DNA of 28,054 nucleotides, from the NCBI GenBank assembly GCA_027623195.1, contig JAQBUT010000032.1, positions 1 to 28,054 of the forward strand, written 5' to 3'. Position 1 is the first letter of the stretch, and each line of letters begins with the position of its first letter. Positions 1 through 28,054 of this stretch are shown in pieces. The translations under genes were made by a program, and so were the position numbers. This DNA is from Chloroflexota bacterium. Lineage in GTDB: Bacteria > Chloroflexota > Dehalococcoidia > Lucifugimonadales > JADFKI01. Under the pieces are notes generated by a model. It ran no database searches. It saw only the letters and a program-made list of their open reading frames with translations, and had not been told where the DNA came from.

Positions 1-97
1 TCTACCTTGAGAGGCCTTCTTTTTATACTTTTCCTAGAATCATCCAAATTCGGGATGACTCATGTTTTTCTTTGCCATGAATTTTTTCAGCGGGAGG

Positions 98-622
98 CTA
101 TGAGGCGGATGCCGCCTTGGCTGCGTCCAGCGCCGCGTCGAAGTTAGGTAGCTGTGAGATTATAGGCACATACTCTACGTGCTTCACCACATCGTCCTTG
201 CCGACCACGAAGACTGCACGGGCGAGCAGACCACTTTCCTTAACGTGAACGCCGTAGCTGTCGCCGAACTCTCTGCTCTTGAAGTCGGAAACGGTCTGGA
301 CCTTATCCACATTGTTCGCGCCACACCAGCGGGCCTGCGCGAAGGGAAGGTCCATGCTGACGGTTAAGATCGTGACATCGTCCGGCAACGAGCCGGCCAA
401 TTCGTTGAATTTCTGTGTCTCGTCACTGCATACGCCGGTATCCAGTGACGGCACGGAAGCGATAATGCGTACCTTCCCTGCGGTATCGGCCAGCGATACT
501 GGCTTTAGACCTGCGCCCGAGACTGTAAAACCCGGAGCGTTGTCCCCTACCTTAATTTCCGGACCGAGCAGTGTAAGTTTATTATCACCGGCCGCGAAAA
601 CGCCTGTGCGTTCCTCCAACAT
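98..622 (-). CDS. tpx: Thiol peroxidase (atypical 2-Cys peroxiredoxin)
   Basis: 174 aa with Tpx motifs SVPSLDTGVC, VSMDLPFAQARWC and LLARAVFVV; AGGAGA Shine-Dalgarno (SD) upstream. Confidence 0.95.
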   Translation of the reverse strand: MLEERTGVFAAGDNKLTLLGPEIKVGDNAPGFTVSGAGLKPVSLADTAGKVRIIASVPSLDTGVCSDETQKFNELAGSLPDDVTILTVSMDLPFAQARWCGANNVDKVQTVSDFKSREFGDSYGVHVKESGLLARAVFVVGKDDVVKHVEYVPIISQLPNFDAALDAAKAASAS

Positions 623-666
623 AAATGTGTCTCCTTTAAATGCTTTATGGGTTAAATTTGTGAAAT

Positions 667-695
667 ATTATCAGGTAGGCCGCACGGCAAGTCAA
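667..695 (-). promoter_or_regulatory. sigma70-type promoter for tpx
   Basis: Minus strand TTGACT-17 nt-GATAAT, about 45 nt upstream of the tpx start. Confidence 0.6.
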
Positions 696-703
696 TGTGT
701 CGC

Positions 704-1429
704 TTAACCGGGCCGCTTCTTTCCCGTCTTCTCCTCGTAAAGCCGCCATGTCGCTTCATTGAAAGGGTAGTACTTGCCCGGTGAGCACTGCTCTATTTCC
801 AACTGCGCCTTGATGACTTCCTCCACCTCTTCACGCTGGTGGGCGATCGCAATCACTTCGTCTACCGCCTGGCGGGCCACGACCACTACGCCATCGTCGT
901 CGCCCACAACTGCATCACCCGGACGCACCAGCACGCCGCCGCACTGGATTGCGTCATTCACCTGCCAGGGCCAGAACTCCGCCGGACCCTGCTTTGCTGT
1001 GGCACTGGCGGAGTAAACGGGGAAGCCGTAGCCCTTGAGCACCACGGTGTCCCTGACGCCGCCGTCGGTCACAAGGCCACCGGCTTTAAGTTGCTTCATA
1101 CGTAGGAACTTGATATCGCCGCCGATGGAGCTGTACTCCCAGCCCATCGCGTCGATCACCAACACCTCGCCTGGACCGCAAAGCTCAATGGCAACGTATT
1201 CTGCAGAGTCTGCTCCCTTGGGCTTGTCCTGCACGATGTCTGGCCTGTGGGGGACGAACCTCAGCGTCACGGCTCTCCCCGCCATATGCTGACTAGACTG
1301 AAGCGGCTTGGCGCCTTCAATGTAGCTCATAGGCCACCCTTTTACCCATAGGCCATCGATCAGCGTCTGGGTGGGAATGCCTTTGAGCACCTCTAAAGTC
1401 GCGTCTGAAATTGGCGGCAAATCTGCCAT
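704..1429 (-). CDS. RraA-family protein (HMG/CHA aldolase-like)
   Basis: Motifs AGRAVTLRF, GEVLVIDA, GLVTDGGVRD and GGVLVRPGDAVVGDDDGVVVV. Start moved from 1489 to ATG 1429, which follows a GAGGTG SD. Confidence 0.88.
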   Translation of the reverse strand: MADLPPISDATLEVLKGIPTQTLIDGLWVKGWPMSYIEGAKPLQSSQHMAGRAVTLRFVPHRPDIVQDKPKGADSAEYVAIELCGPGEVLVIDAMGWEYSSIGGDIKFLRMKQLKAGGLVTDGGVRDTVVLKGYGFPVYSASATAKQGPAEFWPWQVNDAIQCGGVLVRPGDAVVGDDDGVVVVARQAVDEVIAIAHQREEVEEVIKAQLEIEQCSPGKYYPFNEATWRLYEEKTGKKRPG

Positions 1430-1628
1430 GAGGTCACCTCTGTTTGGTATTCGCGGTGCTATTTTATGTCCTGACTGCGCGTGTAACAACTAAGCGGAGC
1501 TGAATCAGAATTGGGCGGGCCTCCAGTTTCCGGGCGGCATGGTGTAGATTGAGTTAGCCGACGGAGGGTGTTTAGGCACCAGGCTTATCCAGGTGGCACA
1601 GTAACGCGCGTTACTTGAATAAACTCTG

Positions 1629-1657
1629 TGGACAGGGTGGAAGGCTTTGGCTATAAT
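1629..1657 (+). promoter_or_regulatory. sigma70 promoter of the tRNA operon
   Basis: TGGACA (1629-1634), 17-nt spacer, TATAAT (1652-1657), about 65 nt before tRNA-Leu. Confidence 0.75.
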
Positions 1658-1722
1658 ATCTTGGGTCGCCTAGCTTCCGCTGACCTGATGAGTCTCGAAA
1701 GCATCTCAAGTTACGGGACCAG

Positions 1723-1809
1723 GCCGAGGTGGTGGAATTGGTAGACACGCAGCGTTGAGGGCGCTGTGGCCGCAAGGCTGTAGGAGTTCGAGTCTCCTCC
1801 TCGGCACCA
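1723..1809 (+). tRNA. tRNA-Leu (anticodon GAG)
   Basis: Acceptor stem GCCGAGG/CCTCGGC plus ACCA; anticodon arm CAGCG-TTGAGGG-CGCTG; long variable arm; GTTCGAGTC T-loop. Confidence 0.97.
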
Positions 1810-1824
1810 GCAACAACCCATCGG

Positions 1825-1901
1825 GGCGACGTAGCCAAGTGGTCTAAGGCGGGGGTCTGCAAAACCCCTATTCGGCGGTTCGAATCCGCCCGTCGCCTCC
1901 A
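1825..1901 (+). tRNA. tRNA-Cys (anticodon GCA)
   Basis: Acceptor stem GGCGACG/CGTCGCC plus TCCA (U73 discriminator); anticodon arm GGGGT-CTGCAAA-ACCCC; GTTCGAATC T-loop. Confidence 0.97.
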
Positions 1902-1925
1902 ACAACCTACCGCATTACAGAATGG

Positions 1926-2885
1926 ATGGATTCAATAAAAAAGGGTTATTTGCGTCTGTCGAACCGCGTGGCCGACTTGAATCAAAAAGCCTTCTTGGTA
2001 ATGTTGGCCCTGATGCTGGTAGCGCTAGCTGGGTGTTCCTATAAAGCCGACCAGTCTCCCCCTAACCCACCTCAAGCAGACTCCGCGAAACCATCAAGCA
2101 CCAGGCTAAGGCTTGTTACAACCACCAGCCTTTACGACACCGGACTCTGGGATGAGTTGGAGTCTCGTTTCGAACATAAGTATGGTATCCAACTAGATGT
2201 AATCTCTGGCGGCACCGGTAAGGCTTTGCAGTATGGCAGAAATGGCGATGTGGACGTTCTGACCATTCATGACAGAGCCCGTGAAGAGCAATTCATTGCG
2301 GATGGATTTGGCACAATGCGGAATGTGGTCGCCTATAATTACTTCCTCATTATCGGCCCGCGAGACGACCCAGCCGGGCTAAAAGGCATGAACCCGCAGG
2401 ATGCCTTGGCCAGGCTCATGGTGGCGGGAAAGGCGTCTCGCGACAATGTGAGTTTTGTTTCCAGGGGCGACGATTCGGGCACTCACTCCAGGGAAAAGAG
2501 CATCTGGACGCTAGGCGCTTTCGATTATAATGAGGTTCGCAAATCCGGCGTCTGGTATATTGAGGCCGGGACCGGGATGGGAGCAACTCTTACGCTGGCC
2601 AACGAGAAATCGGCGTATACATTGACGGACATAGGCACATATTTGGCCTTTCAGGGTGACCTCGACCTCATGCCGATCGTCGAGTCAGGCGATGCACTGC
2701 TAAACGTCTATTCCGCCATCCCAATTAATCCTGGCAAGCTTGATGGCATCAATCGGACTGATACTGACAAACTGGTAGAATTCCTCATGTCTGAAGAGAT
2801 TCAAGATGTGATAGGCCAGTATGGTATCAGCGAATATGGAAGGCCACTTTTCATTGCCGCTGGAGGGATAGACCCCGGTGACTAA
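1926..2885 (+). CDS. tupA: Tungstate ABC transporter substrate-binding lipoprotein
   Basis: TTTS oxyanion motif (LRLVTTTSLYDTGL), GTGKAL, FVSRGDDSGTH; lipobox LAGC. The true start may be slightly downstream. Confidence 0.92.
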   Translation: MDSIKKGYLRLSNRVADLNQKAFLVMLALMLVALAGCSYKADQSPPNPPQADSAKPSSTRLRLVTTTSLYDTGLWDELESRFEHKYGIQLDVISGGTGKALQYGRNGDVDVLTIHDRAREEQFIADGFGTMRNVVAYNYFLIIGPRDDPAGLKGMNPQDALARLMVAGKASRDNVSFVSRGDDSGTHSREKSIWTLGAFDYNEVRKSGVWYIEAGTGMGATLTLANEKSAYTLTDIGTYLAFQGDLDLMPIVESGDALLNVYSAIPINPGKLDGINRTDTDKLVEFLMSEEIQDVIGQYGISEYGRPLFIAAGGIDPGD

Positions 2886-2937
2886 GGTCCACACGCCTGA
2901 AGCGCGGATGATTAACTAATCTGGAAAGGCGGAGGGC

Positions 2938-3630
2938 ATGGAGGTACTCTTAGACAGTCTTGTCACCGCCATCCGATTGATTTTAAGCGGAGACAAAGAA
3001 GTTTTCGCCATCACCACCAGAACAGTGATGATTTCGCTAGCGTCTACGTTAATAGCCGCTGCAATCTTCCTACCTGTGGCGAGCCTCATTCACTTTCACG
3101 ATTTCCCTCTCAAAGGCATGGTCTTGGGACTGGTGCAAACGTTTTACAGCTTACCCACCGTATTCGTAGGTATGCTCGTGTTCATCGTCTTTTCCAAGGC
3201 AGGTCCCTTGGGATCATTTGGCATTCTTTTTTCTCCTCAAGCCATTATTATTGGTGAGGTCATCCTTATCTCGCCTATTATCGTTGGCGTTGCAAATTCA
3301 GCAATGGACGCCATAGGTCCAGAGATTAAAGATACGGCAGTGTCTCTTGGCGCTGGCGCCACCCAGGCCATGCTGCGTATTGCCAAGGAAGCCCAGTTTG
3401 GAATAGCAACGGCTGTTCTGCTGGCTTTCGGCCGTGCCGTTTCGGAAGTCGGCCTCGCTATTATTGTCGGCGGCAACATTAGGGATTACACAAGAACGCT
3501 GACCACCGCTATGGCCCTCGAAACCTCCATCGGTAACGTAGAACTCTCGCTGGCACTGGGGATAATTCTGGTTTCCCTCGCGCTGCTCGTCAACATACTC
3601 GTTGGCCGCCTGCGATCCAAGTACAGATAG
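2938..3630 (+). CDS. tupB: Tungstate ABC transporter permease
   Basis: Hydrophobic 230 aa; AFGRAVSEVG...VGGNIRDYTRTLTTA; GGAGG SD; lies between tupA and an ABC ATPase. Confidence 0.92.
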   Translation: MEVLLDSLVTAIRLILSGDKEVFAITTRTVMISLASTLIAAAIFLPVASLIHFHDFPLKGMVLGLVQTFYSLPTVFVGMLVFIVFSKAGPLGSFGILFSPQAIIIGEVILISPIIVGVANSAMDAIGPEIKDTAVSLGAGATQAMLRIAKEAQFGIATAVLLAFGRAVSEVGLAIIVGGNIRDYTRTLTTAMALETSIGNVELSLALGIILVSLALLVNILVGRLRSKYR

Positions 3631-4383
3631 ATGATAGTTATAAAGGATCTGCACAAGAACTTCGGCAACCGTAAGGTACTGACTGGCGTAAACTTGATCG
3701 TTCCACGGAATGAAGTCTTGGCCATTATTGGCCCTAGCGGCTCTGGAAAGACAACCCTCCTCCAGATACTGGACACACTGGTTAAGCCTACTTCCGGCAC
3801 TGTGCTGTTCGATGGAATCGACATATCAAAATCCGAACGGGAAAGGCGTCAAGTTCGCAGGCGGATGGCTATGGTCTTTCAAAAACCCGTCGTTTTTAGG
3901 GAAAGCGTTTTTGCAAACGTTGCGTATGGGCTTAAGGTGCGGGGCATGAAAAGATCAGATGTGAGTGAAAAAGTGCTTAAGGCGCTAGGCACCGTTGGGC
4001 TTCTCGACTACGAAAAGAGGAACGCCAAGACACTGTCTGGAGGGGAGGCCCAACGAGTAGCCCTAGCACGAGCCATGGTCATTGAGCCGGAACTACTGCT
4101 GCTCGACGAGCCTACGGCCAATCTCGATATGGTCTCAACCAGACAATTCGAAGAATATCTGGTGCGCGTAATAAATGAGCTTCATACGACGGTTATCTTT
4201 TCGACTCATGATCTCGCACAAGGAACGCGACTGGCCGACAGGATGGGTGTGTTGATCGATGGCGAACTGCTTCAGACCGGCGTGGCGGAGGACGTGATGA
4301 ATGAGCCGGCCAGTGGTCGTGTGGCAGAGTTCATTAACGCGGTGCAGTCTTTTCCGGAAGATCGCAGCGGCTACGGGACATGA
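3631..4383 (+). CDS. tupC: Tungstate ABC transporter ATP-binding protein
   Basis: Walker A GPSGSGKT, LSGGE signature, Walker B LLLLDEPTANLD; ATG directly follows the tupB stop. Confidence 0.9.
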   Translation: MIVIKDLHKNFGNRKVLTGVNLIVPRNEVLAIIGPSGSGKTTLLQILDTLVKPTSGTVLFDGIDISKSERERRQVRRRMAMVFQKPVVFRESVFANVAYGLKVRGMKRSDVSEKVLKALGTVGLLDYEKRNAKTLSGGEAQRVALARAMVIEPELLLLDEPTANLDMVSTRQFEEYLVRVINELHTTVIFSTHDLAQGTRLADRMGVLIDGELLQTGVAEDVMNEPASGRVAEFINAVQSFPEDRSGYGT

Positions 4384-4643
4384 TGAAATCAATTCATCCC
4401 GTGCGATAAAAGTCCGAAGGGAATTCAACCAAGCGTACAGGTATGAAAAGTAAGGTATCATTTGTCACGATCCTGGTATTTTTTCGTCGTAGCTAGCGAG
4501 AGGCTGTCATGCCGATTCTGCCTTCACGGATACCAACAAGGACAATGAGGATTATCTTGAAGTGTACTGGTTCGCACGTATGGTCGTCCCCTTGGCTCCA
4601 CACGGATGGAGCGAAAAAATGACTTACTCATTAAGGACTATAA

Positions 4644-6194
4644 ATGCAATATCGTTCTCGGCTGGCAGGGTTTCGCATAGAGCTCTTGGCCGGACTTACC
4701 GTATCCCTGGCGCTCGTTCCGGAGGCAGTGGCCTTCGCGTTCGTAGCGGGAGTCGGCCCCCTCGTCGGCCTGTATGCGGCGTTCATCATTGGGCTTGTCA
4801 CGTCCTTAACCGGCGGACGGCCAGGAATGATCTCCGGGGCTACGGGAGCCCTTGCTGTGGTGATGGTCACGCTTGTGAGGGTTCACGGTATCGATTACCT
4901 GTTCATAACCGTCATTCTGATGGGACTCATTCAGATTGCGATTGGCGTGCTGAAATTAGGTAACCTGATACGTATGGTGTCCTACCCGGTTATGTTTGGG
5001 TTCGTCAACGGGCTGGCCATCGTCATATTCCTGGCCCAGCTAGAGAGTTTTAAGATTGAAGGCGTCGACGGCATCAAGACATGGCTGCCAATGGGTGGAA
5101 TGGGAATCATGCTCGCGCTGGTGGCCGTGACCATGGCCGTTATCTTCTTGCTGCCAAGGCTAACCAAGCGATTTCCCGCGCCGCTTGCAGGGATACTTGT
5201 TGTCTCAGCGCTGGTGATATTCATAGGCATCCCTACTACAACTGTCGGCGATATCTCCAGCATATCTGGAGGGCTGCCAGTCTTTGGCGTGCCGAATGTG
5301 CCTTTCAACTTGGAGACGGTACGAATCATCCTGCCGTATGCGTTAATCCTGGCGGGAATTGGCCTGATCGAGTCCCTGCTCACGCTTACCCTGATCGACG
5401 GTATGACGGAAACGAAAGGTCAGAAAAACCGTGAGTGTGTCGCCCAAGGCGCGGCGAATGTTGTAACGGGGTTCTTTGGCGGCATGGGCGGGTGCGCAAT
5501 GATCGGTCAGAGCATGATTAACATAAAGTCCGGCGCCAGATCGCGGGTGTCCGGAGTTGTGGCCTCGCTATTCTTGCTGGTCTTTATCCTCTTCGCCTCT
5601 CGCCTGATCGAACGGATTCCCATCGCCGCTCTCGTTGGTGTGATGTTCGTGGTGGTGGTTGGGACCATATCCTGGACCAGCTTGCGCATCATTGGGAAGG
5701 TGCCTCGGGCTGATGCGTTGGTGATGGTATTTGTTGCGGGGGTAACTGTGGCCACCGACCTGGCAATAGCAGTTATCGCCGGAGTGATTGTGTCCGCCCT
5801 GGTCTTCGCGTGGAAGACTGCGCGTTACATCTACGTTGAACCCGGTGTCTTGACCAGGCCTGACCAACGCACCTACACCCTCCACGGCCAACTCTATTTT
5901 GCCTCGGTCAGCACCTTTAATGAGTTGTTCAATCCGAGACTGGACCCGGCCGAAGTAGTGATTAATTTTCAGAACGCTCGCGTATGGGACCATTCGGGCA
6001 TGGAGGCTATCGTTGATCTAGCCCGTCGTTACGAACGCGCGGGGACGCAATTGCATCTTCTGCACCTGAGCGACGACTGCCAGGAAATGCTGCGAAAGGC
6101 CGACATCATTCTGGAGAAAGACCCTTTGGCCAGGCCGAGTTCCAGCCACCGCGTTACGGTCTCGGGGCTGGGCGGCTCCGGGGAAGGCCACTAG
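4644..6194 (+). CDS. SulP/SLC26-family anion transporter with C-terminal STAS domain
   Basis: LAGLTVSLALVPEAVAFA, GGRPGMISGATGA, GGMGGCAMIGQS; STAS-like tail (GQLYFAS...VWDHSG). Confidence 0.93.
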   Translation: MQYRSRLAGFRIELLAGLTVSLALVPEAVAFAFVAGVGPLVGLYAAFIIGLVTSLTGGRPGMISGATGALAVVMVTLVRVHGIDYLFITVILMGLIQIAIGVLKLGNLIRMVSYPVMFGFVNGLAIVIFLAQLESFKIEGVDGIKTWLPMGGMGIMLALVAVTMAVIFLLPRLTKRFPAPLAGILVVSALVIFIGIPTTTVGDISSISGGLPVFGVPNVPFNLETVRIILPYALILAGIGLIESLLTLTLIDGMTETKGQKNRECVAQGAANVVTGFFGGMGGCAMIGQSMINIKSGARSRVSGVVASLFLLVFILFASRLIERIPIAALVGVMFVVVVGTISWTSLRIIGKVPRADALVMVFVAGVTVATDLAIAVIAGVIVSALVFAWKTARYIYVEPGVLTRPDQRTYTLHGQLYFASVSTFNELFNPRLDPAEVVINFQNARVWDHSGMEAIVDLARRYERAGTQLHLLHLSDDCQEMLRKADIILEKDPLARPSSSHRVTVSGLGGSGEGH

Positions 6195-6341
6195 TCGCCA
6201 GGATTTGGGGCCGTAAATTCGGAGTAGGCTCGCTCGACTGGTGACCCTCAATATTGAAAGCCTAGCAATCCGGTAAAACATTGAAGATGAATTACATCTC
6301 CGTAGAATATTAATGTCAGACAAGTACGATCATGGAGACCT

Positions 6342-6854
6342 ATGTACACTCAAATTCTGGTTCCTTTGGACGGTTCTAGCCTTGCTGAAAGGGCTATTCC
6401 ACATGCGCAAGGGCTAGCTAAGACATATGGAGCTACCGTTCATCTGCTACAAGTAATCACGCATAATCCTTCTGGAGGTCATGCCCAGGGGGATAGTGCC
6501 GAGCCAAGGGAAGGCGTATATCGTGCAGCGCTCGCTGGTTTGGCAGGGGGCGCATCCACAGGGAATTCCTTCACGCTGGACCTGGTTCGACGGCTAAAGG
6601 AAGCTCAAATTGAGGAAGCACAGGAATATCTTGCGCATGTGGCGAGTCAATTAAAGGTCGAAGGCATAGCCGTTGAAACGCAACTGTTTGAAGGCTCACC
6701 TCACGAACAGATCGCCGAGTACGCCAAGCAGAATGGCGTTGATGTCATAGTCATGTCCACCCACGGTCATGGCGGCGTGAAGAGGCTTATCGTTGGAAGC
6801 ACTACTGACAGGGTTATCAGGTCAGGGGATATACCTGTCTTAGTTGTTACCTAA
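6342..6854 (+). CDS. Universal stress protein (UspA family)
   Basis: ILVPLDGSSLAE at the N-terminus; DVIVMSTHGHGGVKRLIVGSTTDRVI...PVLVV at the C-terminus. Confidence 0.93.
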   Translation: MYTQILVPLDGSSLAERAIPHAQGLAKTYGATVHLLQVITHNPSGGHAQGDSAEPREGVYRAALAGLAGGASTGNSFTLDLVRRLKEAQIEEAQEYLAHVASQLKVEGIAVETQLFEGSPHEQIAEYAKQNGVDVIVMSTHGHGGVKRLIVGSTTDRVIRSGDIPVLVVT

Positions 6855-7025
6855 GATTTATTATCAACCTGATCTCATCTGGCAAAGTGTGTTGTCTGAC
6901 AAAACCGCCTTACTCCGAAGGTTTGTATTACACAGGTAGATGTAACAAATATTTAACATTTTGGAAAAACTTGGGAAACATTTCTCCTCCATAATCGTAT
7001 GTAGATTACTTGGAGGGACGAACTA

Positions 7026-7124
7026 ATGGGAATTGAAGCGGTACTCGGCGGCCTTGCATTCGTAGCTCTTTTTGGCATGTGGGTTGTGCTTCCCAGCAAG
7101 ATCCGAAAGAACCAGACCAAGTAA
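7026..7124 (+). CDS. 32-aa single-pass membrane peptide MGIEAVLGGLAFVALFGMWVVLPSKIRKNQTK (absent from the ORF track)
   Basis: GGAGGG SD at 7012-7017, ATG 7026, TAA 7122-7124; a hydrophobic stretch of about 20 aa followed by a basic tail; a terminator follows. Confidence 0.7.
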   Translation: MGIEAVLGGLAFVALFGMWVVLPSKIRKNQTK

Positions 7125-7159
7125 TTATTCCATAGGCACTAGCGAATCAATAGACTTTC

Positions 7160-7199
7160 AAACACCGAGTCTTGGATTTCCAGGACTCGGTGTTTTTTG
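7160..7199. terminator. Intrinsic terminator, probably bidirectional
   Basis: Stem AAACACCGAGTCTTGGA/TCCAGGACTCGGTGTTT plus a T-run, between the convergent small ORF and the archaellin. Confidence 0.85.
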
Positions 7200-7249
7200 T
7201 TACTCCAGGATCAATATTCACCGCCTCTGGTCCAACGAGTTCTGCGAAG

Positions 7250-8341
7250 TTACTTAAGGTTCATGACCGTGCTGATCTGGCCCGGCGTTTGGCGCTGAAT
7301 GACAAGAACGCTTCCCTCCGATGGCTTGATTTCCAACGTGAACTCCGTGCTCTTTACCAGGGGAGTCGCCTGGTCGAGGCCCAAGAGGCTAACGGCTATC
7401 TCTACTCTCTCGCCCTCTTCCAACTGATCGTCGCTGTCGTCCGCGCCCACGAAGGCTTTCGTCCAGTAAAGGTCGTTTTTCAACTGGAAGTCGTCGGTGT
7501 AGCTGACCAGCACGTTGTGCCGCCTGTCCGCCGAGTCGGATATACCATCGTTGTCGGAGTCGGATGGTTCCGTGAGGTTGATAGGCTCACCCTTTACGGA
7601 GTTGGCGACCAAGACGACGATGCTGGTCACCTGTCCGCGGACTTCGACATCGTCGATGTTGATCTTCGTGCTGCTCACGGTGGATAGATCGGTGGCCACG
7701 TTGAGGCCCACGCATGCGATGGCGGAACGGGTTGTGCCGCTGCTAATTCCCACGGACACATCTTTCCATACGTTGGCAGTAAGCACAGGCAGATTGATGC
7801 TTTCCGCTACGCTGCCGCAACCTGTGGAGTCATCGATGACCAGTTGCAACTGGCCGGCCGATGTCGTCACATCAGACTTGATCCAAAAAGAGATGGATTC
7901 GTAACTGGTCAAGTCAACAGTTGGAGATATGTCCTCAGAGCCGATTAGGCCGGTGGTGAATGCGATGGCCACATCGATCTCGCTGCTAGCTGTTCCCTGC
8001 TTCTTGTCCGTTGTCTCAGAAGAAAGCGTTAGGTTCGCTCCCGGGTCGTCCCAGACGTCGTCGCCGTCATCGAGCGTGATGTCTGGCACGCCGTTGGCGA
8101 TAACAGAGCCCTTGAGCTCGATGCTTCCCCGCGCCTGTTGGAGTCCGGCGTATACAGTTTCCTTGGCGCGTTCAGCGGAGAATATACCTGTGGACAGCAC
8201 GGTGAAGGCGAATACGGAAGCGACCACGACGAACGCGATCATTATGATGGCCGTCTCCAGACCTGTTACACCCTTCTCTGATCTTTGCAGCAAATCCGTT
8301 GCCTTATTCCCAGTGCCAAAGAATCTGGCCAGTTGCTTCAT
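7250..8341 (-). CDS. Archaellin (archaeal-type flagellin, ArlB/FlaB family) with a large internal insertion
   Basis: Class III signal peptide SEKG|VTGLETAIIMIAFVVVASVFAFTVLSTGIFSAERAKETVYAGL; C-terminal archaellin features DDQLEEGERVEI, FTLEIKPSEGSVLVIQRQTP and VMNL. Confidence 0.92.
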   Translation of the reverse strand: MKQLARFFGTGNKATDLLQRSEKGVTGLETAIIMIAFVVVASVFAFTVLSTGIFSAERAKETVYAGLQQARGSIELKGSVIANGVPDITLDDGDDVWDDPGANLTLSSETTDKKQGTASSEIDVAIAFTTGLIGSEDISPTVDLTSYESISFWIKSDVTTSAGQLQLVIDDSTGCGSVAESINLPVLTANVWKDVSVGISSGTTRSAIACVGLNVATDLSTVSSTKINIDDVEVRGQVTSIVVLVANSVKGEPINLTEPSDSDNDGISDSADRRHNVLVSYTDDFQLKNDLYWTKAFVGADDSDDQLEEGERVEIAVSLLGLDQATPLVKSTEFTLEIKPSEGSVLVIQRQTPGQISTVMNLK

Positions 8342-8790
8342 GTTCGAACCCCTTTGAACCTAATTTGTGGGAGCACCCATCACCCAGGGTTACCCTGAGC
8401 GAAAGATTTTCGCCAAAGTAAATGCCTCCTCCACCCCACCGCACAACGAACACCAAATTCCATGAATTCGATGTATTCGAATAACTTATATTTAAAATTT
8501 TTGATGAGCGTTTAAACCCTTGACGTAGAAAAACATAACGAAACTGCTAGAAATAAAAGTCCGTGCGGAACGACTTGACCAGTAGCCCTCTTAGCGCGAG
8601 CTTGAAAATGCCAGGTATCCTTTCTTGTGGATACTGGGAGGGGATGGAGGTGCTGTGGTTGCCTCAGAACATCTTGAGAATGTATCGTGTTCTGCAGTCT
8701 GAAGGCTTCGAGAACGTTGCTTGTCACGACTCCCGGGTGTACGTTAATTAGAATGCGCAACTCAAAAACCATAGCCCACGCCGCCGCCGT

Positions 8791-10251
8791 TTGACGCTTC
8801 TCACCCTGGAGCCCATATCTAGGATAGCCAACAGCCCCAATTACAAGTGGTGGGTGTACTGCGCCGTCGCCGTGGGCATGTTCACCAGCGTCATGGACCA
8901 GTCCGGCACCAACATTGCCCTACCCGCCATCGCCGACTACTTTGACGCCGATATCCCCACCGTGCAGTGGGTGACCCTTAGCTACATTCTTGCGACCAGC
9001 GCTCTTTTCATGCCAGCCGGACGTCTCTCCGACATCGTTGGTCGTAAGTACGTGTTCATGGGAGGGCTGGCCATGTTCGCAATAGCGGCGGCCATAGGGG
9101 GAAGCTCCACGTCGTTCCCTCTGCTGGTCATGGCGAAGATCCTTCAAGGGGTAGCGTCGGCTGGCATAGGCGCCAATGGTATGGCGATGGTTGCCGAGAT
9201 ATTCCCGGAGCGCGAGCGCGGCAAGGCCCTGGGTTTTTACATGACCATCATAGGCGTCGGGGTTATCATGGGCCCAGTAGTAGGCGGCTTTCTTGTGGAC
9301 ATGCTGGGATGGCGCGCGGTCTTCTTTGCTGTGGTGCCCATGGGAGTATTCGCGCTGTTGGCTGCTGCCCTAGTGCTTCGTACCGGCAAAAGACAAGCCA
9401 CCGTTGCAAGGCCTTCCACGGGATTCGATTGGGGCGGTGCGGGTCTGTCATCGGCGGCGCTGGTCGCATTCCTGTTGTCGCTAACCAACGCTCACAAATT
9501 AGGTTGGTCGTCGCCTGCAATAATTGGAGGCTTCCTGCTGGCGTTTGCGCTGATAGGAGCCTTCGTGTGGTGGGAGAAGCGCAGCCCTGACCCAATGCTG
9601 GACCTGCGCTATTTCGAGAGCGGTGCGTTTTCCATGGGGGTGGCTGCCAGGTTCTTCTCCTTTTTAGGAAGCTCCTCGGTGTTCTTCCTTATGCCATTCT
9701 TCCTGGTGCAGGGACTGCTGTACTCCCCTAGCAAGGCTGGGCTATTCATGGTGCCAAGCGCAATTGGCATGGCTGTCATGGGGCCGGTGAGCGGACGCCT
9801 ATCCGATAAGTTTGGCACGAGGTGGCTGTCGGTAGGTGGAATGGGAATTTCCACCATAGCGTTCGTAATCTTCTCCAGGCTTTCTATCGACGCGTCTGCG
9901 GCACACGTCTTGCTGGGGATGACATTGCAGGGCATAGGTATGGGTATGTTCTCATCGCCCAACACCAGTTCTGTCATGAGCTCCCTCGATAAGGAGAACT
10001 ACGGCATTGCGTCGGCGTTCCTGAACACGACGCGCACATCGGCCAACCTCAGCGGTGTGGCGCTGGCAACGTCCATCGTTACTATTACCATGGCGACAAT
10101 GGGTTTCGAGCCCAGCCTGTCTGCGGTATCGGCAGGCGGAGGGGACGGAGTCAGAATAGCCTTCGTCACGGGCCTGAGCCGTGCGTTCCTGTTGTCAGGA
10201 ATTTTCGTGTTCTTGTCTTCGGCTATTTCGGTCGTTCGGCGGTCCGGCTAG
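8791..10251 (+). CDS. MFS drug-resistance transporter, DHA2 (14-TMS, EmrB/QacA-like)
   Basis: D-x-S-x-x-NIALPAI, motif A (GRLSDIVGRK), FPERERGKALG, GPVVGGFL, LGWRAVFF, FDWGG. The TTG start is uncertain. Confidence 0.92.
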   Translation: MTLLTLEPISRIANSPNYKWWVYCAVAVGMFTSVMDQSGTNIALPAIADYFDADIPTVQWVTLSYILATSALFMPAGRLSDIVGRKYVFMGGLAMFAIAAAIGGSSTSFPLLVMAKILQGVASAGIGANGMAMVAEIFPERERGKALGFYMTIIGVGVIMGPVVGGFLVDMLGWRAVFFAVVPMGVFALLAAALVLRTGKRQATVARPSTGFDWGGAGLSSAALVAFLLSLTNAHKLGWSSPAIIGGFLLAFALIGAFVWWEKRSPDPMLDLRYFESGAFSMGVAARFFSFLGSSSVFFLMPFFLVQGLLYSPSKAGLFMVPSAIGMAVMGPVSGRLSDKFGTRWLSVGGMGISTIAFVIFSRLSIDASAAHVLLGMTLQGIGMGMFSSPNTSSVMSSLDKENYGIASAFLNTTRTSANLSGVALATSIVTITMATMGFEPSLSAVSAGGGDGVRIAFVTGLSRAFLLSGIFVFLSSAISVVRRSG

Positions 10252-11018
10252 GCGGACATAAGTCCAGGCCTCTCTTCTTTACTGAAGCACATCTGGTCGC
10301 CCTTCCATGGATATATGAATGGCGTTCGTCGGAAGATGTGGAACCCACACCCTTTGAACTGAGATATGACGTCGTCCAGATTGGACCACCAGAGGCTGGC
10401 GTAGAAGTCTGGCTCGTCTCCGAAATCGACGCCATGAACAGCCTCGACGATGAGGATACCTTTGGAGCTGAGAACCCTCTTCACCTCGCCGAGCCAGCGG
10501 CCCAAGTCAAAGACGTGGTCAATGCTGTTGCTGTAAACCACATCTACAGTTCCGTCTGGAAATCTGAGGTTGTGGAAATCGCCGTAAATGACGTGCTGGT
10601 TATTCTCCCCTGGATTCAGGTCTATACCCACGGCAAAGCAGTTAACGTCGTCGAACGCCCTTACTTCCGTGCCGATTCGCGCGGCTAGGCAGAGCACAGA
10701 AACCCCTGGTCGAATAAAGTCTAACTCCTTTAGTCTGTCCCGCAGGGCCTCTCTGAATTTCACATCGTAATTGGCTAGGTCCAGCCGTTCCAGTTTCGAC
10801 TTCTGCAATTCCAGGTAGTCCCCGTAGGAAGAGTATCCCCTCCTCATAATGTTCCCGGTATCTTTTGATTCGCCCCAGTGTTGACCAATCTTTAGACCGA
10901 GCCTCTGATAATGTAGGAAGGCTTTCCATCGTTTGACGCTTAGAATGTGAAGGAACCTGTCCGGCCTCCGACGAGTTTCAGCCAATTCTGAAATCACAAC
11001 ATTAAGAGATAAGTTCAT
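10248..11018 (-). CDS. Class I SAM-dependent methyltransferase
   Basis: VLCLAARIGTEV, AVGIDL, GDFHNLRFPDGTVDVVYSNSIDH, EVKRVLSSKG. Start placed at ATG 11018 after a GAGGGG SD; the stop overlaps the MFS stop. Confidence 0.82.
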   Translation of the reverse strand: MNLSLNVVISELAETRRRPDRFLHILSVKRWKAFLHYQRLGLKIGQHWGESKDTGNIMRRGYSSYGDYLELQKSKLERLDLANYDVKFREALRDRLKELDFIRPGVSVLCLAARIGTEVRAFDDVNCFAVGIDLNPGENNQHVIYGDFHNLRFPDGTVDVVYSNSIDHVFDLGRWLGEVKRVLSSKGILIVEAVHGVDFGDEPDFYASLWWSNLDDVISQFKGCGFHIFRRTPFIYPWKGDQMCFSKEERPGLMSA

Positions 11019-11453
11019 GGCAGTCCCCTCAGGTCTTCTCATGTAAGAATCGTCGTGGGTCCTATTGTCCTTTGCCTACGTCTGCCGACGGTCATGCACG
11101 CCAAAAGGGATCAAGTGGCTAGTGGCGATATCAACCACTATTATTATTATGATGGTGATTAGACTTGAGGAGGAATAGAGGGTGGACGTTTTATGACGAT
11201 AATCTGAACGGACGTGAATAATGGACTTGTGTTTTCTGCCGACGACGATCTCGTTTACGCATTCACAGGTGGCCGTAAGCGTCGAGTGGTGGTCGGGAAC
11301 CGCACTTGTGGTAGGTGATATAACCGGCGCTCGGCCAGCCGTCAAGGTTCAATGCCGACGAGACATACTCTGAGTTCTGTGGAGATTATGGAATCGAACT
11401 AAACCGGAAATTGGACGATGCTGCGATATACCTTCGCCGAAACCCATCTATAG

Positions 11454-11891
11454 CTACTTCCAGCCTAGCTCGCCCTCTTCATCCCAACTCAATGTAACTA
11501 TGTGGCCGTGGTCGCAACGGTGACGCTCCTCACGTTTCTCGATACGTTTGCTCGAGCGTCGTGACGACTGGCTCATAGTCGATTTGCAGTACGGGCATGT
11601 AGCCTTGTATCCAATGCAGTAACCACTACGTTCCGTCCGCACATGCATGAGGTCGTTGGCCATGTTCGGGCTGTCTCCCACGTAACGCACTATCCAGAGC
11701 GTCGCCGCATTGAGGGCGTTCCTCGGCCCTGCCTTTGGTCTTGGTAGTGGTTTGCTGTAGTCGGTATAACCACAGTGCACGCACAATAGCTCTTCATAGT
11801 TTTCGAAAAGTCTTGCCGTACATCTCGGGCAGTCCAACGCGGGATGTTTGGCTATTGTATTGGTCATTGTTTTCCCAACCGTTTCGTTCAT
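11454..11891 (-). CDS. Hypothetical protein with two zinc-ribbon-like modules
   Basis: CPRC...CVHC in the N-terminal part and CPYC...CDHGH in the C-terminal part. Start at 11891 or 11867. Confidence 0.72.
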   Translation of the reverse strand: MNETVGKTMTNTIAKHPALDCPRCTARLFENYEELLCVHCGYTDYSKPLPRPKAGPRNALNAATLWIVRYVGDSPNMANDLMHVRTERSGYCIGYKATCPYCKSTMSQSSRRSSKRIEKREERHRCDHGHIVTLSWDEEGELGWK

Positions 11892-12419
11892 TTTGCCGTC
11901 TTTCGCTACTTTGTTTTGTAACTTGTCTAAATTAAGTTTAAGCAGTGAGTATTACGCGACTGTTACAAGGTGGCAATTTTTATCAAACATCTAAAATCCA
12001 TTCAATTTGCGATTTTTGCATTTCACACCGTACGCACACCGGTTGCCATCAATGGCGTCGGTTCCAACCTGACGGCGTAAGTGCGCGCCAAACTTTTGGT
12101 CCGCTACACGTTGTTTTTCTATCGCGAACGAAGGTAAAACTGGTACTTTCGGCTTAGTTACATGTTTGTATTACAAGGCCGATGGTCATATATGTATTTA
12201 AGTACTCCGAATAGATGCAGGGCCGGATGTATTCTGTCCTTGGATCAATTTCAGGGCACGAAAGTGTAAGAGGATGTCTGGATAGAGCCGACAATCTCTC
12301 TTTAAAACGAAGAACAGTGGTTTCTAGGTATCGTCACAAAGGGTGGAACCTGCCGAGGCGGGTCCTTAGCTATTCGATAGCGCTGGGGATATAAGGTTCA
12401 AATTGAGGGGAATGTAAAT

Positions 12420-12953
12420 ATGCCAAGCACAGTTGCCATACAGTTGACGCAGTTGGAGAGCCTTTTTCTTTCCGACTCTATTTCCATGTTTATGCAAGGC
12501 GTGCCGGATGCCCTGCCCGGTCAGACGATGCCCTTCCCCGACCTCTTGCTGAAGATTGGCGGAGCCGTGCTTGAGACGGAACAGCGGAAAGACACGGCCA
12601 ACGTACACGTCAGCCTGGCGGACCTCTGGGTAATCCGAGAAGTTACCAAATCCTCGGCGGTAATCGGCAGTGAACGGGTAGGACTAAATCTGCTGTTCAA
12701 GGTATACACAGGAATTCAATCACTTAGTGCGGAGAACGACATGGAATCTGTCGTCAGCGTTCTCGGTGAAGTGATGGAGGACGAACCCGGAAAAAGCGAG
12801 TACGCAGTTCAATTGGAGCGGATTAGAAATGGTGGAGACCTATACTCTGGAGGTAATGATGACGGACGTAATGCAAAACAGGGTGACAGCGACAAGCAGT
12901 CCCTCAACGCCGACGAGAACCGACCCGATCACGACGCCGCGACCGCAGCATGA
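12420..12953 (+). CDS. Hypothetical protein (177 aa, acidic disordered C-terminal tail)
   Basis: GAGGGG SD upstream of the ATG; protein-like composition; no motif recognised. Confidence 0.72.
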   Translation: MPSTVAIQLTQLESLFLSDSISMFMQGVPDALPGQTMPFPDLLLKIGGAVLETEQRKDTANVHVSLADLWVIREVTKSSAVIGSERVGLNLLFKVYTGIQSLSAENDMESVVSVLGEVMEDEPGKSEYAVQLERIRNGGDLYSGGNDDGRNAKQGDSDKQSLNADENRPDHDAATAA

Positions 12954-13044
12954 ACCTGCTCGTCGGTACCAACCCGACCCGGATCACTGCCCCGGTCAGC
13001 GAGTCCGCACAATACGAAGGGTGCGCCGCGTAATCGAGCCGTAG
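12859..13044 (+). CDS. Putative 61-aa Pro/Thr-rich, Arg-tailed peptide overlapping the upstream gene
   Basis: GGAGGT at 12849-12854 followed by tandem ATGs at 12856 and 12859; fills the gap to the next gene and ends 25 nt before it. Confidence 0.55.
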   Translation: MTDVMQNRVTATSSPSTPTRTDPITTPRPQHEPARRYQPDPDHCPGQRVRTIRRVRRVIEP

Positions 13045-13069
13045 GCCTAAGAACGGCAGGAGTCTCACC

Positions 13070-13543
13070 ATGCCATATTACAACGTAACCCCTCATACTC
13101 TTTACCAGTCATGCATGTCTAGCGCATGGGAATGGTCGGGCGGAGACGACCCGATCACCAGGGCCCGCGCGTGGGTGGAAGCCGAGAACGTCTACGAAAT
13201 GTGGAAGCTCGTTCAAACCTGGTACGACATGATAAACAGCGGCGAAGCGGATAATCGCTACCCCGACCCTTATTGGGACGACTCTAAGCACTCCGATAAG
13301 GCTGTGCTCACGCAAGAGTTGGCGGATACCTTTATCGAGGAGATGGACGCCGACTTCATGCTAGAGAAAAGCCGCTTTCAGGGAAGGCTTGCGCCAGAGT
13401 TCATTCCACTGCCCTCTCATGCACGCATCGCATTTGTGCAAGATGCTTACGGCCTGATAAAGACCACTGGGCAGATCAACAAAGAGGCCGATGATCGTAT
13501 CGCTGGTGGCGAGACCATGCCTCCTCCTGTTAGACCAAAGTAG
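13070..13543 (+). CDS. Hypothetical protein (157 aa, acidic, aromatic-rich)
   Basis: AGGAG SD; codon usage like the neighbouring genes; followed by a terminator. Confidence 0.75.
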   Translation: MPYYNVTPHTLYQSCMSSAWEWSGGDDPITRARAWVEAENVYEMWKLVQTWYDMINSGEADNRYPDPYWDDSKHSDKAVLTQELADTFIEEMDADFMLEKSRFQGRLAPEFIPLPSHARIAFVQDAYGLIKTTGQINKEADDRIAGGETMPPPVRPK

Positions 13544-13569
13544 TTACCCGCCCTGGATTCCTCCTGATG

Positions 13570-13603
13570 AAGCCGCTGCGATAATCGCAGCGGCTTTTCT
13601 TTT
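13570..13603 (+). terminator. Intrinsic terminator
   Basis: Hairpin AAGCCGCTGCGAT-A-ATCGCAGCGGCTT followed by TTCTTTT. Confidence 0.88.
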
Positions 13604-13662
13604 GCATTTACATAAAATTTCGCGTTTCTTAATATCCTTAAACACATATCCCCCGTTCCGCT

Positions 13663-13671
13663 TGTTATAAT
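13663..13671 (+). promoter_or_regulatory. Extended -10 promoter element for glyQS
   Basis: TGtTATAAT about 50 nt upstream of the GTG start. Confidence 0.55.
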
Positions 13672-13721
13672 TTGTAACTGTATTCTCAAATTCTAAAAAC
13701 AATTAGGAAGTCGAGGAGTCG

Positions 13722-15065
13722 GTGTCAGATAGCGGCGCGTCATCTGTAGACCTGGAAAAAATAGTGTCCCTGGCTAAGCGAAGGGGCTTCATATTTCAGA
13801 GCAGTGAGATCTACGGAGGTCTCTCTAGCACCTGGGACTACGGCCCCCTGGGCGTGGAGCTGAAGCGTAACATCAAGGACTCCTGGTGGCGCACCTTCGT
13901 GTGGGAGCGCGACGATATGGTGGGCCTGGACGCCTCCATACTTATGCACCCGGACGTCTGGCGGGCCAGCGGCCACATCCAGAACTTCTCCGATCCGCTT
14001 GTTGACTGCAAGGAATGCCGTCAGCGTTGGCGCGAGGACCAGTTGGAAAAGCCGGAGTGTCCGGCGTGTGGCGGCGAGCTTACAGATGCCCGCAACTTCA
14101 ACCTCATGTTCAAGACCTTCATTGGGCCTATTGAGGACGACTCCTCGGTAGCTTTCCTGCGACCTGAGACGGCCCAGGGCATATTCGTTAACTTCGAGAA
14201 CGTGCTGAACTCTACCCGCAAGAAGCTGCCCTTCGGCATAGCCCAGATAGGCAAGGCCTTCCGCAACGAGATAACCACCGGCAACTTTATCTTCCGCACT
14301 CGTGAATTCGAGATAATGGAGATCGAGTTCTTCGTGAAGCCGGGCGAGGATGAGGAGTGGCACAAGCGCTGGTTGGACGACTGCATGAGCTGGTACACGG
14401 ACCTGGGCGTCAGTCCCGACCGCCTGAGGGTGCGTGAGCACGAAGGCAAGGAGTTGGCTCACTATGCCAAGGCTACCTACGACATTGAGTACCAGTTCCC
14501 ATGGGGTTGGGGCGAGATTCAGGGAGTCGCTAACCGCACTGACTTCGACCTGAAGGCTCACTCAAAGGCGAGCGGGACTACACTGGACTACTTCGATCAA
14601 GAGGCCAACGAGCGCGTTGTGCCGTACGTCATCGAGCCGGCTGCCGGTGTGGACCGGGGCCTAATGGCGTTCCTGGTGGACGCCTACACGGAGGAAGAAG
14701 TGGCAACTTCCTCCGATAAGACGGAGACCAGAGTGCTGCTGAAGTTTCATCCTGACCTCGCGCCCGTTAAGGTAGCGGTGTTACCCCTGAGCCGCAATGA
14801 AAAGCTGGCGCCGTTGGCCGCAGAGGTGTACAACATGGTTCGGAAATCAGGAGCGGTAAATGGCTTCGTGCAGTTCGACGATGCCCAAAGCATAGGTAGG
14901 CGGTACCGCCGTCAGGACGAAATAGGCACACCGCTGTGTGTTACCGTGGACTTTGACTCGCTGGACGACAACGCCGTCACGATACGCGACCGCGACACCA
15001 TGAACCAGGTCCGCGTGCCCATCGCCGACCTCTCCGCCGAGCTAGCCAAGGGGCTGAGCCGGTAG
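13722..15065 (+). CDS. glyQS: Glycine--tRNA ligase, homodimeric (alpha2) type
   Basis: KRRGF..SSEIYGG, DYGPLGVELK, FLRPETAQG, FRNEIT..NFIFRTREFE, IEPAAGVDR, SIGRRYRRQDEIGTP; GAGGAG SD before the GTG. Confidence 0.97.
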   Translation: MSDSGASSVDLEKIVSLAKRRGFIFQSSEIYGGLSSTWDYGPLGVELKRNIKDSWWRTFVWERDDMVGLDASILMHPDVWRASGHIQNFSDPLVDCKECRQRWREDQLEKPECPACGGELTDARNFNLMFKTFIGPIEDDSSVAFLRPETAQGIFVNFENVLNSTRKKLPFGIAQIGKAFRNEITTGNFIFRTREFEIMEIEFFVKPGEDEEWHKRWLDDCMSWYTDLGVSPDRLRVREHEGKELAHYAKATYDIEYQFPWGWGEIQGVANRTDFDLKAHSKASGTTLDYFDQEANERVVPYVIEPAAGVDRGLMAFLVDAYTEEEVATSSDKTETRVLLKFHPDLAPVKVAVLPLSRNEKLAPLAAEVYNMVRKSGAVNGFVQFDDAQSIGRRYRRQDEIGTPLCVTVDFDSLDDNAVTIRDRDTMNQVRVPIADLSAELAKGLSR

Positions 15066-15090
15066 ACGTTTGGTAACAATAGCTGACTTT

Positions 15091-16326
15091 ATGCGCATAC
15101 TGCACTTTGCTGACCTCCATATAGGCGTTGAGAACTACGGCCGGGTGGACCCGGAGACGGGGCTCTCTACTCGATTGCGAGACTTTTTAGATACCTACGA
15201 TGAGCTGGTGGATTACGCCATAGATAACGCCGTCGACCTGGTGCTTTTTTGCGGCGACGCGTACAAGAGCCGTGACCCGTCACAAACGCATCAGCGGGAG
15301 TTCGCGAAGCGGGTGGCGAGACTGGCCCGCGCCGATATCCCCGTGTTTCTGCTGGTAGGAAACCACGATACGCCTCACATCATAGGCCGGGCCACCGCAC
15401 TGGAGATATTCGACACGCTGGACGTGCCCAACGTACACATTGGCGATACGCTGAAAACCCACGTAGTGCCGACGAAGGACGGACCGCTGCAGGTCGTGGC
15501 TGTGCCCTGGATACGTCGTAGCACTTTCCTGGCTCGGGAGGAAACCAGAAGCCTTTCGCCAGATGAAATTAACGATCTGATTCAGGAACGGCTGTCCCTG
15601 GCTATTAGTACGCTGGCTGGTCGTCTGGACCCTAACCTCCCGGCGGTGCTGTCGGGCCACGTTACTGTCAGCGAGTCAAAGACTAGCTCCGAGCAGTCCA
15701 TGATGCTGGGTCGGGATCACGTACTGCTTAACAGCAACGTCGCCCTTCCTGTCTTTGACTACGTGGCGTTGGGACACATTCACAGGCATCAGGAGCTGGG
15801 CAAGAACCCTCCTGTGGTCTATTCCGGCAGCCTTCAGCGCGTCGATTTTGGCGAGGAGCGTGATGACAAGGGCTTCTGCATAATCGACATTGATCCACGC
15901 CAGCCCCAGGGCATGCGTCTGAAAAATAATTGGCAGTTCGTTAAAAGCAGCGCCAGGGAATTTCTCACCATTAGCGTCAAAATCCCCGAGGGCGATCTGG
16001 ACCCAACGTCCACCGTTCTTCGTGAGTTATCCAAACACGAGCTAGAAGGCCTCATCGTCCGAGTCCAGATATCCGTGCCAGGCGATCTGGAGGGGCTGCT
16101 GCGGGAACCTGAAATAAGGGCAGCGTTAGAGAGCGCCCACTTTGTTGCCTCGGTCTCCAGGGAAATCCTTGAACGGCCCCGCGCCAGGCTTTCTGAGGCG
16201 TACTCCAGGGCTATGGACCCTCGTGAGGCGCTCAAGTCCTATTTCAACGCCAAGGGCGTGGACAAGGCACGAGCCGACCTTCTCTTCCAGAGGGCGGAAA
16301 GTCTCATGCAGGAGCAGGCGGAGTAG
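15091..16326 (+). CDS. sbcD: SbcD/Mre11-family nuclease
   Basis: Metallophosphoesterase motifs ADLHIG, GD, GNHD, YVALGHIH and YSGSLQRVDFGE. Start set at MRILHF (ATG 15091). Confidence 0.92.
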   Translation: MRILHFADLHIGVENYGRVDPETGLSTRLRDFLDTYDELVDYAIDNAVDLVLFCGDAYKSRDPSQTHQREFAKRVARLARADIPVFLLVGNHDTPHIIGRATALEIFDTLDVPNVHIGDTLKTHVVPTKDGPLQVVAVPWIRRSTFLAREETRSLSPDEINDLIQERLSLAISTLAGRLDPNLPAVLSGHVTVSESKTSSEQSMMLGRDHVLLNSNVALPVFDYVALGHIHRHQELGKNPPVVYSGSLQRVDFGEERDDKGFCIIDIDPRQPQGMRLKNNWQFVKSSAREFLTISVKIPEGDLDPTSTVLRELSKHELEGLIVRVQISVPGDLEGLLREPEIRAALESAHFVASVSREILERPRARLSEAYSRAMDPREALKSYFNAKGVDKARADLLFQRAESLMQEQAE

Positions 16327-16413
16327 GCAATTTCGGCGTTGGAATCGGGCAACATACCCGTGGCATCTAAATTCCTGACAAGCATGAATTAAGAATAGGG
16401 TTGGAGGAATGAC

Positions 16414-16995
16414 TTGGGTGGAGTAGCAATATACCCCCTGAAACGTCGGGTGGCCCGGCTTGGGTGCAGGAACAGGCTTCATATCCTGGGCTTCCTCGGA
16501 CTGGTGGCCTTTGTTCTGGTTTCGTGCACAACCGTAGCGCCAGCGGAACCGGGTGAACAGGTCGAAGACCTGGCGCCGGATTTCGAGATAACGCTGTTTG
16601 AAAATGCCAACCATAGTGCAGGCGATTCCCTAAAGTTGTCAGACCTGAAGGATAAGCCAACTGTCCTCAATTTCTGGTTCCCATCTTGTCCGCCTTGCGT
16701 CGCGGAGATGCCGGACTTGCAGAGGGCTTTCGAGCGCCACGGTGGTGACGTGGCCTTTATAGGTGTGCAACTTGTCGGCTTGGACACGGCAGCCAATGGC
16801 CAAGAGTTTGTGGACAGCCTTGGCGTGACGTACGCCTTGGGACCTGATGAGGATGGCGACATAGTCCGGGATTACCTGATAGCCGGTTTCCCCACCACGG
16901 TTTTCCTGGATAAGGACCAGAATGTAGTCCGCAAGTGGGCGGGCATACTGAACGAAGAGAAGCTAGAGGAGCTAATAGGGGCGATATTAAACTAG
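16414..16995 (+). CDS. TlpA/ResA-family thiol-disulfide oxidoreductase, probable lipoprotein
   Basis: LNFWFPSCPPCVAEMP and GFPTTVFLD; hydrophobic segment ending in LVSC; GGAGGA SD before the TTG. Confidence 0.88.
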   Translation: MGGVAIYPLKRRVARLGCRNRLHILGFLGLVAFVLVSCTTVAPAEPGEQVEDLAPDFEITLFENANHSAGDSLKLSDLKDKPTVLNFWFPSCPPCVAEMPDLQRAFERHGGDVAFIGVQLVGLDTAANGQEFVDSLGVTYALGPDEDGDIVRDYLIAGFPTTVFLDKDQNVVRKWAGILNEEKLEELIGAILN

Positions 16996-17053
16996 AGATA
17001 GGTTCTTTATTGGACCGGCCTACCCAGCTCTCTGAGCCCGAAACACTGGTTAA

Positions 17054-17566
17054 ATGAACGTCACCGACGTATTTCTTCTGATAATAAGGTGGATACACCT
17101 GGTCTCCGCTGCCGCCTGGGTAGGCGGCGGTATATTTTATCTGGTAGTGCTGAGACCGGCCCAACGAAGGTCTGCCTCGGACTCTACAGAGTGTACGAAA
17201 TCGGTGTTCGCATCCGCCGCCACAGAGTTCCGGGCACTGGTCGACACATGCATTATCGTGCTGTTGGCCACGGGAATAATCCTGACCCTCAATCGTCTTA
17301 CTCCTGGCATAGTCGGTGTCCCATACGTAATAGTCCTTGGCGTGAAGATAGCGCTGTCCACCTGGATGTTCGTGCTTGCCAGGGGCCGCCGACGCAGGAC
17401 ACCTCTTATGGAGGCATACGCTGAGAGGGCCGAGGTGCCGCAGACCCGGTTAGGACGCGCGGCTCACGCTATATCCGGCTACAACTCCCTCGTGATTTTA
17501 GGCATCGTGGTTTTCCTGGTTTCAGACCTTATGAAGGTCCTTTTCGAACTGGCGCTGGCTGGTTGA
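17054..17566 (+). CDS. CopD-like four-TM membrane protein
   Basis: IIRWIHLVSAAAWVGG N-terminal motif typical of the CopD-like family; four hydrophobic segments. Confidence 0.65.
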   Translation: MNVTDVFLLIIRWIHLVSAAAWVGGGIFYLVVLRPAQRRSASDSTECTKSVFASAATEFRALVDTCIIVLLATGIILTLNRLTPGIVGVPYVIVLGVKIALSTWMFVLARGRRRRTPLMEAYAERAEVPQTRLGRAAHAISGYNSLVILGIVVFLVSDLMKVLFELALAG

Positions 17567-17573
17567 GAGGCGA

Positions 17574-17602
17574 TTGAACAGTCTGTTTAAGCCGTGTACC
17601 AT
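17574..17602 (+). promoter_or_regulatory. Possible sigma70 promoter for the Trm112-like gene
   Basis: TTGAAC-17 nt-TACCAT. Confidence 0.45.
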
Positions 17603-17638
17603 TGAGTTGGCATATTTGTGATAGGAAGGTTACCTGAG

Positions 17639-17821
17639 ATGAAGCGCGACCTGATGGACATCCTCGCATGCCCGGTTTGCAAGGGAGACCTTACTCTCAC
17701 GGTGACAAAGGAAGATGGCGATGAGATAGTTGAGGGATCGCTCAACTGCCAGGCCTGCAACGAGAACTATCCTATCCAGGATGCCATACCTAATCTGCTT
17801 CCCCCGTCGCTGCGCAGCTGA
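17639..17821 (+). CDS. Trm112-family (YcaR-like) zinc-binding methyltransferase activator
   Basis: MKRDLMDILACPVCKGDL...LNCQAC..NYPIQDAIPNLL; start set at ATG 17639. Confidence 0.88.
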   Translation: MKRDLMDILACPVCKGDLTLTVTKEDGDEIVEGSLNCQACNENYPIQDAIPNLLPPSLRS

Positions 17822-17831
17822 GGTCCACGCC

Positions 17832-18320
17832 CTAGCTAACTTGCGAAATCAATTCGCCGTCCATTTCGATTTCATCCCACATGAGTTGGACTGTTTTTCC
17901 CGCAAACGGATGGACTAACCCAGGAGCAATGTCCAGTAAAGGCCTCAAAACGAAGGCCCGGTTGTGCATCCTCGGGTGTGGAATCGTCAGTGGAGGGCCT
18001 TGCAGCACCTGCCGACCGTACATCAATACGTCTATGTCCAGCGAGCGAGGGGCGTTGGCGAAAGTCCTGTGTCTGCCTATTGCCCTCTCTATGCGCAACG
18101 CGGCATCCAGCAATTCAAACGGGTCCAGGTCGGTCCACAGGCGGCAAGCGGCGTTCACGAAGTCTGGCTGGTCGCTGAACCCCTGTGGCGTCGTACGGTA
18201 GAGCCTGGAAACTTCCATGGAGCGAGCAAGGCGGCCTAGCAAACCAAGCGCCTCCCGTATATTGGATACCGGGTCGCCGAGGTTGGAACCCAGTCCCAGA
18301 AATGCCTCATTTAGCCCCAT
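17832..18320 (-). CDS. folK: 6-hydroxymethyl-7,8-dihydropterin pyrophosphokinase
   Basis: AFLGLGSNLGD, QPDFVNAA, PRSLDIDVL, LTIPHPRMHNRAFVLRPL; start ATG 18320 overlaps the end of folP. Confidence 0.95.
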   Translation of the reverse strand: MGLNEAFLGLGSNLGDPVSNIREALGLLGRLARSMEVSRLYRTTPQGFSDQPDFVNAACRLWTDLDPFELLDAALRIERAIGRHRTFANAPRSLDIDVLMYGRQVLQGPPLTIPHPRMHNRAFVLRPLLDIAPGLVHPFAGKTVQLMWDEIEMDGELISQVS

Positions 18321-19179
18321 TACGGCTCCAACCACGAACGATGGCGTCGCTCATCCGGACTACCCTAGCCATCTCTTTTACGTCGTGCACTCGGACGATG
18401 TCTGCGCCGCCGGCAACGGATAAGGCCACGGTGGCTGAAGTGCCTTCCAGCCGATCTTCCACAGGTAGGTCCAAGACCAGCCCGATAGTGGACTTGCGAG
18501 AGGTGCCCATGAGTATTGGGCTGCCCAGCGCTCCGAATTCCAGTAGCCTTCGTTGAATTTCCAGGTTGTGCTCTGGCGTCTTGCCGAAGCCTATGCCTGG
18601 ATCCAGGATGATACTTTCGGGGGGTATGCCAGCCGCCGTAGCGATATCCAGGCATTTACGTAGTTCTGAGATAACATCGGGGACAAGATCATCGTAATCC
18701 GTTCCCTCCTGATTGTGCATCAGGACCGCAGCTACACCACCCTCGGCGATGACGGAAGCCATATCGGGGTCCCGCTTGAGGCCCCAGATATCGTTGACCA
18801 GTGATGCACCCGCCTGGATGGCCGCTTCGGCAACCTCTGCCTTCCACGTGTCAACGCTGACGGGGATGTCCACCCTCGTCGCTACCGCCTCAATGATTGG
18901 GGCCACCCGTTCAATCTCTTCGTCGGCGGGAATCTCTCTGGCCTTGGGGTAAGCGGATCGCGGCCTGCTGGATTCGCCACCGATGTCTAGAATGTCTGCG
19001 CCGTCAATCTGGAACTGCTCTGCCATTCTTAGGGCGGCGTCCATGTTCGTTCCAATGCCGTCGCCTGAGAACGAGTCCGGCGTTACGTTCAGGATGCCCA
19101 TGACGTAAGTCCTGGCGCCCCAAATAAACATCCGATTTCCTATGCGGGTAACGCCCCTCTGGGCCCTGGTTGGACTCAT
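18307..19179 (-). CDS. folP: Dihydropteroate synthase
   Basis: VMGILNVTPDSFSGDG, DIGGESSRP, ILDPGIGFGK, GTSRKS, IVRVHDV; start at ATG 19179 or GTG 19185. Confidence 0.96.
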   Translation of the reverse strand: MSPTRAQRGVTRIGNRMFIWGARTYVMGILNVTPDSFSGDGIGTNMDAALRMAEQFQIDGADILDIGGESSRPRSAYPKAREIPADEEIERVAPIIEAVATRVDIPVSVDTWKAEVAEAAIQAGASLVNDIWGLKRDPDMASVIAEGGVAAVLMHNQEGTDYDDLVPDVISELRKCLDIATAAGIPPESIILDPGIGFGKTPEHNLEIQRRLLEFGALGSPILMGTSRKSTIGLVLDLPVEDRLEGTSATVALSVAGGADIVRVHDVKEMARVVRMSDAIVRGWSRNGAK

Positions 19180-19316
19180 TTTCACCTCTGTCTTACGGTG
19201 TCGGTCGCAGGTGCCGCCCGTCCCATTATTACCTTGCGGACTGCGCCTGGAATCTGATACATTTCGAGTTATTATTCAGGGCTAAATACGCACCCTAAAG
19301 CGATGGGAATTCTAAC

Positions 19317-20879
19317 ATGGTGGTTCGCCGAAAGGTAGACGAACAGCTAGAGGACCTCCAGGGCAAGAAGGCGCAGAGCATCCTCGGCGGCGGTCAGCGG
19401 CGCATCGACGCGCAGCACAAGCGCGGCAAGATGACCGCACGTGAACGCATAGACCTGCTCATGGACGAGGGAAGCTTCGAGGAGTTGGACGCTTTCGTGC
19501 TGCACCGCGCCACGGAATTTGGACTGGCCGATCAGAAATACATGGGCGACGCCGTGGTAACAGGCTACGGAAAGGTCAACGGTCGGATTACGTTTGTGTT
19601 CTCCCAGGACTTCACGGTATTTGGAGGCTCGCTCTCCGAGGCCGTGGCCCAGAAGATATGCAAGGTAATGGACCTGGCCGCCAATAGCGGCGCTCCGATG
19701 GTGGGGCTAATCGATTCGGGCGGCGCTCGTATTCAGGAGGGCATCCTGAGCCTGGCTGGCTACGCGGACATATTCCTTCGCAATGTCAGGTCCTCAGGGG
19801 TCATTCCCCAGATATCTGTCATACTTGGACCTGCTGCCGGCGGCGCGACATACTCCCCTGCATTGACGGACTTCATCTTCATGGTCAAAGGCACAGGGCA
19901 GATGTACATAACGGGTCCTGACGTCATCAAGTCCGTGACCGGCGAAGAGGTTACCCACGAGGCTTTGGGTGGGGCCGACGCCCATGCTAAAAAGAGCGGC
20001 GTAGCCCACTTCGCGCATGAGAACGAGATCGAGTGCATAGAGCAAGTCAGACGACTGCTCTCCTTCCTCCCGCAAAACAATATGGAAGACGCACCAAGAG
20101 CACTGTCACAGGACGATCCCGAGCGACGGGACCCCGAACTATTGCATGTCGTCCCTGACAGCCCCAACATGCCATACGATATGCTGGAGGTCATCGCTCG
20201 GATCGTTGACGACGGCGACTTCATGCAGGTACATGAGACCTTCGCCCAGAACGTTATCGTTGGCTTTGCCCGCCTGGACGGGCGGCCCGTAGGAATAGTA
20301 GGTCAGCAGCCGCAATTCATGGCCGGAGTGCTGGACATCGATGCGTCCTCCAAGGCAGCGCGTTTCGTGCGATTCTGCGACGCCTTCAACATTCCTCTGG
20401 TTACGTTTGTTGACGTGCCTGGGTTCATGCCCGGCACCAATCAGGAATACGGCGGCATCATCAGGCATGGCGCGAAGCTCATATATGCTTACGCCGAGGC
20501 CACCGTTCCCAAGGTTAGCGTACTGACGCGCAAGGCGTATGGCGGGGCCTACATCGTCATGAGCAGCAAAGGTCTTCGCGGCGATATCAACCTGGCATGG
20601 CCAACGGGCGAGATTGCTGTGATGGGTGCCGAGGGCGCGGTAAATATCGTCCAGAGGGGCGAGATAGCGGAATCGCCTCAACCGGAGGCGTTGCGCAGTC
20701 GGCTCATCCAAGAGTACCAGGACCAGTTCATGAACCCATACGTAGCCGCCAGCCATGGTCTGATCGACGACGTTATCGACCCTGCGGAGACTCGCCCGAA
20801 GATAATTCGAGCCCTTGAGATGCTCGAGAACAAACGGGAGACGCTTCCGTATAAGAAACATGGAAGCATTCCTTTGTAA
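19317..20879 (+). CDS. Acyl-CoA carboxyltransferase (PccB / MmdA / transcarboxylase 12S-like)
   Basis: [56 protein letters not shown], and C-terminal KKHGSIPL. Confidence 0.93.
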
Positions 20880-21079
20880 TGACGTATGAAGGAATAAGCC
20901 CCAAGCTTTTGGCTGCGATAACTACAGCCGTGCAAGCCTATCTAGACGGCGAAGCCTATGCACCTGCTAACCGGAGTACTCCCAGGCTAAACGCGTGGCG
21001 TATGTCAGCCAGGCGTGATACAGTCGGAGCTGGTTCGCGAGACTGGACCGGTCGAGGCAAACGACTCAATTACCTCTAA
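20879..21079 (+). CDS. Small accessory subunit (acyl-CoA carboxylase epsilon-like)
   Basis: Translationally coupled to the upstream gene (TAATG); LLAAITTAVQAYL...NAWRMSAR pattern typical of small carboxyltransferase-associated subunits. Confidence 0.65.
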   Translation: MTYEGISPKLLAAITTAVQAYLDGEAYAPANRSTPRLNAWRMSARRDTVGAGSRDWTGRGKRLNYL

Positions 21080-21103
21080 ATCCTTCGTAGTTCGGAAAAT
21101 TAC

Positions 21104-22951
21104 TTGGCGAAAAATCCCATAAAAATCACCGACACCACCTTCAGGGACGGTCACCAGAGCCTGATGGCGACGCGTCTTCGCATGGAAGACATGGAGCCGC
21201 TGTTGGCGGACATGGATGCTATTGGCTTTCACTCCATGGAGGTCTGGGGCGGCGCAACCTTCGATGTCACAACGCGGTTTCTTGGCGAGGACCCGTGGGA
21301 GAGGCTCCGCACCTTCAAGCGGCTTCTGCCCAACACCCCGCTATCGATGCTGCTTCGAGGACAATCGCTGGTGGGGTACAGGGCCTACGCCGACGACGTT
21401 GTGGACGCCTTCGTAGAGAGATCGGCAGAGGTTGGCGTCGATATCTTCCGAGTTTTTGACGCCCTTAACGACCCGGTGAATCTGGGCCAGGCAGCCAGGG
21501 CTGTCAAAAAGGCAAAGAAGCACTTGCAGATGGCCGTCTGCTACTCTATCACGGAGGAAGGCAGACTAGGCGGCCCAATCTACAATCTGAAGTACTACAT
21601 GGCTAAGGTCAAAGAGTTCGAGGCCCTGGGCGCCGATAGCATCTGTATCAAGGATATGGGCGGTCTGCTCGCTCCTTACGACGCCTTCCAACTGGTCACT
21701 GAAATAAAGAAGGCGACGAAGGTTCCCCTTCAACTCCACTGCCACTACACCAGCGGTATGGCATCAATGACTGTGCTGAAGGCAATGGAAGCTGGAGTCG
21801 ACATCGTAGATACCTGTTTGGCCCCATTGGCGCTACGCACCGCGCAGCCAGCCGTGGAGCCATTGCTGGTGACGTTGGGTGATACCGATAGAGACCCAGG
21901 TCTGGATTTGGATAGAATTCTTGAGATAGGCGATAAGCTGGAGAAGGTTCTGCCCAAGTACAGGTCGTATCTGGAGAGGCCCAGGTCGGCGGTTATTGAC
22001 GCCAGGGTGTTGAAGCATCAGATCCCCGGCGGTATGTCTAGCAACCTCGTATCCCAGCTTCGTGAGGCCGGGGCCATAGACAGGCTAGACGAGGTTTTGG
22101 AGGAGATAACCAGGACACGGAAAGACCTGGGCTACCCCCCACTCGTAACCCCAATGAGCCAGATGATCGGCTCACAGGCGGTGAATAATGTGCTGTTCGG
22201 CCACTACGAAATGATAACCGGACCGGTTCGGGACTATGTGGCCGGGGCTTATGGCACGCCACCCGCGGCCATCGACAAAGATTTGACCAAGCTGGCCATG
22301 ACAGATCGAGAGCCGATAACCGGCAGACCTGCGGACAACATTGAACCTGAACTGGAGGCGGCCCGAGAGGCCATCAAAGGAATCTCTAGTGACATAGATG
22401 ACGTGCTCATCTATGCCCTTTACCCTACCACCGGCCTTCGCTTTCTGAAGATCAAGCATGGGCAAGAGCCTATGCCCGACGAAATGAAACCAGAATACCT
22501 GGAGACGCCTCAAGCCGCCACGAACTTATTTGACGCGCCGCCCAGGAGCCCCAACGCTCGTCAATTCAATGTATTCGTAGGAGGCGAGCACTTTCAGGTT
22601 GAGGTGGACCCCGTCAGGCCTGTTGGGGATGCTGTGGTCAGGCAGGTATCAAGCGCCGCGACTCCAAAATCCCCGCCTACGGGCGCGCCTGTGCAGGCTC
22701 CTGCCCCTTCACCCGGGCCGGAAGTCGCCACGGGCGATGCGACTATCGTTGCACCCATACCGGGAATCGTGCTGAAATACGAGGTGGAGGTGGGACAGCA
22801 TGTTGCCGCCGGTGACCCGGTTGTGCTGCTTGAGGCAATGAAAATGGAGAACTCCTTGCCGTCCCCTATTGATGGCACTGTGAAGGCTCTTCCCGCCCAA
22901 CGAGGGCAAACAGTTGCTAAAGATGTTGTACTCGCTATAATTTCACCTTGA
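21104..22951 (+). CDS. Pyruvate/oxaloacetate carboxyltransferase fused to a biotin carrier (PycB/OadA-type; transcarboxylase 5S+1.3S-like)
   Basis: DTTFRDGHQSL, EVWGGATFD, IKDMGG, HCH, HQIPGGM, LGYPPLVTP; Pro/Ala linker; C-terminal EAMKM biotinylation site; TTG start. Confidence 0.93.
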   Translation: MAKNPIKITDTTFRDGHQSLMATRLRMEDMEPLLADMDAIGFHSMEVWGGATFDVTTRFLGEDPWERLRTFKRLLPNTPLSMLLRGQSLVGYRAYADDVVDAFVERSAEVGVDIFRVFDALNDPVNLGQAARAVKKAKKHLQMAVCYSITEEGRLGGPIYNLKYYMAKVKEFEALGADSICIKDMGGLLAPYDAFQLVTEIKKATKVPLQLHCHYTSGMASMTVLKAMEAGVDIVDTCLAPLALRTAQPAVEPLLVTLGDTDRDPGLDLDRILEIGDKLEKVLPKYRSYLERPRSAVIDARVLKHQIPGGMSSNLVSQLREAGAIDRLDEVLEEITRTRKDLGYPPLVTPMSQMIGSQAVNNVLFGHYEMITGPVRDYVAGAYGTPPAAIDKDLTKLAMTDREPITGRPADNIEPELEAAREAIKGISSDIDDVLIYALYPTTGLRFLKIKHGQEPMPDEMKPEYLETPQAATNLFDAPPRSPNARQFNVFVGGEHFQVEVDPVRPVGDAVVRQVSSAATPKSPPTGAPVQAPAPSPGPEVATGDATIVAPIPGIVLKYEVEVGQHVAAGDPVVLLEAMKMENSLPSPIDGTVKALPAQRGQTVAKDVVLAIISP

Positions 22952-23014
22952 GGGATATAGCAGATCAAAACAGAGACTAGGGAATCGAATTAGTCTTCTT
23001 AGGAGAATAAAAAG

Positions 23015-23947
23015 ATGCGCAGCAAGGTTACCGTGGTTGGAGCTGGCAACGTAGGCGCCACCACTGCCCAACGAATTTTCGACAAGGGCTATGCTGACGT
23101 GGTGTTGGTGGACATCGTCGAAGGCCTGCCCCAGGGTAAGGCTTTAGATATGCTGGAGGCCGGTCCCGTAACGGGCACCGACGCCAAAGTTATCGGCACC
23201 AATGGCTACGATGAGACTGAGAACTCAGACGTCGTTGTAGTGACTTCCGGTATAGCCCGCAGGCCAGGTATGAGTCGTGACGACCTGCTGCTGACTAACA
23301 TGAAAATCGTGACCAGCGTGGTGAAAGAGGTGGCTGCAAGGTCACCCAACTGCGTGCTGCTGCCTGTGACCAATCCACTGGATGCCATGGCGCAAAAGGC
23401 CTACGAAGTCAGCGGTTTCCCAAAGAATCGCGTAGTGGGCATGGCGGGTATTCTGGACACGGCGAGATTCAGGACCTTCCTGGCGCAGGAGCTAAACGTC
23501 TCCGTTAATTCGGTGGAGGCCTACGTTCTAGGCGGCCACGGAGATACGATGGTTCCTGTCGTCGGCACCACCACCGTGGGCGGCACGCCTGTGTCCAAGC
23601 TCATCGGCAAAGAGCGTCTGGCGGAGATTGTGCAGCGCACCAGGGATGGCGGCGCCGAGATCGTCAACTACCTCAAGACGGGCAGCGCCTACTACGCCCC
23701 CTCTGCGTCTATCGTGCGTATGGTAGAGTCGATTCTGCTGGACAGGAAGGAAATTCTGCCCTGCACCGCCCTGCTGGAGGGCGAATACGGCATCAACAAC
23801 CTGTTCGTTGGCGTGCCGGTCAAGTTAGGCGCCGGTGGTGTGGAAGAGGTTTTCGAGATCGACCTCAACGACGAAGAGTTGGCCGCGCTGAGGAAGTCGG
23901 CGGAATCAGTTCAAGAACTGATCGATGTCATGGCCGCCGCAGTCTAG
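23015..23947 (+). CDS. mdh: Malate dehydrogenase (LDH-like tetrameric type)
   Basis: [19 protein letters not shown] (Arg specificity residue), TNPLD, LDTARF, GGHGD; AGGAG SD. Confidence 0.96.
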
Positions 23948-23957
23948 GCCAGGCTAA

Positions 23958-24143
23958 ATGGCAACAGAAATACAGATAACAAAGGTCCTCAATGGCTTGG
24001 GGCAGTTTCCGGGATGTACCTCTTGCGGATGTCGAATACGCTTTGGTGACCAGGAGTGCCCCAGATGCGGTGAAGACCTGTACGACGAACTCTGGGCCTG
24101 GGCCGAGGCACTGATTGACGTGGTAACTGACCAGGAAGATTAG
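23958..24143 (+). CDS. Small zinc-ribbon protein (61 aa)
   Basis: CTSC-x10-CPRC followed by an acidic amphipathic helix; starts 10 nt after mdh and ends before the terminator. Confidence 0.6.
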   Translation: MATEIQITKVLNGLGQFPGCTSCGCRIRFGDQECPRCGEDLYDELWAWAEALIDVVTDQED

Positions 24144-24180
24144 CATTAGGGGTTAACTGGTCTAGCCATTCATTGGAATC

Positions 24181-24215
24181 AAAAAAAGAGGTCGGCGATT
24201 TCGCCGACCTCTTTT
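24181..24215. terminator. Bidirectional intrinsic terminator
   Basis: A7-GAGGTCGGCGA-TT-TCGCCGACCTC-TTTT between two convergent operons. Confidence 0.9.
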
Positions 24216-24239
24216 CAATTCATTACCTAATTCTTTTTG

Positions 24240-25130
24240 CTAGGGTGCGACGGCCAGCGTGGATAGCATCTTCTGGGTGGAGATGATGTGCTTGTTAAGC
24301 CGCATGCTCTCCGGCGGGATTCCAATTGCCAGCCCTATGAGCTGTGGAAGGTGCAGAATAGGCAGGTCTATGGGTTGTCTTGCTACCTTGGCTGCATCCG
24401 GCTGATACCCGTCCAGGTTGAGGTGGCACAGCGGGCAGGGCGTTACCATTGCATCCGCTCCACCGCTCTTGGCGTCCAGGGTATGCTTAGACACCATCTT
24501 CATGGCATTGTTCTGGTTGATGGTCAGAATCGGGAAGCCGCAGCACGCCGTCTTTCCTTCGAACTCGACTACGGAAGCACCGACGGCCTCTATCACGCGC
24601 TCCAACGAGTCCTCGCGTTCGGGGTGCTCTTCGAATCCCAGTGCAGACGATGGCCTGACGATGTAACAGCCGTAGAATGGCGCTGCCTTGAAGCCAGTAA
24701 GTGGCCTTACGACCATCTCTTTGAGCTTATCGATGCCCACCTCTTCAACGATGATCCAGAGAAGATGCTTGGGCTCAATGGTGCCCTTGTACTCAAGGCC
24801 CTCTTCGACCAGGTCCTCGTTAATGGAGGCCAGGTACTCGGGGTCGGCCTTGAGGCGAGCGTTGGCCTGGGACATAACGCCCTGGCATGTGCTGCAGATA
24901 GTCATTAGCGGCAGACCGGAGCGTTCCGCCAACGCAAAGTTACGAGCGTTCAGCGTGTCCCCCAGGCGCAGATTCTTCTCCTGCAGGACGCCTGCGCCGG
25001 TGCAAGACGCGCTCTGCATTGCCTGTTCGTCTAGCTCGATCCCCAGGCGGTTACAAACCTCTATGGTGGCCTGGTAAAGCTCCGGACACGCGCCTTTGGC
25101 AACGCAGCCGGAATAGAAGGCGTACTTCAT
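24240..25130 (-). CDS. CCG-domain subunit (HdrB-like / type E SQR subunit) of the succinate dehydrogenase/fumarate reductase
   Basis: MKYAFYSGC, SCTGAG, TICSTC, APFYGC, CCG, TPCPLCHLNLD, LPILHLPQLIGLA. The start at ATG 25130 overlaps the sdhB stop (ATGA). Confidence 0.9.
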   Translation of the reverse strand: MKYAFYSGCVAKGACPELYQATIEVCNRLGIELDEQAMQSASCTGAGVLQEKNLRLGDTLNARNFALAERSGLPLMTICSTCQGVMSQANARLKADPEYLASINEDLVEEGLEYKGTIEPKHLLWIIVEEVGIDKLKEMVVRPLTGFKAAPFYGCYIVRPSSALGFEEHPEREDSLERVIEAVGASVVEFEGKTACCGFPILTINQNNAMKMVSKHTLDAKSGGADAMVTPCPLCHLNLDGYQPDAAKVARQPIDLPILHLPQLIGLAIGIPPESMRLNKHIISTQKMLSTLAVAP

Positions 25131-26086
25131 TTTTTCCTGCTCTCCACCTTTTCGAATATTCGCTTCACGTACTCGGCACCCGGTCGCTTCTTGTGGATGA
25201 TCGGCGGCACCTTGCCCGCCTTTTGGGACCGGATTGCCAGGGGTATCATTTTGACCATCTCTTTGATGTTGAATATGCCGAACGTGTTTATGGGCAACTT
25301 TAACTCGTCCAGCCAACCGCTGTGAGATACTGATTTCGCGAAGTACTCTGCGTGGCGCGCGCCATAGGTCTTGTCCAGGCCGCTTTCGATGGCCTTGTCC
25401 CGCAGCGACATGATGCGTTCCATGGGAGCCACCCCCTTGGGGCAGACCTCCACGCACATCATGCACCGGGTGCAGTCCCACATTCCGCCTGGCTGGTCCA
25501 ATGCGCCCAGTCGTGTGTCGTCGGCGTCGTCTCTGGGGTCGGCCACGAACCGGTAGGCCTTGGCCAGGGCAGCCGGGCCCAAGAAGTTCTTGTCCACTTC
25601 CAGCGAGGGGCAATCTGACACGCAAGCTCCGCACATAATGCAGCTCATGACGCCTGCCAGATGCAGCATGTCCTCGTTGGGGGCGATGTATTCGTGCTCG
25701 GGCACCGGGCCACTGTTTTGCAGCCAAGGCTCCACCTGTCGAACCTTGGCCCAGTGCATTTCCATGTTGGTGACGAGGTCTTTGATCACCGTCATGTTGC
25801 CCATGGGTTCAACGACGATTGGGCCGCCGTCCTTGGGCATGGCGTCATTTAGGCTGGTATTGCAGGCAAGTCCCGCTTGACCGTTGATGCGCATACCGCA
25901 GGAGCCGCATATGGAGCTTCGGCACGAGCATCGCAATGTAAGGCCGCCATCGACCTCTTCGCGGATCTGGATGAGGCCATCCAATACGGTGCCTGCGTCC
26001 GGCATTTCCAGGGCGTACTCCTGCCAGTAAGGAGCAGGGTTGTCTGTTTCAGGGTCGAATCTTTTTACCTTGAATGTAACGTCCAT
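25127..26086 (-). CDS. sdhB: Succinate dehydrogenase/fumarate reductase iron-sulfur subunit
   Basis: [2Fe-2S] motif SCRSSICGSC...LAC; CIMCGACVSDCP; CTRCMMCVEVCP. Start set at MDVTFKV (26086). Confidence 0.93.
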   Translation of the reverse strand: MDVTFKVKRFDPETDNPAPYWQEYALEMPDAGTVLDGLIQIREEVDGGLTLRCSCRSSICGSCGMRINGQAGLACNTSLNDAMPKDGGPIVVEPMGNMTVIKDLVTNMEMHWAKVRQVEPWLQNSGPVPEHEYIAPNEDMLHLAGVMSCIMCGACVSDCPSLEVDKNFLGPAALAKAYRFVADPRDDADDTRLGALDQPGGMWDCTRCMMCVEVCPKGVAPMERIMSLRDKAIESGLDKTYGARHAEYFAKSVSHSGWLDELKLPINTFGIFNIKEMVKMIPLAIRSQKAGKVPPIIHKKRPGAEYVKRIFEKVESRKK

Positions 26087-26163
26087 ATTTCTACAAAAAA
26101 CCTGCTGTTGCCCCATGTAGAGGGGCCAAATTTCCGTTAGACACTATATGAATCGAAAACGAA

Positions 26164-27840
26164 TCAGTAGCTTCGGACCACAGGAGTCCACTCGGTTATG
26201 ACTACATCCATATAGTCAATCTTAGGTCCGTCGTCCGATTTCCTCACCAGGATGTGCTTCAACCAGTTCTCGTCGTCCCTGTCCGGGAAGTCGCTTCGGG
26301 TGTGCGCGCCTCGGCTTTCGGGCCTATTCGTGGCACTGACGGCGACGGCCTCTGCGCAGTCCAACATCATGTCAAGCTCAAGAGAGAACATCAGGTTGGT
26401 GTTGAATGTCTTTCCTTTGTCAGGCACGTAGACCTTGCTGATGCGGTCCTTGAGGGCGCGAACTTTAGCCAGGCCCTCGTCCATGCTGGCCTGGTCGCGA
26501 TACACGGCGAAATGCTCGTTCATCGCGTCGCCCATCTCCCGGCGAACCTTGCCGAATAGCTCGTTGCCACTGTCGTTGTTAAGGAGATTCTGTATGTGTG
26601 TGCGGTCTCCGTCAGCGGCAGAGTCGCCGATGTTCTTGTGGGCCTTGCCTTTAACAGAATCAGCGGCATGCTGTCCGGAACGTCGACCAAAGATCAACGT
26701 ATCCAGTAGGGAGTTGGCTCCCAGCCTGTTACCGCCATGTACGCTGACGCAAGCTGTCTCGCCCGCTGCGTAAAGGCCTGGAAGCTGAGTCCGGCCGTCT
26801 ACGTCTGTTTTAATGCCGCCCATCTGGTAGTGCATGCCAGGGCGAACTGGTATCGGCTCATAAACCACGTCCACATTCGCGAAGTCTTTGCCGATTTCAC
26901 GAATCTGGGAAAGGCGTTCGTTAATATGCTTCTCGCCCAGGTGGCGCATGTCCAGTAGCACACAGCCATCGATGCCCCTACCGGCGTCGATCTCCTGCTG
27001 CTCCGACCTGGAAACAACGTCGCGAGAGGCAAGCTCCATCATGTTGGGGGCGTAAGTCTTCATAAAGCGTTCACCCTCTGAATTCAGAAGGTAAGCGCCG
27101 TCGCCTCTGGCACCCTCCGTGATGAGCACTCCACTACCTTTAAGAGTCGTGGGATGGTACTGGACCATCTCCATGTCCATAAGGGATGCGCCGGCCCTGT
27201 ACGAAGCGGCCATGCCGTCGCCGGTGCAGATCATGGCGTTGGTGCTGGGCTCGAATACGCGTCCCAGGCCTCCAGTTGCCATTATGACCGACTTGGCTCG
27301 AATGACGTGAATCTCGCCGCTGCTGATCTCCATGACCACCGCGCCGCAGCACTCGCCTTCCTCAACCATGAGCGATAGCAGGAACCATTCGTCGTAAATG
27401 TTCACGTTCGCTTTGAGAATCTGTTCGTAGAGGACATGTAACAACGCCTGGCCGGTGAAGTCAGCAACGAAGAACGTCCGGGCCTTCTGCTGTCCCCCGA
27501 AATTGCGGGTTCCCAGCCTGCCATCCTCATCGCGATTGAAGATCACGCCCATGTGCTCCATGGCAACAATCTCGTCGCCGGCCTCTTGGCACATGATGGC
27601 GATAGCGTCCTGGTCGCCTAGGAAGTCACTACCCTTAATGGTGTCGTAAGCGTGGTCTCGCCAGTCGTCGCCCTGATGGGCAAGAGCTGCGTTTATGCCG
27701 CCTTGGGCTGCATTGGAGTGGCTTCTTACGGGGTAAACCTTGGAAACAACGGCTACATCTACGCCGTTTTCAACTGCTGCCAGCGCGGCCCGCATTCCTG
27801 CAAGGCCAGCGCCGATAATCAGCACATCGTGGTCGATCAT
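26164..27840 (-). CDS. sdhA: Succinate dehydrogenase/fumarate reductase flavoprotein subunit
   Basis: GAGLAG, covalent-FAD His motif [45 protein letters not shown]. Confidence 0.96.
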
Positions 27841-28054
27841 CTAGAGGCACCTCGGAATATCTACTGAGCCTGTCGAAGGTATCATATACGCGCCTCATGT
27901 ACAAGCGACGCAGGCCGTTCACAAAGAGTCACATATGATTCCCAAATCGGCACTTTCCTTTCCCCGAATTGTTCATTACTCGCTGTTTGTTGTCATTCAG
28001 CGAAGTGGGACAGAAAACTTAGTGGAGAGAATCGGCTGAATTGGCGAGCTCTCT

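Follow-up and report, generated by a model that had tools for sequence, protein, structure and literature searches.

What is the stretch of about 150 residues that interrupts the archaellin of this Chloroflexota bacterium, and what might it do on a filament? The question is raised by a window of 28,054 nucleotides (the whole stretch of DNA that was analysed), in which the archaellin gene arlB (7250..8341, minus strand) encodes a protein of 363 aa. The product matches the Pfam archaellin family Arch_flagellin (ArlB, PF01917) at E 4.2e-17, scoring above the Pfam cut-off, and arlB is the sole archaellin match in the window's assembly (G000). An earlier note on this DNA had described a 363-aa protein with an insert of about 150 residues, which ORF translation and alignment with the Litorilinea aerophila archaellin (9i5h) confirmed; it had missed that the host is a bacterium, and that archaellins with outer domains had been published before (PMC13357602). 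Archaella in Chloroflexota have already been published (PMC12488501 and PMC10444878, both available in part). Within Dehalococcoidia, we infer the host lineage to be SAR202.

The gene and its archaellin core

The arlB copy stands alone, not part of an arl operon, with usp on one side and an MFS transporter gene on the other. A hairpin of 16 pairs followed by a T-run (7160..7195, no strand assigned) lies 55 nt beyond the arlB stop and is also found in the relative G025, while hairpins with a T-run were found at 2 sites against 1.9 expected in shuffles, a count that is not significant by itself. The hairpin 3' of arlB is likely a terminator, so that arlB is likely monocistronic. Contigs of four runs were compared against 5800-9800. 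One contig of run X1, possibly the source run, spans this region, and contigs of two runs from a different study cover the gene unbroken (X3, 5800-8237; X5, 5800-8974), differing from arlB by five listed substitutions, three of them synonymous, with no frameshifts. The runs containing the DNA are labelled aquatic and estuary metagenome, and none of those listed is an RNA run. An origin of the insert by frameshift or mis-assembly was rejected, as the insert is present in all 120 top homologues and independent contigs cover the gene; a recent foreign insertion was rejected on GC content, which is 0.556 inside the insert and 0.557 outside.

The ArlB sequence opens with a class III (prepilin-like) leader (residues 1-24; 8270..8341, minus strand), having a K/R-G site with cleavage predicted after K23-G24 and a glutamate at +5 (E29), and V25 aligns with the first residue of the mature L. 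aerophila chain. The hydrophobic N-terminal helix and first core strand follow (residues 25-85; 8087..8269, minus strand); they were modelled as helix 26-70 and strand 80-85 and are near-invariant in the homologue set, which comprised the best 120 of 3,312 proteins at E <=0.001. Beyond the insert, the C-terminal part of the archaellin Ig-like domain (residues 237-363; 7253..7633, minus strand) contains an Asp-rich loop (residues 259-272; 7526..7567, minus strand), in which P259 and D269 are invariant among the best 120 homologues. The archaellin metal-binding residues, identified by sequence as D302, D304, E308 and E311 (7409..7438, minus strand) align with L. aerophila D121, D123/D127, E131 and E134 (PMC12488501, available in part) and are kept in 118, 118, 120 and 120 of the best 120 homologues.

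The 9i5h chain aligns in two pieces, query 25-84 with its residues 1-60 and query 235-362 with its residues 66-182, leaving about 150 residues unmatched in place of a five-residue loop. The break after GSVIANG (ending at residue 84) and the resumption at GQVTSIVVLV (starting at 236) given in the earlier note were borne out, and all of the insert motifs that it quoted are present in the translation. Its span of 7637..8083 (residues 87-235) was close; the alignment places the insert at about residues 86-236 (7634..8086, minus strand). The full-length model (mean pLDDT 86.9, insert blocks 91-96) completes the core after the insert, and the core, as aligned, is intact around it. The residue at which the core resumes aligns with L. 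aerophila T66, where cryo-EM density was read as an O-glycan, making it a probable O-glycan site (PMC12488501, available in part). This numbering fits because D121, D127, E131, E134 and T145 land on those letters in the alignment. As the core resumes at a probable glycan-bearing position, the insertion loop should lie on the outside.

Predicted fold of the insert

Modelled alone, the insert reached a mean pLDDT of 95.5 and formed ten strands arranged as a two-sheet beta jelly roll with adjacent termini. In a Foldseek search, CBM30 ranked first (E 1.6e-6), with CBM11, CBM59 and CBM22 also at the top. The top rows of a ranking by Z tie, namely CBM59 at 14.2 (rmsd 2.9, 140 aligned), CIA30/NDUFAF1 at 14.0, CBM8 and CBM11 at 13.9 each, CBM30 at 13.7 and the HFTV1 turret at 13.5; spirochete FlaA1 scores 11.8. 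The insert is thus predicted to be a galactose-binding domain-like jelly roll, as the earlier note had proposed in calling it CBM11/CIA30-like, and the structure prediction and Foldseek comparison that the note advised placed jelly-roll folds (CBM30, CBM11, CBM59, CIA30) at the top. Identities to the fold matches are only 11-18%, which allows a fold to be assigned but not a family.

Membership of CBM11 was rejected, the insert alone matching Pfam CBM_11 (PF03425) at E 3.7e-4 and 21 bits, below the 27-bit cut-off, and the whole protein reaching 19.2 bits. Matches to CBM_11 at E <=0.1 were obtained for 18 of 117 homologues, the best at 1.1e-6; a precomputed CBM_11 label was attached to three of the 120 best homologues; and no CBM11 chain matched the insert by sequence search. 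Membership of CIA30/NDUFAF1 or FlaA was rejected for want of a Pfam match. The domain family of the insert is unnamed and falls outside Pfam coverage at the cut-off. We know of no sugar binding by CIA30/NDUFAF1.

CBMs generally line a cleft with exposed aromatic residues. The insert has six aromatics in 151 residues and a net charge of -17; F128 is kept, and the tyrosine found at position 135 in 83% of the family, its most frequent aromatic outside the core, is a serine in the window's insert. Three tryptophans, W97, W153 and W192, occur in 119 of the 120 best homologues and are kept in all host proteins of the domain, and they likely belong to its core.

The only two cysteines of the protein, C175 (7817-7819) and C210 (7712-7714; together 7712..7819, minus strand), which the earlier note had offered as possible disulfide partners, are both conserved in 120 of 120 best homologues and likely form a disulfide. 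The distribution of the pair would fit a disulfide acquired once the domain was part of an exported protein, the two residues being present in 120 of 132 inserts at the same site (site A), in none of seven inserts at a second site (site B), and in none of 128 phage adaptor-like or six beta-helix copies of the domain. D94, G116 and D230 (7652..8062, minus strand; D230 in 120/120 and G116 in 118/120) likely form a structural calcium site of the jelly roll, by analogy with CBM4, CBM6, CBM11 and CBM22 folds and with FlaA1 (PMC12889604, available in part).

Probable display on the filament and putative attachment

We propose that ArlB is an archaellin bearing, in the loop that follows its first core strand, a 151-residue, phage-shared jelly roll that likely projects as a knob and, in many copies, would attach weakly to glycan surfaces; binding is putative, and we regard this reading as evenly poised between right and wrong. 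After leader cleavage, the helices would pack into a normal archaellum core, and the adjacent ends of the insert would let the domain hang outside the filament, where calcium and the disulfide would stabilise it. Avidity could then make even a poor site useful for holding particles, cells or own-cell glycans, as in accessory CBMs on phage tails. Counting towards attachment, in an assessment that comes out level, are the fold, the surface position, the display on the main subunit in some species, the presence of the family on phage necks, tubes and fibres, where lactococcal phages use CBMs to bind their hosts (PMC6669499), and the precedent of FlaA (PMC12889604). On the other side of the balance stand the six aromatics in 151 residues, the serine in place of Tyr135, the net charge of -17, the tie of CIA30 with the CBMs and the sub-cut-off CBM_11 score, to which, with the scales still level, we add that no surface motif is common across host proteins, that the arl machinery found in G000 is incomplete and that cultured SAR202 cells showed no archaella (PMC10444878).

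The outward display foreseen in the earlier note was upheld as regards the surface loop, by the 9i5h alignment and the O-glycan site; the fit on the filament comes from a rough estimate with spheres placed, undocked, on the Litorilinea helix (rise 5.64 Å). By this estimate, domains of 33 Å would stand 47-50 Å apart without clashes, at about 1,770 per micron, covering approximately a third of the surface and widening the filament from 11-12 to about 14-19 nm.

The same geometry bears on a rather unlikely alternative, in which the insert is a structural coat without external ligand that thickens, stiffens or shields the filament and replaces the loop glycan of other archaellins, a role that has been proposed for the Haloarcula D2 sheath. 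The insertion point at the probable O-glycan site of L. aerophila (PMC12488501) agrees with a coat, as do the few aromatics, the acidic surface, the added Cys pair and the position of CIA30 level with the CBMs in the Z ranking, and the outer domains of H. marismortui are described as forming a sheath that alters filament mechanics (PMC13357602, available in part). However, domains about 33 Å wide and 47-50 Å apart need not touch in the rough sphere estimate, and the occurrence of the family on unrelated phage proteins of differing geometry points to a self-contained module rather than a lattice former. Attachment remains our preferred reading.

Spread among archaellins and two insertion sites

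The insert is present in all of the best 120 homologues, with C175, C210, P185, G212 and D230 invariant, and the named ones among them are Chloroflexi or SAR202; the nearest titled genome record, a Dehalococcoidia bacterium (L183), is 75% identical over the insert. The Atlas cluster of the whole protein has 231 members, which are bacterial, with Chloroflexota commonest. Of 401 evenly sampled Dehalococcoidia genomes, 91 matched Pfam Arch_flagellin, a profile that also matches ArlF/G and so counts those too, and 21 matched an insert profile built partly from the Dehalococcoidia sequences against which it was run. By locus, 11 of these 21 carry the domain in an archaellin and 10 in other proteins. 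The window's insert as sole query matched 17 of the 401 genomes at 26-43% identity, and 12 of 251 genomes matched in an order-level sample and five of 401 in a phylum sample, one of the five outside the class.

The survey of homologues recommended in the earlier note recovered plain, site-A, site-B and two-copy archaellins. Site A is that of the window, and site B is some 40 residues nearer the C-terminus, in the loop that follows IDLTPPY; this loop is equivalent to the Asp-rich loop 259-272 and holds the insert in other Dehalococcoidia archaellins. The domain occurs twice, tandem or nested, in some archaellins of 500-530 aa; among four examples of 500-528 aa (P0026, P0033, P0035, P0123), one copy lies inside the other in P0026 and P0033. 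Ahead of several site-B archaellins lies a degenerate archaellin-like gene whose N-terminus is atypical (L058:6712-7254, L060:5021-5638, L069:10506-11048, L070:10226-10786, L093:471-1079), which suggests a dedicated minor-subunit pair.

A core tree was built from 37 archaellin sequences stripped of any insert (19 plain, 16 site A, two site B), from which near-duplicates had been dropped, five site-B proteins had been lost at the coverage filter, and plain archaellins came only from loci adjoining insert-bearing genes. Its starred branches require at least four changes of insert state, of which gains and losses are not separable, and a single insert-bearing clade was rejected (p-AU 0.0005). Compared with the copies of three relatives, the insert has a dN/dS of 0.09-0.19, with dS near saturation, which indicates purifying selection and not fast diversification.

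No archaellin other than the insert-bearing one was found in G026 or G971, where it heads an arlCDE-G-F-H-I-J cluster. Two insert-bearing archaellins in G024 head the two halves of its cluster; this cluster is split (L013, L014), each half having its own arlB and arlCDE, with G, F and J in one and H and I in the other. These three assemblies are 88-90% complete. The insert-bearing archaellin adjoins plain paralogues in G230, G060, G781, G863 and others. Complete arl clusters occur in G026, G971, G781 and G863.

The same domain in phages and other proteins

Outside archaellins, the closest relatives of the domain are virion proteins, several of them in Dehalococcoidia prophages. A prophage (L062) that includes portal, head, adaptor, terminator and tape measure genes has two major tail proteins in tandem, the second of which contains the domain, and viral contig L182 shows this arrangement too; at both loci a plain major tail protein gene is followed by a copy fused to the jelly roll (L062:9624-10810, L182:5190-6633). 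It further occurs in an adaptor-like protein family of about 420 aa, for which two of five tested members (P0164, P0176) pass the Pfam SU10_adaptor cut-off and two shorter or longer prophage relatives fall below it. This family was present in all 80 viral loci kept of 114 found, lies downstream of the major head protein in L119, and is also found in Dehalococcoidia genomes (L063, L064). Other copies are in a tail-region protein two genes after Dit (prophage L184) and in beta-helix proteins of 800-1,050 aa, and a 783-aa beta-helix protein of Methanosarcina virus MetMV carries the domain at profile E 9.6e-34; the top BFVD match (TM 0.87, 24% identity), being of the same length, is probably this protein. 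Pilin-like (DUF7305) and BACON-split PilN-like proteins of Dehalococcoidia also contain the domain (L029:880-2718, L086:958-2679, L030:544-2397).

The window's insert is up to 40% identical to phage copies; as a single query it retrieved no viral contig and only one named phage-collection record, and a genome search found no other copy in G000. Site-A inserts average 4.7% aromatics against 7.9-8.5% in phage copies. Archaellin copies differ from phage copies at the positions likely to lie on the surface, and therefore no shared ligand site is evident. In a domain tree of 51 of the 282 domain sequences, 26 of 48 inner branches are open, leaving the deep order unsettled, and a single archaellin clade was rejected only marginally (p-AU 0.043). 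The module has likely been exchanged between archaellins and the phage pool, in a direction that the tree does not give.

This kinship could also point to phage defence, with a phage-derived adsorption module masking the archaellum as a receptor or competing with phages for a cell-surface glycan recognised by phage copies. The nearest relatives being virion proteins is compatible with such a role, the changes of insert state (at least four on the core tree) look as they would under shifting selection, and a switch of archaellin has been put forward as a protection against phages (PMC13357602, available in part). We nevertheless consider defence very improbable, since the insert is under purifying selection, its likely surface residues differ from those of phage copies, and the viral contigs carry no host assignment. 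A bolder form of the attachment proposal, which we consider somewhat doubtful, is that Dehalococcoidia, after acquiring the archaellum from archaea, repeatedly captured a phage-virion adhesion module into two loops of the main subunit, yielding a rotating filament whose coat of lectin-like domains, about 1,800 per micron, grips glycan particles or cells. If true, this would be a motility organelle built from archaeal and viral parts in slow-growing aquatic bacteria.

Archaellum machinery in this genome

Relative to G024, contig C31 of G000 lacks about 8.3 kb, comprising the 5' half of arlI, arlH, arlCDE and an arlB, with the junction near G000:C31:5041-5048 (L002:1806-1809), so that arlI is truncated. 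By the same comparison, a second cluster (arlB, CDE, G, F, J) would fall between the ends of C17 and C55. Searches of G000, which is 87% complete and has this second arl locus between two contig ends, gave no ArlJ, ArlH, ArlG or prepilin peptidase. The C31 junction is crossed only by an X1 contig, X2 not covering the region, while X3 and X5 contigs break exactly there and extend into the Walker A motif of arlI and the adjoining gene. The deletion is therefore strain-level, arlI likely being retained in the species as a whole. A deeper X1 contig has a loose end at L002:2405, which suggests a second arrangement in the same sample. The motor was likely lost in the window's strain, and the stand-alone arlB is likely a spare or a remnant.

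Stand-alone insert-bearing copies were found in five genomes that are 86-98% complete (G000, G025, G083, G986, G990). ArlI is absent or truncated in each of them, and an ArlJ query, run without a positive control genome, gave no match. Scattered flaB copies are known in SAR202, and no archaella were observed on cultured SAR202 cells according to the available part of PMC10444878. Such copies might act free of a motor, as membrane-anchored or pilus-borne binding proteins resembling the sugar-binding proteins of the archaeal bindosome. The absence of ArlJ matches and of whole ArlI alongside an insert-bearing copy in all five genomes would agree with this, as would the frame being open in G000, G083, G990 and one G986 copy, and binding proteins with class III leaders occur widely among archaea (PMC13705601, available in part). 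We nonetheless judge motor-free action quite improbable, given that the frames of G025 and the second G986 copy are split, as in decay; that the conspecific X3/X5 populations reach the arlI Walker A motif, making motor loss recent; that no prepilin peptidase was found in G000; and that the ArlJ search had no positive control.

A stand-alone 389-aa protein encoded elsewhere in the assembly (G000:C30:18688-19857; L186:1189-2358) has about 210 residues beyond its first 176, with no Pfam match at E 0.01; those first 176 are ArlF-like (31-35% identity).

Comparison with known systems

The L. aerophila ArlB has a mature subunit of 183 aa that lacks the insert, and the main text of PMC12488501 makes no mention of carbohydrate, CBM, insert or jelly. 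Haloarcula marismortui ArlA2/ArlB likewise carry an outer domain in the archaellin globular domain, connected by two linkers, and form a thicker filament; this D2 and four further archaeal examples make outer domains in archaellins known (PMC13357602, available in part). By description, D2 is a bilobed double beta-sandwich that dimerises on the filament, whereas the window's insert is predicted to be a single jelly roll. A CBM fold on a motility filament has a precedent in the spirochete FlaA1/FlaA2 (9cyn), which bind O-glycans of the bacterial flagellin core (PMC12889604, available in part); these are separate periplasmic sheath proteins, whereas here the domain is fused into the archaellin. 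In lactococcal phages, CBMs bind the hosts, and accessory CBMs on major tail proteins, neck passage structures and evolved Dits are a portable binding-module fold grafted onto repeated virion proteins (PMC6669499, available in part). The window's domain family occupies such virion positions, an analogy in position with the lactococcal CBMs. Compared with CBM11, CBM30, CBM59, CBM8 and CIA30/NDUFAF1, the insert is 11-18% identical, scores below the family cut-offs, is poor in aromatics and is not joined to an enzyme. Glycan-binding minor pilins have reportedly been described in one published study.

Outer domains as such are already published (PMC13357602, available in part), and the CBM-fold insert and its phage kinship appear new. 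The available text of two reviews (PMC10334743, PMC13705601) does not mention a CBM-like archaellin; neither an archaellin insert with a CBM fold nor its link to phage proteins turned up in a literature search that covers subscription papers thinly, and no accessory phage CBM was reported there in a cellular motility filament. The outer domains in a structure paper of 2026 lacked a recognisable fold, and that paper called their purpose and the function of large archaellins unknown (PMC13357602, available in part); the present insert is an outer domain with a recognisable, predicted binding-module fold. Natural controls (0, 1 or 2 copies, two loops, the same operons) and a small expressible domain make adhesion versus mechanics directly testable. 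Through one unnamed domain family, the surfaces of SAR202-type bacteria are connected with those of their phages, and the finding is relevant to the ways in which bacteria so abundant in aquatic habitats might gain access to particulate carbon.

Other features of the window

Convergent with arlB, a hydrophobic 32-aa ORF (7026-7124, plus strand) has a strong ribosome-binding site; a second copy, 84% identical, lies at G000:C48:1423-1518, with similar DNA in relatives. At about 1722-1805 (plus strand), the antisense of a listed ORF resembles a tRNA-Leu gene and may be one.
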